A DNA stretch of 64,000 nucleotides. Source: Nitrospirota bacterium. GTDB taxonomy: Bacteria; Nitrospirota; Thermodesulfovibrionia; Thermodesulfovibrionales; Dissulfurispiraceae. The notes beneath the pieces were generated by a model. It did no database searches. It saw nothing but the letters and a program-made list of their open reading frames with translations, and was not told the origin of the DNA. The translations under genes and the position numbers were made by a program. Each line of letters begins with the position of its first letter. Within the stretch, counting starts at the first letter, position 1. Location of the stretch: assembly GCA_963790025.1 (NCBI GenBank), contig CAWBMP010000004.1, positions 1,504,001 through 1,568,000 of the forward strand. The letters run 5' to 3'. Below are positions 1 to 64,000 of this stretch, piece by piece.

Positions 1-374
1 GGTGAAGTCGATCCGGTTGTGGCCAGAAAGTTCAGATAGCGCTGAAGCTTGGTCGCTTCAAGAGTGGAATATCTTCTGAGCATCCTCTTGAGTTCGTCTT
101 TTTCAGTATAGGTTTTTTCGGAATACACGGACCTGAACAAACTGGCAAGAGGGCTTATCACATATTTTTTGGATAACGAAAAAAGGTCCTTGGGAGAGCC
201 CGATGCCTCGTATGCTCTCAAAAAAGCATAAGTCTCTTTATCCGCCTTTGCGAAATGGCGCCATTTCTGAAACATTATGGTCCACGATATAATGGAGAAA
301 AAGAGAAGAATAGCAAGGACAGCTTTGACTACGTATCCCGCTTCTAATATTAATTGTAAAGCCGATTGCTGCAT
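1..374 (-). CDS. tolQ: TolQ/ExbB/MotA proton-channel family protein, 5' part (runs off window start)
   Basis: Manual translation from ATG at 374: MQQSALQLILEAGYVVKAVLAILLFFSIISWTIMFQKW...LQRYLNFLATTGSTSP, a typical TolQ N-terminal TM and FLAT-GS-SP motif; not in the ORF track because it is truncated. Confidence 0.8.
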   Translation of the reverse strand, partial: MQQSALQLILEAGYVVKAVLAILLFFSIISWTIMFQKWRHFAKADKETYAFLRAYEASGSPKDLFSLSKKYVISPLASLFRSVYSEKTYTEKDELKRMLRRYSTLEATKLQRYLNFLATTGSTS

Positions 375-481
375 AACCTTAAAATGTTATCTAATTTTGA
401 ACTTAAAAGTCAAATAACATAAAAACCGGGAAGAGGCAAAGGTAACTTGCAAGGGGCCGGAGAAATAAGTTATTTTTAATA

Positions 482-1471
482 ATGGGTTTTGGCAGCATCG
501 TCAATTCATTTAAGCACAAGAAGATACTTATTATCGGTGATTTGATCCTTGACCGTTATATCTTCGGCAAGGTAAGCAGGATTTCTCCTGAGGCCCCGGT
601 ACCGGTGGTCGATGTGGTAAGCGAGTCGTTCCTTCTCGGAGGCGCGGCAAATGTCGCCAACAACATAATAGCCCTCGGGGGCAATGTGTCAGTCGCCGGT
701 ATTGTAGGCAGGGATAGTGCCGGTAAATATTTGAGGGACCTGCTTGGGCAAAAGAATGTCGGCACCGAAGGAATCATCGAAGACAAAAGACCGACCACGG
801 TGAAAACCCGCGTTGTTGCCCATAACCAGCAGGTAGTCCGGTTCGACAGGGAAGACCGCAAGAAGCTTGAAGGAAAAAATCTCTCCCTCCTGCTGGATTA
901 CTTGAAAAGGTCGATTGCCGGACATGATGCTGTCATAGTTTCCGACTATAAGAAAGGCATTGTCTCGGCGCCGCTTATAAAGGCGCTGGTCAAATATGCA
1001 AAAAAGAACGATACGTTTATTGCCGTAGACCCGAAAGTGGGGCACTTTCACTTTTACAAGGAGGTCTCGCTCATAACTCCCAACCTCATGGAAGCATCGC
1101 AAGGCTCCGGTGTCGAGATCAGAGATGAAAAAAGCCTCATGAAGGCAGGGAAGACGCTTATGAACAGACTATCATGCAAATCGCTGCTGGTTACGCGGGG
1201 AGAGGACGGCATGAGTCTGTTCGCGCGACGCAGCTCCAGAGAGATCTCGGCAATACATATTCCAACAGTCGCACAGAAAGTTTTTGATGTCACGGGTGCC
1301 GGTGATACTGTTATTGCCACTTTTGCACTTGCGTATGCGGCTGGGGCTTCACTGGAAGATGCCGCAGTTATCGCCAACCATGCTGCAGGCATTGTTGTAG
1401 GGGAGGTCGGGACCGCGGTGGCAACCCCGGAGTCTCTGCTCATATCTCTGCGATCAGGAAGAAGGCACTAA
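482..1471 (+). CDS. rfaE1: D-glycero-beta-D-manno-heptose-7-phosphate kinase (RfaE domain I, PfkB family)
   Basis: GDLILDRY..G.V.RISPEAPVPV, GGAANVA, SDYKKG, DVTGAGDTV motifs. Confidence 0.93.
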   Translation: MGFGSIVNSFKHKKILIIGDLILDRYIFGKVSRISPEAPVPVVDVVSESFLLGGAANVANNIIALGGNVSVAGIVGRDSAGKYLRDLLGQKNVGTEGIIEDKRPTTVKTRVVAHNQQVVRFDREDRKKLEGKNLSLLLDYLKRSIAGHDAVIVSDYKKGIVSAPLIKALVKYAKKNDTFIAVDPKVGHFHFYKEVSLITPNLMEASQGSGVEIRDEKSLMKAGKTLMNRLSCKSLLVTRGEDGMSLFARRSSREISAIHIPTVAQKVFDVTGAGDTVIATFALAYAAGASLEDAAVIANHAAGIVVGEVGTAVATPESLLISLRSGRRH

Positions 1472-1528
1472 CAAGTAGGCATTATGGAGTAAGCAGTAGG
1501 CATCTTACTTTCTTTACTGTTTTTAATT

Positions 1529-2557
1529 ATGCCAAAAGCCATAGCATTATACTCAGGCGGTCTCGACAGCACTCTGGCAATCCTGGTTGCGATGAAGCAG
1601 GGGATAGAGGTAACTGCGGTGACCTTTGTCACGCATTTTGGCTGCAATATCTCGGACAAATCATCCTGCTCCAAAGACCCCTTTGCCGCTGCCGCTCAAT
1701 TCGGCTTTGAGGTGAAGCTTTGCCATCTTGCAGACCGGTTTATCGAAATTGTAAAAAAACCGAAGTTCGGCCACGGAAAAAACATGAATCCCTGTATCGA
1801 TTGCAGGATATTGATGCTGAAAGAAGCCAAAGAACTTATGGCTATGCGCGGTGCTGACTTCATTATAACGGGAGAGGTGCTGGGTCAGCGGCCTATGAGC
1901 CAGCGCAGGGATACATTCCCGAAGATCGACAGGGAGGCGGAGCTGGCAGGATACATTGTGCGTCCTCTGAGCGCAAAACTGCTGAAACCGACAATTCCCG
2001 AACAAGCGGGTATTATTGACAGGGAGAGGTTGTACGCGTTTAACGGCAGGTCGAGAAAACCGCAAATTGCCCTTGCAAGCGAGCTCGGCCTCACCAGTTA
2101 TCCTGCTCCTGCAGGGGGGTGTCTATTGACAGACCCGATTTATTCACACCGCCTGAGGGACCTGCTGGAATATACTCCCGATCCGGGTTTGAAAGATATA
2201 CAACTCCTGCGGACAGGCCGACATTTCAGAATATCCCAAAACGAAAAAATAATTGTGGGGAGGCATGAGGAAGACAACGTAATAATTGATTCACTGGCTG
2301 ACAGCGGCGATTACCTTTTGTGGGTTGAGGGACACGGAAGTCCTCTTGCAATTGCGAACGGCAGAATAACCGAAGATGCGCTGGGCATAGCTGCCGCTCT
2401 CTGCGCGCGGTATTCCGATGCAAAAACACTTCCTGTGGTCGATGTTACTGTAAAAAAGAACGGTTCCTGCTCCATAATGCAGGTGCGTCCGGCTTCGGCT
2501 GAAATGCTTATTAACTATATGGTCCGGGTATCCGGGACAAAAGAAAAGGAGTGTTAA
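1529..2557 (+). CDS. PP-loop tRNA thiouridylase-like protein (ThiI/MnmA-like, DUF814-type C-terminus)
   Basis: SGGLDS PP-loop, NPCIDC, GEVLGQRPMSQ, PAGGCLLTD, GRHFR. Confidence 0.8.
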   Translation: MPKAIALYSGGLDSTLAILVAMKQGIEVTAVTFVTHFGCNISDKSSCSKDPFAAAAQFGFEVKLCHLADRFIEIVKKPKFGHGKNMNPCIDCRILMLKEAKELMAMRGADFIITGEVLGQRPMSQRRDTFPKIDREAELAGYIVRPLSAKLLKPTIPEQAGIIDRERLYAFNGRSRKPQIALASELGLTSYPAPAGGCLLTDPIYSHRLRDLLEYTPDPGLKDIQLLRTGRHFRISQNEKIIVGRHEEDNVIIDSLADSGDYLLWVEGHGSPLAIANGRITEDALGIAAALCARYSDAKTLPVVDVTVKKNGSCSIMQVRPASAEMLINYMVRVSGTKEKEC

Positions 2558-2558
2558 A

Positions 2559-3191
2559 GTGAACAGATCGGCAATAACCGTATTTCTTTTTCTGGCATTT
2601 TGCCTGGCCTCTTGTGCAAGCACTACCAATTATCCCATAACGCTCTCTTACCAACCGGTTACCCCGCAATACGAAAAAGCAGGGGGCGCATCGATTGCAG
2701 TTGCCACTCTCGCCGATAGAAGGCCTGTGACTAATAAGAGAATTCTCGGAACAAAAGAGGATGGGGTCCAGTTTATAGCTCTTATTGACGATCCGGCGGC
2801 GGCGCTCTCAAAAGGTTTTGCCGTCTACCTTGTGAACAGGGGTTTCATGGTCAACAGAACAGATGAAGTATGGGATGGAGATGTGAAGTCCATAAGTCAG
2901 AGTCAGGGCAATTTCATCATCGGGGGCACATTGGATGATCTTGCCATCAATGTCAAAGGAAATCTTTTGAAGACGGAGTATGACTGCTCGGTGAAATTCA
3001 CTCTTTCAGTTGCCGATATAAAGACAAAGGAACTGCTGCACAGGGAAAAATTCGATGTTTCGACTTCATATGTCACGCTGCCGTTCAGCAGGGAAAAGGC
3101 GGAGGAGCTTATAAACAAGGCACTGTCCGAATCAGTTGAAAAGTCCCTTGCAGGCATAAATTCATATCTCCCGGGGCATACAAGAAATTGA
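2559..3191 (+). CDS. Putative lipoprotein (YajG-like)
   Basis: Signal peptide with lipobox LASC; GTG start just after previous stop. Confidence 0.6.
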   Translation: MNRSAITVFLFLAFCLASCASTTNYPITLSYQPVTPQYEKAGGASIAVATLADRRPVTNKRILGTKEDGVQFIALIDDPAAALSKGFAVYLVNRGFMVNRTDEVWDGDVKSISQSQGNFIIGGTLDDLAINVKGNLLKTEYDCSVKFTLSVADIKTKELLHREKFDVSTSYVTLPFSREKAEELINKALSESVEKSLAGINSYLPGHTRN

Positions 3192-3226
3192 CATTGGGAG
3201 CAGACAAGCTGATTGCCCGACGTTGC

Positions 3227-4066
3227 TTAAAGCCTGACAGGCACGCCTTTTGATTTCAGGAATTCCTTTGCCTCTTTGATCGTGTATTCTCTATAGTGAA
3301 AGATCGATGCGGCGAGCACCGCATCTGCTTTGCCTTGAACAACGCCCTCATAGAGGTGCTCCAGGTTGCCGACACCACCGGATGCAATGACCGGGATCGT
3401 CACTCCCTCTGAAACAGCCCTTGTTAACTCAAGGTCATATCCGTCCTTTGTGCCGTCCCTGTCCATGCTGGTCAGGAGGATTTCGCCGGCACCGAGTTCC
3501 TCCACCTTTGCCGCCCATTTGACAGCATCGATACCCTTCATCTTTCTGCCGCCATGTGTTGAGAGCGCCCAGACAGATTTCCCGGCAGACATCTTTAGGC
3601 AGACATCCTTTAAGCTCTGATCCGAGAACCAGTCTTCACCCGTTGCATCGGTCAAACTACGCGTCACCCTTTTTGCATCGATAGCAACAACTATGCATTG
3701 GCTCCCGAATTTCTCGGCAGCCCGGTTGATGAAATAAGGGTCCTTTACCGCAGCAGTGTTAATTGAGACCTTGTCGCATCCGGCATTAAGCAAATCCCTG
3801 ATATCCTCAAGCGTCCGTATGCCGCCGCCTACTGTCAGCGGCATGAAGACGTCGTCGGCAGTCTTTTCCACGACATGGAGTATGATCTTCCTTTTCTCGT
3901 GAGAGGCGGTTATATCGAGAAAAACAAGTTCATCGGCGCCCTGCTCATCATAATAAATCGCATTCTCCACCGGATCGCCCGCATCCCTGATGTTGACGAA
4001 ATTGACCCCCTTCACAACTCGCCCGTCCCTGACGTCAAGACATGGTATTATTCGTTTAGCCAACAT
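3227..4066 (-). CDS. hisF: Imidazole glycerol phosphate synthase cyclase subunit, with a ~25 aa loop insertion
   Basis: [46 protein letters not shown]. Confidence 0.97.
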
Positions 4067-4071
4067 ATTTT

Positions 4072-4792
4072 CTAGCTCCCCACGGTCTGAATTGCTATTT
4101 TTAAATCAATGGAACCTGAATAAAGGGCCTTGCCGGTAATGGCGCCCCACAACTTTTTTATCCCAAGCAAACTTTTAATATCGTCCAGCGAGGAAATCCC
4201 TCCTGATGCTATAACTGGTATATCAAGCGACTCCGCCATGTCCCGCATGGCTTCAATATTGGGACCGGTCATCATCCCGTCCCTGGAAATATCAGTATAG
4301 ATAATCCCTGCAACGCCATAGTCCTGCATCATTAATGCCAGGTCTTTGGCTTTCACCGTGGTCACTTCTACCCAGCCTTTTACAGCAACGAGACCGTCTT
4401 TTGCATCAATGCCGACCAGGACATTGCCGGGGTATTTCCCCGCTGCTTTTTTTACGAGTTCCGGCTTTTCAACGGCAACTGTGCCCAGGATGACCCTGTT
4501 TATCCCATATGCAATGAGTTGATCGATCCTGTTTAAGTCCCTTATGCCGCCGCCAACCTCGATATCCATTTTCACAGCAGCCCTTATTTTACGTATGCTG
4601 TCGAGATTTTTTCTGGCTGCCTGTAAAAGCGCCGTCAAGATCAACTACGTGTAAAAGCCGCGCCCCGCAGGATTCCCATTTTTGGGCAACAGCTGCGGGA
4701 TCGTTTGAGTATTCTGTTACATCCTCTTTCCTCCCCTGCAGGAGCCGCACACATAGTCCGTCCTTTAAATCTATTGCAGGAATTACTATCAT
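4072..4792 (-). CDS. hisA: ProFAR isomerase, split by a +1 frameshift in an A6 run (probably a sequence error)
   Basis: [17 protein letters not shown] and LHVVDLDGA in 4589-4792; [18 protein letters not shown] in 4072-4644; removing one T from 4607-4612 joins them as [12 protein letters not shown]. Confidence 0.9.
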
Positions 4793-4815
4793 TCAGTAAT
4801 ATAACATAGTAACAG

Positions 4816-5778
4816 ATGACAGAGGACAGAAGACAGGGCAGCAATTCAGATAATAAGTGTAATGACGGATGTGTCTATTACGCTCAGGCGCTCCGTCTTG
4901 ACAGTTCTAACGGCCCGTTCGCTGCAGTCGCAAAATTCAGCCCTTCGGACTTCAGTTTCTCGCCTGCTTTACGCTCACTCTCCGAGAACTGTTACCAAAA
5001 CTCCGCGATTCGCTCCAGAGACACATCCGTCATTACACTGTCTGCTGTGCTTGTTTTTCTGATTATTCAACTCTCGGCAGTATTGTCTCCGGCATGGTCT
5101 TTTTCCATACCCGAAAAACTGCACTATGACCTCACCTGGGTAGGAATAAAGACCGGCGAGGCAGAGCTGGAGGTGAGAGAGACCGCCAAGGATATTCAGA
5201 TCATATCCAAAGCCAATTCGTCAGATTGGGCCTCAATATTCCATCGCGTAGACGACATCGTTGTCAGTACGATAAGAAAGGGTGAGAATAAGGGATATTG
5301 CGAGGGGTTCATCGGTGTGCCGCATAATTACCGGATAAAAATACACGAAGGCAGGTATCAGCGGGACAAGGAATTTCTCATGGACCACGTCGCAAAAAAA
5401 GTGACCTACACAAACTATCTCGCCAAGGAAAAGAAAGAGTTCGTTATCAATGAATCTACGCTCGATCCGCTTTCAAGTTTCTATTATGTCAGGATGCTCC
5501 CTCTTGAGGTGGGGAAATCCGTGTTTCTCGATGTATTTGACAGCAAGAAATTATACAAAGCAGAGGTCCAGGTGTTAAAAAGAGAAGTATTAGAGACCCC
5601 GGCAGGGACCTTTAAAACAGTGCTTATCAAGCCAATACTCAGATCGGAAGGCATCTTCTTTAAAAAGGGAGATATACTTATATGGCTCACTGATGACAGC
5701 AGGAAAATTCCGGTTATGGTTAAGACGAAGGTTGGTGTCGGCTCGGTGAAGGCGATACTTGTGGGCGGCCCGCAATGA
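4816..5778 (+). CDS. DUF3108-family exported protein; true start uncertain because a palindromic element lies in the 5' region
   Basis: EKLHYDLTWVGIKTG, DPLSSFYYVR, ETPAGTFKT, IWLTDD.RKIPV; signal-peptide-like stretch ending PAWS-F. Confidence 0.8.
   Translation: MTEDRRQGSNSDNKCNDGCVYYAQALRLDSSNGPFAAVAKFSPSDFSFSPALRSLSENCYQNSAIRSRDTSVITLSAVLVFLIIQLSAVLSPAWSFSIPEKLHYDLTWVGIKTGEAELEVRETAKDIQIISKANSSDWASIFHRVDDIVVSTIRKGENKGYCEGFIGVPHNYRIKIHEGRYQRDKEFLMDHVAKKVTYTNYLAKEKKEFVINESTLDPLSSFYYVRMLPLEVGKSVFLDVFDSKKLYKAEVQVLKREVLETPAGTFKTVLIKPILRSEGIFFKKGDILIWLTDDSRKIPVMVKTKVGVGSVKAILVGGPQ
4856..5039. mobile_element. 184-bp MITE-like palindromic element with perfect 21-bp terminal inverted repeats
   Basis: AGTGTAATGACGGATGTGTCT (4856-4876) is the exact reverse complement of 5019-5039; inner pairing ACAGTTCT (4901-4908)/AGAACTGT (4985-4992). 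Confidence 0.7.
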
Positions 5779-6521
5779 TACCTGTATCAGTCGTCATAGC
5801 GGCAAAGAACGAAGAACGGAATATAGAAGACGCGCTTCAAAGCGTCAGCCGATTCGGAGAAATAATCATAATCGACGACTTCAGCTCAGACAGTACGATA
5901 TCTATCGCTAAAAAATATACCGACAAAATTTCTCAGGTAGCATGGCAGGGCTACGCAAGGCAGAAGCAGACAGGCATAGACAAGGCATCGATGCCCTGGG
6001 TTTTAGTGCTCGATGCGGATGAGCGGGTTACAGATGCCCTTGCTGATGAAATCAGGACGGCCATTGAAAGCTCCACGTATAATGCCTACTACATCGCACG
6101 GAAAAATTTTTTTCTCGGCAGGTGGATACGTCATGGAGGCTGGTGGCCCGATTATACATTGAGGCTGTTCAAGAAAGACACCGCCAGAATGGAACAGCGG
6201 GAAGTGCATGAAAAGATAGTAGCCGATGGAAAGACAGCCTATTGCAAAAATCCCATGGAGCATTACACGTACAGGCAGATTTCGGATTACATCAAAAAGA
6301 TGAATACCTACTCCGCGCTGGCAGCAAAAGAACTGCATCAAAAGGGGACCCCGTCCAGATTTTATCAACTTATCGTCAAACCGCCCGCCACCTTTTTGAG
6401 GATGTACATTTTACAGCAGGGTTGCAGAGACGGCTTTCACGGGTTCGTGCTTGGAGTGCTTTACAGTTTCTATACATTTCTAAAATACCTGAAGCTGTGG
6501 GAGATTGAAAAATTGCCATAA
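5775..6521 (+). CDS. Glycosyltransferase family 2 (WaaE/KdtX-like LPS beta-glucosyltransferase)
   Basis: IIDDFSSD.T, WVLVLDADER, GGWWPDY.LRLF, VHE, DG.HG. Confidence 0.88.
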   Translation: MIPVSVVIAAKNEERNIEDALQSVSRFGEIIIIDDFSSDSTISIAKKYTDKISQVAWQGYARQKQTGIDKASMPWVLVLDADERVTDALADEIRTAIESSTYNAYYIARKNFFLGRWIRHGGWWPDYTLRLFKKDTARMEQREVHEKIVADGKTAYCKNPMEHYTYRQISDYIKKMNTYSALAAKELHQKGTPSRFYQLIVKPPATFLRMYILQQGCRDGFHGFVLGVLYSFYTFLKYLKLWEIEKLP

Positions 6522-6555
6522 AATTTGGCTGTTTGGTATAATAATAAGTTCTAAA

Positions 6556-6629
6556 GGCGGTGTAGCTCAGCTGGTTAGAGCATGCGACTCATATTCGCAG
6601 TGTCCGGGGTTCGATTCCCTGCACCGCCA
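6556..6629 (+). tRNA. tRNA with CAT anticodon, most likely elongator tRNA-Met; CCA not encoded
   Basis: GGCGGTG/CACCGCC acceptor stem, TAGCTCAGCTGGTTAGAGC D arm, TGCGA-CTCATAT-TCGCA anticodon arm, GGTTCGATTCC T arm. Confidence 0.93.
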
Positions 6630-6899
6630 CTACCTTTTTGTTATGTCCGTGACCCCATAATTTGGCCGTTGCAAGTGTGGGGTTATTTATATAATAATTT
6701 AATATTTATAAAGTTATATCAATAAGATATAGACCTAATTAAATTGTTATATATAATAGCTCCCCGAACTTTACGGAACAAGCCGACGAAGCTATTTTCT
6801 TCAGACCGAAGCAATACCCGCGTTCTGCATTATTTTCACGCTTTTGGATTCCGAGGCTTGCCCTTTTAAATCCAACCGTACTAAGATTCTTACAACCCT

Positions 6900-7187
6900 A
6901 TGGGCGAATCAAATAATAAGGGCTGGTGTGTATACGTGCTCAAGTGCCGGAATAATTATCTGTACATTGGGATAACTAATGATCTTGCTGCCCGTATGAA
7001 AGCCCATGCAAATGGTACTGGCAGCAAGTTTGTGAGGGCTTGGAAGCCGTTTGAGCTTGTAAAGGTGCTATCATGTAGGGATGGCAGAGAGGCACGCAGT
7101 TTGGAGTACCAGTTAAAGAAGTTGAAGCGGATTAAAAAAATGTCGACTCTGGGCTTGACGGATAAGGAACAGCTGCATAAAGTTTAA
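6900..7187 (+). CDS. Small GIY-YIG nuclease (YhbQ/UPF0213-like)
   Basis: WCVYVLKC....LYIGITNDL..RM..H..G.GSKF, A..LE.QLKKL. Confidence 0.85.
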   Translation: MGESNNKGWCVYVLKCRNNYLYIGITNDLAARMKAHANGTGSKFVRAWKPFELVKVLSCRDGREARSLEYQLKKLKRIKKMSTLGLTDKEQLHKV

Positions 7188-7310
7188 CTCATCGTGCAAT
7201 AATAGGCAGTATGGGAACAGAAAAAATACTCGATTATTTGCCGGAATTTAATGATTAAATGCACATATGCAAGCCTGAACATCCCGCTGGAATTTTCAAT
7301 ATATTTTTTC

Positions 7311-8509
7311 TTATTTAGATAAGATGTACCCTCTGTTCTCCTTCAGCATCTTGAAAATAACACGGCAAAGATGACGACCAAGCGCACGTAGTGCCTGGTT
7401 ATGTTTCTTGCCTTCAGCTCTTTTTTTCTCATAATATTGTTGAGACTGCGGAACTTGTTTTCGGTGCCGATCTACGGCAACCATCATTGCGGCCTTAGCC
7501 CGAGTATTAACCTGCGTTGGTGGTTTTGATCCTTTTTGCTTGCCTGAACTATTGTCAAGATTCGCCATCCCAATATACAGAGCCAGACTTGCTTCGCTGC
7601 CAAAGCGCTCGATAGTTCCAATCTCTCCGGCGAGTTCAGATGTACAAATGGAACCGAATCCTGGAATGGTTGCGAGCGTTTGCGCAATATCCGAGCCGTG
7701 TGCAACACCCTCCATCTTTGCTTCAAGTGATTTTATCTTGGCATGGAGTTCCATCACGCGGATTGCATCTTCCTGGATCATTTCACCGACCCACTCGACG
7801 TCGTGACTAAACTGTGCTGTTTTCTGCCATTCAACAATAACAGAGGCATATTTCTTACCAATGCCCGGATCTTGCGGATAGTTGTTTCCCGCATGCGTGC
7901 AAGCGTGCGAAGGTCATCCGTGCTGGTCAGAAATCCAAGAAACCACATATTGTCGGCCTCACCGGTAATCTCCAGAAGTCCCGGACATACAGCGTGAAGA
8001 TCGGCCTGTAGGTTGTTTACTACCCGTACTCGCTCATCGACCAAACGACGCCGGCGCCGTGATAGCCGCTTTAGAATGTCGTTGTCCCGCGGCGTTTTGC
8101 GTACCTCCTGCAGCACATCCTTGGCTATCGGCAGATGATCTCGAAGCTGAAAAAGCTCCAGTCCTTTCCTTGCGTCGATTGCATCGGTCTTCGCGGCACC
8201 GGGGAATATCTCCTTGAATCGAGCAAGCTTGAGATTGTTGATATTGAAGAGGCGATAATTGCGGGCTCGAACGAGCGTGTCCAGCGGACGTGCGTAGCCG
8301 TTGAAGCCCTCCATTGCTACGGCAACGGGACAACTAAACCTTTGCTCCTGCTTCTCGATGCGACAGAAGAATTGCCGGAACCCTTCAGGTTCATGCACGA
8401 TTGAGAATTCATCGAGGACTTCACCGCTGGATAGGCCGATTGCAACGTTGTGACTGCGGCAGCCAATATCGACGCTTACACGCAGTTCGAGGGGATCATC
8501 TTTTTTCAT
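7311..8509 (-). CDS. IS110 transposase/recombinase, split by a one-base frameshift near 7865
   Basis: VSVDIG, VAMEGFNGY, KTDAIDA (RuvC-like DEDD) in 7778-8509; TIPGFG, Y.G......SSG, ALRALGRHL in 7311-7781; one added C restores KIPGIGKKYA. Confidence 0.88.
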
Positions 8510-8519
8510 GTAGTCTCCT

Positions 8520-8726
8520 TTGCAGACAAGATTATCATCCTCAGGTCTCGTCTACTTACAGAGCCACATTTGGCACCATCCCGGTCGACCCTTTTGAGGA
8601 TGATGCAGATGACGGAGGCGGCATTTCAGACTCAAGTGAGCCTGAATGAACAGGCCACTGACCCCACAAGCCACACCCCCGTTAAGCATATCTTACATGA
8701 ATAAAGCTGCCATAGTCATCTGCATA
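8520..8726 (-). ncRNA. Predicted IS110 bridge RNA (target-binding loop followed by donor-binding loop)
   Basis: Perfect stems 8534-8543/8595-8604 and 8603-8613/8715-8725; internal-loop segments match element ends and flanks; boundaries approximate. Confidence 0.7.
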
Positions 8727-8749
8727 AATCCTATGGTAGACCCCCATGA

Positions 8750-9718
8750 ACCCTGCAAGGAGTCCGCAAACTTGTTTCGCTGTGGTTTTTTTATGAGGAC
8801 GTTCTCCGGCAGGTTGCTTCTATTAATTGCGGGGGCAACAAGACATTGCCGGCATATGGAGCGACGTGCAAACTTTGTCAGTGGCGGACTGTCTGCATCG
8901 ATGAGGTGAGCAAGGCAGAGGACCTGACGTTAATCCCGGAGCTGGGGCGGTCGAAACAGGATGACATGTTGCCATACATAAAAAACCTTTCGGACTTGGC
9001 TGATATCAATGTAGATTCTCTCGTTCAAGGTAAGAAAACCGTTATCCCTGGTGTCGGCCCGGCGACTTTGACAAAATTTCAGACCAGTGCCCGGCTGCAG
9101 TTGAACGGGTCCAGGCCATTTATCACGGAGCCGATAAGCTTCCTAAAAACCGAAAAGCAGCTTTTTTTTGATATCGAAACCGACCCTATGCGGGATATTT
9201 GTTATCTTCATGGGTTTACAGAGCGAAACAATGGGGATAGCAGCAAGGAAAAGTATTTTGCTTTCTTTGCTCTTGAGCCTACGCCGATGGAAGAAGAAAA
9301 GGCTTTTGCCGAGGCCTGGGAATATATCCGGGCTTCGCGGCCATGTTCTATTTATTATTATTCAAAATATGAGCGGACGATATGGAGGAAGCTTCAGAAA
9401 AAATATCCGCAGGTTGCAACGGAAGAAGAAGTAGAGGAGTTATTTTCTCAGGAACAGTCTGTTGATCTTTATTATGATGTTGTAAAGCCGAAAACTGAGT
9501 GGCCGACGCGGGATTATTCTATAAAAACTCTTGCAAAATATCTCGGGTTCTCATGGCGGGATGCGGACCCCTCCGGGGCCTCGTCGATAGAGTGGTATCA
9601 TAGGTGGGTAGAGTCCAAGGATGATTCTATTCGCAGGCGGATATTGGAATACAATGAGGATGACTGTATCGCCACGCGGGTTTTGCTGGATGGGATTATT
9701 GAGATGACGATGCGGTAA
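8750..9718 (+). pseudogene. TM0106-family RecB-like nuclease, 5'-truncated; retains the HhH-like region and C-terminal RNase H-like domain
   Basis: C..C.W...C, IPELGRS, FFDIETDP, YYYSKYER, YSIK.LA..LGF.WRD, YNEDDC.AT; frame stays open upstream of the TTG at 8846 only to ~8750, next to the IS110 end. Confidence 0.75.
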
Positions 9719-9931
9719 AACCGTGAAGGCACACAATACCCAATATCTGCGCAAGTCGCATCTTACGTGTAAATCAAGCATTGTTTGTCTCGTGGAACAG
9801 TTCGTAGCCTGCCTCCCTCTGCCGTTGGAAGAGTGGGCTCGGCTATATGTAACGACCAAAAACAGTATTTTTCTAAAGACTTGGTGAATATGCTATCATC
9901 CAAAGTAAAATCAAAGGAAGGCTAAGCTGAC

Positions 9932-12274
9932 GTGGATCAGGCAACGCACAATAAGATAGTTTCCTTTATCTGGGGCATCGCCGACGATGTTCTACGCGAC
10001 CTGTTCAAGCGTGGTAAATACCCCGATGTTATTTTGCCGATGTGCGTATTGCGCCGGCTCGATGCAGTGCTGGAGCCAACAAAGAAAGCTGTGATAGAAA
10101 CGAAGGAGATGCTCGATAAGGCCGGTATCACTGAGCAACGCGCTGCGCTTTGTCAGGCCGCTGAGCAGGCTTTTTACAATACCTCGAAGTTTACACTTCG
10201 CGATCTGAAATCCCGGGGTAGCCAACAGCAGCTGAAGGCCGACTTTGAAGCCTATCTCGATGGCTTCTCGCCCAACATTCAGGACATCCTAGAAAACTTC
10301 AAGTTTCGTAATCAGATTTCCACACTTTCGAAGTCCGACTCCCTCGGCACATTGATAGAAAAGTTTCTCGACACTGAAATCAACCTCAGTCCTAATCCTG
10401 TGCTCAATAGCGACGGTTCGGTGAAACACCCGGGTATGGACAACCACTCCATGGGTACCGTATTCGAGGAACTTGTCCGGAAGTTTAATGAGGAGAACAA
10501 CGAGGAGGCTGGCGAGCACTGGACCCCACGTGATGCCGTAAAGCTGATGGCCAACCTCATTTTTCTGCCTATTGCCGATGTTATACAGTCCGGCTCTTAT
10601 CTGCTCTACGACGGCGCACTCGGTACTGGTGGCATGCTCACTGTAGCGGAAGAAACACTGAGAGGTATTGCTTCTAAAAGCGGCAAGCAGGTAACCACGC
10701 ATCTCTATGGCCAGGAAATCAACCCTGAGACCTATGCTATCTGCAAGGCTGACATTATTTTGAAGGGCGAAGGTGAAAACGCCGACCACATCGTCGGCGG
10801 CGCTGAATGGTCCACGCTTTCGCATGATGCCTTCCCGGCTCGTGAGTTCGACTTTATGCTCTCCAACCCGCCTTACGGCAAGAGCTGGAAGAAAGACCTC
10901 GAAAATATGGGTGGCAAGGATAGTATGCGCGATCCTCGCTTCAAGATCACTCATGCAGATGACCCCGACTATTCCCTTGTTACCCGCTCCAGTGACGGCC
11001 AGATGCTGTTCCTGGCAAACATGGCTGCTAAGATGAATCACAAAACACCGCTGGGCAGCCGTATTGCCGAGGTTCATAACGGTTCGTCTCTTTTTACCGG
11101 AGACGCCGGACAAGGAGAGAGCAACATCCGGCGTTGGCTTATCGAAAACGATTGGCTTGAGGCTATTGTCGCCCTTCCGCTCAATCTTTTCTACAACACC
11201 GGCATTGCCACCTATATCTGGGTGCTTACCAATCGCAAGCCCGAGCATCGCAAGGGCAAGGTGCAGCTAATCGACTCAACTCAATGGTTCAAACCCCTGC
11301 GTAAGAATCTCGGTAAAAAGAACTGTGAACTCTCCGAGGAAGACATTCGCCTAATCTGTGACACCTATATAGCTTTCAAGGCAAACGAACAGTCAAAAAT
11401 ATTCCCCAACGAGCACTTCGGCTATTGGAAGGTCATTGTTGAGCGTCCGCTTCGCCTGCACAGTCAGCTTACAGTAAAATCCATCGAATCGCTACGCTTT
11501 GCCTCTGGTGACGAAGATATCCGCTCACAGCTCTACGATGAGTTTGGCGAGGCCCTGTTCGATAACTTCGTCAGTGTTGAGAAGTCGTTGGAAAAACGGC
11601 TGGCCGACTGGGGCGCGGGTGACGAAGAGGACGATGCCGAAGATGGCGCAACCGCGAAGAGGGGACTTCCGGAAAAGAAAAAGAAGAGGCTCCTCGATTC
11701 CAGGACTTGGGAGCGTGATGCCCGGTTCATGGAAACTGCTAATGTCCTGCGACAGGAAATCGGAGGTGATCTCTTTGAGGACCACAACATCTTTCGCAAG
11801 GTTGTTGAAACTGCGCTTGAAAAACTCGGACGCAAAGTCTCCCCTGCTGATTCGAAGCTTGTCCTCCGCGCTGTAAGTTGGAGGGTTGAAACTGCCCCCC
11901 CTGTTATAGCTAAGGTGCACAAACCGAGCAAGACCACACCCGACCCACTGCATGGGCGATATGAGGCCAAATTAGACGGCAAGCAATGCGTGATCGAATA
12001 CGAGCCTGACATCGACCTGCGTGACACGGAACAGATACCGCTTCTTGAACCCGGTGGTATCGAAGCATTCATCCGCTGTGAAGTGTTGCCATACACACCC
12101 GATGCATGGATAAAGAAAGACGCCACCAAGGTTGGCTACGAGATCAGTTTTACGCGGCACTTCTACAAGCCCCAGCCGCTACGCACGCTGAAAGAAATCC
12201 ACGCTGATATTCTCATAGTAGAAAAAGAGGCGGAAGGATTGCTGGACGAACTGCTCAAGGACGGGACGAAGTGA
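9932..12274 (+). CDS. hsdM: Type I restriction-modification methyltransferase subunit (N6-adenine)
   Basis: FIWGIADDVLRD, GEHWTPRD, GTGGML, GQEIN, NPPYG, FYNTGI.TYIW. Confidence 0.96.
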   Translation: MDQATHNKIVSFIWGIADDVLRDLFKRGKYPDVILPMCVLRRLDAVLEPTKKAVIETKEMLDKAGITEQRAALCQAAEQAFYNTSKFTLRDLKSRGSQQQLKADFEAYLDGFSPNIQDILENFKFRNQISTLSKSDSLGTLIEKFLDTEINLSPNPVLNSDGSVKHPGMDNHSMGTVFEELVRKFNEENNEEAGEHWTPRDAVKLMANLIFLPIADVIQSGSYLLYDGALGTGGMLTVAEETLRGIASKSGKQVTTHLYGQEINPETYAICKADIILKGEGENADHIVGGAEWSTLSHDAFPAREFDFMLSNPPYGKSWKKDLENMGGKDSMRDPRFKITHADDPDYSLVTRSSDGQMLFLANMAAKMNHKTPLGSRIAEVHNGSSLFTGDAGQGESNIRRWLIENDWLEAIVALPLNLFYNTGIATYIWVLTNRKPEHRKGKVQLIDSTQWFKPLRKNLGKKNCELSEEDIRLICDTYIAFKANEQSKIFPNEHFGYWKVIVERPLRLHSQLTVKSIESLRFASGDEDIRSQLYDEFGEALFDNFVSVEKSLEKRLADWGAGDEEDDAEDGATAKRGLPEKKKKRLLDSRTWERDARFMETANVLRQEIGGDLFEDHNIFRKVVETALEKLGRKVSPADSKLVLRAVSWRVETAPPVIAKVHKPSKTTPDPLHGRYEAKLDGKQCVIEYEPDIDLRDTEQIPLLEPGGIEAFIRCEVLPYTPDAWIKKDATKVGYEISFTRHFYKPQPLRTLKEIHADILIVEKEAEGLLDELLKDGTK

Positions 12275-13713
12275 TCGCCGACCTTGAGCCCTATCCGGAA
12301 TATAAGGAGTCGGGTCAGACGTGGCTTGGCTCGGTGCCGAAGCATTGGGAAGTCGCTCGTCTTGGCTCTATCGGTGTTTTTTCAGCGAGTGGCATAGACA
12401 AGAAAACAGTGCGGGGCCAGCCGCTAGTTCGAATGATTAATTACTTAGATATTTATAAGAACGCCTTCCATGAATTGCGAGCGAGCAGAGTCTACATGCA
12501 AGTAAGTTGCCCAGAATGGAAACGACGCGCCCATTCCGTCAGTGTTGGAGACATTTTTTTCACACCTAGCTCCGAAACCGAAGATGAAATCGGCTATTCT
12601 GCTGTTGCTGTAGAAGAGCTGCCGAACACTGTCTATAGCTATCACGTGATACGCTTCCAACCAAAACTTAATATAGACCTGAATTTTCGAAAATACTTCT
12701 GTAATAACCATAGAGTTCTTTCTCAGTTTTCTGTTGCATGTACGGGAACCACGCGCAAGATTCTTTCACGAGACGACTTCCGGAACATTATTATCACACT
12801 CCCCCCGTCAGACGAGCAATCCGCTATTGGCCGGTTTCTCGATCATGCAACCCGACGGATAGAGCGAGCTATGCGAGTTAAACAAGAGGTGATCGCGCTG
12901 CTGAACGAGCAGAAGCAGGTCATCATCCAACGCGCAGTCACCCGTGGACTCGATCCCAATGTGCCCTGTAGACCCTCTGGCAGTTCATGGATCAAGGATA
13001 TTCCAACGCATTGGAAGGTGTTACGGGCGAAATATGTCTTTCGCGAGATTGATGAGCGCTCAATCACCGGATCGGAGGAATTGTTATCTGTTTCCCACAT
13101 CACCGGGGTCACACCACGAAGTGAGAAAAACATCACTATGTTTAAGGCATCATCCTACATTGGCCACAAGCTCTGTCGTCCCGGGGATCTGGTAATCAAC
13201 ACGATGTGGGCATGGATGTCAGCGCTTGGTGTTTCAAAACTCATTGGTATTGTCAGTCCCTCCTACGCAGTCTACCGTCCGCGCAATCCCGAAAAGCTCG
13301 TCGACGAATACCTCGATCATCTTCTACGGACACGCTTATACGTATCTGAATATATATGCCGTTCAACCGGAATCAGATCGTCGCGGTTGAGGCTTTATCC
13401 AGAGGAATTCTTTAAGATTCCTATTCTTCTACCGCCTGTTGAGGAGCAGAAGAGAATAGTTCATCAAATATCTTCGAAGACTGCTGACATGAGTACTGCT
13501 ATCCACCGCACCGAGCGCGAAATCACCCTGCTTCGCGAATACCGCACCCGCTTGATCGCCGATGTAGTCACGGGCAAGCTTGATGTGCGCAAGGCGGCGA
13601 AGAATCTGCCGGATGAGGCGGCTGAATCGGGTATAATGATGGATGAGGATGAAATACCGGCTGGGGATGATGAGATGGGGGACGGAATGAGCGCTGAGGA
13701 TGGAGAGTTATGA
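12271..13713 (+). CDS. hsdS: Type I R-M specificity subunit with acidic C-terminal tail
   Basis: YPEYKESG..WLG.VP.HW, two TRDs with PP..EQ repeats, LLREYRTRLIADVVTGKLDVR. Confidence 0.94.
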   Translation: MIADLEPYPEYKESGQTWLGSVPKHWEVARLGSIGVFSASGIDKKTVRGQPLVRMINYLDIYKNAFHELRASRVYMQVSCPEWKRRAHSVSVGDIFFTPSSETEDEIGYSAVAVEELPNTVYSYHVIRFQPKLNIDLNFRKYFCNNHRVLSQFSVACTGTTRKILSRDDFRNIIITLPPSDEQSAIGRFLDHATRRIERAMRVKQEVIALLNEQKQVIIQRAVTRGLDPNVPCRPSGSSWIKDIPTHWKVLRAKYVFREIDERSITGSEELLSVSHITGVTPRSEKNITMFKASSYIGHKLCRPGDLVINTMWAWMSALGVSKLIGIVSPSYAVYRPRNPEKLVDEYLDHLLRTRLYVSEYICRSTGIRSSRLRLYPEEFFKIPILLPPVEEQKRIVHQISSKTADMSTAIHRTEREITLLREYRTRLIADVVTGKLDVRKAAKNLPDEAAESGIMMDEDEIPAGDDEMGDGMSAEDGEL

Positions 13714-14367
13714 GCCCTGTCCCTGCAGACCCCAAAATCTACCACATCACCCACCTGCGCAATTTGCCGGAGATTATTCAATCCGGCTGCCTTTGGTCTG
13801 ATGCCAAGCGCCTTGAGTTATGCCTTGACTGCGAAATCGTTGGCATGTCCGCGATCAAGCAGCGGCGACTAAAAGAAATTGAAGTCGATTGCAATTCGGG
13901 TACTAAAGTCGGTGAATACGTGCCCTTCTATTTTTGCCCTCGCTCGATAATGCTTTATATACTGCACATGGGCAACCATCCAGGATCTTAATTATCGGGA
14001 AGGGCAACACCCCATCGTGCATCTCCAGGCCGACCTGATGGCGACTATTCGATGGGCGAAGGATCATGGTGTCCTATGGGCCTTTTCTGATTGCAATGCT
14101 GGTACATACTACACCAATTTTTATAACCGAAGAAGAGATTTGGACAAGGTGAATTGGGCCGCTGTTCACTCGAGTGATTTCAGAGATATGCTTGTCAAAG
14201 AAGGCAAACAGGCCGAGTTTCTGGTCTATGAGTCCTTTCCCTGGCATCTGATAGAAAAAATCGGGGTTTGCGATACTCATATTGCTGATAAGGTGAATAT
14301 AATTTTGGATCGTGCCGGCATCACCCATCATCCGGCTATTCTTAAGAAGCCGTCATGGTATTATTAA
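13710..14367 (+). CDS. darT: DarT DNA ADP-ribosyltransferase toxin (DUF4433), split by a +1 frameshift at ~13983
   Basis: IYHITH..NL..I, YVPFYFCPRSIMLY, FSDCNAG, KQAEFLV; removing one G from CATCCAGGATCTT gives HPDLNYREGQ and joins both ORFs. Confidence 0.88.
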
Positions 14368-14382
14368 AGTAGGGGGGAAGTT

Positions 14383-15429
14383 ATGATAAAATTGCATCGC
14401 GGAGACATTCTAAAAGCTGATGCCGAGGCTCTGGTCAATACAGTAAACTGCGTTGGTGTTATGGGACGTGGTATTGCGCTGCAATTCCGCAAGAAATTCC
14501 CCGGGAATTACGAGGAATATCGGCAGATGTGCGACAAGGGCAAGCTCATGATTGGAATGATGATGGTCCACGATCTCCATAGTCTGATGAACCCTCGATT
14601 TATTATTAACTTTCCAACCAAGCGCCATTGGAAGGGGAAGAGCCGCATTGAGGATATTAAGGCGGGGCTAAAAGCTTTAGTCGAGGAAGTGCGTGCTTAT
14701 GGTATTCGCTCAATCGCGATTCCACCTCTCGGATGCGGACTGGGAGGGCTGGACTGGAATGATGTGCATCGGTTAATTGAAAAGGCTTTTAGTGAGCTTC
14801 CTGAAGTCCAGGTGTTTCTCTACGAACCTTCTGGAGCACCACCTGCCGAGGAGATGCCCAAAGAAAGGCGAATACCTCCGATGACCAGCGGGCGTGCTGC
14901 GCTACTGGGTCTGATGCAGCGTTATTTGCAAGCGGTTCTGGATCCATTTGTCTCGCTGTTGGAGATCCACAAACTGATGTATTTCATGCAGGAGAGCGGC
15001 GAAAATCTCAAACTGCGTTTTCAGAAGGGAACATACGGTCCTTATGCCGAGAACCTACGACATGTTTTAAGCGCTATCGAAGGGCATTTTATCAGCGGTT
15101 ATGGCGATGCCGAAGACCGTCCCGACAAGCAGATCGAGTTAATATCTGATGCTGTCGAGCATGCAGAATCGGTCTTGAGAGATAATCCTCAAACCATGGT
15201 TCGCTTTGATCGAGTAGTTGACCTGATCAAGGGTTTCGAAACTCCTTATGGAATGGAACTCTTATCAACCGTACATTGGGTTATTACACGAGATGACGCC
15301 GCAACAAGTGACGAGGCTATTTCCAAAACATACGCATGGAACGATAGAAAACGAATGTTTGCAGAGACACATATTCGACTGGCCCTGGATGTTTTACAGC
15401 GCAAGGGTTGGTTGAAGTTAGGCACATGA
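14383..15429 (+). CDS. darG: DarG antitoxin, macrodomain ADP-ribosyl glycohydrolase
   Basis: AEALVNTVNCVGVMGRGIALQF, INFPTKRHW, SIAIPPLGCGLGGLDW, HKLMYFMQE, GFETPYGMELLSTVHW. Confidence 0.93.
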   Translation: MIKLHRGDILKADAEALVNTVNCVGVMGRGIALQFRKKFPGNYEEYRQMCDKGKLMIGMMMVHDLHSLMNPRFIINFPTKRHWKGKSRIEDIKAGLKALVEEVRAYGIRSIAIPPLGCGLGGLDWNDVHRLIEKAFSELPEVQVFLYEPSGAPPAEEMPKERRIPPMTSGRAALLGLMQRYLQAVLDPFVSLLEIHKLMYFMQESGENLKLRFQKGTYGPYAENLRHVLSAIEGHFISGYGDAEDRPDKQIELISDAVEHAESVLRDNPQTMVRFDRVVDLIKGFETPYGMELLSTVHWVITRDDAATSDEAISKTYAWNDRKRMFAETHIRLALDVLQRKGWLKLGT

Positions 15430-18400
15430 CTTCAGATACCAGTGAAAAAGGCCTCGAAGACCTGATCATGCGCTACATGACTGGCAAAGATGGTCTCGCG
15501 CCGGTCTCTACTGAAGGTGTGGCGGAAGAGACTGAGTCTATTGGCGGTAGCGGTTGGATCGCAGGGCATGCGGTCTTCTACGATCGGGGTCACGCACTGG
15601 ATTCAGCAGAGCTCTTTTCCTTCCTCCAGGCCACCCAGCCGGAAGAGTTCAAAAAACTCGGTATTGGAAACTACAAAGACACGAAGGATATCGCACGTCT
15701 GAAGTTTTTCGCTCGATTAAGCAGCGATATCGCCAAGCGCGGTGTGATTGACGTGCTCCGGCACGGCATCAAACATGGGGCGCTTTCTTTCGACCTGTTT
15801 TATGGCACGCCCTCACCTGGCAACGACAAGGCGACACGGTTATTCTCTGCCAACCGGTTCAGCGTTACCCGTCAGCTTCGATACAGCCTAGATGAGACAC
15901 GCCGGGCACTGGATCTGTGCTTGTTTATCAACGGCCTGCCCTTTGCGACTTTCGAATTGAAGAATAGCCTGACAAAGCAGACAGTTGAGGATGCCATGGA
16001 GCAATACAGACGCGACCGAGACCCAAGGGAGACGCTGTTTCAGTTCGGGCGCTGCATGGTCCATTTCGCTATGGATGACCACGAGGTGCGGATGTGCACC
16101 GCATTGAAGGGCTCAAAGGCGCCAAGGATTCATGGTTTCTCCCCTTCAACCAGGGCTGGAACGAAGGTGCGGGCAATCCGCCCAACCCGGCGGCGTTAAA
16201 GACCGATTATCTATGGAAGAAGCATTCTGATTCCTCGGGGAATCACCGACATCATGGAAAACTATGCCCAGATCGTAGAGGAGAAGAACGAGAAGACGGG
16301 GAAGAAGAGGCGAGAGCAGATTTTCCCCCGCTATCACCAGCTCGACGTGGTGCGCAAACTTCTCGCCGATGTGGCGTGAAATGGCGCCGGGCAAACGGTA
16401 TCTCATCCAGCACTCTGCTGGCAGCGGCAAGTCGAACTCCATCGCCTGGCTGGCGCACCAGTTATCGGGCTGCGCAAGGACGATGAGGAGGTTTTCGACT
16501 CAATCATCGTCATCACCGACCGACGTATCCTCGATAGGCAAATTCGAGGCGACAATCAAGCAGTTTCGCCCAGGTTTGCGCGATTATCGGGCGTGCAAAA
16601 GCGACGCCAGTCGAAACCTGCAGCTTGCAAGTTCATAGAGAGCGGCAAGAAGATAATCATCACCACAGTGCAGACGTTCCCCTTCATCCTTGACGAGATC
16701 GGAGAGGAGCATCGGGGCAGGAAGTTCGCCATCATCATTGACGAAGCCCATTCCAGCCAGGGCGGCCGTACAGCTGCCGCAATGAGCATGGCATTGTCCG
16801 AGCCGGGAAGACAGGATAAACGAAACGACCGAGGACAAATCAACCGCATCATCGAGTCGCGGAAGATGCTGACCAACGCCAGCTACTTCGCCTTCACAGC
16901 CACGCCGAAGAACAAGACCCTGGAGATGTTCGGCAGCCATATCCGGGTGAGGACGAGGTGAAGCACCGTCCTTTCCACAGCTACACGATGAAGCAGGCAA
17001 TACAGGAGGGTTTCATTCTCGACGTGCTCAAGAGCTACACGCCAGTGGACAGCTACTACAGCCTCGTCAAGACCATCGAGGGCGATCCGGAATTCGACAT
17101 GAAGAAGGCGCAAGAAGAAACTGCGACAGCTACGTCGAGAGTCACGACAAGGCCATCCGGCGAAAGGCCGAGATCATGGTAGACCACTTCCATGAGCAGG
17201 TAATCGGTCAGAACAAGATCGGCGGGCAGGCGCGGGCGATGGTCGTCATGCGGCGGATCAACGGGCGATCCAGTATTTCTCATGCTTTCCGCGAGTACCT
17301 CGAGAAGACGGAAAAGCCCGTACAAGGCCATCGTCGCCTTCTCCGGCGAGCAGGAATACAGGCGGCGAGAAGGTCAGCGAGGCAAAGCTAAACGGGTTCC
17401 CGAGCAACGACATCGCGGACAAGATTCAGGAAGACCCATATCGCTTCCTCATCTGCGCCGACAAGTTCCAGACTGGCTACGACGAGCCGCTGCTGCACAC
17501 GATGTATGTGGACAAGCCGCTGTCCGGCATAAAAGCCGTGCAGACGCTCTCTCGCCTGAACCGGGCGCACCCCAAGAAACACGACGTGTTCGTGCTCGAC
17601 TTCCAGAACAACACAGAGACAATCAAGTATGCGTTTGCGGACTATTACCGCACCACCATCCTCAGCAAGGAGACGGATCCGAACAAACTCCACGATCTAA
17701 AAGAGGCATTGGACAGGTATCAGGTGTATGCGCCGGAGCAGGTTGAGACCCTGGTGAAGCCTCTATCTGGATGGTGCGGAGCGCGACAAACTCGATCCGA
17801 TTCTCGACACATGTGTGGCGGTGTATGATGAACGAGCTTGACGAAGACGGGCAGGTGGATTTCAAGGGCAAGGCCAAGGCGTTCACCCGCACATATGACT
17901 TCCTCGCGACAATTCTCCCATACGGCAACGCGGAGTGGGAAAAACTCTCGATTTTCCTGAAGTTTCTCATGCCGAAGTTGCCCGCACCCAAGGAAGAAGA
18001 CCTCGCAAAAGGAATCCTCGAAGCCATCGACATGGACAGCTATCGGGCTGAGAAGAAGGCTGCCATGAAAATTATGCTTTCTGACGAGAACGCAGAGATC
18101 AATCCCATGCCGGTTGACGATGGTCACAGAAAAGCGGAGCCAGAAATGGATAGGCTCAGCAACATTCTGAAGATGTTCAATGAACAGTTCGGGACCCTCT
18201 TTACCGACGGCGACCGTATTATCCGTCGGATCACCGAAGACATCGCCCCGAAGGTTGCCGAGGACCAACCCTATCAAAACGCCAAGAAAAACACTCCGGA
18301 TACGGCGCGTATTGAACTGGACGCTGCGCTAATGCGTGTGGTCGGTCCTTTGCTGAAGGACGACACCGAATTCTACAAGCAGTTCGTTCAGAACGAGTCG

Positions 18401-18463
18401 TTCAAACGATTTGTGACAGACATGGTTGTCAAACTCACAGGCGGATCGAACGTTTACAGGTAG
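15426..18463 (+). pseudogene. hsdR: Type I R-M restriction subunit, broken by many frameshifts between ~16100 and ~17830
   Basis: Collinear fragments in different frames: MTSDTSEKGLE, FELKN, FLPFNQG, RYHQLD, QHSAGSGKSNSI, IIDEAHSSQ, FAFTATPK, YTMKQAIQEGFILDV, KFQTGYDEP, VQTLSRLNR. Confidence 0.9.
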
Positions 18464-18688
18464 CCTTTATTAATTAGATGTGAGACATTTAGGCGGCGCA
18501 TAACACCTGATTCTGAACAGTCCCGACATCTCAGGAACACCGTTGATTTCCGGGTATAACCTTGCGTCGCGCATGTAGCTTGGTCATTTGGACGCACTGA
18601 CTGAAAGCAAGTAGTGATAAGATAGAATGGATAGGTCCGCGAAGATTGGCCCCGTAGGCATTTGACCAGCATGATCTTGTAATAATAA

Positions 18689-20020
18689 TTAAGAAGTAAG
18701 TAAGAGATTCAAAGATGCGATTTTTGTATTGTAAAACTCCCTAAAGACATCATCAACATTCTTTTTATTTTGAAACGTGTACATGTGCTCTATGCGGAAT
18801 GCATCTAAGGCTTTTGTAAGAACAAAATCAGCAATCTCCTTTCGTCCGATTACAGCAAGAGAGGGAGACAAAGACGAGAATTCGGCAACTATTTCTCTTT
18901 CGTAGTAATCAGTAATCAAATGTGCAGGATTTAAATCAAATATGAATAAGAAATCTGACATAGTTTTAAGAGTTAAATATTTTTGATCGCTCAATAATTT
19001 AGAGATAACAATGTTATATCTTTGAGACTCACCTAATAAAAGGGCAGCGCCGCGCTGCAGGATTCCAAGTGGCATTTTATATTGTAAGCCAAATGCATCT
19101 AAGTCAGTCCATGGTAACCTATCTAATACCGAAAAGCCAGACTGACTGATAAAATCTAAGAATAAAGACGATACATCATTTGATGACAAATCTTGAACAG
19201 CTTGTGATATGGCTTCCTCCAACTCAGATAAGTTACTGTTCAACTGATCGGGATTGTAAATCGGTCCTTTATTCCAATAATGCGAAAACTTACTAGCAAA
19301 TGATTCACAAGTTATATCTTTATTAAACTCGAAGATATGCTGCTCTTCATCTACCGGTAGATATTTCTGAACAGTCAGCCAATCCGGCGAATTCTCAACA
19401 AGAACATCAATGATTTTGTCTATTACCGCAGTCATGGTACCGTCTGCCTGTACCTCAATGACTTTTTCACCGAGGTTTCTAAGATACTCGATAGCTTCAG
19501 CATACTTCTTCTTTGTCTGGTTAAGATTCCTTTCGAAGAGCTCCTTTGTTTCTTGGCGATTCCTCATTCGATCATAACAGGTAGAACTACTCGCGTTTAA
19601 AAAAATGGTCAAGTCTGGTTTTAGAACACCTGAATTAAGGTTCATTATATTATCAAAAGAGAGGTCGCCATTACTCTGATAAACTAATGATGATAGATAA
19701 TAGCGATCACAAACAACAAGGCGCGGCGTTCCGTTTGCCTGATTGAGAAAAGGAATAATTTCCCTATCACAGTGATCAGCTCGATTGACCGCAAAGGCAA
19801 GAGCCAGTGTTCGGTGAGGAACATCTTTAAGTTTGCGCATTAATATTTGTCGGATAAATAGGCCAGCACAAGAAGGATCATGAGGTTCAAATGTCAACTT
19901 GACATTCTTGCCCAAGGTGGACTGAAGTATCTTAACCAACCGACGGGTTATTGAGCTTTTTCCTGACCCATCGACTCCTTCAATAACCACAAAAAAACCA
20001 TTAGTATTATTACTTTCCAT
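18689..20020 (-). CDS. Thymidylate (dTMP) kinase domain fused to a ~230 aa C-terminal domain of unknown function
   Basis: IEGVDGSGKSS P-loop, FEP, R..H, VCDRYYLSSLVYQ, KPDLTIFL; 443 aa versus ~210 aa for housekeeping Tmk. Confidence 0.85.
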   Translation of the reverse strand: MESNNTNGFFVVIEGVDGSGKSSITRRLVKILQSTLGKNVKLTFEPHDPSCAGLFIRQILMRKLKDVPHRTLALAFAVNRADHCDREIIPFLNQANGTPRLVVCDRYYLSSLVYQSNGDLSFDNIMNLNSGVLKPDLTIFLNASSSTCYDRMRNRQETKELFERNLNQTKKKYAEAIEYLRNLGEKVIEVQADGTMTAVIDKIIDVLVENSPDWLTVQKYLPVDEEQHIFEFNKDITCESFASKFSHYWNKGPIYNPDQLNSNLSELEEAISQAVQDLSSNDVSSLFLDFISQSGFSVLDRLPWTDLDAFGLQYKMPLGILQRGAALLLGESQRYNIVISKLLSDQKYLTLKTMSDFLFIFDLNPAHLITDYYEREIVAEFSSLSPSLAVIGRKEIADFVLTKALDAFRIEHMYTFQNKKNVDDVFREFYNTKIASLNLLLTS

Positions 20021-20143
20021 ATATTATATTAACTCTTTTATAATGTAGAACATCAAAATTAAATATTAGTAGATCTTATCCAATTATACAATCACTTTGT
20101 CAATTTAGAATATGATGCAGTCGGATCATATTCTATCAGTTCA

Positions 20144-21307
20144 TTAAGAAGATATGCTTTCAACCAGTTTAAGAAAAGCTGCTACCCAAGGTCCCGCAGC
20201 CAAATTTGTTAGTAACCCAGTGATTACAGTTCTGTTTTCAGAAGGCAGCTGGGCTATGGTCTCAGCTAAATGATTAATATTTTCCTGGGTTACTTTATGG
20301 GTGTCAGTTAAATCTTGTACTTGTCGAAGCATGTCCGATAAGCTCCCAGATAGTTCCTCATTCTTATTGGATATGAGAACCTTCAATTCATTTGTCAAAT
20401 TCTGAATTTCACTCATCAATAGTGTGTCAACCCTATATTCCTTATCGCCAAGCACTATTTTACGACCACTCATTTCAAATAGAGCTATAGCTTTATCGAT
20501 TGTCAAGAGAGCACCTCCATCAGAAAACGATGCTCTATTTGCAGGTACCTCATGAGCAATTCTACCCAAAGTGTTTCCTAAAACCGGAGGGCAAGTACAC
20601 ACAGGATTGTTACATTCTTTGCATTTATCAGGATACTCTTCCTTAAATGCTTTTGACAGAGGCTTGCCTCTGTCAGAATAGTGGACTTGGTTTTTCATGT
20701 CAATAAGATTTTGTAAATGCATTAGCCATGCAAAAACATCTGCTGCTTCACTTAAAAAATACCCTGGTGCAACATTAAATACCCGTAATGCCTCTGCGAG
20801 TTCCCCCAATTCTTCAGTAAACCTTGCGAAAGTTGCTGGGTAGTCCTCGACAGCTGACACCGTATAGATTTTTCCGAACATTTGTTGCCATTCTTTCAAA
20901 TTCTTCGGTTTATCTTTTATGTTTGTGTTGCCCAATTCTTGCAATCTATCCCAATCTGGACTGATGGGCAGTTTCTTCATTTCAATGCACTGATCATTAT
21001 CGTGAGGTTTTCGAAGACAGTAAGTACATGCATTTGGGAATTTCCACCATATCATATTCTCTACGCTCTGAACACCGACCTTTCCACAGAGTGTCATCCA
21101 CCATGCTATTGCTTTGGCGACAAATTGTTGAGGGTCAACATTTGCTTTCTTCTTCGAACTTGCTAAAAGACTTAGCGCGCCCATTACCTCAACAAGATGC
21201 GCAAATATCGAGAATTGATCACGGTAAAAATTTCTGTCCAAATAAATAGAATTAACCATACGATATAATTCGTCTAACCCTCTAACTTCCCAATCTTGAC
21301 TTTTCAC
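20144..21307 (-). CDS. Tandem MazG-like NTP pyrophosphohydrolase with Cys-rich motifs and a helical C-terminal extension
   Basis: EELGELAEA...EAADVFAW (EExxE..ExxD) in the second repeat, degenerate first repeat, CTYC..PH...C and CKEC...CTC motifs; GTG start with GGAG RBS. Confidence 0.82.
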   Translation of the reverse strand: MKSQDWEVRGLDELYRMVNSIYLDRNFYRDQFSIFAHLVEVMGALSLLASSKKKANVDPQQFVAKAIAWWMTLCGKVGVQSVENMIWWKFPNACTYCLRKPHDNDQCIEMKKLPISPDWDRLQELGNTNIKDKPKNLKEWQQMFGKIYTVSAVEDYPATFARFTEELGELAEALRVFNVAPGYFLSEAADVFAWLMHLQNLIDMKNQVHYSDRGKPLSKAFKEEYPDKCKECNNPVCTCPPVLGNTLGRIAHEVPANRASFSDGGALLTIDKAIALFEMSGRKIVLGDKEYRVDTLLMSEIQNLTNELKVLISNKNEELSGSLSDMLRQVQDLTDTHKVTQENINHLAETIAQLPSENRTVITGLLTNLAAGPWVAAFLKLVESISS

Positions 21308-21331
21308 GCAATTTCTCCGAAAACGATGCCT

Positions 21332-21349
21332 GATATCTGATCAGATATC
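21332..21349. promoter_or_regulatory. Perfect 18-bp palindrome upstream of the MazG-Tmk cassette (candidate operator)
   Basis: GATATCTGATCAGATATC, ~25 bp before the GTG at 21307. Confidence 0.45.
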
Positions 21350-21534
21350 GTATGAACCTATATCAGAATTAAAGTAGTATAAGATAGCATATTTGCACTA
21401 TCATGGGAAATTATTTCGAAAGGCTCGATATTCAAGCGGACTCGTAAGGTAAATCTTCCATGATAAAATACCTCTATGGAATACCACACCGGTACAAGTA
21501 GGAAAACAGTAGGCGCCCTTGAGATGGGCACAGT

Positions 21535-22580
21535 AGGGGTCAATTCTTTATTATTGACAAATAATTGCAAAATTTGGCAATATTTTTCGTGGCGAGACTA
21601 TTAAGAATTCAGTATCCGGGTGCCCTTTATCACGTAACGAGCAGGGGGAACGAGCGCAGGGAAATATTCAGCAACGATGATGATCGAGAGCACTTTCTGC
21701 AAATTCTTTGCAACTCACTGACCATCTACTCTGTAAAACTATATAGCTATGTACTGATGACGAACCATTTTCATTTATTAGCTGACACGCCCTTGGGCAA
21801 TCTCGGGGAATTCATGAGGCATTTTAATATTACGTATACTGGTTTTTATAACCGTAAATATAATAGGACTGGACATCTTTATCAGGGCAGGTACAAGAGC
21901 ATCCTTGTTGAGAAGGATGAATATCTGTCCATCGTAAGCCGGTATATACATCTCAATCCGGTAAGAACCAAGTCAATGAGGGAAAAGACTGCCGAAGAAA
22001 AAATAAATGACCTATTACAGTACAGATGGAGCAGCCTGTCAGGTTATATTGGTGGGAGAAAAGATCAAATGGTGCAATACGGCTTGGTTTTAGGGGAGTA
22101 TGGGGGAGATAATTATCATGGCCGGCAGGCATACAAAAAAAGGATTCAAAAGGATATAGCAGAGGGGCTGGAAATAAACTCAGGCATACTTGCACAGAGC
22201 GTGCTGGGCGGCCCTGAATTCATCAATATTATTAAAGAGAAATTCATCAAGGGGAAGAAAGACAGAGAAAGTCCGGCCCACAGAGAACTGAAGCGATACA
22301 AGGCTGAAGAAGAAATCATGAAGGTTATTGAGCGGGAAACGGGAATAAGTTTTAAGGAGATCGCTAAATCCAGGGGCGTTATAAGACAAATTGCTATGGA
22401 CATTTTATACCGTATCGGAGGATTGAAAGGGAATGAGATTGGCGAGATATTCAAAGTGGACTACAGCACTGTAAGTCAGGGGAGGAAACGTTTGCGGGAA
22501 CAAATGGAGAAAGATATAAAACTGAAGAATCTTGTTCGGTCTATCGAAGAACAATTGTCAAAATAAAAGAATTGACCCCT
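21535..22580 (+). mobile_element. Y1 HUH transposase element bounded by 26-bp imperfect inverted repeats
   Basis: AGGGGTCAATTCTTTATTATTGACAA (21535-21560) versus reverse complement of 22555-22580, 23/26 identical. Confidence 0.75.
21589..22566 (+). CDS. REP-associated tyrosine transposase-like protein (Y1_Tnp) with C-terminal DnaA_C-like HTH
   Basis: MARLLRIQYPGALYHVTSRGNER, YVLMTNHFHLL (HUH), GHLYQGRYKS, YIHLNPVR, YRWSS; likely GTG start at 21589. Confidence 0.9.
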   Translation: MARLLRIQYPGALYHVTSRGNERREIFSNDDDREHFLQILCNSLTIYSVKLYSYVLMTNHFHLLADTPLGNLGEFMRHFNITYTGFYNRKYNRTGHLYQGRYKSILVEKDEYLSIVSRYIHLNPVRTKSMREKTAEEKINDLLQYRWSSLSGYIGGRKDQMVQYGLVLGEYGGDNYHGRQAYKKRIQKDIAEGLEINSGILAQSVLGGPEFINIIKEKFIKGKKDRESPAHRELKRYKAEEEIMKVIERETGISFKEIAKSRGVIRQIAMDILYRIGGLKGNEIGEIFKVDYSTVSQGRKRLREQMEKDIKLKNLVRSIEEQLSK

Positions 22581-22778
22581 TTGAATCGCGTGAGCAGGTC
22601 GCGCCGACATTCTCAAAAACCCGCTTGCATTTTGAGATTCCAATAGTTAATATTTAAAGGACTTAGATCAGATGATTTTACTGTCTCTAAATCTGGTATT
22701 TTGTAGACAACGAAAATTTGAGAACATCTAATATCTGAGAACGATCAAAACTGCAGGTCAACAGGAGCATGTGCTCAC

Positions 22779-23321
22779 ATGAAAAAAATGCAGCTCAGTA
22801 AAGCGTTCACGCTGATAGAATCTGGTCCGGTTGTTCTTGTTACGACAAGTAACGGAAAGAAAGACAATATAATGACGATCTCGTGGACCATGGTGATGGA
22901 CTTTACGCCGATCTTTGCCATAACCACTGGGCCATGGAACTACTCGTATGCCGCACTTCGGAAATTTAAGGAATGTGTAATTTCAATTCCCACTGTTGAC
23001 CTTCTTGATAAGGTCGTTGGTGTGGGAACATGTTCCGGCGTTGACACGGACAAATTTGAAAAGTTCCGGCTGACTCCTGTGAAGGGAAAGTATGTTAGGT
23101 CGCCCTTGATTAAGGAATGCCTGGCGAATATCGAATGTAAAGTTATCGACATCGTCCAAAGGCACAATATCGTTGTCCTCGAAGGTGTCGCTGCTTACTT
23201 TGACAGTTCGCGAAAAGAGAAGCGAACCGTTCACGCAATTGGCGATGGAACCTTTATAGTGGATGGGCGCAGGTTAGACCGAAAGAAAATGATGCAGACA
23301 AAGATTCCAGCTGGGCTTTAG
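22779..23321 (+). CDS. Flavin reductase-like FMN-binding protein
   Basis: GPVVLVTT, NIMTISW, G.CSG...DKF, PLIKECLANIECKV. Confidence 0.88.
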   Translation: MKKMQLSKAFTLIESGPVVLVTTSNGKKDNIMTISWTMVMDFTPIFAITTGPWNYSYAALRKFKECVISIPTVDLLDKVVGVGTCSGVDTDKFEKFRLTPVKGKYVRSPLIKECLANIECKVIDIVQRHNIVVLEGVAAYFDSSRKEKRTVHAIGDGTFIVDGRRLDRKKMMQTKIPAGL

Positions 23322-23487
23322 TTCCGTGCCGAATTTTGGGGATTCTATTGTTACTCCCCTATAACAGGATCGATCTCGTGGGTGTGGTGGTGGGACAAGT
23401 CTGACCCCATTTGCATCAAACGGCAAAATATCGAGTGCAACCTGTGCCATCTTGCTCCTGTTTGGGTGCATAATATCCATATCAAAA

Positions 23488-23646
23488 TCATATAATGCAA
23501 CACGCGCGACCACACATACCAGCGGGCTCTGGGGTTCTGGCTGTTAGTACATAGCTTTCGTCAATCTTACATCGCGCTGAACCTGGACAGATTCCAGATT
23601 CTGTGCGAACGTCAACAGCCACGCATTTTATTGTGTAGTTTGCCAT
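23488..23646 (-). pseudogene. TIGR04076-like small Cys protein, apparently 3'-truncated
   Basis: Strong RBS AAGGAGG; MANYTIKC...GICPG...C......TP...GMCGRA, then an early stop. Confidence 0.45.
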
Positions 23647-23843
23647 CTCACTTTCCTCCTTATGACGGTAATAAATGATTATAAGAATCCTAACCTCGAC
23701 AGAGCCGCTTTGGCAATATGTTTCACTAATTCCCGTAGAAACTGTTAGTGAAGGCCGTCTACTCAAGTACGCGGACTGCTGTGAGCAGCCGAGTTAGCAG
23801 ATGTCATGTCCGGAAGCTGCCGCGCCTGCATGCAATAAAGAAT

Positions 23844-24320
<477 letters not shown>

Positions 24321-24505
24321 TCACAGCAGTAATGTTTGCGACGACTGCCTGTTATTGTGAGGAAGCATTTCTGCAGGCTTGCTTGAATGGGCTATTGATA
24401 CGTTTTCAGGCTTATACCTGTCAGGCCGGAATTGCCTTTCTCTTTGCCGTGCACTATAGTAGTTATGAAAACCATAATGTCGAAAATTATGAAAGAAGGA
24501 GAGTT

Positions 24506-25081
24506 ATGGAATCCAAGAAGTTTGACCCGAAGAAACTCGAAAAGCTCAATGATCCTCAAAGACTTACCTACATGAATCCTGATGTCGTGTGGAATGCCTT
24601 GAATTTGATGAATCCTCAGGTATTGGTGGACATTGGGGCAGGTACCGGCTTTTTTTCAGTGCTCTTCAGTGATCGCATTAGGGACGGCAAAGTATATTCC
24701 TGTGATATCTCGGATGTCATGATCGAATGGATGAAAGAAAACCTCCCGCAGAAGTACGGAGATAAGATAATCCCCCTCAAAATAGAAGAAAGCGCTGTTC
24801 CTCTGCCCGATGCTATGGCCGATCTGGTGTATATGATCAATCTCCACCATGAGCTTGAAGAGCCTGAAAGGATAATTTCGGAATCCTTTCGTCTTCTGCG
24901 ACACGGCGGCAAACTGATGATCATAGATTGGAAAAAAGAAGAGACACCTCAAGGGCCGCCGCTTTCGATACGGGTGGAAGAGGAGACGATTATATCCCAG
25001 ATGAAGCAGGGCCGATTCTCAAGCATTGCCAGCCATAAAATGCTGCCATATCATAATTTTGTTGTGGGAGAGAAATTATAG
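24506..25081 (+). CDS. Class I SAM-dependent methyltransferase
   Basis: VDIGAGTGFF motif I, LHHE, GGKLMIIDW, GPP; ATG at 24506 after GGAG. Confidence 0.87.
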   Translation: MESKKFDPKKLEKLNDPQRLTYMNPDVVWNALNLMNPQVLVDIGAGTGFFSVLFSDRIRDGKVYSCDISDVMIEWMKENLPQKYGDKIIPLKIEESAVPLPDAMADLVYMINLHHELEEPERIISESFRLLRHGGKLMIIDWKKEETPQGPPLSIRVEEETIISQMKQGRFSSIASHKMLPYHNFVVGEKL

Positions 25082-25245
25082 ACTTAATCAATTTGTGACA
25101 AGCTTTAAGAAATTCGAGGGTCATGTCTACACATTTCACAAATTAACTCCCTGTTCTGTAAAATTTTTAGATCTCATCCTTTGTAACTCAAGCAATCATT
25201 TTGATCGTAAGACGTTTTTTCAATTGGTAGTGCGGAGCAATTATA

Positions 25246-25596
25246 CTATAACTCGGGAGCGAATGAAGGCACCAGACAAACAATTACCAGCGGTTCGGTG
25301 CCGGTGTTGCGGATCTGATGCTCCACTTTGCCGGGAATGAACACAACGCTGCCGGCTCTGACCGGATTCCATTTTCCGTCGCATAATACTTCGCCCTGCC
25401 CGGCGTGGTAGAACATCTCATGCTCCCAATCATGGCTGTGTTTCGGTGTGTGACCACCAGTGGTAATCTCGAAGACTCGCATGCAAAAATTGGTGGCTCC
25501 GTCAGCTTTGCCGATCACAACACGGGCTGCGATACTTTTCGCCTTGTCATTATTGAACAGGGTTGGTGTGATCTCGGAATATTGTATAGTCTTCAT
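25246..25596 (-). CDS. Cupin domain protein
   Basis: F.MRVFE...GGHTP.HSHDWEHE, FIP...EHQ..N. Confidence 0.9.
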   Translation of the reverse strand: MKTIQYSEITPTLFNNDKAKSIAARVVIGKADGATNFCMRVFEITTGGHTPKHSHDWEHEMFYHAGQGEVLCDGKWNPVRAGSVVFIPGKVEHQIRNTGTEPLVIVCLVPSFAPEL

Positions 25597-25707
25597 AAAG
25601 TGCCCTCCTACGTTATGAAAAAATTTAAACATATTATAGCAAATAATAAAAAGGCTGAAATCGTGGTAAATGGGTGGATGGTGAACTGAGAGTCTGTCGA
25701 TCCGCAG

Positions 25708-26055
25708 CTACCAGTTCCTGGCTGTTTTCCTGAACTTATCTATAAAGTGATACAACGCAAGGATGGGATGCCTGTAAGTCATGTGAGGGCCTGAAAACCG
25801 CATAACATCTTTCACTTTGTCACGCATGGCAGGTTTATAGCAGTGCACAGGACATTTTGCACATGTGGTCTTTTTTTCCTGAAAAGGACAGGTTGCAAGA
25901 CGGGTCCTCGCATATTTCATCAATTCTTCGCAGTCGGAACAAAGTGAATCTCTCGTCTCGTGTTTAAGGCTGCAATAAATCGTTACCATCGCAAAGAATG
26001 TCTTTTCTTCTCGCGCCATTCTCGGATGATATTGAGACATCGATGCTATTTTCAT
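25708..26055 (-). CDS. YgbA / nitrous-oxide-stimulated promoter family protein
   Basis: RE..T...M..IYC...H, LC..C..L..YA..RL..CP, C..C..HCY, MRFSGP. Confidence 0.87.
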   Translation of the reverse strand: MKIASMSQYHPRMAREEKTFFAMVTIYCSLKHETRDSLCSDCEELMKYARTRLATCPFQEKKTTCAKCPVHCYKPAMRDKVKDVMRFSGPHMTYRHPILALYHFIDKFRKTARNW

Positions 26056-26230
26056 GCTTTATTCTAACACTCTAATAACCCGTTCCGAAATCTTCGGCCT
26101 CCACCCATTCGCCTCATTCAGCTTATAAGTCTATAATGAAACTGTCCCGTCGGTGAAAGGCGGAATATAAAACTGACAGAATGTGAATTTTACCTTGACC
26201 TACGAGTATTATATGTAGTATTTTCCTCAC

Positions 26231-27166
26231 ATGAGCAGATGTCGTATCATTTTATCTTTATTCATTGTTCTTTCAATGCTTGCTGTTAGTCCTGCTTTTG
26301 CGGAAGTTGTTGCCTTCACAAAAGAATACACATATCAGGCAAGTGAATTTGACAGTAAGGCATCGTCTCGCACAATTGCAATAGAGCAGGTTAAGCGACT
26401 TTTGTTGGAAGAGTTGGGCACGTATCTGGAGGGGCAGACTGAAGTTAGGAATTTTGAAATGTCCAAAGATAAAATCACTGCTCTTACGGCTGGTATTGTT
26501 AAAGCCGAGATTATCGATGAAAAATGGGACGGAAAGAATTACTGGTTGAAAGCAGTGGTGAAAGCCGATCCAGTTAGTGTGGCGCGGTCTCTTGATGACC
26601 TGAGAAAAAATAAAAGCAAAATGGCTGATATGGAAGAAGTACAGGCAAAGCAAGATGCAGCATTAAAAGAAATAGAGCGGCTGAAAAGCGAGATGGCATC
26701 ATTAAAAAAAGATATTAAAGACCAGGAAAGATTTAACAGATCCATAGCAGTTCTGGATAGGGGGGGCGGGCCTAATCAAAGCCTTTCTTCATCGAGGATT
26801 GGCCAAGTTCCCCCGGCTCAAAAACGTCCGGATCCATGCAAAGAGGATGTGCGGGAGTTTTGTTCTGACGTTACCCGTGGAGGCGGAAAGATCGTCAAAT
26901 GTTTGAAAGAGCACAGGCAGGAGTTGAGCCAGGCATGTAGGAATGCACTCGAACACGGGATGAAACCACGTAGAACAGAAGCAGCTCAGGTGGGGCAGGC
27001 AGGCGGATCCCACTTTGGACCTCCTCCGGAAGCTTATGAGGCATGCGAAGGCAAGAGTGAGGGAAGTCCGGCAAAGTTTGTAAATCCACGCGGAGAGACG
27101 GTGAAGGGAACCTGCGAAGAAGAAGACGGAAAACTGGTACTCCGACCGAATAATCGCAATCGGTAG
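26231..27166 (+). CDS. Secreted multidomain hypothetical protein (coiled coil, Cys-rich repeat, C-terminal PPPEA Cys domain)
   Basis: Signal peptide ending AFA; CKEDVREFC...GGGKIVKCL......LSQAC; PPPEAYEACEGK...GTC. Confidence 0.65.
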   Translation: MSRCRIILSLFIVLSMLAVSPAFAEVVAFTKEYTYQASEFDSKASSRTIAIEQVKRLLLEELGTYLEGQTEVRNFEMSKDKITALTAGIVKAEIIDEKWDGKNYWLKAVVKADPVSVARSLDDLRKNKSKMADMEEVQAKQDAALKEIERLKSEMASLKKDIKDQERFNRSIAVLDRGGGPNQSLSSSRIGQVPPAQKRPDPCKEDVREFCSDVTRGGGKIVKCLKEHRQELSQACRNALEHGMKPRRTEAAQVGQAGGSHFGPPPEAYEACEGKSEGSPAKFVNPRGETVKGTCEEEDGKLVLRPNNRNR

Positions 27167-27297
27167 AAACAGGTAAATGACATTGCCATCAACGCCTTTT
27201 GCCGGCCTCAACTTTATTCATCCCTTCGAAATTGACAACTAGACGCTGCTCTGTGACTAAGATAGGTACAAACAACACGATATAAGCTGCAAATACC

Positions 27298-27651
27298 ATG
27301 TTTTACAAAGTTCTTGCAGATATAGTTGTTCTGACCCATTTCCTGTGGATAGTATTTCTGATTTTTGGCGCTTTTTTAGGAGTGCGAAACAGATTGATTA
27401 AGATCGTCCATATCTCTGGACTCGTTCTTGCCTTTATCGTTGAGTTGTTTGATTTGTACTGCCCCCTTACCTACATCGAGATATGGTTAAAGTCAAGATA
27501 TGAACCAACCGTGGCTTATACGGGTTCGTTTATCATCCACTACATTGAAAAGATCATATATTGTGAGACTCCCCCGCATCTGATCATTATAGCCACTGTT
27601 TTGCTGTGTGCGTTTAACTCATGGGCATACTACAGAAAAAGGGACGGATGA
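27298..27651 (+). CDS. DUF2784 membrane protein
   Basis: LAD.VV..HF..I.F...G, CPLT..E.WL, FI.HYIE..IY. Confidence 0.85.
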   Translation: MFYKVLADIVVLTHFLWIVFLIFGAFLGVRNRLIKIVHISGLVLAFIVELFDLYCPLTYIEIWLKSRYEPTVAYTGSFIIHYIEKIIYCETPPHLIIIATVLLCAFNSWAYYRKRDG

Positions 27652-27654
27652 AGC

Positions 27655-28344
27655 ATGAAAGGCTTTTTTTACAATCTGTCCAAAAATATAATGAAATGCT
27701 TTGGAGGTTATTATCTCCTCTGGCATCTCCTGGCGATTATCCTTACATACATTATAGTAACTTCAGGCTTTGACTGGCTTTACTTCGAATCTTCCAGAAG
27801 TTCTCTTTTGCGATCGCTTCTCTTTCCTGCTGTCAGGCTTGGTGGTCGTCTGCCGATTATTGTACCGCTTGTTCTCTATGCCAGCGGCAAACTTGGCGGG
27901 AATATGAAAGCCATTAATACAGCCTTGGCCTTGGGCCAATCAGTTGTCAGCGGTTTGCTCATTGCTTCTTTTTACAAAGCATTTACAGGAAGGGTGCATC
28001 CGCCGCGATTGCTCACACCAGTTACGATCGATATCAGCCATGAGTTCAGGTTCGGATTTCTGCGTGGTGGAGTATTCTGGGGCTGGCCATCTTCTCACAC
28101 CACGATTGCCTTTGCTATGGCTGTAACGCTATTAATGTTGTATCCGGAAAATAAGGTTGTAAGATATCTTTCACTTTTTTATGCGTTCTACGTAGGATTA
28201 GCAGTATCTATAAGCATTCATTGGTTTTCCGATTTTCTTGCCGGTGCCATTATTGGTTCGGTAATTGGAGTCGTTGTGGGAAAATGTTTTCGTGAATACA
28301 CCGAAGATACAACGTTATTTTCTAAAAGAAACCTTTGGTCTTGA
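27655..28344 (+). CDS. PAP2-family membrane phosphatase
   Basis: K..TGR..P, PSSHT, HWFSD..AG. Confidence 0.85.
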   Translation: MKGFFYNLSKNIMKCFGGYYLLWHLLAIILTYIIVTSGFDWLYFESSRSSLLRSLLFPAVRLGGRLPIIVPLVLYASGKLGGNMKAINTALALGQSVVSGLLIASFYKAFTGRVHPPRLLTPVTIDISHEFRFGFLRGGVFWGWPSSHTTIAFAMAVTLLMLYPENKVVRYLSLFYAFYVGLAVSISIHWFSDFLAGAIIGSVIGVVVGKCFREYTEDTTLFSKRNLWS

Positions 28345-28406
28345 GTTACAACTCTCTTGTGAGTATAACTGAGCATCTGTTATAGGCTTGCTCATTGCGA
28401 AAACGT

Positions 28407-30599
28407 TCATTCCCGGCGCTTACGCAGAAGCAGTGCCCTTGACAGGCGTGCCTCTTCATAACTTACCGTACCGGTAAAATGATCCACAACTGCATTAAGG
28501 CCCCATGAGTTGCGGGACAGCAGGAATTTCTCGATCATAAGCCGCTTAGAAGGATTCACGACACAGTCTATATCGATATCGCGGCCTTCCATAATAAGCT
28601 GCTCCATGTGGGCCGCTATAGTCGAAGGTGCGAGATTGCGTATTTTGGAAATGTCGTCAAGAGACATCCCTTTCCTGAAAAACATGTAGGTCTCATCTAT
28701 CGATTCCCCCTTTTTCTTCTTATGCTGAAGTGCTGAGCCGCCAGAACCATCTGCATCCGGCAGGAGAATAGATATGCCGGGGTTTTCGTCGATATATCGA
28801 CTGATCTCGCTGATAAAATCCTCACCATAACGTTCCAGCTTCATATCGCCGACACCGCCGATCTTTCGCATATCGGACGTAGTAGAAGGAAAGCTCTTGC
28901 ACATCTCCTGCAGTGTCTTATCGGAAAATATTATATACGGCGGGACCTTCTGCACGTCAGCCAGCCTCTTCCTGACACTGCGAAGCCTTTCGAAGAGTGC
29001 TTCGTCATATTCCCCGGAATCTCCTCTCTTTTCCCGCCGGGTCTTAGACTTTGCCTCTTGCTTTCTCAAAGCAGTGATAGTTTCTTTGCTGAAGAGGATA
29101 TCGAAACCTTTTTTTGAAATCTTCAGTACAGGGTAGGGATCGCCTTCGGGCATCACCGCCTCTTGTGCAATGAGTTCATCAATAACAGAACGCCAGTAAG
29201 TTTTTTCCTTCCCTTTGCCCGCGCCATAAGTCTTGATTTCGTTATGCCCGAGTTGCCGGACACGCTTCGTGTCAGCACCGGTCACGATATCGACGATATG
29301 GCCTGCACCAAACCGCTGCCCTGTCCTCGAGATGGCCGACATCACAATCTGCGCCTCAACACTTATGTCTACCTCTTCGACTGACCCTGAACAGATATCG
29401 CAGGCAGAGCAATTATCAACAGGATAGTCCTCCCCAAAAAATGCGAGGAGTTGCTTTCTTCTGCATACGTTGTGCGATGCATATCCCACCATCTTGTTCA
29501 GCTTCCCTATCGCTATAAATCGCTCCCCGTCATCGTTTATCCTGTCGATGAAATAACGGATTTTAGGTACATCACCCCTGCCGAAGAAAAGCAGACAGCG
29601 CGCCGCGCTTCCGTCCCTTCCGGCCCGTCCCGTCTCCTGGTAATAGCCTTCGATATTTTTTGGGAGGTCGGCATGGACCACAAAACGCACATTGGATTTG
29701 TCTATGCCCATGCCGAAGGCGATGGTAGCGACTATAACCTGGACCTCATCCCTGTTGAAGGCCTCCTGGTTCTTTTTGCGTTCGTCAGAGGACAGGCCTG
29801 CATGGTAAGGCAGGGCGGCGATTCCCTTTGATTTCAGAAGATCTGCTGTCTCCATGACCGAATCGCGTGTTGTCCTGTAGATGATGCCGGATTCCCCCGG
29901 ATGGTCCCTGAGAAACTCGATTAGCTGCAATCCCACCTTGGTTTTTAACTTTACCTCATAGAAGAGGTTCGGACGGTTAAAGGATGCACGAACAACATGA
30001 GGACTTCTGAGACCGATTTTATTGATTATATCATCCTGCACCTTTTGGGTCGCGGTAGCGGTAAAAGCAGCAACCGGCACATCATGAAACATCTCCGGGA
30101 TGAGAGAAAGACCGAGATAGTCCGGACGGAAATCATGGCCCCACTCGGATATGCAATGGGCCTCGTCTATGGCAAAAAAAGAGACCGTGAAAGTCTTCAG
30201 CCTCTCAAGGAAGTGGCGCATGGCAAATCTCTCGGGGGCGATATAGAGCAGCTTCAGCTTATTGTATTGTAACCGGCGATAGACATCGGCAACCTCGTCG
30301 GCAGTCATCGAGCTATTCATGAAAGCAGCGGATATCCCGCTGTCAACCGCCGCATCAACCTGGTCTTTCATCAAAGAAATAAGCGGGCTGATAACGACCG
30401 CGGTACCCGGCATCATAGTTGCCGGCAACTGGTAGCACAACGATTTTCCGCCGCCTGTAGGCATTACCGCAAATACATCTATGCCGTTGAGAATATTTCT
30501 GATAATGGCTTCCTGGTTCGGACGAAACGCCTGAAAGCCGAAAACGGTCTTCAGATTATCGAATATCCGGGATTCATGGTGTCTGCTGCTAACAGGCAT
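28407..30599 (-). CDS. recQ: ATP-dependent DNA helicase RecQ (RQC, HRDC, C-terminal HTH)
   Basis: MPTGGGKSLCYQLP, DEAHCISEWGHDFRP, YYQETGRAGRDG, CRR..LL, PPYIIFSD. Confidence 0.96.
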   Translation of the reverse strand: MPVSSRHHESRIFDNLKTVFGFQAFRPNQEAIIRNILNGIDVFAVMPTGGGKSLCYQLPATMMPGTAVVISPLISLMKDQVDAAVDSGISAAFMNSSMTADEVADVYRRLQYNKLKLLYIAPERFAMRHFLERLKTFTVSFFAIDEAHCISEWGHDFRPDYLGLSLIPEMFHDVPVAAFTATATQKVQDDIINKIGLRSPHVVRASFNRPNLFYEVKLKTKVGLQLIEFLRDHPGESGIIYRTTRDSVMETADLLKSKGIAALPYHAGLSSDERKKNQEAFNRDEVQVIVATIAFGMGIDKSNVRFVVHADLPKNIEGYYQETGRAGRDGSAARCLLFFGRGDVPKIRYFIDRINDDGERFIAIGKLNKMVGYASHNVCRRKQLLAFFGEDYPVDNCSACDICSGSVEEVDISVEAQIVMSAISRTGQRFGAGHIVDIVTGADTKRVRQLGHNEIKTYGAGKGKEKTYWRSVIDELIAQEAVMPEGDPYPVLKISKKGFDILFSKETITALRKQEAKSKTRREKRGDSGEYDEALFERLRSVRKRLADVQKVPPYIIFSDKTLQEMCKSFPSTTSDMRKIGGVGDMKLERYGEDFISEISRYIDENPGISILLPDADGSGGSALQHKKKKGESIDETYMFFRKGMSLDDISKIRNLAPSTIAAHMEQLIMEGRDIDIDCVVNPSKRLMIEKFLLSRNSWGLNAVVDHFTGTVSYEEARLSRALLLRKRRE

Positions 30600-30616
30600 A
30601 TGCTGCTATTGTAACA

Positions 30617-32359
30617 TTAACTATTATTCTTTGATTTCCGGGGTTTTCGGTCAAGGGGGAAGTAGAGAGTAAAGGCAGTGCCTGTGCCGACTGTGCTTTC
30701 CACCGTGATAAAGCCCTCATGGTCTTCCATTATCTTCTTGCAGATGGACAGCCCCAGCCCCACTCCTCTGGTGGATATTTTTGTTGTGTAAAAAGGCTCA
30801 AAAATTTTATCTGCTTTTTCGGGCGGGATGCCTTCGCCGGTGTCACTGATTTTAACCGTTACGTAAGGTATTCCATCAACCGTCTTTTGGGCCGTGGCGA
30901 CTTTCAGCGTTCCTTTATCAGCCATCGCGTCAAGGGCATTAGACACAAGGTTGACTATAACCTCACGCACGCGGTTCTTGTCGACAGCGATCTCCGAGGT
31001 GTAATCGTAAGACTTCTGAATCGTTATCGAGCGCTCGAGGCAAGATGGTGCATATACCTTTACTACTTCATCGACGATTTCGTGAATATAATGGCGCTCC
31101 AGCTCCAAAGCCGCCTCCCTGGCAAAATTGAGAATACTCTTCAGAACCACCTCCAGCTGGCCCACCTCTGAAACTATGAACTCTACGTACTCTCTTTTCA
31201 TAGCTTCATCCGCCGCCATTTTCTGCAATCTCCGCGCGAATCCTCCGACAACTGTAAGCGGATTCCGGATCTCGTGCGCAATATTTGCGGTAATTCTGCC
31301 AAGCGCTGCAAGCTTTTCCGATTGGGCAAGTTGTTCGAGAAGTTTATGTTTTTCCGCCTCGATCCGGTAACGCTGAATTACAAAGGCAAGTGTTTTGGAA
31401 ACGGCACTGAGGAATGCCTTTCCCTGTGGGTCCTCTCTGTGCCCTTTCTTGGCAAATACGTTTATTAGTCCGAATGCTTTTTCGCCGTCGGAAATAGGTA
31501 TGCAGTAACCGACATGGGGGCCGTCGGCCTCGAGAATCTCACGCGGCGTATTGATGCACTCGGTGAATGCGATCTCACAGTTCTCGGCTGCTCCGGTATC
31601 CGGTTTGTGACCCATAGGCAACTCGGCACAAGTGTCGGCCTGGATATCGGAAAGGCCGCGCTGGGCCTTAAGGACAAGTGATTCGGAAGTCTCATCGACA
31701 AGATAAATCGAGCCGATGGACTGGAGTGCAAGCTGTGAAATAGAGAGGATCAGGTCCAGGCCATGGGCAAGCTGCTCATCGAGGGAGGTTGGCTCATGCG
31801 CGATTTTAAGAAGGGTGTTGATTGCCCTCTGTATCTGGTAGTCGAATTCTATCTGATCCTCTGCCTTCACACGCTCGGTAATGTCCCTGACAGCTGCTGT
31901 AACGAATGTCTCCCCATCGCTTTTTAGCGGGCTCAGGCTTATATCGGCACTGAACTCAGTGCCATCATTCTTTCGCCCGTAAATTTTAATGCCGGAACCC
32001 ATCGGGCGCATCCCCGGTTCGGCAAAATAACGTAAAAATTTATCTTTGTGCCTGCTACGAAACTGCTCCGGGATGAGCATATGCAGGTCACCGCCCATCA
32101 ACTCCCCCTGTGAGTAGCCGAAGAGCTTTTCCGCCTGTGAATTAGCCAGGACAATCCGGCCGCCCCTCTCGACAAAAATCATGGCATCGGGAGCAGCTTC
32201 GAGGAGGTCTCCATAGCGTTTCCGGAGTTTCCCGATTTGTTCCCTGCCCTCTCCCATATACGCCTCATTACCGAGGACCTTTCCGGAACCGGAAACGGGT
32301 GGGTTATCAGCTATTTTTGAATCACTTTTCATGACCGTATTACATGCTCCCAATCTCAT
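30617..32359 (-). CDS. PAS/GAF sensor histidine kinase (NtrB-like); start may be further downstream
   Basis: PAS (LLEAAPDAM..RPMG), GAF, AHEIRNPL, NLVSNA, DTGEGI, IFEPFYTTK, GLGL. Confidence 0.92.
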   Translation of the reverse strand: MRLGACNTVMKSDSKIADNPPVSGSGKVLGNEAYMGEGREQIGKLRKRYGDLLEAAPDAMIFVERGGRIVLANSQAEKLFGYSQGELMGGDLHMLIPEQFRSRHKDKFLRYFAEPGMRPMGSGIKIYGRKNDGTEFSADISLSPLKSDGETFVTAAVRDITERVKAEDQIEFDYQIQRAINTLLKIAHEPTSLDEQLAHGLDLILSISQLALQSIGSIYLVDETSESLVLKAQRGLSDIQADTCAELPMGHKPDTGAAENCEIAFTECINTPREILEADGPHVGYCIPISDGEKAFGLINVFAKKGHREDPQGKAFLSAVSKTLAFVIQRYRIEAEKHKLLEQLAQSEKLAALGRITANIAHEIRNPLTVVGGFARRLQKMAADEAMKREYVEFIVSEVGQLEVVLKSILNFAREAALELERHYIHEIVDEVVKVYAPSCLERSITIQKSYDYTSEIAVDKNRVREVIVNLVSNALDAMADKGTLKVATAQKTVDGIPYVTVKISDTGEGIPPEKADKIFEPFYTTKISTRGVGLGLSICKKIMEDHEGFITVESTVGTGTAFTLYFPLDRKPRKSKNNS

Positions 32360-32387
32360 GTTACCACATTAACTCTGCAGATTCCAC

Positions 32388-32912
32388 TCAAGGGCGCCGT
32401 CGCTTCTCGATAAGATCAAAATTACCTTCATATTTGCTGCAGAGACCCTCAAGGAATGCTTGCAGCTCAGCCGGTTGAAGCAGTGTCTCCGGTGCAACGT
32501 CCTGCAAGGTACAAGCCTTGATTATTTTTTTCACAAGGTTGATAACGCCGTAATTGATCACCTCTTCGGCAAACGATTCCGGAGCGTTTTCCATCAGCAG
32601 ACGCTCTGAATACCACCCCCCGCTTGTAGGTGCAATGCCTGCACAATTTCCGGGGTCGGGCTTTATTTTCACTCCCTGTGCCAGCGCCATGTCCCTGACA
32701 GCAATGTTAACCAACTGCAGCCCGCGCATTGCGGGATTTGAATCCAGGCCGTGCCTGCCCTTTGTAATGGGAATAAAACGGAACATATCGGCCCCTGAAC
32801 AATAAATATAAGCACCCCTTGCTCCGCTTTGAACGGGTTTTATTACAAAGAATAAAAATTCATTGATATATTCATATGATTTCTTGTCTGCCCCCGCCTT
32901 TGGTCCGCTCAT
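32388..32912 (-). CDS. Hypothetical protein
   Basis: 174-aa ORF with purine-rich RBS, filling the space between neighbours; no family recognised. Confidence 0.6.
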   Translation of the reverse strand: MSGPKAGADKKSYEYINEFLFFVIKPVQSGARGAYIYCSGADMFRFIPITKGRHGLDSNPAMRGLQLVNIAVRDMALAQGVKIKPDPGNCAGIAPTSGGWYSERLLMENAPESFAEEVINYGVINLVKKIIKACTLQDVAPETLLQPAELQAFLEGLCSKYEGNFDLIEKRRRP

Positions 32913-33101
32913 TTCTTTCCCCCCCCAATTTTATTTACTTCTTCATTCTATTATAATCAAAGTCTGCTTGCAGGAAATTAATTGGTTGGAAGGTTTAAAA
33001 ATTTAATGAAATATGCTATAGTTTGTTAAATCAAATTGACATAACATCTGGTCAAAGCCTTTTTTTCATTCGATCAACACACCACGCAGCCGGGAGGAAA
33101 A

Positions 33102-33899
33102 ATGAGAAGGTTATTTATTTTAATATCTTTACTGCTTTCTTTGTCTTTGCCTGCGTATGCTTTTGCCGGTGCAGGACTTGAGGTGATTAAAGATAAGGCC
33201 CCTACCGGCAAGTTGTATGCACGCGCGCTGCAATTTTTTACTGAGAAAATGCCTGAGGCATTTGAAAAGCAACTCAGCGAGTCACAAAAATATATTGACG
33301 TTATAACCGCTATTTTCAGCGAGGAAGATATACCGATCGATCTGGCCTATCTCCCGCTTATCGAGAGCGGGTTTTCTCCTTTGTCCGTTGGCAGGGGTGG
33401 AGCGGTCGGTCTATGGCAAATGGTAAAGGGGACGGCAAAAAGGTATGGCTTACGTATAGACCGTTATGTAGATGAGCGGAAGGATCCGGAAAAATCGACC
33501 TATGCAGCTGCGAGCTACTTTAGGGATTTATATCATATGTTCGGCGCATGGGACATTGCGCTCGCTGCTTATAATGCCGGAGATGGAAGGATCAGGCGCC
33601 TGCTCAGAACAGATAACGGGGCACGTCTTCCCGGTGCAGTAAACCGATACCTGGCCAAATTCATGGCGGCCTCTGATGTGGCCCAGGATCCCGAAAGCTA
33701 CGGGCTGACTCCATCTGCTCAGAGGACGGGCAATGAGCCCGAATACATGGAAATAGTAACGGATAAATCAACCAGTCTGAGCACAATTGCCGCGATGTTT
33801 GATACTACAGTCCGCATAATAAGAGAACTTAACCCGGCATTACTCACGAACGCCACGCCACCGTATGAGTATATAATCCGCCTGCCAAGCACGGAATGA
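33102..33899 (+). CDS. Lytic murein transglycosylase (MltD-like SLT domain plus LysM-like tail)
   Basis: LPLIESGF, AVGLWQ, DER.DP..ST.AAA.Y, LAAYNAG, ELNP. Confidence 0.88.
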   Translation: MRRLFILISLLLSLSLPAYAFAGAGLEVIKDKAPTGKLYARALQFFTEKMPEAFEKQLSESQKYIDVITAIFSEEDIPIDLAYLPLIESGFSPLSVGRGGAVGLWQMVKGTAKRYGLRIDRYVDERKDPEKSTYAAASYFRDLYHMFGAWDIALAAYNAGDGRIRRLLRTDNGARLPGAVNRYLAKFMAASDVAQDPESYGLTPSAQRTGNEPEYMEIVTDKSTSLSTIAAMFDTTVRIIRELNPALLTNATPPYEYIIRLPSTE

Positions 33900-33909
33900 A
33901 AAAGAAAGG

Positions 33910-33989
33910 TAAAAAGTAAAAAGTGAGAAGTTAAAAGTAAGGGCAACGGATAAAATTTTTTCTTTTATTCCTTTACTTTTTACTTTTTA
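33910..33989. repeat. Inverted heptamer repeats between convergent genes (possible bidirectional terminator)
   Basis: TAAAAAGTAAAAAGT (33910-33924) complementary to 33975-33989. Confidence 0.45.
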
Positions 33990-34803
33990 TTGGCCCTTGG
34001 AGATTATGGACGAACTCGGCACCGACGAGAAATATGCAAGATGAATAGTATGCCCATAATAAAAATATCACAAAGGCTGAGAGCGGGCCGTAAATGGTCC
34101 CGAAGTGCGCTACCTTCATCACGTAAAAAGTAAAAAGGTGTTTTGCAGATTCCATCATGATGGCGGTGAAAACTGCGCCGGCAAGTGCGTTTCGGAGCTG
34201 CACCTTCCTGAAGGGAAGAAACTTATACATAATAGCCACGATCAAAAACACGAGAATAAGCGGGACCATATATCCAATAAAGAAGCCTGTGATTTTACCT
34301 ACCCTTATGTCCGGGAAAATTTCTTTCACTACATTAAGGATTGAGATAGCCGATGTTGCTCCAAACGATAGAATAATAGCGATGATAATGAGAGTGACAA
34401 TAAATAAGGAGCGTACCAGTGACACGTGCAAAGGCCTGCTCACCCGTATTTTGAAAACCGTGTTGACCGCTGTTTCGAGTGCAGAGAAAAGCTGGTATGA
34501 CAGGACCCCGTAAAGTATCAATGTGAACGTCCCCAGGCCGCGGTATGAAATTAACTTTTTCAGTTCTTCGGTTATTTTATAGGTTATACTCGGGAAGAAC
34601 CCCGTCAGTTTGGCCGAGAAAAACTTGAGGAATACCTCGTTGTGTCCCAGAAAATAACTGAAGATTGCAACAAGGAGAAGACAAAACGGGACAAGCGCCA
34701 TCATAAAAAAATATGACAGCGCGCCGGCAAGCATGAGCCCGCCGTCTTTAAAAAAATCAACAAAACCCTTTAACAGTGATTTCAGATATCTTACAAAATT
34801 CAT
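33973..34803 (-). CDS. YihY / virulence factor BrkB family membrane protein
   Basis: AGALSYFF..ALVP, YGPLSA.VIFLLW.YYS..IFL.GAE. Confidence 0.9.
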   Translation of the reverse strand: MNFVRYLKSLLKGFVDFFKDGGLMLAGALSYFFMMALVPFCLLLVAIFSYFLGHNEVFLKFFSAKLTGFFPSITYKITEELKKLISYRGLGTFTLILYGVLSYQLFSALETAVNTVFKIRVSRPLHVSLVRSLFIVTLIIIAIILSFGATSAISILNVVKEIFPDIRVGKITGFFIGYMVPLILVFLIVAIMYKFLPFRKVQLRNALAGAVFTAIMMESAKHLFTFYVMKVAHFGTIYGPLSAFVIFLLWAYYSSCIFLVGAEFVHNLQGPIKSKK

Positions 34804-34897
34804 TCGTTACGCCGCCTAATGGTGTTCTATAGTCTACCATTATTACAAGCCGAATTCTTGACTTTTAAGAGTATAAAAGTTTAATGTTTAAGACTAT

Positions 34898-34973
34898 GGG
34901 CAGTTAGCTCAGTCGGTAGAGCAGGGGCCTGAAAAGCCCCGTGTCGGGAGTTCGATTCTCTCACTGCCCACCA
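34898..34973 (+). tRNA. tRNA-Phe (GAA)
   Basis: GGGCAGT/ACTGCCC acceptor stem, GGGGC-CTGAAAA-GCCCC anticodon arm, TTCGATT loop, encoded CCA. Confidence 0.96.
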
Positions 34974-35096
34974 GTTTTTATTTACTGACCCGCTACCCGC
35001 ATTTTTTAGTAGACATCTCCTTATTAATCGTATAGTATATAACTAATTTTCATCTTAATTGAAAGCTGGGCAGTTTAAAAAATGTACTTAAATTTA

Positions 35097-35126
35097 TTGA
35101 CAAGAAGGGGTTTTTTCATGTATGAT
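35097..35126 (+). promoter_or_regulatory. Sigma70-like promoter of speD
   Basis: TTGACA-18 bp-TATGAT. Confidence 0.55.
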
Positions 35127-35180
35127 TTATAGCTTGAGGAGCGGTTTGCTTCCTCGATTCTAAATCAAAGGGGGAGAGGA

Positions 35181-35585
35181 TTGAATGCTTTAGGTACCCA
35201 TCTTTTGGTGGAATTGAGAGACTGTAACCCTGAGATCCTGAAGGATCTGGAGCAGGTAAAAGGTGCTTTGGTTTCTGCTGCAAAGGAAGCGAAAGCAACT
35301 ATCATCGATGTATCTTTCCATGAGTTCAACCCGTTTGGCATCAGCGGCATGGTAGTGATAGCCGAATCTCATCTGTCCATACATACCTGGCCTGAATATG
35401 AATATGCAGCACTTGATATCTTCACCTGCGGCGACATTATCAAGCCTGAAGTTGCAGCGCATTACCTGATCGAACGCTTTGAAAGCAATAACGCTTCCAT
35501 TGTCGAAGTAAAGCGCGGCATCTTATCTCACACCAACGAGAAGCTTCCTCATAAGGTGTGCGATGTTGAACTCCAGATGGCCTAA
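35181..35585 (+). CDS. speD: S-adenosylmethionine decarboxylase proenzyme
   Basis: LGTHLLVEL, F.P.GISG.VVIAESHLSIHTWPE, DIFTCG; TTG start after GGAGAGG. Confidence 0.93.
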   Translation: MNALGTHLLVELRDCNPEILKDLEQVKGALVSAAKEAKATIIDVSFHEFNPFGISGMVVIAESHLSIHTWPEYEYAALDIFTCGDIIKPEVAAHYLIERFESNNASIVEVKRGILSHTNEKLPHKVCDVELQMA

Positions 35586-35588
35586 AAA

Positions 35589-35639
35589 GTTGGAGGTTAG
35601 AGGACTGAGGCATGAGGCATCAAACCTCTAACTTCCAAC
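35589..35639. terminator. Hairpin between convergent speD and pgk
   Basis: GTTGGAGGTTAGAGG / CCTCTAACTTCCAAC (one G-U pair). Confidence 0.5.
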
Positions 35640-35648
35640 CTCAAACCT

Positions 35649-36881
35649 TCAGCTTTTCTTATCAGTCAGTGCCGAAATCCCAGGCAGGTTTTTGCCTTCC
35701 AGAAGCTGGAGTGAAGCGCCGCCGCCTGTTGAAATAAACGTGATGGAGTCGCTGACGCCAGCCTTATGCACAGCGTAACCAGTGTCCCCGCCGCCTACAA
35801 TACTCAATGCGTAGGCATCGGTCACCGCGTTCGCAATTGCAAATGTTCCCCTGGAAAATGCATCAATCTCAAAAACCCCCATCGGACCGTTCCAGATTAC
35901 TGTTTTGGCATTCTGAAGCGCCTCCGAAAAGAGCTTCACCGATGCGGGCCCGATATCAAGGGCGCGCCATCCTACTGGTATTTCCTGAGTAGTAACAATT
36001 TTTGTTTCAGCGCCGGCCTCTATCGTCTGTGCTATTACGCAGTCAACAGGCAAATAAAACTTAACATTGCTGCTCCTCAACTTTTCCATAATGGTTTTGG
36101 CAAGATCGAACATCTCGGTCTCGACGAGTGAGTCGCCGATCTCGTAACCCATCGCCTTGATAAACGTATACGCCATGCCGCCGCCGATAATGACTTTGTC
36201 GACCTTGTTGGCAAGGTTTTCGAGCACGCCTATCTTTCCAGACACCTTTGCTCCTCCGAGGAGCGCAACAAACGGCCTCACCGGGTTCTCTACAACTCCT
36301 TTAAGATATTCTATCTCCTTTTTCATGAGGAACCCCGCTGCGGAAGGGAGGAACTTCGTAATCCCTTCGGTGGAAGCATGCGAGCGGTGAGCGGTCCCAA
36401 ATGCATCGTTCACGAAGAAATCGGCGAGCTTTGCCAGGCTTTTTGCAAAGGCTTCGTCATTTTTTTCTTCTTCAGGGTGGAAACGAAGATTTTCAAGGAG
36501 AAGAACATCGCCCTCTTTCATTTTTGAGACAATATTTTCAGTCTGTGGACCTATACAATCCGGAACAAAAACCACTTCCTTATTCAACAATCTTTGCAAC
36601 CGCTTTACCACAGGAGCAAGACTGAAACGCGGCTCTACCTTTCCTTTCGGCCTGCCCAGATGCGATGCAAGAATGACCTTCGCCCCTTCATCTATCGCAT
36701 AATTGATAGTGGGAAGCGTGGAGCGTATCCTGCTGTCATCCGTAATGACCAGATTGTCATCAAGGGGCACATTAAAATCAGCCCTTATGAAAACCTTTTT
36801 CCCCTTTATCTGAAGGTCCTCAATGGTAAGCTTGCCGAGTATATCTTTAATACCGACAGCTATCTCATTTCTCTTCGCCAT
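35649..36881 (-). CDS. pgk: Phosphoglycerate kinase
   Basis: [51 protein letters not shown]. Confidence 0.98.
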
Positions 36882-36883
36882 AA

Positions 36884-39159
<2,276 letters not shown>

Positions 39160-39274
39160 TTTCCGTTGTTTTTTGGTAATTATTTGTTTTATTTAAAAAA
39201 ACTCTGTTAAGTTTTATATTTTAGCATTTCAGCAAAGCAAATTCAAATAAAACAACAGAAAAGGGAGTATAGGC

Positions 39275-39727
39275 TCATACATCTCTAAAGGGTTGCTGTG
39301 CCCCAACGATATATGTGTCAAGTGCCTGTATTGTAATTAGCAGTTCAGAAATCATTTCCTTAACCACATCGCCGATAGTTATGATAGCTGCCAGGCGGTC
39401 ATTGTCAAAGACAGGCAAATGACGGATATGTTTGGAAGTCATCAACGCCATACATTCGGCAAGGGTATTTTCCGGTTTGATATAGTAGACCGATTGAACC
39501 ATCAGTTCACTTACAGGAGTGTCCTTGGAAGCCTTTCCCTTCAGGATAACTTTTCTCGCATAATCACGTTCTGAAAAGATTCCGACAAGTTTTTCATTTT
39601 CAACAACTAACAAGGCGCCGATATCCTTCTCAGCCATTAATTCGAGGGCCTCATATGCAGTCGTCGGGGGAGAAACTGACCAGATTGTGCCGCTATGGTC
39701 TTTCAACATATCTTTGACCGTTTTCAT
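39275..39727 (-). CDS. CBS-domain pair protein
   Basis: IGALLV, GIFSERDYARKV, IRHLPV, IGDVVK. Confidence 0.92.
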   Translation of the reverse strand: MKTVKDMLKDHSGTIWSVSPPTTAYEALELMAEKDIGALLVVENEKLVGIFSERDYARKVILKGKASKDTPVSELMVQSVYYIKPENTLAECMALMTSKHIRHLPVFDNDRLAAIITIGDVVKEMISELLITIQALDTYIVGAQQPFRDV

Positions 39728-39854
39728 AACGCGCTTCCTCCTTCATCATAGAGATTGTAAGTATATAATACACGAAAAAAGCCGGATTTTCTCTATTCTG
39801 AAATAACATAGTGCCGGGGACACGTCGTAAATATAATATTGAAAACAAGAATCC

Positions 39855-40325
39855 TTAGCGCTTCCCGCCGTCTTTAAGGTCAAATAATGTTTTTACCTCT
39901 TCCATCAGATCGCTAATATCTTTAAACTGGCGGTAGACAGAGGCAAACCTGACGTAGGCAACTTTATCCAGATCCTTGAGCGAGGACATAATCTCCTCTC
40001 CTATCCAGGAACTGTTTATCTCTTTCACGCCAAGGCCTATAAGTTTTTTCTCGATATATTTCTCGGTATCTTCAAGTGTTGTAATAGGTATCGGCCGCTT
40101 TTCGCAGGCCTTCTTCAAACCAGTTATGATTTTGTGGCTGTCAAAAAATTCCCTGCTGCCGTCCTTTTTAATAACCATGGGGAGGGGGTCTTCAACGCGC
40201 TCATAGGAGGTAAACCGCTGCGAGCATTTAAGGCATTCCCTTCTCCTCCTGATGACCTCTCCATCCTTGCTGGCCCTGGAATCGATTACTTTGTCCTCAA
40301 TGCTGCCGCAGAAGGGGCATTTCAT
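39855..40325 (-). CDS. nrdR: Transcriptional repressor NrdR
   Basis: MKCPFC, RRRRECLKC..RFT.YE, ATP cone, VAYVRFASVY. Confidence 0.97.
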   Translation of the reverse strand: MKCPFCGSIEDKVIDSRASKDGEVIRRRRECLKCSQRFTSYERVEDPLPMVIKKDGSREFFDSHKIITGLKKACEKRPIPITTLEDTEKYIEKKLIGLGVKEINSSWIGEEIMSSLKDLDKVAYVRFASVYRQFKDISDLMEEVKTLFDLKDGGKR

Positions 40326-40334
40326 ACCACGCCG

Positions 40335-41576
40335 TCATCCATATATTGGAAATTTGTCACAAAGGGTCTTAACTCTTTTTTTCATGGCATCGTCAGTCGC
40401 TGGGTCTTTTATGTTCTTTACGACTCCGGCTATGATGTCGGCTATCTCATCCATCTCGGCTAAGCCCATTCCCCTCGTAGTTACGCAGGGCGTACCCAAT
40501 CTGATCCCGCTCGTAACCGAAGGGGGCTTGCTATCGTAGGGGATGGCATTCTTATTCACTGTAATTCCCGCCCTGTCCAGGGCTTCTTCAGCCTCTTTTC
40601 CTGTAATGCCGGTTTCGCTCAGATCAACCAGCATAAGGTGGTTGTCGGTCCCGCCGGATATTATTTTAAAGCCATGTTTCATTAGCCCTCCGGCAAGGCG
40701 GCCGGCGTTTTTAACGACCATCTTCTGGTAATCCTTAAACTCGCTTGTCAGCGCCTCTTTAAGGGCCACCGCCTTTGCAGCCATTACGTGGACCAGCGGG
40801 CCGCCCTGTATGCCCGGAAAAATCATTTTATCGACGGCCTTCGCATGCTCCGCCTTGCACATGATCATCCCTCCTCTGGGACCCCTAAGCGTTTTATGTG
40901 TAGTGGTAGTTACAAAATCCGCATACGGCACAGGAGAAGGGTGCTCACCTGCTGCTATAAGTCCCGCTATATGGGCGATATCTGCAAGGAGATAAGCGCC
41001 TGTTGTTTTCGCTATCTCAGAGAATTGTTTAAAATCGATGATACGGGAGTAGGCGCTCGCTCCTACAATAATCATTTTAGGCTTGTGTTCCAGTGCCAGG
41101 GTTTTCACCTCTTCCATATCAATGCATCCGGTTGCCCTGTTCACACCGTAAGAGCGGACTTTATAGATCATCCCTGTAAAATTGACCTTTGATCCGTGCG
41201 ACAGGTGTCCGCCGTGGTCCAGCCTCATACCAAGAATGGTATCACCCGGTTTCAGGACTGAAAAATATACTGCCATATTTGCCTGACTCCCTGAATGGGG
41301 CTGGACATTTATATGATCGGCTTTGAAAAGCAGTTTCGCCCTATCAATGGCCAGTCTTTCAATTATGTCAATATATTCGCAGCCTCCATAGTACCTCTTA
41401 TCGGGATATCCCTCGGCATACTTGTTGGTAAGAACAGAGCCCTGAGCTTCGAGCACCGATCTGCTTGCATAGTTTTCGGAGGCGATCAGGAGTATCTTGC
41501 TCTGTTCCCTCTGTGTTTCCCTTAAAATTGCATCGAAGATTTCAGGATCATTCTTTTTTAGTTGCTCGCAATTCAT
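40335..41576 (-). CDS. glyA: Serine hydroxymethyltransferase
   Basis: [40 protein letters not shown]. Confidence 0.98.
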
Positions 41577-41607
41577 CGCCAGACCCCCAATTCGATCCCC
41601 GGAAATT

Positions 41608-42078
41608 TCATGCTTCCTGAGAATCCCCTTTCGTTGTTATTTTTTTCTCAATGAGTTCAATTTTCTTCAGCCTGTTTTCGTGTCTCCCCCCCTCGAAGGG
41701 AGTAATCAACCATGTTTTCACTATTTCTTTAGCGAGGTCTTTGCCTATTATTCTGCCTCCGAGGATAAGGATGTTCGAGTCGTTGTGGAGCCTGCTCATT
41801 CTTGCAGAAAAAAGCTCCCCGCAAAGAGCTGCACGGACATGGCGAAATTTATTTGCAACAATAGACATGCCGATTCCTGTACCACAGATAAGAATCCCGC
41901 GTTCGGCCCTTCCCTGGGACACAGCATCGGATACCTTCTCTCCAAAATCAGGATAATCTACCGACTGCGGGGTATCGGTCCCAAAATCTTGATACTCATG
42001 CCCCATATCTTCAAGAACCCTGGTTACTTCATTTTTCATTTCCAGCCCGGCATGATCGGAACCAATCGCGATACGCAT
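41608..42078 (-). CDS. rpiB: Ribose-5-phosphate isomerase B
   Basis: [29 protein letters not shown] at 42078 after GGAGG. Confidence 0.96.
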
Positions 42079-42096
42079 CTGCCCTCCAATGGCATA

Positions 42097-42179
42097 GGCC
42101 GCCATTGATTATAGCTCATGGCAAGTAGCTTATGCCTGGTTCAGCATCTTTAAGCTAATTGCCATGAGCTATGGCGGCC
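42097..42179. repeat. Long intergenic hairpin upstream of rpiB
   Basis: ATAGCTCATGGCAA (42111-42124)/TTGCCATGAGCTAT (42159-42172), outer GGCCGCC/GGCGGCC. Confidence 0.6.
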
Positions 42180-42197
42180 ATTTATGTTTCGGTATTT

Positions 42198-42229
42198 AAA
42201 GGGGTGCAGGCAAGCAATGCGTGCACCCC
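42198..42229 (-). terminator. Probable intrinsic terminator after metF
   Basis: GGGGTGCACGCA/TGCCTGCACCCC stem followed by TTT on the minus strand. Confidence 0.55.
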
Positions 42230-42246
42230 CTCGATTGTGAAGTATT

Positions 42247-43227
42247 CTATGCTTCAGGGAATGTAGGACGGGGTAACAATCCTGCTGCTTTGAGGATCAC
42301 CGGCATGGCGCTCTCCCACTCTATAGCCTGAACATGGACCCCCTTTACACCGGGGATTTCGAGCACCTGCTGGATCAATTCAACCGCAATTTTTATTCCC
42401 TCTGCTTCCTGTGCCTCTTTAGCCTTCTTTTTATCGTCACCCGCGTCATTCTTGGCCTTCATCATCCGATCTATAAGGGGTTTGGGCACGCTTACTCCGG
42501 CCACTGAAGAATCCATGTAACGAAGCATCATTGCAGTCCTGGGGACTATTATTCCACCCAGGATCGCGGTCCGCTCGTGAATCCCGAGGTTTCTGACCTT
42601 CTCCATTTGAGACTTGAACATTTCAACATCATATATGCCCTGGGTCTGGATAAAATCAGCTCCTGCATCGACCTTTTTCTTAAGCCGCTGAGGCCTGAAG
42701 TCCATCGGTTCACCACCGGGAGTGAAGGCCGCCCCGATAAAGAATTTCGGAGCCACTTCGAGTTTGTCTCCGCCCTCCTGAAGACCCTCATCACGCATTT
42801 TCTTGAGAATACCCACCAGTTGTATGGAATCAACATCATAGACATTCTTGGCCCCGGGATGGCCTTTAAGCCTTCCCGCAGCGCTGAAAGACTGATGGTC
42901 GCCGGCAATACACAGACAGTTTTTCAGTCCCAGTGCAGCACCGCCCAGAAGGTCGGCCTGCATGGCAATGCGGTTACGGTCCCTGCAGGTCATCTGCATG
43001 ACCGGTTCAAGCCCTTCTCTCAGGGCCAATACGGCAGCGGCGATGCTCGAAATGCGCACGACAGCGGTCTGGCAGTCGGTGATATTCGCCGCATCACAAT
43101 AGCCTTTAAGCAAATTTGCTTTATGAATCACTTCATGCGGATCAGCACTCATAGGCGGGCCCAATTCTGCCGTTACAGCTGGTTTCCCGCTTGCGATGAC
43201 TTTTTCAAGATTGCTTCCACTCTTCAT
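42247..43227 (-). CDS. metF: Methylenetetrahydrofolate reductase catalytic subunit
   Basis: TAELGPP, QMTCRDRNR..MQ.DL, AGDH, KKVDAGADFIQTQ; ATG at 43227 after GGAGG. Confidence 0.92.
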   Translation of the reverse strand: MKSGSNLEKVIASGKPAVTAELGPPMSADPHEVIHKANLLKGYCDAANITDCQTAVVRISSIAAAVLALREGLEPVMQMTCRDRNRIAMQADLLGGAALGLKNCLCIAGDHQSFSAAGRLKGHPGAKNVYDVDSIQLVGILKKMRDEGLQEGGDKLEVAPKFFIGAAFTPGGEPMDFRPQRLKKKVDAGADFIQTQGIYDVEMFKSQMEKVRNLGIHERTAILGGIIVPRTAMMLRYMDSSVAGVSVPKPLIDRMMKAKNDAGDDKKKAKEAQEAEGIKIAVELIQQVLEIPGVKGVHVQAIEWESAMPVILKAAGLLPRPTFPEA

Positions 43228-43266
43228 CTTCTGTATTCCTCCCGACTGCACCCTTACCCCCTGCTA

Positions 43267-43288
43267 CCCTCCTTTTAGCAAAGGGGGG
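43267..43288. repeat. Short REP-like palindrome between metV and metF
   Basis: CCCTCCTTT-TAGC-AAAGGGGGG. Confidence 0.4.
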
Positions 43289-43315
43289 AAAGGAGGGCTT
43301 AGGGCGCCGCGATTA

Positions 43316-44011
43316 TTATTCCTTTTTCGCTTCCTGCTCTTCCAGGTCCTGAATATGCTCTAGCACTACCCGGCGTGGTCCGCCATCCCTCGCTGTAGAC
43401 CAGTTCCGGGGCTTCTGAATTTCATAAAGCTTCTCCAATGTACCGAGCTGTTTCATCCGTTCCACAATCAAATACCACCCGCAATCGACTTCCTGGCTTA
43501 TTTCGCATTTGCCTTTGTTAGTTCCGCCGCAAGGCCCGTTCATCAGTGTTTTCGAACAGCGGGCGATTGGACAAATTCCACCGGTAAGGTGGAGTATGCA
43601 CTTGCCGCATCCTGCGCACAGCTCTGTAAAAACACCTGCCTGAGGCACTGCCCCGAAAAAAGAGGTGTCTATGCCGGGGTAGACAGGTATGTTGCCGATC
43701 CTTTCAGACAGGAAGTTCACTCCCACGCCGCACGCTGTTGAAAGAACCAGATCATAGGTTTTCACCTCAGCCATGAGAGGCTCAAAATACTCAGGCTCGC
43801 AGTGCCTTTCTACGCCTGCATGCTTGACTTCCATGGGCACGCCTTCCTCGGCGGCCTTTATCCTGATCATGGAAGCAATTATCTCAGCTTCCTTTCCCCC
43901 GCCCGCATGGCAGATCGCAACACACGTGTTACAGCCATATACGAGCACCTTCTTAAAATCTTTTACCATATCCCATATTTCTTCAAAAGGTTTCTGTTTA
44001 CCTACAATCAT
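43316..44011 (-). CDS. metV: Methylene-THF reductase accessory Fe-S/Zn subunit
   Basis: GC..CV..C..GG, ACGVGV, C..CG.C, CP..RC.K...NGPCGG, C.W. Confidence 0.9.
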   Translation of the reverse strand: MIVGKQKPFEEIWDMVKDFKKVLVYGCNTCVAICHAGGGKEAEIIASMIRIKAAEEGVPMEVKHAGVERHCEPEYFEPLMAEVKTYDLVLSTACGVGVNFLSERIGNIPVYPGIDTSFFGAVPQAGVFTELCAGCGKCILHLTGGICPIARCSKTLMNGPCGGTNKGKCEISQEVDCGWYLIVERMKQLGTLEKLYEIQKPRNWSTARDGGPRRVVLEHIQDLEEQEAKKE

Positions 44012-44526
44012 TCCTGCTCACTCCTTTTTGACCCGTTCCGTTTGCATACGGCAAACCAGACAGGGGATGGACCGAGGGTACGGACTCTCTCGGTGAAATC
44101 TGTGCAGATCTCAGCCCATCGTGGCCCCATGGCCGCTGACAGGTTGAACATTTCCAAACGTGCAGGATCAATGCCCAATTTGGACAATAGACTTTTTAAG
44201 TACTTGATTCTTCTTGCCGCATACGTATTACCTTCCAGGTAATGACATTGTCCCTGTAGTCAACCGGCTACAAAGACACCGTCCACCCCGCGTTCAAATG
44301 CCCTGAGCACATGAATGTAGTCCAGCTTTCCGGTGCATGGAAGGCGGAGTACTTTCACATTCGAGGGGTATGAAAGTCGCATGACCCCGGCAAGGTCCGC
44401 TGCGGCGAAAGCACAGTAATGGCAGGCGAAAGCCAGAACATTCGGCTCCCAATCCTGAGGGATATCGCGAGGTTTCTCAACCGATGAACGCTCGCCATGC
44501 TCTGCCGACTCTGCGAGTTTATCCAT
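44008..44526 (-). CDS. mvhD: Hydrogenase Fe-S subunit MvhD, selenoprotein (UGA at 44260-44262 read as Sec), 172 aa
   Basis: C.YC...AADLAG, LPCTGK, DGVFVAG-U-LQGQCHYLEGN; frame continues to a TGA overlapping the metV ATG; SECIS-like hairpin; selA in window. Confidence 0.92.
44227..44243 (-). promoter_or_regulatory. Bacterial SECIS-like hairpin of mvhD
   Basis: AUUACC-UGGAA-GGUAAU starting 17 nt after the UGA. Confidence 0.7.
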
Positions 44527-44582
44527 TATTCAATCCTCCTCTATTAGCTTCTACCACAAAAATCTTCGATTAGTTTCCGTTG

Positions 44583-47500
44583 TTATGCCTTTGCAGCGTC
44601 GCATGTGACTGCCTCATCGATCATTGCCAATATCTGGTCATCCCGGAAATTGTTGACCTGGAATGCCTTGGCAGGACAAATGGCCGCGCAAATCCCGCAT
44701 CCATGACATTTGACTTCATTATGAGCGATCTTGCCGTCTTCGCCGATATACGGAGAACCAAAAGGACACACCCTGAAGCAACTCAGACATGACATGCAGA
44801 GGTCCTTTCTATGCTTGGCAATGATGCCCGAAACCGCCAGTCGATCGTGGGACAGCACAACCCCGGCGCGGCCTGCCGCAGCCAATGCCTGGGTAATAGT
44901 TTCATCCAGGTTCTTGGGGGCATGCGCAAGGCCGGCAACAAAGAGACCCTCACTCGGGAAATCGACAGGACGGAGCTTCACATGCGCCTCAAGGAAATAA
45001 CCATCGGGGTTGCGGGTAACCTTGTACATCTCTCCAACCTTATCGGTCGTCGGGTGCGGCCTCAGCCCTGTTGAAAGGACCACCCAATCCGCATCCAGGA
45101 GCAGTTCTCTATTCAGCATATAATCCCATGTTTTGACGGTGAGATTGCTTCCGGATTTTACAACCTCCGGCTTCCTGTCGACATCGTATCTCACGAAGAG
45201 GACGCCAAGATCACGGGCCTTCCTGTAATAATCTTCGCGCAGACCATAGGTGCGGATATCCCTGTAAAGTATCACCACTTGCGCGGAAGGGTCCTTTTCT
45301 TTTATCGCAACGGCGTTTTTAACAGCATCCTGGCAGCATATGCGCGAACAGTACTGATGGGGTTCTTCACGCGAGCCCACACACTGGATCATCACATAGC
45401 GGCTTCCCGCTCTCTGCACGTCACCTGCAGAAAGTTTTTTCTCAAGCTCCCTCTGCGTGATCACCTGTTCGCTTTCTTTGTATAAGTATTCGGTAGGTTC
45501 ATATTCAATACCGCCGGTAGCAAGGACAATTGCGCCGTGATCGAATGTGCTGCCGTTGGTGAGCATTGTCTTGAAATTACCCACAAACCCCTCGGTGTTC
45601 TTCACTTCCGCACCGGTGTACACCTTGATCTTAGGATGGCCCAGGACTTCTGCAATCCTCGATTTTAGGAACTCCTGGACGTCATTACCCTCCAGGGTAC
45701 GATAAAGATTCCTCACCAAACCGCCCAACTCTTTTTCCTTTTCGACAATATGCACATCGAAGCCCTGATTTGCCAGCGAAAGCGCGGTAGTCATGCCCGC
45801 AACCCCGCCGCCAATAACCAGGCATACAGGGGTCACTCCGACGGTATCGGTCTGGATAGGCTCCTGCAGGCGGGATTTGGCAATCGCCATCTTGACGATC
45901 TGTATTGCCTTTTTTGTCGCTTCCGGTTTATGCCCCATGTGACACCACGAGCATTGTTCACGAATGTCAGCAAGGTCGAAAAGATACTTATTGAGCCCGG
46001 CATCACGGATAGTCTCCTGGAATAATGGTTCATGGGTCCTGGGTGTGCAGGAAGCAACAACAACGCGGTTCAGGTTATGCTCCTTCACCATCTGCTTGAG
46101 CATTTCCTGGTTATCCTGGGAGCAGGCATAAAGGGTGTTAGTAGCAAAGGCAACGCCGGGAAGATCCTTTACCGCTTCGACAACCTTGTCAACCTCCACT
46201 GTTGAAGCTATGTTGATTCCGCAATGGCAGACAAAAACGCCTATCCTCGGCGCCTCACCGGTCAAATCTTTTTCAGGGGGCAGCTCCTTTTTTATAGTTT
46301 CGGTCCCGCGTGCCTCTCCCAAAAGGGCCATTGCCTCTCCTGCCACGGCGCTGCCCTGCATGACAGTATCAGGAATGTCCTTCGGGCCCTGGTAGGTGCC
46401 GGTGACAAACATTCCTTCACGTGATGTTTCAACCGGCTGAAGCGGGGACGTTTTGGCAAAAAGATACTGGTTGGTCTCGATTCCGAATATTTTGGCAAAT
46501 GCTGCGGCGTCGTCGCGCGGCTGGAAGCCGACGGACAGGACCACCATTTCAAAGGTCTCATCAATAAGAGTGCCGTCTTCCGCTGCATAGCGCAGGACAA
46601 GGTCTCCGGAACCCGGATCTTCCCGGACAGAGGAGATCATAGCGCGCTGGTAACGCACGCTATATTGGCCCTTTGCCCGCTCAACGTATTTGTCAAAGTC
46701 CTTTCCAAATGCCCTCATGTCCATATAGAAAATAGTCGGCTCTATATGTTTGTCATGCTCTTTGGCGATGATCGACTGTTTTGTCGCATACATGCAGCAG
46801 ACCGACGAGCACCAGGGGTTTGCATTGTGCGGGTCCCTGGAGCCGACACACTGGATCCATGCAACTTTCTTTGGATGTTTCCCGTCAGAGGGCCTCTTCA
46901 CTTCACCCTTAAACGGACCTGACGCTGAAAGGATACGCTCAAACTGGATGGCCGTTACGACATTCGGCCAGCGGCCCAGACCAAGTTCGCCCCTGACTTT
47001 TGCATCATAACGATCGAGACCCGGCGCAAGGATTATGGAACCGACATTAACTTCGATTTCCTGCCCCTTGTCCTCATAATTAATGGCCCCGATCTTACAG
47101 GTCTTTTCACATTTCTTGCAAACGTCCTTTTTAGCGCCTTTCTTGCGACTTGTGAGATAAAGACAATACCGGTCGTCAATAGCTCTCGTGTTGGGAACGG
47201 CCTGTGGAAACAGCGAGTAAATGGCCTTGCGCTTGCCAAGCCCCTGATCGAACTCGCTCGGTACCTTTTTGGGGCATTCCGCTTCACACTCACCGCAACC
47301 CGTGCATTTGGCAGGATCGACATACCGCGGGGCAAGCCTGATCTTTGCTTTGTAATTCCCGGCTTCACCCTCGACGGACACGACTTCGGCCAAAGTATGA
47401 ATATCAATATTGAGGTGTCTGCCCACCTCCACCATTTTAGGCGAAATCATGCACATAGAACAGTCGCCTGTAGGAAAGGTCTTGTCGAGCATAACCATGG

Positions 47501-47642
47501 TGCCGCCGATAGAAGGGTCCTTTTGAACCATGTGTACTTTAAACCCACTGTCGGCAAGGTCGAGTGCTGCCTGCATACCGCCAATGCCGCCGCCGACTAC
47601 CAGTACTGATCCTTTTTTATTTGAAGACAGTTTATCGTTCAT
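44583..47642 (-). CDS. hdrA: Heterodisulfide reductase subunit A-like flavoprotein, large form with two FAD modules
   Basis: GGGIGG, LDKTFPT.DC..C, WIQCVGSR, CSSVCC, GVFVCHCG.NI, ASCTPRTHE, second GGGVAG, ferredoxin motifs. Confidence 0.93.
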   Translation of the reverse strand: MNDKLSSNKKGSVLVVGGGIGGMQAALDLADSGFKVHMVQKDPSIGGTMVMLDKTFPTGDCSMCMISPKMVEVGRHLNIDIHTLAEVVSVEGEAGNYKAKIRLAPRYVDPAKCTGCGECEAECPKKVPSEFDQGLGKRKAIYSLFPQAVPNTRAIDDRYCLYLTSRKKGAKKDVCKKCEKTCKIGAINYEDKGQEIEVNVGSIILAPGLDRYDAKVRGELGLGRWPNVVTAIQFERILSASGPFKGEVKRPSDGKHPKKVAWIQCVGSRDPHNANPWCSSVCCMYATKQSIIAKEHDKHIEPTIFYMDMRAFGKDFDKYVERAKGQYSVRYQRAMISSVREDPGSGDLVLRYAAEDGTLIDETFEMVVLSVGFQPRDDAAAFAKIFGIETNQYLFAKTSPLQPVETSREGMFVTGTYQGPKDIPDTVMQGSAVAGEAMALLGEARGTETIKKELPPEKDLTGEAPRIGVFVCHCGINIASTVEVDKVVEAVKDLPGVAFATNTLYACSQDNQEMLKQMVKEHNLNRVVVASCTPRTHEPLFQETIRDAGLNKYLFDLADIREQCSWCHMGHKPEATKKAIQIVKMAIAKSRLQEPIQTDTVGVTPVCLVIGGGVAGMTTALSLANQGFDVHIVEKEKELGGLVRNLYRTLEGNDVQEFLKSRIAEVLGHPKIKVYTGAEVKNTEGFVGNFKTMLTNGSTFDHGAIVLATGGIEYEPTEYLYKESEQVITQRELEKKLSAGDVQRAGSRYVMIQCVGSREEPHQYCSRICCQDAVKNAVAIKEKDPSAQVVILYRDIRTYGLREDYYRKARDLGVLFVRYDVDRKPEVVKSGSNLTVKTWDYMLNRELLLDADWVVLSTGLRPHPTTDKVGEMYKVTRNPDGYFLEAHVKLRPVDFPSEGLFVAGLAHAPKNLDETITQALAAAGRAGVVLSHDRLAVSGIIAKHRKDLCMSCLSCFRVCPFGSPYIGEDGKIAHNEVKCHGCGICAAICPAKAFQVNNFRDDQILAMIDEAVTCDAAKA

Positions 47643-48514
47643 AGTAAATTCAATCCTCTCAAAAGTGCTGTCGCTTCTATAAAATGCCTGTCGATCTGCA
47701 GCTCGGCGGCACTGATGCCCATTGAGACCCCGATTAGTTCGGTTATAAAGTAAACAGGCAACCTCTCAGTTATCCCGAGCTTCTGCCCCGCCTCATTCTG
47801 ATAGGCGTCCATATTCATCTGGCACATAGGGCACGTGGTGACGATACAATTCGCCCCTCGTGCTACAGCGTCCTTCAGTATCCTGGACATTAGATTGAGC
47901 GAGATATTGGCGTCATTGACCGAGGCCGATGCGCCGCAACAATCTGTCTTATAACCCCAATCAATGGCCTGAGCTCCAAGCGCTTTGCAGACGATCTCCA
48001 TCCCCTGCGGATTTTCAACGTTATCCCAAACCGGGACGTCCATCGGATAGCGCGTCTGCAGACAGCCGTAATAGCAGGCCGGCTTCAATCCTTCAAGCTT
48101 TTTTGGCGCCTTTGAACTGATCGCTCCGGATTGCGCCTGCCCGACCAGAAGATCGAGAATGGACAAAAGCTTGATCTTTCCCTGCACTTTATCGGAAAGT
48201 TCAGCGTTGATCTTTTCTCTTAAATCCTTATCACCTTCAAGCGTCTTCTGAGCAAGTAGCGTGCGGCTGTAACAGGAAGCACACGGTATCATCATCTCCG
48301 CATAACCGCTCGCATCAGCGATGCCCAGATTCCGGGCCGGCAGGGCTGTCGCCAGAAAGTCGTTGGTCTTCGCAGCGGAAGTTGCGCCGCAGCAGTTCCA
48401 ATCCACGATTTCCTTGAGGTCCACACCAAGCCTCCCTAACACAGCCTTGCATTGAACATCATAAAGCGCGCTGGAGGCATGGAGTGAACATCCAGGATAA
48501 TATGCTATTTCCAT
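47639..48514 (-). CDS. hdrB: Heterodisulfide reductase subunit B
   Basis: YYPGCSL, WNCCG, YYGC, CCG, CPMCQ.N.D. Confidence 0.92.
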   Translation of the reverse strand: MEIAYYPGCSLHASSALYDVQCKAVLGRLGVDLKEIVDWNCCGATSAAKTNDFLATALPARNLGIADASGYAEMMIPCASCYSRTLLAQKTLEGDKDLREKINAELSDKVQGKIKLLSILDLLVGQAQSGAISSKAPKKLEGLKPACYYGCLQTRYPMDVPVWDNVENPQGMEIVCKALGAQAIDWGYKTDCCGASASVNDANISLNLMSRILKDAVARGANCIVTTCPMCQMNMDAYQNEAGQKLGITERLPVYFITELIGVSMGISAAELQIDRHFIEATALLRGLNLL

Positions 48515-48556
48515 AATATTACCTCTTTGATAAAACGGTTTCGTAAAAAGTCCATT

Positions 48557-49162
48557 TTATTTTTCTGTACTTTTCTTATACAGGTGTTTCACTTCGGACA
48601 GGCCTTTAATCTTTTCCATGCCGAAATGCATTCTCTTGAGCTTCATCATTGTTTTCCCAAGCCGGGACTGGTTCTTCAGTTCTTCGATAACAGCCTTTAA
48701 TCCTCCGCCCCCGCGAAATTCGTCTTTGGCATTCTTGAATTCATACATGCCCATAAATTCAAGCTCGTTCAGCCGCCCAAAATGTGAGGCCGAGGTAAGG
48801 AAAGAGCTGTGGAAATTAGCAACCTTAGGGGCCAAAGGTTTAAGGTGTGCCTCTTTCACCATCTGCTTGAGGGACTCAGTGATCCGTGCAGTATGTATGT
48901 TATTGGGACAACGTGTACCGCATGTGTAACAGGCCACACATTGCCAGACAAGCTGGTTATTCATAGCACCATCCCTGTCGCCCATAACTATCATACGGAT
49001 CAGGCGATCAGGGGTCACACCCGTCACATCGCCAACAGGACATCCCGCCGCACAACGGCGGCATTGGTAACAGGCATTAAGATTCTGGCCCGAACGCTCC
49101 ATGACTTCCTGCAGCAGAGACTTTGAGATATCGGCTTTATATTTCAGTGTTGTGGATGGCAT
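48557..49162 (-). CDS. hdrC: Heterodisulfide reductase subunit C
   Basis: CYQCRRCAAGCP and WQCVACYTCGTRCP. Confidence 0.9.
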   Translation of the reverse strand: MPSTTLKYKADISKSLLQEVMERSGQNLNACYQCRRCAAGCPVGDVTGVTPDRLIRMIVMGDRDGAMNNQLVWQCVACYTCGTRCPNNIHTARITESLKQMVKEAHLKPLAPKVANFHSSFLTSASHFGRLNELEFMGMYEFKNAKDEFRGGGGLKAVIEELKNQSRLGKTMMKLKRMHFGMEKIKGLSEVKHLYKKSTEK

Positions 49163-49240
49163 AGAACAGCTCCTTACGAAAGCTAAAAATTTTGAGTTGC
49201 TCTTCTAATATAACATTCACTATTTCGTTTTATCAATAAC

Positions 49241-49272
49241 GGGGAGGGTACAAATTAATCTGTGCCCTCCCC
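49241..49272 (-). terminator. Hairpin after folD
   Basis: GGGGAGGGCACA/TGTACCCTCCCC stem; weak U tract. Confidence 0.5.
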
Positions 49273-49287
49273 TGAAAAGACAATTTA

Positions 49288-50199
49288 TTATATCGGTAAT
49301 CCGGCATGCAATTTCGCAGACGTGACCGTGTTTTTCATGAGCATTGTAATGGTCATCGGTCCTACGCCACCCGGCACCGGTGTTATGGCGCCCGCAATTT
49401 CCTTGGCAGCATCAAAGTCGACATCTCCCTTGAGTATCGGTATCGGCTTGCCCGTTTTAGCGCTGATCTTTTCGCCGACACGGTTAACACCCACATCGAT
49501 AACACAAGCTCCTGGCTTTATCCATTCAGGCTTCACAAGGCCGGGCACGCCTGCGGCGACAATAAGAATGTCAGCGCGTTTGCAATGAGCGTCGAGGTTC
49601 TTCGTGCCGGTGTGGACAACTGTGACAGTAGCATTAGCGCCCCTGCCCTTCTGAAGCATGATGTTGGCTATGGGTTTGCCGACTATATTTGACCGGCCAA
49701 CAACCACAACCTCGGCACCCGAGGTTTCGTAGCCGGCACGAACTATCAACTCCTGTATGCCTGCAGGCGTGCAGGGCAGAAACTTCGCCTCTTTTCCGCC
49801 GATCATAAGGCGTCCGACATTAACCGGATGGAATGCGTCAACATCCTTGTCGGGATCGATGGCATTGAGGACCTTCTTCTCATCTATATGCTTGGGAATG
49901 GGTAGTTGGACCAGGATACCGTGTATCTTGGGGTCCTTGTTGTACTTGTCAACGAGCTTGAGGAGGTCCTCTTCGGACAGTGTATCGGGCTGGCTGTCCT
50001 GGATAGAATAAAAGCCAAGCTCATGTGCGGTTTTCCCTTTGGCTGTTACATAGCTGACAGAGGCCGGGTTCTGGCCCACCAGGATGGTAACCAGTCCGGG
50101 AACAATACCCTTCTCGGCTTTCAGCTTGTCAACTTCCTTCTTAAGCTCCTCTCTGATCTGTGCCGCCACTTCTGTGCCACTAATAATCTTTGCAGACAT
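49288..50199 (-). CDS. folD: Methylene-THF dehydrogenase/cyclohydrolase
   Basis: GILVQLP, KDVD.FHP.N.G, PCTP, GRSNIVGKP, TPVPGGVGPMT. Confidence 0.97.
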   Translation of the reverse strand: MSAKIISGTEVAAQIREELKKEVDKLKAEKGIVPGLVTILVGQNPASVSYVTAKGKTAHELGFYSIQDSQPDTLSEEDLLKLVDKYNKDPKIHGILVQLPIPKHIDEKKVLNAIDPDKDVDAFHPVNVGRLMIGGKEAKFLPCTPAGIQELIVRAGYETSGAEVVVVGRSNIVGKPIANIMLQKGRGANATVTVVHTGTKNLDAHCKRADILIVAAGVPGLVKPEWIKPGACVIDVGVNRVGEKISAKTGKPIPILKGDVDFDAAKEIAGAITPVPGGVGPMTITMLMKNTVTSAKLHAGLPI

Positions 50200-50212
50200 A
50201 ATAACCTCCCTT

Positions 50213-50773
50213 TTAGTAGTTCTTCTTTATAAGTTGCAGCATTTCTTCTCTTGTGCTCTGCTTTGTTCTGAAGTTTCCCCTGACCGCTGACGTTATGGTC
50301 CTTGATCCAGGCTTCTTGATACCCCTCATGCTCATGCAAAGATGCTCAGCATCTATGACCACCATGCAGCCTTTGGGTTTCAACTTGTTCATCAGCATAT
50401 CCGCCAGCTGTGCCGTAAGCCGCTCCTGGACCTGGGGCCTTTTTGCAAGATGCTCAAGCGCTCTGGGCAATTCGTTGAGCCCCACTATTTTGCCTGAAGG
50501 AATGTAAGCTATGTGTGCCTTTCCAAAAAACGGCAAAAGGTGGTGTTCACAGACGGAATAGAACGGTATGTCCTTCAGCAAAACCATTTCGTCGTGGCTT
50601 TCACCCTCTATCGGCTTCAGCAGGTCATCTGCGGGTGTTTCGAGTCCTGCGAATATCTCGGCAAACATTTTTGCCACCCGGTCAGGTGTAGACTTGAGCC
50701 CAGGCCTGGTAGTGTCCTCGCCTATGCCTTCAAGGACTAATTTGATGCCCTGGCTGATCTTTTTATTGTCCAT
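50213..50773 (-). CDS. folE: GTP cyclohydrolase I
   Basis: [29 protein letters not shown]. Confidence 0.96.
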
Positions 50774-51347
50774 GGCAGTGTATAATTTTTTTGTCGGTAA
50801 TGATTTTGTCCATTTTAATATCGTGTGTATCTGCTGGAATGTCCTTCAGTACCTGTTCTTCATACGCCAGTGCGATGGCTGGGGCATTTTTCCGCGATAG
50901 TAGCTTATCATAAAAGCCTTTTCCGTATCCCAACCGGTTACACTGCTCATCAAAGGCTACGCCGGGGATAATCATCAAGCCGATGTCGGCTGCTTTTACT
51001 CTCCTGTCTTCAATAGCAGGGGGTTCGAGAATACCGAAATAGCCGCGGGCAAGATCATCCATAGAGCGTATCATATAGAGCACCAACCCGTCATTTTGCA
51101 CATCAACCCTGGGGAGGACAACTGTTTTTTTGTTGAGTAAGCTTTGCTTTATTATTTCGAAGGTATCAACTTCGCTTCTGAACGAAGCGTATAAAAGGAT
51201 GGTCCGCGCCGCAATAAATTCCGGTAGTGTCAGCAACCGCATTCTGATGCTTTCATCTTTTGCTTTCCTGACCTCACTGATGAGCAAGTCACGGAGGGAA
51301 AGAACTTCTTTTCTTATAGTGGGCTTTTCTTTGAGGGCGGTGGCCAC
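50763..51347 (-). CDS. 5-formyltetrahydrofolate cyclo-ligase
   Basis: EVDT, GILEP, PGVAFD...[13 protein letters not shown]. Confidence 0.93.
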
Positions 51348-51351
51348 GTGC

Positions 51352-52137
51352 TTACGCCCGGTCCTCAGTTAAGGAGCCCTCAAGGCGCTCCATGATCTGC
51401 TTTATATCTTCAACGATGTCGGGGACCTCAAAGGGCGATATGCCTCGCACATCGGCATCCATTACAGATTGTCTGAATTTCATTGCGCCCAATAATTCCA
51501 TTCCCTTAAGATGGTCCTTTATGAATTGCACATCGGAATCATTTCTAACCTTGTTAGCCACGACAAAAACTTTCTTCACTCCGAGCCCTTTCGCCAGCTC
51601 TCTGACAGTTGCAGCAGTCTGGATGCTTCTTTGCCCGGGCTCGACCACAACAATAAATGCGTCAACAGACTCTGCTGTGCCCCTCGTGAGGTGTTCTATT
51701 CCTGCTTCCATGTCAACGATGATCACCTCATCTCTTTCAACGATAAGGTGCTTGAGAAGCCTTCTTAAAAAAACATGTTCCGGACAGTAGCAGCCTGCGG
51801 CTGCTGCTTTTGATTTCCCCATTATAAGAAGCGATATATTGCCGATCCGGAAACCAAAATCTTCAGGCAGGTCGTCGACACGAGGATTTATCTTGAACAT
51901 GCCCCCACTCGTACCGGGTTTTGCACCTGTCCTCTCTTCAATGAGTTCAGCCATCTCAGCAATCGGCTTCAGCTTTTCGATATCGGCAAGTCCGATTCCA
52001 AGGGCCTGTGCCAGATTGGCATCAGGGTCTGCGTCAACAGCAATCACTCTCTTTCCGCTCGAAGCAAAAAGATGGCTCAAAACAGCAGAAAGTGTTGTTT
52101 TCCCAACTCCGCCTTTACCTGTAACTGCTACTTTCAT
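51352..52137 (-). CDS. cooC: CO dehydrogenase/ACS nickel-insertion ATPase (CooC/AcsF)
   Basis: GKGGVGKTT, DADPD.NL, GCYCP, DMEAGIEHL.RGT. Confidence 0.92.
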   Translation of the reverse strand: MKVAVTGKGGVGKTTLSAVLSHLFASSGKRVIAVDADPDANLAQALGIGLADIEKLKPIAEMAELIEERTGAKPGTSGGMFKINPRVDDLPEDFGFRIGNISLLIMGKSKAAAAGCYCPEHVFLRRLLKHLIVERDEVIIVDMEAGIEHLTRGTAESVDAFIVVVEPGQRSIQTAATVRELAKGLGVKKVFVVANKVRNDSDVQFIKDHLKGMELLGAMKFRQSVMDADVRGISPFEVPDIVEDIKQIMERLEGSLTEDRA

Positions 52138-52329
52138 GAGTTTAGTAACATAACATATTCAACAGCGCAATGAAAGCTTTTTTTTTACTTTTTTATAGGA
52201 GCTATAAGTCCCAATTAAACAGGCCCTTTTGCCCATTCAGCTATGTTATTGCGGAATCAGCGGCAAAAGGGTAAAATAGTTTACGTTTTAAGGCCAAATA
52301 CCTATTAGATAGTTGAGGTTGTAACAGAA

Positions 52330-53739
52330 ATGACAAATAAGCAAACCCGCTTGGCATCGTTGCCGTCTGTTGACGAAATCCTGAAGTCTGAAAAGGGCGT
52401 GGAGTGGCAACAATCTTTTCCGCGGCGTTACGTCATCAGATCCATACGCGATGTGATCGAACGATACAGGCAGGCAATTTTCAGGGATGAGATCAGGGAG
52501 TTTTCGCTCGAAGAAATGGTTACCAATATACAAATGTTGATACAAAGATCTTCGCAATTCAGCCTTAAAACCGTGATTAATGCAACCGGCATCGTGATTC
52601 ATACTAATCTTGGACGATCGGTTCTTTCAGAAGAAATACTCAAAAATGTGAAAAACGTGGCCTGCGGTTATTCCAATCTGGAATATGAACTCGAACAAGG
52701 CAAGAGGGGCAAACGCTTCTCGCACGTGCAAAGATTGCTCAATGATATCACCGGCGCTGAGAGCAGCATTATTGTCAATAACAATGCTGCAGCGGTATTT
52801 GTTTGCTTATCGGCACTCGCTAAAGGAAAAGAGGTCCTTGTCTCCAGGGGCGAATTGGTTGAGATCGGCGGCTCTTTCAGAATACCTGACGTGATGACCT
52901 GTAGCGGTGCGCTATTAACTGAGGTAGGCACGACGAATAAAACACATCTCCGCGACTATGAGCAGTCCATAAATGAAAATACGGCATTACTGCTGAAGGT
53001 GCACCAATCAAATTTCCGTATGGTAGGCTTTAGTGAATCCGTCTCAATAGAGGAGTTGGTTACCCTCGGGGAAAAGCATAACATCCCAGTTATGTTCGAT
53101 TTGGGCAGTGGCTGCCTTGTAGACCTGAAGCCATATGGCATTCAAATTGAGCCGACCGTTCAGGATGTTGTAAGGGCGGGGACGGATATAGTGACATTCA
53201 GTGGTGACAAGCTGCTCGGCGGGCCGCAGGGCGGGGTGGTTGTTGGCAAAGCTAAACTCATTGAAATTATTGCTAAAAATCCACTTATGAGGGCTGTCAG
53301 GATAGATAAATTGACCCTTTCTGCATTTGAGTCTGTACTTATGTGTTACCTTGATGAGGATAATGCCAGGATTCAGATTCCGACATTAAATATGCTATTG
53401 CAGGATACCAGGCAAATAAAGGCGCGGGCCAAAAGGATAGCTATACAAATAAGAAAAGAAATTGATACTTCCAATGATGACATTGCAAGGTTAGCTGTAG
53501 TCAAAGACGCCTCTCAAGCCGGCGGAGGTGCGTTGCCCGAGATCAAATTTGAGACCTGGTCGATCACAATTAAACCGGTGAAGCTGTCTGTGAACAAATT
53601 GGAAGAGCGGTTGAGACACGGCGACCCTCCTGTAATAACAAGGATAAAGGAAGATGCCCTGATAATTGACGCAAGGACCGTGAGAGATAAAGAAATTAAG
53701 CTTTTGGCAAAAGCGCTCAAAGCCGCGTTGAACTATTGA
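52330..53739 (+). CDS. selA: L-seryl-tRNA(Sec) selenium transferase
   Basis: VINATG..IHTNLGR, VNNNAAA, SRGELVEIGGSFRIPD, FSGDKLLGGPQ. Confidence 0.97.
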   Translation: MTNKQTRLASLPSVDEILKSEKGVEWQQSFPRRYVIRSIRDVIERYRQAIFRDEIREFSLEEMVTNIQMLIQRSSQFSLKTVINATGIVIHTNLGRSVLSEEILKNVKNVACGYSNLEYELEQGKRGKRFSHVQRLLNDITGAESSIIVNNNAAAVFVCLSALAKGKEVLVSRGELVEIGGSFRIPDVMTCSGALLTEVGTTNKTHLRDYEQSINENTALLLKVHQSNFRMVGFSESVSIEELVTLGEKHNIPVMFDLGSGCLVDLKPYGIQIEPTVQDVVRAGTDIVTFSGDKLLGGPQGGVVVGKAKLIEIIAKNPLMRAVRIDKLTLSAFESVLMCYLDEDNARIQIPTLNMLLQDTRQIKARAKRIAIQIRKEIDTSNDDIARLAVVKDASQAGGGALPEIKFETWSITIKPVKLSVNKLEERLRHGDPPVITRIKEDALIIDARTVRDKEIKLLAKALKAALNY

Positions 53740-53784
53740 GCCCGTTTCTGCGATATCAGGCGGTACATATGGAATAATATATTC

Positions 53785-54489
53785 ATGAAGTGGCCCAAGA
53801 ACATAGCAGCCGCACGGGCAATGCAGGAGGATCTGAAGGGTAAGAACAAGATCACTCCTTTAAAAGAAATGCCTCATTTCATAGCGGGGGTCGATGCAGC
53901 ATTCCAGGGCAATAAAGTCGTGGCTGCGGCGTGCCTTTTTGAGTATCCACGTTTGGAACCCGTCGAAGATTCCTGTCATATCGCGGATACTCCATTCCCT
54001 TATTTTCCTGGGTTTCTCACATTCAGAGAAGGCCCTGCGATAGTAAAGGCTTTGAAAAAACTCAACAATAAACCTGATCTGCTGCTCATGGACGGACAAG
54101 GTATTGCTCATCCAAGGGCAATGGGAATCGCTGCCCATCTCGGAATAGTGCTTGATATCCCTTCTGTCGGCTGTGCCAAATCGAGGCTCATCGGTGACTA
54201 TGTTGAGCCGGGTTACAAAAAAGGAGATTGGTCTTACCTCCGGTATAATGACAGTATAGTCGGAGTTGTGCTGCGGACCAGGTCCGGGATCAAACCTCTC
54301 TTCGTTTCTCCGGGTCACAAAATAGACCTGGCCGGTTCAATCATGCTGGTTCTGGATTGCACCGAAAATTACAGAATTCCTGAACCGCTGAGAAGGGCTG
54401 ATATGTTGTCGAAGAAACTGAAAAAAGAGGTGCAGTTGCATCATCTTAAAATAATCAACTTTAATAAATTAGCCAATTGTACTATATGA
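53785..54489 (+). CDS. nfi: Endonuclease V (deoxyinosine 3' endonuclease)
   Basis: [44 protein letters not shown]. Confidence 0.95.
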
Positions 54490-55523
54490 ATATCCGCAGA
54501 CAGACAGAAGAGATAGAAAAGAGCGTCTTTCACCCAAAGGCGTGCCTGAGCTCCGGCAGTAAAGGCAGGGTGAAACGCGAAAAAGAGGACGATATCAGGA
54601 CCTGTTTTCAGAGAGACAGGGACAGGATCATCCACTGCAAGGCTTTCAGAAGATTGAAACATAAGACTCAGGTCTTTATGGCCCCCAAAGGCGACCATTA
54701 CAGGACCAGACTTACACATGTTCTTGAAGTATCACAAATTGCACGCACAATTGCGCGCGCGTTGCGCCTGAATGAGGACCTTGTCGAAGCTATAGCTTTG
54801 GGCCATGACCTGGGGCACACCCCTTTTGGCCATGCCGGAGAAGCCCTACTAAATGAGATTTTTCCGGGCGGATTTGACCATTGCAAGCAGAGTCTAAGGG
54901 TTGTTGATTTTCTGGAGCGCGAGGGCAGGGGACTCAATCTGACTCGTGAAGTCCGAGACGGCATTGTAAAGCATTCCAAAGGCAAAGGACTAATCGTACC
55001 TGAAACTTCCAGGGACTTGCCGTCAACATTCGAAGGAGTTGTTGTCAGGATAGCGGATATAATCGCTTACGTTAATCATGATCTTGATGATTCCATCAGG
55101 GCTGGGGTCATTAAGAGGTCCGAAGTCCCAGCCAAAATAGTTAAAACCCTTGGTGACAGATATGCCAAACGCATAGACACCATGGTACGCGATGCGGTGA
55201 ACGCTACTATTGCAGCAGGCTACAAAGAAATGACAATGAGCGAGACTGTGGCAGAGGCCGTATACAGTCTCCGGGATTTTCTGTTTAAGCATGTTTACGA
55301 GAGCGATGGCATTATGCGGGAATTTAATAAGGCAAAAGGCATTTTAAGGGCGCTATATCAATTTTATATTGGACACATGGACGATGTTTTCCAGGGCAGC
55401 CTTCCTGAGAAGAAGCTTGAGAGACACAGGATGGTTTGTGATTTTATCGCAGGAATGACAGACAGCTTCGCACTGATGACCTACGAGAGATTATTTCTCC
55501 CCCAGCAGTGGACAGTTCTCTAA
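54486..55523 (+). CDS. dgt: Deoxyguanosinetriphosphate triphosphohydrolase-like HD protein (short form)
   Basis: [53 protein letters not shown]. Confidence 0.92.
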
Positions 55524-55525
55524 TT

Positions 55526-55541
55526 TGTTCCACGTGGAACT
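55526..55541. promoter_or_regulatory. parS centromere-like site 1
   Basis: TGTTCCACGTGGAACT, 15/16 to TGTTCCACGTGGAACA. Confidence 0.85.
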
Positions 55542-55574
55542 ACTTCTGTTTGTCATTATGACAATTTGGCCTAT

Positions 55575-55590
55575 TGTTCCACGTGGAACG
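55575..55590. promoter_or_regulatory. parS centromere-like site 2
   Basis: TGTTCCACGTGGAACG, 15/16 to consensus. Confidence 0.85.
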
Positions 55591-55722
55591 TTAAGGCATA
55601 GACTCTCCACCTACGCTGGGTAGTGGGCCACTACCCTCCTACCCTCCGCTACGCTGTCTTATTGATTAAGCGCTCCTTGTGGTAACATAAAAGGTATCGT
55701 ACAAATGATAATGTGAGGATAT

Positions 55723-57864
55723 ATGGATTTACTTGCTTTTGATAAAAAAATCTTTTTCCTGATAAACCATGGCTTTACAAACACTTTGCTTGATAGCTCA
55801 ATGCTCTTTTTAACCGAACACGGCTATGTATTACTGCTCCCGTTTATTATATATCTCTTCTGGACATCCTCTAAGGAACATCATAAGCGCAGTGGTTTTG
55901 ACATTTCCGCTGTTCTCGGGATAGTCGTGGTCGCGGTTTGTGCCGTTCTTTTGAGTGATTGGCTCGGAAACGAGCTTAAAAATGCTATCATGCGGGTCCG
56001 GCCCTGCAGTGCGCTTAAAGATGTCAGGCTCCTTGTCGGGTGCACTCAATCAGGTTCTTTTCCTTCGAATCACGCGGTAAATTCCTTTGCCTATGCAATT
56101 CCCCTTTTCTATCTGACCCGCAATCATATGCCCTCTTCTGTCCGCCTCTATCCATTGGTACTAGCGGGCCTCGTTGCCTTGTCAAGAGTCTATATAGGGG
56201 TGCATTACCCTTCTGATATTATAGCCGGCGCCTTTCTTGGCATAATAGTGTCACTTTTGATCATTACATTTTATGCATCCGCATTGCAGCGATATAAGAC
56301 GAGTCCGGAGACAACTCTCCTTTTCACCGGACTCGCAGCAATAAGCGTCTTCAGAATCTATTATATTCTGCACGGCCCGCTCGACCTCAGCCCCGATGAG
56401 GCCCAATACTGGGAGTGGTCAAGAAGACTTGATCTGAGCTACTACTCTAAAGGTCCTATGATTGCCTATCTCATTTATATTGGCACTTCTCTCTTCGGGA
56501 ACACCGTATTCGGCATACGCATAATGGCCGTTATATTTTCGGCTTTGAGCAGTATCTTTATATTCAAGCTTGTCAACCTTATGTATGCTAATGGTTCTTC
56601 TGAAGCAAACACCGGGACCCTAACCTTACCTCAAAGGTCCGCCGCCTTGCTGTCGGCTTTTGGATTTCAGGCCATTCCCCTATTTGCAGCGTTCGGCATA
56701 CTTTTTACAATAGATTCACCATTTATCTTTTTCTGGGTAGCTTCCCTCTATTTACTATATAAAGCAACCTCGGAAAAAACAGAAAAACACTGGACATCAT
56801 GGATATTGTTAGGCCTCGCTATCGGCTTCGGACTACTGACAAAGTACACAATGGCTTTTTTCCCTTTATGCGGACTATTACTGCTTTTCTTTTCCGATAA
56901 AAGATCATCGCTGACAACACCGATGCCTTATGCTGCATTTATCATAAGCCTTCTTGTATTCAGTCCAGTGATCCTCTGGAATGCCCAGCATGATTGGGTG
57001 ACGATCAGGCACACTGCCGGACAAATTCATGTTGCTGAAGGGCTTACCCTTTCAATGAAAAATTTCTTTGAATTTTTTGGCTCTCAAATCGGCCTTATTA
57101 CACCATTGTTTTTTTGTCTCATAATATACTCCCTTTTCAAGTTATTTCTTTCAGATAGCCGGTTTCAGTCAAAGTTCTTGTTCTATTTTTCCATTCCGGT
57201 AATAGGTTTCTTTTTGTTGAAGGCATTGCAGGGTAAAGTGGAGGCAAACTGGGCAATGATGGGGTATATTACAGGGATTATTGCAGCTGTTGACTTCTCT
57301 GTTAGTTACTGTAATTTCCGTTCAAGGGCAAGAACAGCATTCCTTGCAAGCAGTTTAGTTCTTGCGTTCTTAATTACAGCGATAAGTCACTATCCGTCGA
57401 TAGTAGGACTGCCTCAAAAACTCGATCCCTCGGCACGACTCAAGGGCTGGAAAGAGCTTGGCGCAGAGGTGAGCAGGCTGATCGACAAAGGAGATAAAAA
57501 CACTTTTTTCATTGTATTTTCAGATAGTTATCAAATGCCAAGCGAGCTGGCCTTTTATGTCAGGGGCCATCCGGAAACATTTTCGATCAACCTCGGCAGG
57601 CGAATGAATCAGTACGACCTCTGGCCTGATATAAACGACAGGGCAGCAAAGCTAAGACAGGAAAAAGGACCTGTTATAGTGAATGGAATCTTTGTTGTGT
57701 CGGGCAATAGAGAAATGCCTCAAGTCGTGGCCCGCGCATTTGATAGTTTCGAAAAGAATGTATTCAAGGTATCTGGAGAGAATGGACGTCTTACTAAAGA
57801 ATATTCTATTTTTATTTGTTATAATTTCAGGAATCTGAAAATGGGACAACCAGAAACTTTTTAG
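55723..57864 (+). CDS. PAP2 phosphatase fused to an ArnT/PMT-like (GT-C) glycosyltransferase
   Basis: K....RVRP, SFPSNHA, SRVYIGVHYPSD, then DEAQYWEWS...YYSK.P, G.G.LTKYT, P...WN. Confidence 0.85.
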   Translation: MDLLAFDKKIFFLINHGFTNTLLDSSMLFLTEHGYVLLLPFIIYLFWTSSKEHHKRSGFDISAVLGIVVVAVCAVLLSDWLGNELKNAIMRVRPCSALKDVRLLVGCTQSGSFPSNHAVNSFAYAIPLFYLTRNHMPSSVRLYPLVLAGLVALSRVYIGVHYPSDIIAGAFLGIIVSLLIITFYASALQRYKTSPETTLLFTGLAAISVFRIYYILHGPLDLSPDEAQYWEWSRRLDLSYYSKGPMIAYLIYIGTSLFGNTVFGIRIMAVIFSALSSIFIFKLVNLMYANGSSEANTGTLTLPQRSAALLSAFGFQAIPLFAAFGILFTIDSPFIFFWVASLYLLYKATSEKTEKHWTSWILLGLAIGFGLLTKYTMAFFPLCGLLLLFFSDKRSSLTTPMPYAAFIISLLVFSPVILWNAQHDWVTIRHTAGQIHVAEGLTLSMKNFFEFFGSQIGLITPLFFCLIIYSLFKLFLSDSRFQSKFLFYFSIPVIGFFLLKALQGKVEANWAMMGYITGIIAAVDFSVSYCNFRSRARTAFLASSLVLAFLITAISHYPSIVGLPQKLDPSARLKGWKELGAEVSRLIDKGDKNTFFIVFSDSYQMPSELAFYVRGHPETFSINLGRRMNQYDLWPDINDRAAKLRQEKGPVIVNGIFVVSGNREMPQVVARAFDSFEKNVFKVSGENGRLTKEYSIFICYNFRNLKMGQPETF

Positions 57865-57873
57865 GAGTTAATA

Positions 57874-58821
57874 ATGACTGTATCAATTGTAGTGCCGCTG
57901 TACAATGAGGAAGAAAATGTCGAAGTATTGCACGAAAGGATCATGGAAGTCCTCACTACCAACACCATTGATTATGAAATAATATATGTGGATGACGGCA
58001 GCAATGACAGCACACTCGAATTACTCGACAAGCTGCAGGCCCAGCATAAAAATATTGTCGTCCTCAGTTTGAGGAGAAACTTCGGGCAGACCGCGGCATT
58101 TGCTGCCGGGTTTGATTTTGCCAGGGGAGATATTGTAATTACTATGGACGGTGACCTTCAGAATGATCCCAAGGATATCCCAAGACTCCTTGAGGAAATA
58201 AAGGATTGTGACCTCGTCAGTGGATGGCGCAAAAAACGCAAAGACCCTTTCATAACCAGACGTCTTCCATCAATTATTGCCAATTGGCTTATCAGCAAAG
58301 TTACCGGTGTCAGACTTCATGATTACGGTTGCTCGCTGAAGGCTTATCGCAGAGATGTTGTAAAAAACCTCAGACTCTACGGTGAAATGCACCGGTTCAT
58401 TCCTGCTGTTGCGAGTTGGTATGGAGTGAGGATATCGGAAATTGAAACGACCCATCACCCCCGGCTGAGGGGAAAGTCAAAATACGGCATTTCGAGGACT
58501 ATAAGAGTGCTGCTTGATCTGATCACAGTAAAGTTCCTGCAGAGCTTCTCGACAAAGCCTATGCAATTTTTTGGTCCTATGGGTCTTATATTTTGCCTTA
58601 TCGGCTTTTCTACATCGCTTTATCTGACTGTCGACAAACTCTTCCGTGGAGCGAATATAGGAGGCAGACCTCTGCTGCTGTTTGGGGTGCTATTGATCAT
58701 TGTGGGGGTCCAGTTTATCGGTATGGGGCTCCTTGGCGAGATGCTTGTGCGGGTATATCACGAAAGCCAGAAAAAACCTATTTATGCAATTAAAAAGATT
58801 CTCGGTTCGAGCAGAAAATAA
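57874..58821 (+). CDS. Polyprenyl-phosphate glycosyltransferase GT2 (ArnC/GtrB-like)
   Basis: VPLYNEE, DDGSND, RNFGQTAA, DGDLQNDP, GEMHRFIP, two C-terminal TMs. Confidence 0.9.
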   Translation: MTVSIVVPLYNEEENVEVLHERIMEVLTTNTIDYEIIYVDDGSNDSTLELLDKLQAQHKNIVVLSLRRNFGQTAAFAAGFDFARGDIVITMDGDLQNDPKDIPRLLEEIKDCDLVSGWRKKRKDPFITRRLPSIIANWLISKVTGVRLHDYGCSLKAYRRDVVKNLRLYGEMHRFIPAVASWYGVRISEIETTHHPRLRGKSKYGISRTIRVLLDLITVKFLQSFSTKPMQFFGPMGLIFCLIGFSTSLYLTVDKLFRGANIGGRPLLLFGVLLIIVGVQFIGMGLLGEMLVRVYHESQKKPIYAIKKILGSSRK

Positions 58822-58827
58822 GATAAA

Positions 58828-59781
58828 TTGATCAAGAAAGCCTCTATCCTCATTTTAAAACTTGGCATAAGCGCCACCCTGTTGTATTTTCTTGTTTCAA
58901 AGGTCGGCGGCAGAAATATTATATATAACATAGCTCTGGTCAGTCCCATTACCTTTCTGGCAGCGGCAGTTTTGTATATAATCTCCGCCTACCTGTCCAC
59001 ACTGCGCTGGAAACTGCTTATCCCTTATCAGAACAAGACCTCAAGACTTTTCAGTATTTACATGATCGGCTCTTTCTTCAATACGTATATGCCGGGGACT
59101 GTCGGCGGGGATGTAGTAAAAGCATACTATCTGAATAAGGAAGTGCATGCACCCGGCATATCAAAAACACGAGATCATAAAGAAGTAACGAGTTCACTGA
59201 CTGTAGCAATAGCCTCGGTTTTTATGGACCGTTATGTAGGCCTAAGCGCTCTTCTTACTCTTGGTATGTTCGCTTTCCCTTTTGGCATCGGGTATCTTGA
59301 GAGGGCCTCTATCCACTGGCCGGTGATCTGGATAGTACCGGCAGCCACAGGCGTTTTCATTGTAACCAGTTTTTTAATTTTCAGATTCAGGATCGGCGAG
59401 CGGGTGAAATTCCTATTAAAGACTTACGAGTATTTTGAGTTTTACAGATTCAAATGGAATCTCCTTGCCCGTGGTTTTATATATTCCATTATGGTACAAC
59501 TTCTGGTGGTCTTGTCGGTATTCATTCTTTCAAGGGGACTCTCTCTGCACATACCCTTCCTATCGCTCCTTATATTTATGCCAATAATTATACTTGTATC
59601 AACGTTGCCGCTATCAATCTCGGGAATCGGCCTGCGTGAAGGGGCCTTTATCTTCCTTCTCGGCTCAACAGGCATTCCTGCCGAGAAATGCCTCACTCTT
59701 TCACTCGTCTGGTTCCTGTCGGTATTAGTAGCAGGTATCTGGGGCTTCTTTGAGTATTTACGATTAAGGGCCAGCGAATAA
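58828..59781 (+). CDS. Lysylphosphatidylglycerol-synthase-TM (UPF0104) flippase-like membrane protein
   Basis: RW..L, FFN...P..VGGD..K, DR..G, P.S..G.G.RE. Confidence 0.85.
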   Translation: MIKKASILILKLGISATLLYFLVSKVGGRNIIYNIALVSPITFLAAAVLYIISAYLSTLRWKLLIPYQNKTSRLFSIYMIGSFFNTYMPGTVGGDVVKAYYLNKEVHAPGISKTRDHKEVTSSLTVAIASVFMDRYVGLSALLTLGMFAFPFGIGYLERASIHWPVIWIVPAATGVFIVTSFLIFRFRIGERVKFLLKTYEYFEFYRFKWNLLARGFIYSIMVQLLVVLSVFILSRGLSLHIPFLSLLIFMPIIILVSTLPLSISGIGLREGAFIFLLGSTGIPAEKCLTLSLVWFLSVLVAGIWGFFEYLRLRASE

Positions 59782-59785
59782 AGAA

Positions 59786-61366
59786 CTAGCCTTTAAGGCT
59801 ATGTTTGGCAGAGAAGAAAAACAAGAGCCGTTTCAGATCTCTTAAATTATCCGGAAACCGTTGCTTTTCATAATATTCCTGAAGACCGAGCCGCAGCGCA
59901 CGGTCGGTAAGATTGAGATTGTATTTTTCTATTATATTATCCGCAATTGTCTCGATATCCTCGCGCCTTTCCCGCAAAGGCGGAATTTGAATGCTCACGG
60001 GCATCAGGGCCTTTAATAACTTTGCGGAAAACCTTCCTTCTTTCGCTTCAGCAATAATATTTTTCTGAGAAGTAATGATAAATTTGATATTAAATGATGC
60101 CGTATGCATCTCTCCCATCTTATAAAATGCGTCTTTGCTTATTATTTCGGCAAGGGCATCCTGTTGCAACATGGGAATGATATCAATGTCCTTGAGCAAG
60201 AGGGTACCTCCGTCGGCAAGTTCCAGCGCCCCTTTGTGTTTTTCGAATCCTAAAAAACAGCCTTTTGCACCGCAAAGTTCAATATCGAATGTATCACCCT
60301 CAAGAGAACTACAGTGAATTGAGAGGAAAGGCCCGTTTTTCCTCGGGTTATCAGGCCTGTGGTAGAGGGCAAAAGCAAGCAGCCTCTTGCCTACACTGCT
60401 TTCACCATATATATAAATATTCTTATCCTCTGCGGTAGCCTTATAAATTTCGTCAAGTGATTTATTCAAGGCCTTCGATTTCGTTGAAAAAGTGAGGTCA
60501 GGCGCAAGATAACTCTCTGCCTTGGATATGAATTGTTCCGACAGGCCTTCTACCTTGAACTCCGTGCACGCAAATTCAAATAGATCCAGAACTTCAGACA
60601 ATAAATCTTCAACTTCATTGTCAGGAATTTTGAAATACATCTTGGCAAACTCCCTGAACTTTTCCTGGGCTTCAACTACCGACGGGAAGAGAACCGCCCT
60701 GGCTGCGGCTTCTGCAGTGTCGACCAGTCTTAATAACTGGAATGTTTGATGGGCTATTGAGAGTTTAGAGGGGATTTGAGAAACCCTTTTTTGCTGTCCG
60801 TCCTTAGTAAATATATTAAGCATGAAATCAATAAGGTCCCGATAGATTCCGGGCGAAGACAAGTTCTTATCAAGCTGTTCAATATGGTTCGTCTTATACA
60901 ATCCCTGCTCTATGAATATCCTTTGCTCGATAGGGACTTTCATCATAAGGTCAATTATTATCTTGTATCGGGGATGTATCTTCAGCATTAGAAGCATACC
61001 GATTGATGGCAGCATGCCTGCAAAAAAGGCCTCATCTTCATCAGCGATTTGCACACGCTTATTAATCAGTGCGGCTGTTTCTCCCGCTATAACCGCATAG
61101 CACCAAAACAACAGATAGTCGCTGTTGAGATAATTATCCTGTTCGAGTATAAACTTCCCGGCGCCTTGAGCACCGATCAGAGTTATGGCCTGAGAAATCG
61201 ATGTTATATCATTCCTTCTGCCGGAGACATTAATATGCTTAAGCAATGAAAAGTACAGCCCGGGATCATATTTAAGCAGTTGAGAAATTTTCTGGAGCGG
61301 CACTTCATTATTTTGTACAAGGACGTTCAGCGAAGATACCGTATGTTCGAAAACAGGCATATTCAT
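59786..61366 (-). CDS. HDOD domain fused to a degenerate sigma54-activator AAA+ domain
   Basis: DPGL...LL..IN, I.SI.QAI..IG, AF.AGML..IG; GESSVGKR, GALELADGGTL, IPPLRERREDI, N.R.L; start at 61366 preferred because 61396 overlaps mnmG. Confidence 0.78.
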   Translation of the reverse strand: MNMPVFEHTVSSLNVLVQNNEVPLQKISQLLKYDPGLYFSLLKHINVSGRRNDITSISQAITLIGAQGAGKFILEQDNYLNSDYLLFWCYAVIAGETAALINKRVQIADEDEAFFAGMLPSIGMLLMLKIHPRYKIIIDLMMKVPIEQRIFIEQGLYKTNHIEQLDKNLSSPGIYRDLIDFMLNIFTKDGQQKRVSQIPSKLSIAHQTFQLLRLVDTAEAAARAVLFPSVVEAQEKFREFAKMYFKIPDNEVEDLLSEVLDLFEFACTEFKVEGLSEQFISKAESYLAPDLTFSTKSKALNKSLDEIYKATAEDKNIYIYGESSVGKRLLAFALYHRPDNPRKNGPFLSIHCSSLEGDTFDIELCGAKGCFLGFEKHKGALELADGGTLLLKDIDIIPMLQQDALAEIISKDAFYKMGEMHTASFNIKFIITSQKNIIAEAKEGRFSAKLLKALMPVSIQIPPLRERREDIETIADNIIEKYNLNLTDRALRLGLQEYYEKQRFPDNLRDLKRLLFFFSAKHSLKG

Positions 61367-61388
61367 AAATGTTATAATAAATGGATTA

Positions 61389-63272
61389 ATGTTCAAAGAG
61401 CAAGACTATAATGTCCTGGTAATCGGCGCCGGCCACGCCGGATGCGAGGCTGCACTCGCTGCCGCCCGCCTGGGCCTTAGCACATGCATCTTCACCACTA
61501 ACCTCGATACAATTGCGCATATGTCATGCAATCCGGCTATTGGAGGTCTTGCAAAAGGTCACCTGGTAAGGGAAATCGATGCCCTTGGCGGCGAGATGGC
61601 CAAAGTTACCGATGAATCCGGAATACAGTTCAGAATGCTTAACCTCTCAAAAGGTCCTGCTGTGTGGTCGCTGCGGGCCCAGGCTGACAGGGTACTCTAC
61701 AAGCTCTCCATGCGCGGGTCACTTGAGAAGCAGGTGAACCTTACAATAAAACAGGGGTCTGTTGAAAAAATAATTGTTGAAGACAATGCTGTTACTGGAG
61801 TTGTGACTTCGCTGGGCACCTTTTATGGAGCAAGGGCAATTATTGTGACCACCGGGACCTTTTTAAAAGGACTCATCCACATAGGTACCGACAGTTTTCA
61901 GGCGGGAAGGGCGGGTGAATTCCCTTCAATAGGATTGTCGGACTCTCTTCGCGAGCTTGGGCTGAAAATGGGACGGCTAAAAACCGGCACACCTCCCCGT
62001 CTCGATGCAAGGAGCATTGATTTTTCGAAAACGACTGCTCAGTGGGGCGATTCGCCGCCCCCTCATTTTTCCTTCTCGACTGAAGCAATCACCAACCCCC
62101 AGTTGCCCTGCTACATTACATATACCAATAAAAAAACCCATGAAATAATCCTCAACAATCTTGACAGGTCTCCGCTTTACAGCGGCCGCATTAAAGGCGT
62201 CGGAGCGAGATATTGCCCCTCCATTGAGGACAAGGTAGTCAGGTTTTCCGATAAGGAGCGGCATCAGGTATTCCTGGAACCGGAGGGGCTTAAAACCACA
62301 GAATATTATGCTAATGGCATTTCTACAAGTTTGCCTTATGATGTGCAGCTTAAACTCGTGAGAAGCATCGCGGGACTGGAGCAGGCTGAGATAATGAGAC
62401 CCGCATATGCCATAGAGTATGATTTTGTTTACCCGACACAGCTTAAACATAGCCTGGAAGTGAAGGGTATAGAAGGGCTTTACCTTGGAGGGCAAATTAA
62501 CGGAACATCCGGATATGAAGAGGCCGCTGCACAGGGGTTAATGTGCGGCATCAATGCGGCACTGAAACTGAAAAGCGAACCACCTCTTGTCCTGGGCCGT
62601 GATGAGGCCTATATTGGAGTGCTTATCGATGATCTTGTAACAAAGGGGACCAGGGAACCTTACCGGATGTTCACCTCAAGAGCGGAATACAGGTTGCTGC
62701 TGAGACACGACAATGCGGATTTAAGACTCCTTGAAAAAGGGTATGCTGCCGGCCTGGTGCCGGAAGCGGTATATAACCGCTTCCTGAGGAAAAAAGAGTT
62801 AACCGAAAATGAGGTGCTCAGGTTAAAAAAAGAGCGCATAAAGCCCTCCGGCGATTTGAACTCACTATTGTCATCTTTAGATACAGCAGGAATAAGCGAA
62901 GATACTCCGCTTGATAAATTATTAAAGCGGCCTCAAGTAAAATATAGCTTTATAAAACAGCTCTCTCCCCCACCGGATGGACTTACCACGGAGATTGAAT
63001 CCGTTGTGGAAATACAGATCAAATATGAGGGCTATGTGCAAAAGCAAATGGAACTTGCTGCCAGGTTCAATAAATTTGAGTCGAAAAGGATACCTCCTTC
63101 GCTAGATTTTACTTCAATTCCCGGACTTTCCAAAGAAGTTATAGAAAAACTTCGCGAAGTTCAGCCGGAAACAATTGGCCAGGCCGGCAGAATACCGGGT
63201 GTCACCCCGGCTGCCGTATCCATACTTTTAGTAACCGTAGAAAGACATTGGAAACAGAGCGGGAACTCCTGA
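61389..63272 (+). CDS. mnmG: tRNA uridine-5-carboxymethylaminomethyl(34) synthesis enzyme MnmG (GidA)
   Basis: GAGHAGCEAA, MSCNPAIGG, RYCPSIEDK, GQINGTSGYEEAAAQG, EPYRMFTSRAEYRL. Confidence 0.98.
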   Translation: MFKEQDYNVLVIGAGHAGCEAALAAARLGLSTCIFTTNLDTIAHMSCNPAIGGLAKGHLVREIDALGGEMAKVTDESGIQFRMLNLSKGPAVWSLRAQADRVLYKLSMRGSLEKQVNLTIKQGSVEKIIVEDNAVTGVVTSLGTFYGARAIIVTTGTFLKGLIHIGTDSFQAGRAGEFPSIGLSDSLRELGLKMGRLKTGTPPRLDARSIDFSKTTAQWGDSPPPHFSFSTEAITNPQLPCYITYTNKKTHEIILNNLDRSPLYSGRIKGVGARYCPSIEDKVVRFSDKERHQVFLEPEGLKTTEYYANGISTSLPYDVQLKLVRSIAGLEQAEIMRPAYAIEYDFVYPTQLKHSLEVKGIEGLYLGGQINGTSGYEEAAAQGLMCGINAALKLKSEPPLVLGRDEAYIGVLIDDLVTKGTREPYRMFTSRAEYRLLLRHDNADLRLLEKGYAAGLVPEAVYNRFLRKKELTENEVLRLKKERIKPSGDLNSLLSSLDTAGISEDTPLDKLLKRPQVKYSFIKQLSPPPDGLTTEIESVVEIQIKYEGYVQKQMELAARFNKFESKRIPPSLDFTSIPGLSKEVIEKLREVQPETIGQAGRIPGVTPAAVSILLVTVERHWKQSGNS

Positions 63273-63871
63273 GAAAGGGGCTGACAATGCTTGGGGTCAC
63301 TGCCTCAGAAGATACCTATGTCCTTTTTTTGCGATACCTGTCTGAGTTGAAAAAATGGAACCAGGCCTACAATCTCACTGCGCTAAAAAATGATACTGAT
63401 ATAATCATAAAACACTTTTTTGATTCTTTATTATTTCTCAAAATTTTTCCACAGAGTAATGGCAATGTTTGCGACGTGGGTAGTGGTGCCGGGTTTCCGG
63501 GTGTCCCCATCGGGATCCTCAGGCCGGAACTGTCCATTACCCTGATTGAGGCGTCAAGGAAAAAATGCGCCTTCTTAAGAAACATTAAAAAGGTCCTTGC
63601 CTTAAGTAACATTACGGTACTTGAATCGCGCATAGAGGATGTCAAAGATATCGGCTTCAATATAGCAGTAACGAGAGCCCTGTTCAATATCAACGAATTT
63701 GTTAAGAAAACAGAACATGTAGTCAATAAAAACGGCTGTTTTATAATGAGCAAAGGACCAAAATATCTGGATGAACTAAAAAAGATGCCGTCTTCCGCCC
63801 ACTTTGAACATATTACGGCCATTTTACCCCTAACGTCTTTGCAAAGGCACTTGATAAGAATCACTTTTTAA
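63248..63871 (+). CDS. rsmG: 16S rRNA m7G527 methyltransferase RsmG (GidB)
   Basis: WN..YNLT, HFFDSL, DVGSGAGFPG.P, KK.AFL, RA. Confidence 0.95.
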   Translation: METERELLRKGLTMLGVTASEDTYVLFLRYLSELKKWNQAYNLTALKNDTDIIIKHFFDSLLFLKIFPQSNGNVCDVGSGAGFPGVPIGILRPELSITLIEASRKKCAFLRNIKKVLALSNITVLESRIEDVKDIGFNIAVTRALFNINEFVKKTEHVVNKNGCFIMSKGPKYLDELKKMPSSAHFEHITAILPLTSLQRHLIRITF

Positions 63872-63884
63872 TTTTTTTTCGCTA

Positions 63885-63913
63885 TTGACATTGGTAATAG
63901 AAACTGCTAACAT
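63885..63913 (+). promoter_or_regulatory. Sigma70-like promoter reading out of the window
   Basis: TTGACA-17 bp-TAACAT. Confidence 0.65.
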
Positions 63914-64000
63914 AGTCTGAGATGTTCTTTGAGTCTTAGGTTTTTTCCTTACTATAGTGTCTCAGGTCAAGCAAGGTTACGTATTTGCGTGGCTTTATGA

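Follow-up and report, generated by a model that had tools for sequence, protein, structure and literature searches.

The closest described relatives of the element analysed here are IS621 and ISCro4 (IS622), whose recombinases combine a DEDD RuvC-like domain, a coiled coil and a Tnp domain with a Ser-Gly pair, and whose long left end, paired with a short right end, carries an RNA in which the target loop precedes the donor loop. In the part of PMC11208160 used here, the left target guide (LTG) and left donor guide (LDG) of IS621 read as the top strand, of which the right target and donor guides (RTG and RDG) are the complement. The same part describes a core included in all guides save the left donor guide, a promoter split across the junction between right and left ends (RE-LE) and insertion in repeated extragenic sequences. 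A handshake logic, in which the base before the core mismatches and then matches, is described for IS621 positions 81-82 in the part of PMC11208158 used here. Elements of the IS1111 group belong to the same recombinase family. According to the excerpted text of PMC11208160, their RNA lies in the long right end and their subterminal inverted repeats measure 7-17 bp; that they target the terminal repeat of another mobile element is taken from the title of a paper cited there, Partridge & Hall 2003. ISPpu9 and ISPpu10 of Pseudomonas putida are IS110 members which, in the excerpts available, insert in multi-copy repeats of the repetitive extragenic palindromic (REP) type.

Here we analysed a window of 64,000 nucleotides from a Nitrospirota bacterium (contig CAWBMP010000004.1, positions 1,504,001 to 1,568,000). 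The window contains, on its minus strand, an element that shares with IS621 the domain make-up, the long left and short right end, the order of the two loops, the strand logic of the guides, a core included in all guides save the left donor guide and insertion in repeats, and that has a putative junction promoter and candidate handshake bases. It spans window positions 7279..8740 with one copy of the core counted in, which gives 1462 bp here and 1463 bp in intact copies. We consider it, with a probability of about 0.9, to be an insertion sequence of the IS110 group whose movement depends on recombination at a TC core under the guidance of a bridge RNA. The assignment to IS110 in the original prediction is upheld by matches to both PF01548 and PF02371 and by a match to the NCBIfam model 'IS110 family RNA-guided transposase' (NF033542) of 164.6 bits, above the cutoff of 140. 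Six copies of the element with 99-100% identity are present in the genome. All six end at identical positions, with flanks that diverge outside GGGG-TC...TC-AGG, and they differ from each other at no more than three internal positions, which points to recent spread. The left non-coding end is 229 nt long (8738-8510) and the right end 32 nt (7310-7279). Terminal inverted repeats are absent and a short core is common to both junctions, as is characteristic of the IS110 group. Assignment to the IS1111 group was considered and rejected: unlike in that group, the right end has only these 32 nt, the RNA lies in the left end and the subterminal inverted repeat is imperfect, with a longest exact stretch of 4-5 bp in 29 of 37 alignment rows and of 6-9 bp in the remaining 8/37.

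The junctions were read as ...CGGGATGT TCAGG at the right end (7286-7274) and CATGGGGG TCTAC at the left end (8748-8736). The left core copy (8739..8740) joins the left target flank to the left end in TGGGG-TC-TACC, and the right core copy (7277..7278) joins the right end to the right target flank in GATGT-TC-AGGC, where an empty site reads TGGGG-TC-AGGC. Since the six near-identical copies and the unoccupied sites share TC at the junctions, the core is TC, and TC stands at both junctions in 41/41 rows that have both ends. The donor is accordingly CGGGATGT-TC-TACC and the target (A/C)(A/T)TGGGG-TC-AGGCTTG. Comparison of the six copies with unoccupied sites also shows that the boundaries first proposed for the element were misplaced, the crossover being one base off. 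The core was deduced from paralogous copies of the target repeat in the same genome; neither the true pre-insertion allele of the window locus nor a syntenic empty allele was found in the genomes of 20 relatives, and only one of the same-genus genomes has the insertion sequence, at 89% identity. The core of IS621, by contrast, is CT, and T is retained at its second base in the published IS621 core changes, where the element described here has C.

The left end is predicted to encode a bridge RNA of about 190 nt (8536..8725, predicted ends), in which the target-binding domain precedes the donor-binding domain. An unconstrained minimum free energy (MFE) fold of 8510-8741 pairs the guide segments with one another and hides the loops; a constrained fold and an alignment were used in its place. 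The consensus fold of 48 sequences contains 47 pairs, 22 of them with compensatory changes, and the RNA helices covary in about 50 relatives (49-91% protein identity). In the named structure 93.3% of cells are paired, against 36-48% when it is slid, and none of 500 shuffles reached the observed values. The window's own left end folds with a z of -3.7. The fold and the helix covariation together bear out the predicted two-loop RNA in the left end, target loop first and donor loop second.

Around the target-binding domain lies a closing stem, P1, a perfect 11-bp complement (ATGCAGATGAC / GTCATCTGCAT) between its 5' strand at 8715..8725 and its 3' strand at 8603..8613, seen in the constrained fold and by covariation. 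Relatives show compensatory changes within the core of P1 (8718-8723 with 8605-8610), one pair being GC in 27, AU in 13 and GU in 5. The enclosing stem originally proposed is therefore real and partly conserved, but its inner 3 bp are probably unused in the family: they compete with an extended outer stem of the target loop, whose covariation is better. For that outer stem, the register given by the window MFE was rejected, being one base off a family consensus with far more compensatory changes. In the inner hairpin of the target-binding loop (8635..8659), 7/9 pairs are changed on both sides in relatives. The inner hairpin of the donor-binding loop, GCCA-AAUG-UGGC (8563..8574), has one pair that is CG in 43 and UA in 5, and is much longer in many relatives. 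The donor-binding domain is closed by a separate helix, CAUCC/GGAUG. This architecture, with a long-range helix around the target-binding domain and a helix of its own for the donor-binding domain, differs from that of IS621. Also in contrast to IS621, the element has no match to an Rfam model: a search of window positions 6400-9400 against Rfam 15 (E<=1) gave two matches, both on a tRNA gene at 6556-6629, and none over the element. The second of the two is a weak tRNA-like match below the gathering score.

The four guide segments were located where originally claimed, and the strand logic of IS621 is kept; UGUGGGG (8668-8662), CUGAA (8629-8625), CGGGAUG (8583-8577) and GUAGAC (8555-8550) were all found. 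On the 5' side of the first internal loop, the left target guide UGUGGGG with core-binding UC (8660..8668) resembles the target top strand (A)ATGGGG-TC, and the left flank in the window fits it over GGGG-TC only. On the 3' side, the right target guide AGUCU with core-binding GA (8626..8632) complements TC-AGGCT with one G-U pair, and is the exact complement of the copy 6 flank TC-AGACT. Pairing of this guide declines beyond +5, so that it extends about 5 nt past the core, as against the four-base RTG given for IS621 in the part of PMC11208160 used here. In the second internal loop, the left donor guide CGGGAUG(GU) (8575..8583, 5' side) reads as the right-end top strand CGGGATG and matches neither the second base of the core nor the base in front of the core, and the right donor guide GUA with core-binding GA (8551..8555, 3' side) complements TC-TAC of the left end.

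Across relatives the guides vary together with the DNA that they would read. The left target guide matches the left flank at 268/416 positions, against 247 +/- 4.5 when permuted, and the right target guide matches the right flank at 167/287, against 139.9 +/- 5.4, with 0/10,000 permutations as high in either case; because the permutations disregard relatedness and take in the six own copies, these figures overstate the significance. Where the target has A at +2 (three cases), the guide always has U, and 34/34 guides with C stand opposite G. A G/A change in the right donor guide tracks C/T at the element end (TCTAC/TCTAT) in 55/55 rows. For the left donor guide there is a single compensatory case, a relative (L053) in which both partners have changed together, GGAAUG with GGAATG. 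By these sequence comparisons, the matches of guides to DNA exceed chance. Most positions of the guides hardly vary within the family, so the covariation comes from a small number of them: -4 to -6 on the left side, +2 to +5 on the right side and a single one in each donor guide. One candidate handshake base was found in each loop only, which differs from IS621. The A at 8625 in the target loop would mismatch the G just before the target core and pair with the T just before the donor core; for the C at 8550 in the donor loop the preference would be reversed, with that G as its partner and that T as its mismatch, although base 8550 may simply be part of the outer stem.

The recombinase gene encodes an N-terminal part with the DEDD RuvC-like domain (7778..8509, minus strand; PF01548, E=3.9e-22, and 7.2e-21 in the intact copy) and a C-terminal part with the Tnp domain and a conserved serine (7311..7781, minus strand; PF02371, E=3.8e-15), which lies in another frame in the window copy. 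No variation was seen among 18 relatives at D14, E67, D109 and D112 or at S322-G323 of the intact 399-aa protein; this last pair aligns to the Ser-Gly loop region of IS621. At E<=0.001, phmmer found no match in the PDB; at E<=10 the C-terminal domain alone aligned, to ISCro4 and IS621 (E about 0.003). The ten best Foldseek matches in the PDB to the AF2 model (pLDDT 88.6), however, were all ISCro4/IS621 chains, full length, with E of 1.2e-11 to 1.3e-10. As modelled, the recombinase has the IS621 fold despite an identity of about 15%. The original description of the element as divergent holds for the protein, which is 14-16% identical to those of IS621 and ISCro4 and longer (399 aa against 326-341), but the element is otherwise a standard bridge system of the IS110 group, from a very abundant family with at least 3124 protein clusters at E<=1e-20.

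Three other readings of the locus were weighed. The original prediction described the same element with a GT core, a donor CGGGAT-GT-CTAC and a target CATGGGG-GT-TCAG. GT does occur near both ends (8741-8740 and 7280-7279), and CUGAA and GUAGAC are each one base longer than the TC model needs, the extra base fitting the post-insertion junctions. Yet these extra pairs look as handshake positions should, and the two GTs stand in unequal register relative to the conserved ends. A GT core is already contradicted by the motif counts in the genome: the empty site predicted for it, CATGGGGGTTCAGG, and the generic TGGGGTTCAGGCTTG each occur 0 times, whereas TGGGGTCAGGCTTG is present 12 times and CATGGGGGTCAGG once (at C3:268474). 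It also puts the left target guide out of register, while with TC the guide is in register in 5/6 copies and across relatives. With a TC core, therefore, the off-by-one register disappears, and its original explanation as an error in a G run falls as well, as a paralogous unoccupied site has the same five Gs as the left flank in the window. We regard a GT core as scarcely credible. In a partial literature search we found no mention of a natural TC core, which may already be published; TCTACCAT and GGGATGTTC are absent from the part of the supplement text of PMC11208160 that was searched, which is weak evidence that the ends of this clade are unlisted in that supplement.

It is very unlikely that the left-end structure is a mere 5' untranslated region, or an end bound by protein to control the transposase, with the guide matches arising as by-products of conserved termini and target. 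Near-invariance of guide and target positions means that shared ancestry could explain much of the match, and no transcript of the predicted RNA was seen, no RNA sequencing run having been found to contain the stretch. Where guides do vary, however, their partner DNA varies with them, both in unrelated host flanks and at the element's own end (all 55 rows above); the variable positions lie in internal loops bordered by covarying helices, and the protein family and fold are those shown to use such RNAs. Equally hard to sustain, and a shade less probable still, is a dead relic whose broken gene precludes current mobility. The window copy (copy 1) and copy 3 do lack one base, a C from a short run of Cs (7866..7869, minus strand; alignment column '-C-CCC'), which splits the gene and puts its N-terminal part out of frame past the deletion. 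Against this, copies 2, 4, 5 and 6 (4/6) are intact and encode the full 399-aa ORF, and the near-identity of the copies speaks for recent spread. The deletion itself may be an assembly error, because the single short-read contig across 7866-7869 (run X1) shows the intact form with the extra base. Since the RNA and ends of the window copy are intact despite its frameshifted gene, the four intact copies could supply it with recombinase in trans.

Two promoter-like hexamers lie near the ends of the element. The -35-like TTGAAA in the right end (7294..7299, minus strand) would lie 17 nt upstream of the -10-like TACCAT with which the left end begins (8733..8738, minus strand) once the element was circularised, and the pair would then form a putative promoter across the circle junction. 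TA(C/T)CAT is invariant in 47 relatives (alignment A1), and 35/36 relatives have a TTG hexamer at this spacing, as TTGAAA in 24 and as TTGCAA, TTGTAA or TTGATA in 11. By analogy with IS621, we propose that excision as a circle would join ...TTGAAA-N15-TC to TACCAT..., creating a sigma-70-type promoter from which the RNA of about 190 nt would be transcribed from the left end. The first internal loop of this RNA would hold the target and the second the circle junction, and the DEDD/Ser recombinase would swap strands at TC. Assembled DNA contigs of the sequencing runs showed no joints indicating a circle or excision in the parts that they cover.

The sequence into which the element is inserted is itself repeated. 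The right part of the target repeat (AGGCTTGCATATGTGCATTTA...) lies at 7252..7276 as a solo copy, on the minus strand, and the repeat elsewhere flanks Y1/RAYT-like genes; the left target flank, CATGGGGG, lies at 8741..8748 on the same strand, and the same 13-mer is directly joined to TCAGG at C3:268474. The genome has 20 copies of the repeat, 5 occupied by the insertion sequence and 15 unoccupied, and inverted pairs of it flank the Y1_Tnp gene of a multi-copy Y1_Tnp + HTH cassette. The natural target is the outer end of a terminal repeat of about 27 bp that bounds this multi-copy Y1 (RAYT-like) transposase cassette. Use of the terminal repeat of another mobile element is shared with the IS1111 group, and insertion in multi-copy REP-type repeats is shared, as far as the excerpted sources go, with ISPpu9 and ISPpu10, from which the element differs in host, in guides and in that the repeat here is the inverted terminal repeat of a Y1_Tnp + HTH cassette. 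The association of insertion sequence and Y1 cassette recurs at 5/33 loci of relatives.

We conclude that the window element is an ordinary IS110-family member with its own, putatively programmable bridge RNA, inserted in a repeated host sequence. Being an IS110 element that has its bridge RNA in the left end and inserts in a repeat, it adds little biology beyond Durrant et al. 2024. It does illustrate that a bridge RNA can be read directly from raw sequence, and that the core can be placed correctly only with the help of paralogous empty sites. A wider reading is tentative, and we give it slightly less than an even chance: the element would be one copy from a large clade of bridge recombinases that has diverged deeply from IS621 (about 15% identity) and occurs in at least six phylum-level groups, with a natural TC core, two separately closed RNA domains and guides tuned to the terminal repeat of a RAYT-like Y1 cassette. 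The natural TC core and the distance from IS621 could interest those seeking orthogonal bridge recombinases with other core constraints, and the element, if active and reprogrammable, would provide an orthogonal recombinase that obeys another core rule. The clade recurs at the borders of Y1/RAYT-like cassettes from distant hosts, which suggests that one element lives as a lasting parasite of the other; if true, this would be a clear case in which a mobile element has specialised, across phyla, on another's ends.

The IS110-group element spans positions 7279-8740 on the minus strand (1462 bp) and carries two overlapping recombinase ORFs, matching Pfam DEDD_Tnp_IS110 (7778-8509, minus; E=3.9e-22) and Transposase_20 (7311-7781, minus; E=3.8e-15). 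Six copies at 99-100% identity are present in the source genome (3.45 Mb, 5 contigs). Their alignment shows that one C near 7866-7869 is missing from copies 1 (the window copy) and 3 and present in copies 2, 4, 5 and 6, whose product is a single 399-aa protein that scores 164.6 bits against the NCBIfam model 'IS110 family RNA-guided transposase' (cutoff 140), bearing out the assignment to IS110. The extra base is carried by the only short-read contig spanning the site (run X1), so the frameshift of the window copy may be real or may be an assembly error.

Searching one genome per species turned up 69 related loci (27-91% protein identity) in Nitrospirota, Deltaproteobacteria-type MAGs, Binatia, Gallionella, Methylococcaceae, Kangiella and other hosts; the protein family comprises at least 3124 clusters at E<=1e-20, and a Geotalea daltonii protein annotated as an IS116/IS110/IS902 transposase is 77% identical. 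Residues D14, E67, D109, D112 and S322-G323 are shared by all 18 relatives compared. A PDB sequence search found ISCro4 and IS621 only at E ~0.003, through the C-terminal domain alone. The ten best structure matches of the AF2-predicted model (pLDDT 88.6, pTM 0.81) are ISCro4 and IS621 chains (E 1.2e-11 to 1.3e-10, 14-16% identity, ~395 columns); Nop5-type proteins rank next, in agreement with the link reported in the available text of 10.1101/2024.06.21.599552.

The sequence common to the six copies runs from GGGG-TCTACC... on the left through ...CGGGATGT-TCAG on the right. The left flanks are unlike one another apart from (T)GGG(G). The right flanks (AGGCTTGC[A/G]T...TGCATTTA; AGACTTAA in copy 6) are similar but not identical and are therefore target DNA rather than part of the element. 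This flanking repeat occurs 20 times in the genome, preceded by an IS end in five cases and lacking one in 15, of which 14 read GGG(G)-TC-AGGCTTG. TC is the core, at 8740-8739 and 7278-7277; no other dinucleotide is shared by the left (GGGG-TC-TACC) and right (ATGT-TC-AGGC) junctions and the empty site (GGGG-TC-AGGC). This gives CGGGATGT-TC-TACCAT as donor junction and (A)ATGGGG-TC-AGGCTTG as target. The TC assignment rests on paralogous repeat copies, because no syntenic empty allele was found among 20 relatives. Exact searches of the genome returned no occurrence of CATGGGGGTTCAGG, the empty site expected from the GT core originally proposed, none of TGGGGTTCAGGCTTG, 12 of TGGGGTCAGGCTTG and one of CATGGGGGTCAGG; the last (contig C3, 268474) shares 13 nt leftward and 23 nt rightward with the flanks of the window copy. 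The five Gs of the window's left flank recur in this C3 paralogue and are thus no sequencing slip, so that the suspected G-run error falls away as the cause of a left target guide offset by one base; with a TC core the offset itself disappears. The original observation is sound; its interpretation is correct in kind and wrong on the core and on the empty site that it predicted. The six copies end alike, and paralogous empty sites were found.

All the proposed guide strings are present: UGUGGGG (8668-8662), CUGAA (8629-8625), CGGGAUG (8583-8577) and GUAGAC (8555-8550). According to the available text of PMC11208160, the left target and donor guides of IS621 pair with the bottom strand (and read as the top), the right guides pair with the top strand, and the core is included in all guides. 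Laid out in this way on the minus strand, the left target guide (8668-8660) is UGUGGGG-UC against AATGGGG-TC of copies 2 and 4 (seven matches and one G-T wobble), and the right target guide (8632-8626) is AGUCU-GA against TC-AGGCT, with one G-U pair, and exact for TC-AGACT of copy 6. The left donor guide (8583-8575) is CGGGAUG-GU against CGGGATG-TT(C), its second core base being unmatched, and the right donor guide (8555-8551) is GUA-GA against TC-TAC.

Covariation between guides and flanks, whose absence was to count against the prediction, is seen in the relatives for both target guides. Positions -1 to -8 of the left target guide match the left flank in 268/416 cases (247 +/- 4.5 permuted; 0/10,000; 52 rows) and positions +1 to +7 of the right target guide match the right flank in 167/287 (139.9 +/- 5.4; 0/10,000; 41 rows), a significance that is overstated because the rows count this genome's six copies as well as related elements. 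Pairing of the right target guide goes from 28/41 rows at +5 to 4/41 at +6. Individual loci pair UUAAGGGG-UC with TTAAGGGG-TC (L051), UGGGGG-UC with TGGGGG-TC (L055), CAUGGGG with CATGGGG (L020) and ACUUGA with TCAAGT (L026); misses are found at L012-L014, in one genome, where one guide meets flanks AAGGGGG, GAGAGG and AATGGGG. On the donor side, left end TCTAT is accompanied by AU(A/G)GA in 7/7 rows and (T/C)CTAC by GUAGA in 48/48, and in L053 both sides are altered (CGGGAUG to UGGAAUG, CGGGATG to AGGAATG). The base preceding the donor core varies among relatives (T, A, G) while the guide stays the same.

In IS621, as described in the available part of PMC11208158, the two bases that follow each core-binding segment on its 3' side do not match their own DNA and, once strands have been exchanged, pair with the other DNA. 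By analogy, with one base per loop, A8625 would pair with the T that precedes the donor core rather than with the G that precedes the target core, and C8550 with that G rather than with that T. These are the extra bases of CUGA-A and GUAGA-C, and both match post-insertion junctions.

RNAalifold on 48 distinct left ends predicted 47 pairs, 22 with compensatory changes. Individual pairs vary in closing helix P1 (GCAGA(U)/(A)UCUGC in the window; GC 27, AU 13, GU 5), the loop 1 outer stem (GC 27, AU 21) and inner hairpin (UA 31, CG 8, UG 8), and the loop 2 outer stem (GC 38, CG 4, AU 3) and inner hairpin (CG 43, UA 5); the second closing helix (CAUCC/GGAUG) is conserved without covariation. The structure defined from the window's constrained fold is 93.3% paired across relatives versus 36-48% when slid, and 0/500 shuffles match it on all five measures; for the loop 1 outer stem, the better-supported consensus has a register that differs by one base. 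The extra stem originally proposed, an 11-bp complement (8725-8715/8613-8603, minus), is present and real; its inner 3 bp compete with the loop 1 outer stem, and its conservation covers ~6 bp. No Rfam 15 model matches the element's RNA region. The donor-loop inner hairpin (columns 193-213 of the left-end alignment A1) has 4 bp and a tetraloop in the subgroup to which the window copy belongs (with L008-L011 and L018) and is a hairpin of 15-25 nt in most other relatives; it is a variable and probably dispensable module.

A promoter at the circle junction is described for IS110 elements in the available literature. Here, a -35-like TTGAAA (7299-7294, minus) is found 15 nt ahead of the right core and a -10-like TACCAT (8738-8733, minus) starts the left end; circularisation would place them 17 nt apart, a putative counterpart that mirrors the described junction promoter. 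At this spacing, 35/36 relatives have a TTG hexamer (TTGAAA 24, TTGCAA/TTGTAA/TTGATA 11; L053 lacks it), and TA(C/T)CAT is invariant among aligned relatives. No circle or excision joints were found in the covered parts of the assembled short-read DNA contigs. An imperfect subterminal inverted repeat (7288-7300 with 8722-8731; right AAAT(T)CC(A), left (T)GGA(A)TTT) flanks the donor guide region. Some relatives have a perfect match of 7-9 bp, which exceeds the 2-3 bp given for the IS110 group in the available text, and both arms change together (AAAATCCCA/TGGGATTTT in L010; AATTTCAA/TTGAAATT in L051 and L055).

The element has all testable sequence-level features of an IS110-group bridge system, and lacks those of IS1111. 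It differs from IS621 in its core (TC versus CT), its 399-aa recombinase (~15% identity), a right target guide of greater effective length, two closing helices and its specific target. The IS621 core changes in the available published text all retain T as second base (AT, GT, TT), and the accessible work on IS110 bridge systems yielded no statement on natural TC cores.

A tRNA gene (6556-6629, plus; RF00005, 67.7 bits; anticodon loop CUCAUAU in the Rfam alignment) lies ~650 bp from the element, and a 95-aa ORF (6900-7187, plus), whose N-terminus presumably resembles a GIY-YIG nuclease motif, stands immediately past the solo repeat. Relatives often lie amid other mobile or defence-type genes (L012:2-757, minus; L018:3787-4197, minus; L037:3347-4165, plus; flanks of L032 and L040), among them a reverse transcriptase fragment, a Mutator-family transposase, HEPN/nucleotidyltransferase pairs and a Phd/YefM antitoxin; a match to the SpvB family was obtained for one ORF in a flank.

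To the left of the insertion point, a stretch of 9-13 nt that contains xTGGGG(TC) often occurs two or three times in tandem, just left of the element in L010, L023 (GAAAGCTGGGGTC-GAAAGCTGGGG|TC), L024, L028, L036 and L041, and in the source genome near C5:56777 (GGAAACAAT-GGAAACAAT-GGGG) and at C3:268440-268510 (entire repeat doubled). These tandem copies may reflect repeat biology or be footprints of past insertion and excision.

Inverted pairs of the repeat 977 bp apart, as at C4:1215133-1216109, bracket a 316-aa ORF that matches Pfam Y1_Tnp (E=6.7e-16), scores 76.9 against a REP-associated tyrosine transposase model (slightly under the cutoff of 80) and has a weak DnaA-type HTH match (E 6.7e-4, under Pfam's cutoff). 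The cassette ends are ~27-bp inverted repeats, GGGGTCAGGCTTGC[A/G]T..TGCATTTA. At least four further sites (C5:55801-56777, C5:249367-250343, C4:1209020-1211457 and C5:494855-495416) bring the repeat spacings to 977 bp, 2.4 kb and 561 bp, and the cassette resembles a RAYT/REP system, multi-copy in its own right. Copies 2, 3 and 4 of the element sit on ends of such cassettes and the window copy on a solo repeat. In the flanks of 33 related loci (122/205 stop-to-stop ORFs, the 83 shorter than 130 aa being left out), a Y1_Tnp ORF starts within ~170 bp of the right end in five, from different lineages (L010, L012, L028, L041 and L051), with a DnaA-type HTH match in all except L041 (under Pfam's cutoff in L028). 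The available text of PMC11208160 already describes IS110 members that insert into REP-type repeats; here, the Y1_Tnp cassette is the target of the element.

Follow-up and report, generated by a model that had tools for sequence, protein, structure and literature searches.

Two adjacent genes of the window, the 64,000-nucleotide stretch of a Nitrospirota genome analysed here, encode an all-alpha (d)NTP pyrophosphatase and a thymidylate kinase with an additional C-terminal domain (Tmk-ext). We read them, with a probability of about 0.4, as a defence or toxicity module that acts on the pyrimidine dNTP pool with the kinase as partner, the two genes being probably co-transcribed. Both genes are intact, with conserved catalytic motifs and folds supported by their models, and the pair is rare and accessory, while pyrophosphatase-Tmk adjacency recurs in other genomes. 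The substrate, the defence role and the division of labour between the two proteins are what we infer.

The preliminary description had reported two intact, co-oriented, AT-rich genes 123 bp apart, and the reading frames are exactly so. Both ORFs are uninterrupted, the kinase gene opening with ATG and the pyrophosphatase gene with GTG, the gap is 123 bp, and the GC content is 0.37-0.40 over 19-22 kb compared to about 0.44-0.56 in the flanks. The surroundings it had named, a type I R-M/DarTG locus and a Y1 transposase on a tRNA-linked island, are also present (Table 1), but they are not in good order: darT is broken across two frames, hsdR lies in pieces, with five or more ORF fragments that differ in frame, and a split also runs through the IS110 transposase. 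The neighbouring systems therefore give the impression of decay, unless indels in this part of the assembly are the cause. The perfect palindrome GATATCTGATCAGATATC stands between a promoter-like site (21404-21376) and the GTG start, its end 24 nt upstream of that codon; it is a possible operator with a putative regulatory role. In the promoter scan such sites were no more numerous than in shuffles. Two small ORFs (18454-18672 and 21358-21570), considered as further genes, have homologues in 0 of the fetched loci and are probably spurious.

Table 1. Features of the cassette and its surroundings, in coordinates of the window.
Feature	Position	Strand	Evidence
tRNA-Met	6556-6630		
hsdM, hsdS, darT, darG, hsdR	9932-18463		
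443-aa extended thymidylate kinase (Tmk-ext) gene	18689..20020	-	ORF + translation, TIGR00041
Tmk-ext C-terminal alpha/beta domain (CTD), residues 215-443 (229 residues)	18692..19378	-	CTD profile
Tmk-ext kinase domain, residues 8-213; P-loop, DRY, LID arginines, SSLVYQ thymine-site motif	19382..19999	-	VIA-align, Foldseek
387-aa all-alpha (d)NTP pyrophosphatase ("MazG-core" family) gene	20144..21307	-	ORF + translation, AF2 model, fold comparison
Pyrophosphatase C-terminal helical extension, residues 270-387	20147..20500	-	Alignment blocks, AF2 model
Cys cluster 2, C229-x2-C232-x4-C237-x-C239, putative Zn site	20591..20623	-	Conservation
Catalytic MazG repeat, residues 137-205; E165 E166 E169 E172 + E187 D190	20693..20899	-	Motif conservation
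Cys cluster 1, C94-x2-C97-x4-H102-x4-C107, putative Zn site	20987..21028	-	Conservation
N-terminal degenerate MazG-like four-helix repeat, residues 7-92	21032..21289	-	VIA-align vs 1vmg
Ribosome-binding site GGAGA, ahead of the pyrophosphatase gene	21314-21318		
Perfect 18-nt palindrome GATATCTGATCAGATATC	21332..21349	.	Read directly from sequence
Y1 transposase	21565-22566		

Analysis of conservation in the pyrophosphatase revealed an invariant catalytic motif. E165-E166-x2-E169-x2-E172 and E187-x2-D190 are unchanged across 69 relatives, and this stretch aligns residue by residue with the EExGE...ExxD motif of 1vmg, a MazG entry of the PDB that the family profile also matches (E 2.5e-4). H37 and E40 of the degenerate N-terminal repeat are invariant in the alignment of relatives. 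In Cys cluster 1, C94 never varies among 69 sequences and the conservation of C97, H102 and C107 there reaches 90% or more, all four being invariant in a set of 23; the four cysteines of cluster 2 are each invariant in the 69 sequences, and both clusters may bind Zn. The label "MazG-like" used earlier is supported by the motif, the 1vmg profile match and the fold, while the family models are silent: Pfam, NCBIfam, PADLOC and PHROGs hold no model that matches the protein, and no MazG-type Pfam or NCBIfam model does so even at E <= 0.1. The nearest Atlas cluster (score 0.89) carries PF03819 on 23% of its members, which serves as a lead only.

The AF2 model of the pyrophosphatase (pLDDT 87.4) was compared with known structures. 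VIA-align superposes it on the dimeric dUTPases 5myd (Z 10.4, 147 aligned residues, rmsd 3.4) and 1w2y (Z 8.8) and places 83 residues of MazG 1vmg onto model residues 7-92 (Z 6.9, rmsd 2.1), all of which fall in the range below about Z 13 where helical matches may be generic. The dUTPase matches span model residues 7-231, with no sequence-family match in Pfam, and Foldseek against the PDB returned zero matches at E <= 0.001. The model supports a four-helix-bundle fold, the metal-binding EExxE...ExxD motif appears intact, and the predicted architecture, a tandem MazG repeat, is closest to that of the dimeric dUTPases. Compared to these and the MazG superfamily, with which it would share the tandem four-helix repeats and the catalytic site, the protein adds two conserved Cys clusters and a C-terminal extension of 118 residues, both family-specific. 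The extension, modelled as a helix bundle with a beta hairpin, is missing in most deaminase-fused relatives, and VIA-align gave it generic helical-bundle matches and nothing else.

Searches retrieved 511 relatives of the pyrophosphatase. An N-terminal CDA-type deaminase is present on 41 of the 120 relatives listed, and one relative is a fusion of a Ser/Thr kinase, a deaminase and the pyrophosphatase. Because the fused deaminase domain is nearest to RibD/TadA and not to dCMP deaminase, the pyrimidine specificity of the family is putative. A pyrophosphatase-Tmk fusion of the Rosetta-stone kind, sought among the longer proteins, was not found, the kinase-deaminase-pyrophosphatase protein being the only fusion, which counts as weak evidence.

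The other product had been described as a dTMP kinase with intact P-loop and DRY motifs plus an extra domain, and each element of that description is borne out. Tmk-ext scores 115.8 bits against TIGR00041, above the curated cut-off of 83.25, and its residues 13-202 match Pfam Thymidylate_kin (E 6e-33). Across 77 of the 274 relatives found, E14 and the P-loop residues G15, D17, G18, G20 and K21 (P-loop G15-K21) are invariant, as are D105-R106-Y107 and the LID arginines R151/R155. In the AF2 model (pLDDT 87.0) the kinase domain superposes on S. aureus Tmk 4dwj with a VIA-align Z of 22.1 (rmsd 2.5, 191 aligned residues) and a Foldseek E of 1e-11. From motifs and model, Tmk-ext is predicted to be a catalytically competent second dTMP kinase. 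It differs from an ordinary Tmk in being a second copy, in its position on a clade apart from the canonical Tmks (quick tree) and in its CTD, and it has TFEPHDPS at what we take to be the place of the usual TREPGGT-type loop. Tandem weak Tmk paralogues, distant relatives scoring 13-37 bits, were also observed in four genomes (G403, G407, G409 and G410).

The CTD is a rare domain, with only 76 representative clusters among 1.84 billion proteins. It is almost always fused to Tmk, and nearly all copies occupy residues ~210-440 of proteins of 380-470 aa. No Pfam or PHROG model matches it, an Atlas feature search with Tmk-ext residues 220-443 returned unnamed clusters only (0.79), and fold searches with the full-length protein were filled by Tmk matches. 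The CTD was also considered as a degenerate second Tmk and rejected, since its profile does not resemble that of the Tmk domain (hhalign probability 0.2).

Elsewhere in the same genome we found a canonical tmk (186.6 bits) and a trimeric dut, so the pair is accessory; the earlier concern that Tmk-ext might be the only Tmk of the genome is thereby settled. Sampling of the phylum (401 genomes) found both genes in one genome only, that of the window. On the Chloroflexota side the pyrophosphatase turned up in 1 of 201 genomes, and on the Bacteroidota side the CTD in 0 of 301. The pair is horizontally acquired, as the low GC content and the sporadic occurrence support, and lies on a defence island that looks decayed.

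Conservation of the pair, which the preliminary description had treated as a unit, proved partial. The exact pairing of pyrophosphatase and Tmk-ext recurs beyond the window in L029/L030, L057 and L021, at 46-59% identity. However, the closest pyrophosphatases of the same architecture (L003, L004 and L005, 42-47% identity) come from genomes that carry the CTD or an extended Tmk nowhere, and about 47 extended-Tmk loci from metagenomes yielded only 3 contigs with the pyrophosphatase, which represent 2 distinct sequences; the pairing is therefore facultative, not obligate. Of 24 genome loci confirmed by HMM, 10 have a Tmk of some lineage adjoining the pyrophosphatase and 14 have no Tmk nearby, and on this basis the family lies beside Tmk far more often than chance would give. 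These neighbouring Tmks belong to at least four separate clades in a quick tree. The pyrophosphatase precedes the Tmk gene in the window, L018, L020, L021, L025, L029 and L057, and L011, L013, L015, L017 and L022 show a reversed or convergent order.

Seen from the kinase side, the neighbourhoods of extended Tmks are mostly ordinary, with CysS, L19 and PolA. Tmk-ext and its kin are also repeatedly paired with HD dNTPase-like genes (L040, L043, L044, L096 and L097), which form a parallel "dNTP hydrolase + Tmk" theme. Six families of upstream partners (c9, c3, c10, c8, c16 and c32) were tried as hidden MazG relatives and rejected, with hhalign probabilities of at most 0.5%; c9 is a multi-pass membrane protein.

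Credible PADLOC matches, sorted by judgement and read without a random-locus background, lie within 4.5 kb of the pyrophosphatase at 8 of 19 scanned loci, a set that leaves out the five loci L022-L026. The neighbours include AbiU, CARF, a SIR2-STAND protein and PDC-M30/M41, and one locus lies between Type III Mod and Res. By the same method and judgement, about 4 of 27 extended-Tmk loci are near defence genes. For orientation, Tal et al. used a defence score threshold of >0.33, with a window size other than the 4.5 kb used here (10.1101/2021.04.26.441389). The Tmk-linked pyrophosphatase loci L011, L013, L015, L017, L018, L020 and L021 have almost no PADLOC neighbours, so that Tmk linkage and defence context rarely coincide beyond the window. 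The association with defence genes that had been anticipated for the pair is thus suggested for the pyrophosphatase, but extended Tmks have few defence neighbours and the Tmk-linked loci are mostly outside recognisable defence islands.

PADLOC v2 assigns the pair to no named system, in agreement with the preliminary description, which had recognised none. The Tmk domain does match PDC-M51B (8.4e-18) and VakA (2.2e-9), but the housekeeping Tmk of the genome scores as well against PDC-M51B (64.7 bits compared to 62.8 for Tmk-ext), which marks this match as generic Tmk similarity; no PADLOC model, of a partner or otherwise, matches the pyrophosphatase. In the literature searched, we found no description of a pyrophosphatase-Tmk pair and no mention of "PDC-M51".

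Attack on the nucleotide pool is an established immune strategy, used by dCTP deaminase/AvcD, dGTPases and ATP nucleosidases. The pair resembles the dCTP deaminase/AvcD proteins (10.1101/2021.04.26.441389) in its predicted action on the nucleotide pool and in combining a P-loop nucleotide kinase with a pyrimidine-nucleotide-converting enzyme; that system has a deaminase, as do many relatives of the window's pyrophosphatase (CDA-type), and its kinase and deaminase motifs are both required for defence. In contrast, neither window protein has a deaminase domain, a gene of its own encodes the kinase, which belongs to the true Tmk family, and the known proteins lack the all-alpha pyrophosphatase. 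AvcD carries its kinase at the N terminus and its zinc deaminase at the C terminus, whereas the relatives found here join a deaminase, closest to RibD/TadA, to the pyrophosphatase and not to the kinase. The PADLOC dCTP-deaminase/AvcD models match neither the window proteins nor the fused relatives P0068 and P0059. In the DefensePredictor paper (PMC13092281), an NTP pyrophosphohydrolase with a predicted nucleotide kinase (MazG / "MazG-C nucleotide kinase") is flagged as likely defensive, without validation, and several of the predicted nucleotide-modifying domains, unspecified, are credited to a prediction made earlier by bioinformatics (its ref. 59). Those candidates, as presented there, are Pfam-recognisable MazG and MazG-C in E. 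coli-type genomes; the window pair matches neither model, and its kinase is a true Tmk.

In the reading that we favour, the two genes would be an acquired cassette, probably one transcript, acting on the pyrimidine deoxynucleotide pool. The pyrophosphatase would most likely cut a pyrimidine dNTP to dNMP and pyrophosphate, the candidate substrates being dUTP, dCTP, dTTP or a modified analogue, and would serve as the effector of a nucleotide-depletion anti-phage or toxic module. Tmk-ext may provide in trans the P-loop-kinase function that validated dCTP-deaminase defence proteins carry in cis, either through an effect on the host dTTP pool, which it would buffer or rebuild, or through dNMP binding that gates the effector. 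The sensor, activator or antitoxin parts that the preliminary description suggested for the kinase are likewise hypothetical. A defence role, if true, would represent nucleotide-depletion immunity in a new form: the family would add a pyrophosphatase-type effector linked modularly to deaminases, protein kinases and thymidylate kinases, and a rare case of an immune gene that repeatedly recruits, or inserts beside, a core DNA-precursor enzyme (tmk). Two families would be new even in a metabolic role: a compact, unannotated one of dUTPase-like enzymes, marked by its two Cys clusters, and that of the extended thymidylate kinases with its 76 clusters.

An improbable variant is that the pyrophosphatase destroys modified pyrimidine dNTPs of phages (5-hydroxymethyl-dUTP/dCTP and kin), or that Tmk-ext is a dNMP-sensing switch. 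As a filter, deaminase-fused forms would also convert cytosine derivatives, and the linked Tmk would maintain canonical dTTP. A modified-base phage pushed in this way to ordinary DNA would become sensitive to the adjoining or surrounding restriction systems, an "anti-anti-restriction" effect. As a switch, the extended Tmk would have swappable effectors, namely the MazG-like pyrophosphatase, the HD dNTPase and the multi-pass membrane protein.

A rather unlikely explanation outside immunity is an accessory module for pyrimidine-nucleotide housekeeping or sanitising, an island-borne fitness gene in which a dUTPase/dCTPase-type enzyme would clear dUTP or non-canonical pyrimidine dNTPs to yield dUMP; deaminase-fused relatives would lead from dCTP through dCMP to dUMP, and the extra Tmk would drive flux towards dTTP. 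The pyrophosphatase gene lies immediately upstream of a housekeeping tmk in two Chloroflexota genomes, where plain metabolism fits equally well; its neighbour is the sole Tmk in G405 and G406, where no trimeric dUTPase match was found, and the best Tmk of the genome in G401 and G410. The modelled fold, nearest to dimeric dUTPases, and the mostly ordinary contexts of extended Tmks with their few defence neighbours point the same way, and human all-alpha DCTPP1 is reported to be a pool-homeostasis enzyme (PMC7162842). However, the extremely sporadic distribution (1/401, 1/201 and 0/301 genomes) would be strange if the benefit were metabolic, dut and tmk are already present in the window's genome, and a simple dUTPase needs neither Cys clusters nor a C-terminal extension. 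The defence neighbours at 8 of 19 loci, with one locus between Mod and Res, and the relative fused to a Ser/Thr kinase also argue against housekeeping. It is unlikely, more so than housekeeping, that the genes are a toxin-antidote pair stabilising the island, with any phage effect secondary. Here dTTP, dCTP or dUTP would be depleted by the pyrophosphatase, leaving the kinase to remake the diphosphate, as may suit a compact pair whose order is kept in seven loci, the palindrome at the promoter, DarTG in the island and ParE near L013; some elements bring their own Tmk and others insert beside the host tmk. Yet 14 of 24 loci have no Tmk nearby, five have the reversed or convergent order, and the loss of pyrophosphate is not reversible by the kinase alone, Ndk and ATP being needed.

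In phage base-replacement pathways, MazG-like pyrophosphatases and HD dNTPases occur together with dNMP kinases. The cassette could accordingly be pictured as what is left of a pathway by which a phage or mobile element made or handled modified thymidine or cytidine nucleotides, a picture that the pairing of Tmk-ext with HD enzymes and the adjoining Y1 transposase element would suit and that we regard as very unlikely. The pyrophosphatase is on 0 viral contigs of IMG/VR, where Tmk has one weak match, neither it nor the CTD matches any PHROG, and the cassette contains no thymidylate-synthase-like, glycosyltransferase or other modification gene. Chance adjacency of two unrelated accessory genes is disfavoured still more strongly: each family is mostly found without the other, but two very rare families stand side by side in the window and in L029/L030, L057 and L021, and a Tmk of some lineage is the neighbour of the pyrophosphatase in 10 of the 24 loci.

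Two intact, co-oriented genes, encoding a MazG-like pyrophosphatase and a C-terminally extended thymidylate kinase (extended Tmk), lie 123 bp apart in a stretch (19-22 kb) where the GC content falls to 0.37-0.40, against 0.48-0.56 in the restriction/DarTG block beside it and 0.44-0.52 in the bulk of the window. One flank holds an IS110 transposase, hsdM, hsdS, darT, darG (PADLOC DarG model, E 9e-136) and hsdR, and the other a Y1 transposase, with a tRNA gene nearby, so that the preliminary description of the pair and its setting is borne out. The breaks in darT and hsdR reflect either decay of the toxin and the restriction subunit or assembly indel errors there; the hsdR stretch is unusually GC-rich (0.56), with an AT skew of +0.2. 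The IS110-family gene is likewise split, by a frameshift or an assembly indel. The Y1 gene (IS200-like/RAYT-like) forms a self-contained element, and a Y1 transposase of 40% identity lies two genes away from a pyrophosphatase relative at another locus (L019).

Features of the locus, in window coordinates
Feature	Position	Strand	Remarks
tRNA-Met	6556-6630
IS110 family, Transposase_20 ORF	7311-7781		overlaps next ORF
IS110 family, DEDD_Tnp_IS110 ORF	7778-8509
darT	13710-13991, 14017-14367		split over two frames
darG	14383-15429		intact
hsdR	15408-18463		at least 5 ORF fragments, different frames
Extended Tmk	18689-20020	-	443 aa, ATG start, intact
Pyrophosphatase	20144-21307	-	387 aa, GTG start, intact; GGAGA ribosome-binding site 6 nt upstream
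Y1 element	21535-22580		26-nt inverted repeats at ends, 88% complementary
Y1 transposase	21565-22566		with DnaA-C helix-turn-helix

No Pfam, NCBIfam, PADLOC or PHROG model matches the pyrophosphatase, for which 511 relatives were found. Across 69 aligned relatives, E165, E166, E169, E172, E187 and D190 are invariant, as are C94 of a first Cys cluster (C94, C97, H102, C107) and all four residues of a second (C229, C232, C237, C239). The family profile matches the Sulfolobus MazG structure 1vmg (E 2.5e-4) with the catalytic motif aligned. The best fold matches of the AF2 model (pLDDT 87.4) are dimeric dUTPases (5myd, Z 10.4 over 147 residues, model 7-231; 1w2y, Z 8.8), and it further matches 1vmg, over the N-terminal repeat, with Z 6.9, and several more MazG proteins near Z 5, values that, by the comparison tool's own warning, may be generic for helical proteins, so that the assignment rests on motif, profile and fold jointly. 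These place the protein, as predicted from sequence and model, in the MazG-like superfamily, in keeping with its first description as a MazG-like enzyme with an intact EExxE..ExxD site. The same evidence points to a tandem MazG repeat, with a degenerate N-terminal copy and a second copy predicted to be catalytic; each repeat is followed by one Cys cluster, and a 118-residue helical extension comes after them. The family alignment contains three forms: the core followed by the C-terminal extension, which is the window's form; an N-terminal CDA-type deaminase plus core; and deaminase, core and extension. PF00383 occurs on 41 of 120 relatives among the matches listed; the fused deaminase is nearest to the RibD and TadA models, under their cut-offs, and "dCMP deaminase" is therefore just the name of the Pfam family. 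In one metagenomic relative (P0303, 750 aa), a PknB-like Ser/Thr kinase precedes the CDA-type deaminase, all within a single protein with the core.

The extended Tmk scores 115.8 bits on TIGR00041 (cut-off 83.25) and matches Pfam Thymidylate_kin (E 6e-33), and its AF2 model (pLDDT 87.0) superposes on S. aureus Tmk with Z 22.1 and rmsd 2.5 over 191 residues. Across 77 relatives there is little or no variation in the P-loop, the DRY motif, the SS..YQ base-site motif or two LID arginines. Residues 8-213 are thus predicted to be a bona fide thymidylate kinase, which agrees with the earlier reading of a dTMP kinase bearing an extra domain. It is not the genome's only one, as a canonical 214-aa tmk (186.6 bits) lies elsewhere on the contig. 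The C-terminal domain (CTD, residues 215-443) is an alpha/beta domain with no Pfam or PHROG match. Searched against 1.84 billion representative proteins, its profile gave 76 matches in all, nearly all at residues ~210-440 of 380-470-aa proteins; the CTD thus hardly occurs other than as an extension of Tmk. Profile comparison revealed no likeness between the CTD and the kinase domain.

In the window's own phylum, the pyrophosphatase and the CTD were each found in 1 of 401 genomes, the window's own; the pyrophosphatase occurred in 1/201 genomes in the phylum of the Anaerolineales MAG, and the CTD in 0/301 in that of the Bacteroidales MAG. Among IMG/VR viral contigs, one weak Tmk match was found and the pyrophosphatase had no relative. 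Both genes are therefore rare and patchily distributed, belong to cells rather than viruses, and have moved horizontally. The nearest relatives of the two proteins (87% and 92% identity) are listed with the same 32,687-bp longest contig, suggesting that the pair travels together.

Counting neighbours adjacent or one gene away, a Tmk-family gene accompanies the pyrophosphatase in 10 of the 24 HMM-confirmed loci among 25 genome loci (L011, L013, L015, L017, L018, L020, L021, L022, L024, a fragment, and L025). When 86 Tmk domains were placed in a quick maximum-likelihood tree (SH-aLRT support only), these neighbours fell in at least four separate places: canonical Tmks (L018, L020), two clades of their own (L013, L015, L025; L017, L022), and one 15-row extended-Tmk clade with 99% support, in which L021 joins the window's Tmk and those of L029 and L057. 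The neighbouring Tmk is the sole or top-scoring one in genomes G401, G405, G406 and G410, and an extra copy in G402, G403, G407 and G408. Such adjacency over four lineages, for a gene present about once per genome, cannot be chance, and ties the pyrophosphatase functionally to dTMP-kinase activity as such. The reverse link, from the extended Tmk to the pyrophosphatase, is weak: among roughly 47 metagenome loci with an extended Tmk, the pyrophosphatase gene is present only at L029/L030, which are one and the same sequence, and at L057. The expected co-occurrence of homologs was thus found around the pyrophosphatase and rarely around the extended Tmk. The CTD is absent genome-wide from all five genomes carrying the pyrophosphatase loci L003, L004, L005, L014 and L019. 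Loci with both genes show 46-59% identity, and the window-type pair is both real and of ancient origin, yet facultative; as a "system" the two genes do not form a fixed unit.

Extended Tmks have other neighbours as well: an HD dNTPase-like gene at L040, L043 (PADLOC dGTPase, 189.5 bits) and L044, a gene paired with short Tmks at L096 and L097; a second, short Tmk at L028 and L044; and ordinary genes (CysS, ribosomal protein L19, PolA). At L045, L047, L048 and L053 the neighbour is a multi-pass membrane protein of roughly 400 aa, without Pfam or PADLOC match, with the extended Tmk immediately downstream. This pairing spans two separate extended-Tmk subclades; at L048 and L053 it has DDE transposases at its flanks.

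PADLOC (E <= 1e-10, within 4.5 kb) placed defence genes that we judged credible rather than generic at 8 of 19 pyrophosphatase loci, a raw count for loci other than L022-L026: AbiU and an LmuA/PDC-S45-like protease (L003), Type III Mod and Res genes on either side (L005), PDC-M36A-like and Mrr (L006), a CARF protein and a methyltransferase (L007), a DrmD/BrxH-like helicase (L010), a SIR2-STAND protein and PDC-S15 (L014), PDC-M30/M41 (L016) and a Type I methyltransferase (L019). Pfam adds ParE, HEPN, AbiEi and an integrase at further loci. For the extended Tmk the identical procedure gave about 4/27 (L043, L044, L052, L072), the lower of the two raw shares. Almost all Tmk-linked pyrophosphatase loci are among those without PADLOC neighbours, and this speaks against the two genes forming a simple system.

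The extended Tmk matches PADLOC PDC-M51B (E 8e-18) and VakA; since the genome's housekeeping Tmk matches PDC-M51B equally (64.7 vs 62.8 bits), the match is generic. No PADLOC model matches the window's pyrophosphatase or its deaminase-fused relatives, and a literature search returned no description of the pair; PADLOC v2 has no named system for it. Among the defence domains that DefensePredictor predicts, as yet without validation, are MazG and a "MazG-C predicted nucleotide kinase" (PMC13092281). Tal et al. showed that defence by the dCTP deaminase depends on the kinase motif and the deaminase motif alike (10.1101/2021.04.26.441389). The dCTP-deaminase/AvcD logic would be parallel, except that the window's proteins would employ a pyrophosphatase instead of, or besides, deamination.

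The data establish that the catalytic sites and folds are intact, that the genes are accessory and rare, and that their adjacency to Tmk genes recurs for the pyrophosphatase family. By analogy, we give a probability of about 0.4 to a pyrimidine-dNTP-pool module, in which the pyrophosphatase would be the effector, acting on pyrimidine dNTPs upon infection, and the extended Tmk its kinase partner, which might buffer dTTP, sense dNMPs or, together with a partner that hydrolyses dTTP/dUDP, run a cycle that wastes ATP. The main rival, accessory pyrimidine metabolism, is somewhat less probable; in its favour, the pyrophosphatase gene adjoins the housekeeping tmk in Chloroflexota, and the two genomes concerned, MAGs of uncertain completeness, have no trimeric dUTPase match. 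A toxin-antidote pair, a phage remnant and chance adjacency all rank lower. The gene pair itself is thus confirmed, and its interpretation as nucleotide-pool defence is supported in part, by comparative evidence; the pair, made up of two rare families that lack annotation, appears to be a novel variant among nucleotide-pool conflict systems.

Four metagenome loci (L103, L105, L106, L107) share an array of an ATP-cone uridine-kinase-like gene, three tandem Tmk paralogues, a dCTP-deaminase/dUTPase-like gene, an uncharacterised 481-aa gene, a NACHT-FGE-sulfatase-domain protein and a stand-alone CTD-like ORF, which looks like another nucleotide-centred conflict locus. In the related loci L018 and L044, the housekeeping tmk is accompanied by an R3H/SpoIIIAA-like ATPase gene; the pyrophosphatase gene lies between them in L018, and an extended Tmk and an HD phosphohydrolase lie just downstream of tmk in L044. 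Accessory genes related to nucleotides thus seem to settle at the tmk locus. Of ten genomes whose Tmk copies were examined, four (G403:C4, G407:C69, G409:C93 and G410:C21; L111-L114) also have two weak Tmk-like paralogues in tandem, which score 64-88 bits on TIGR00041 and are not related to the extended Tmk.
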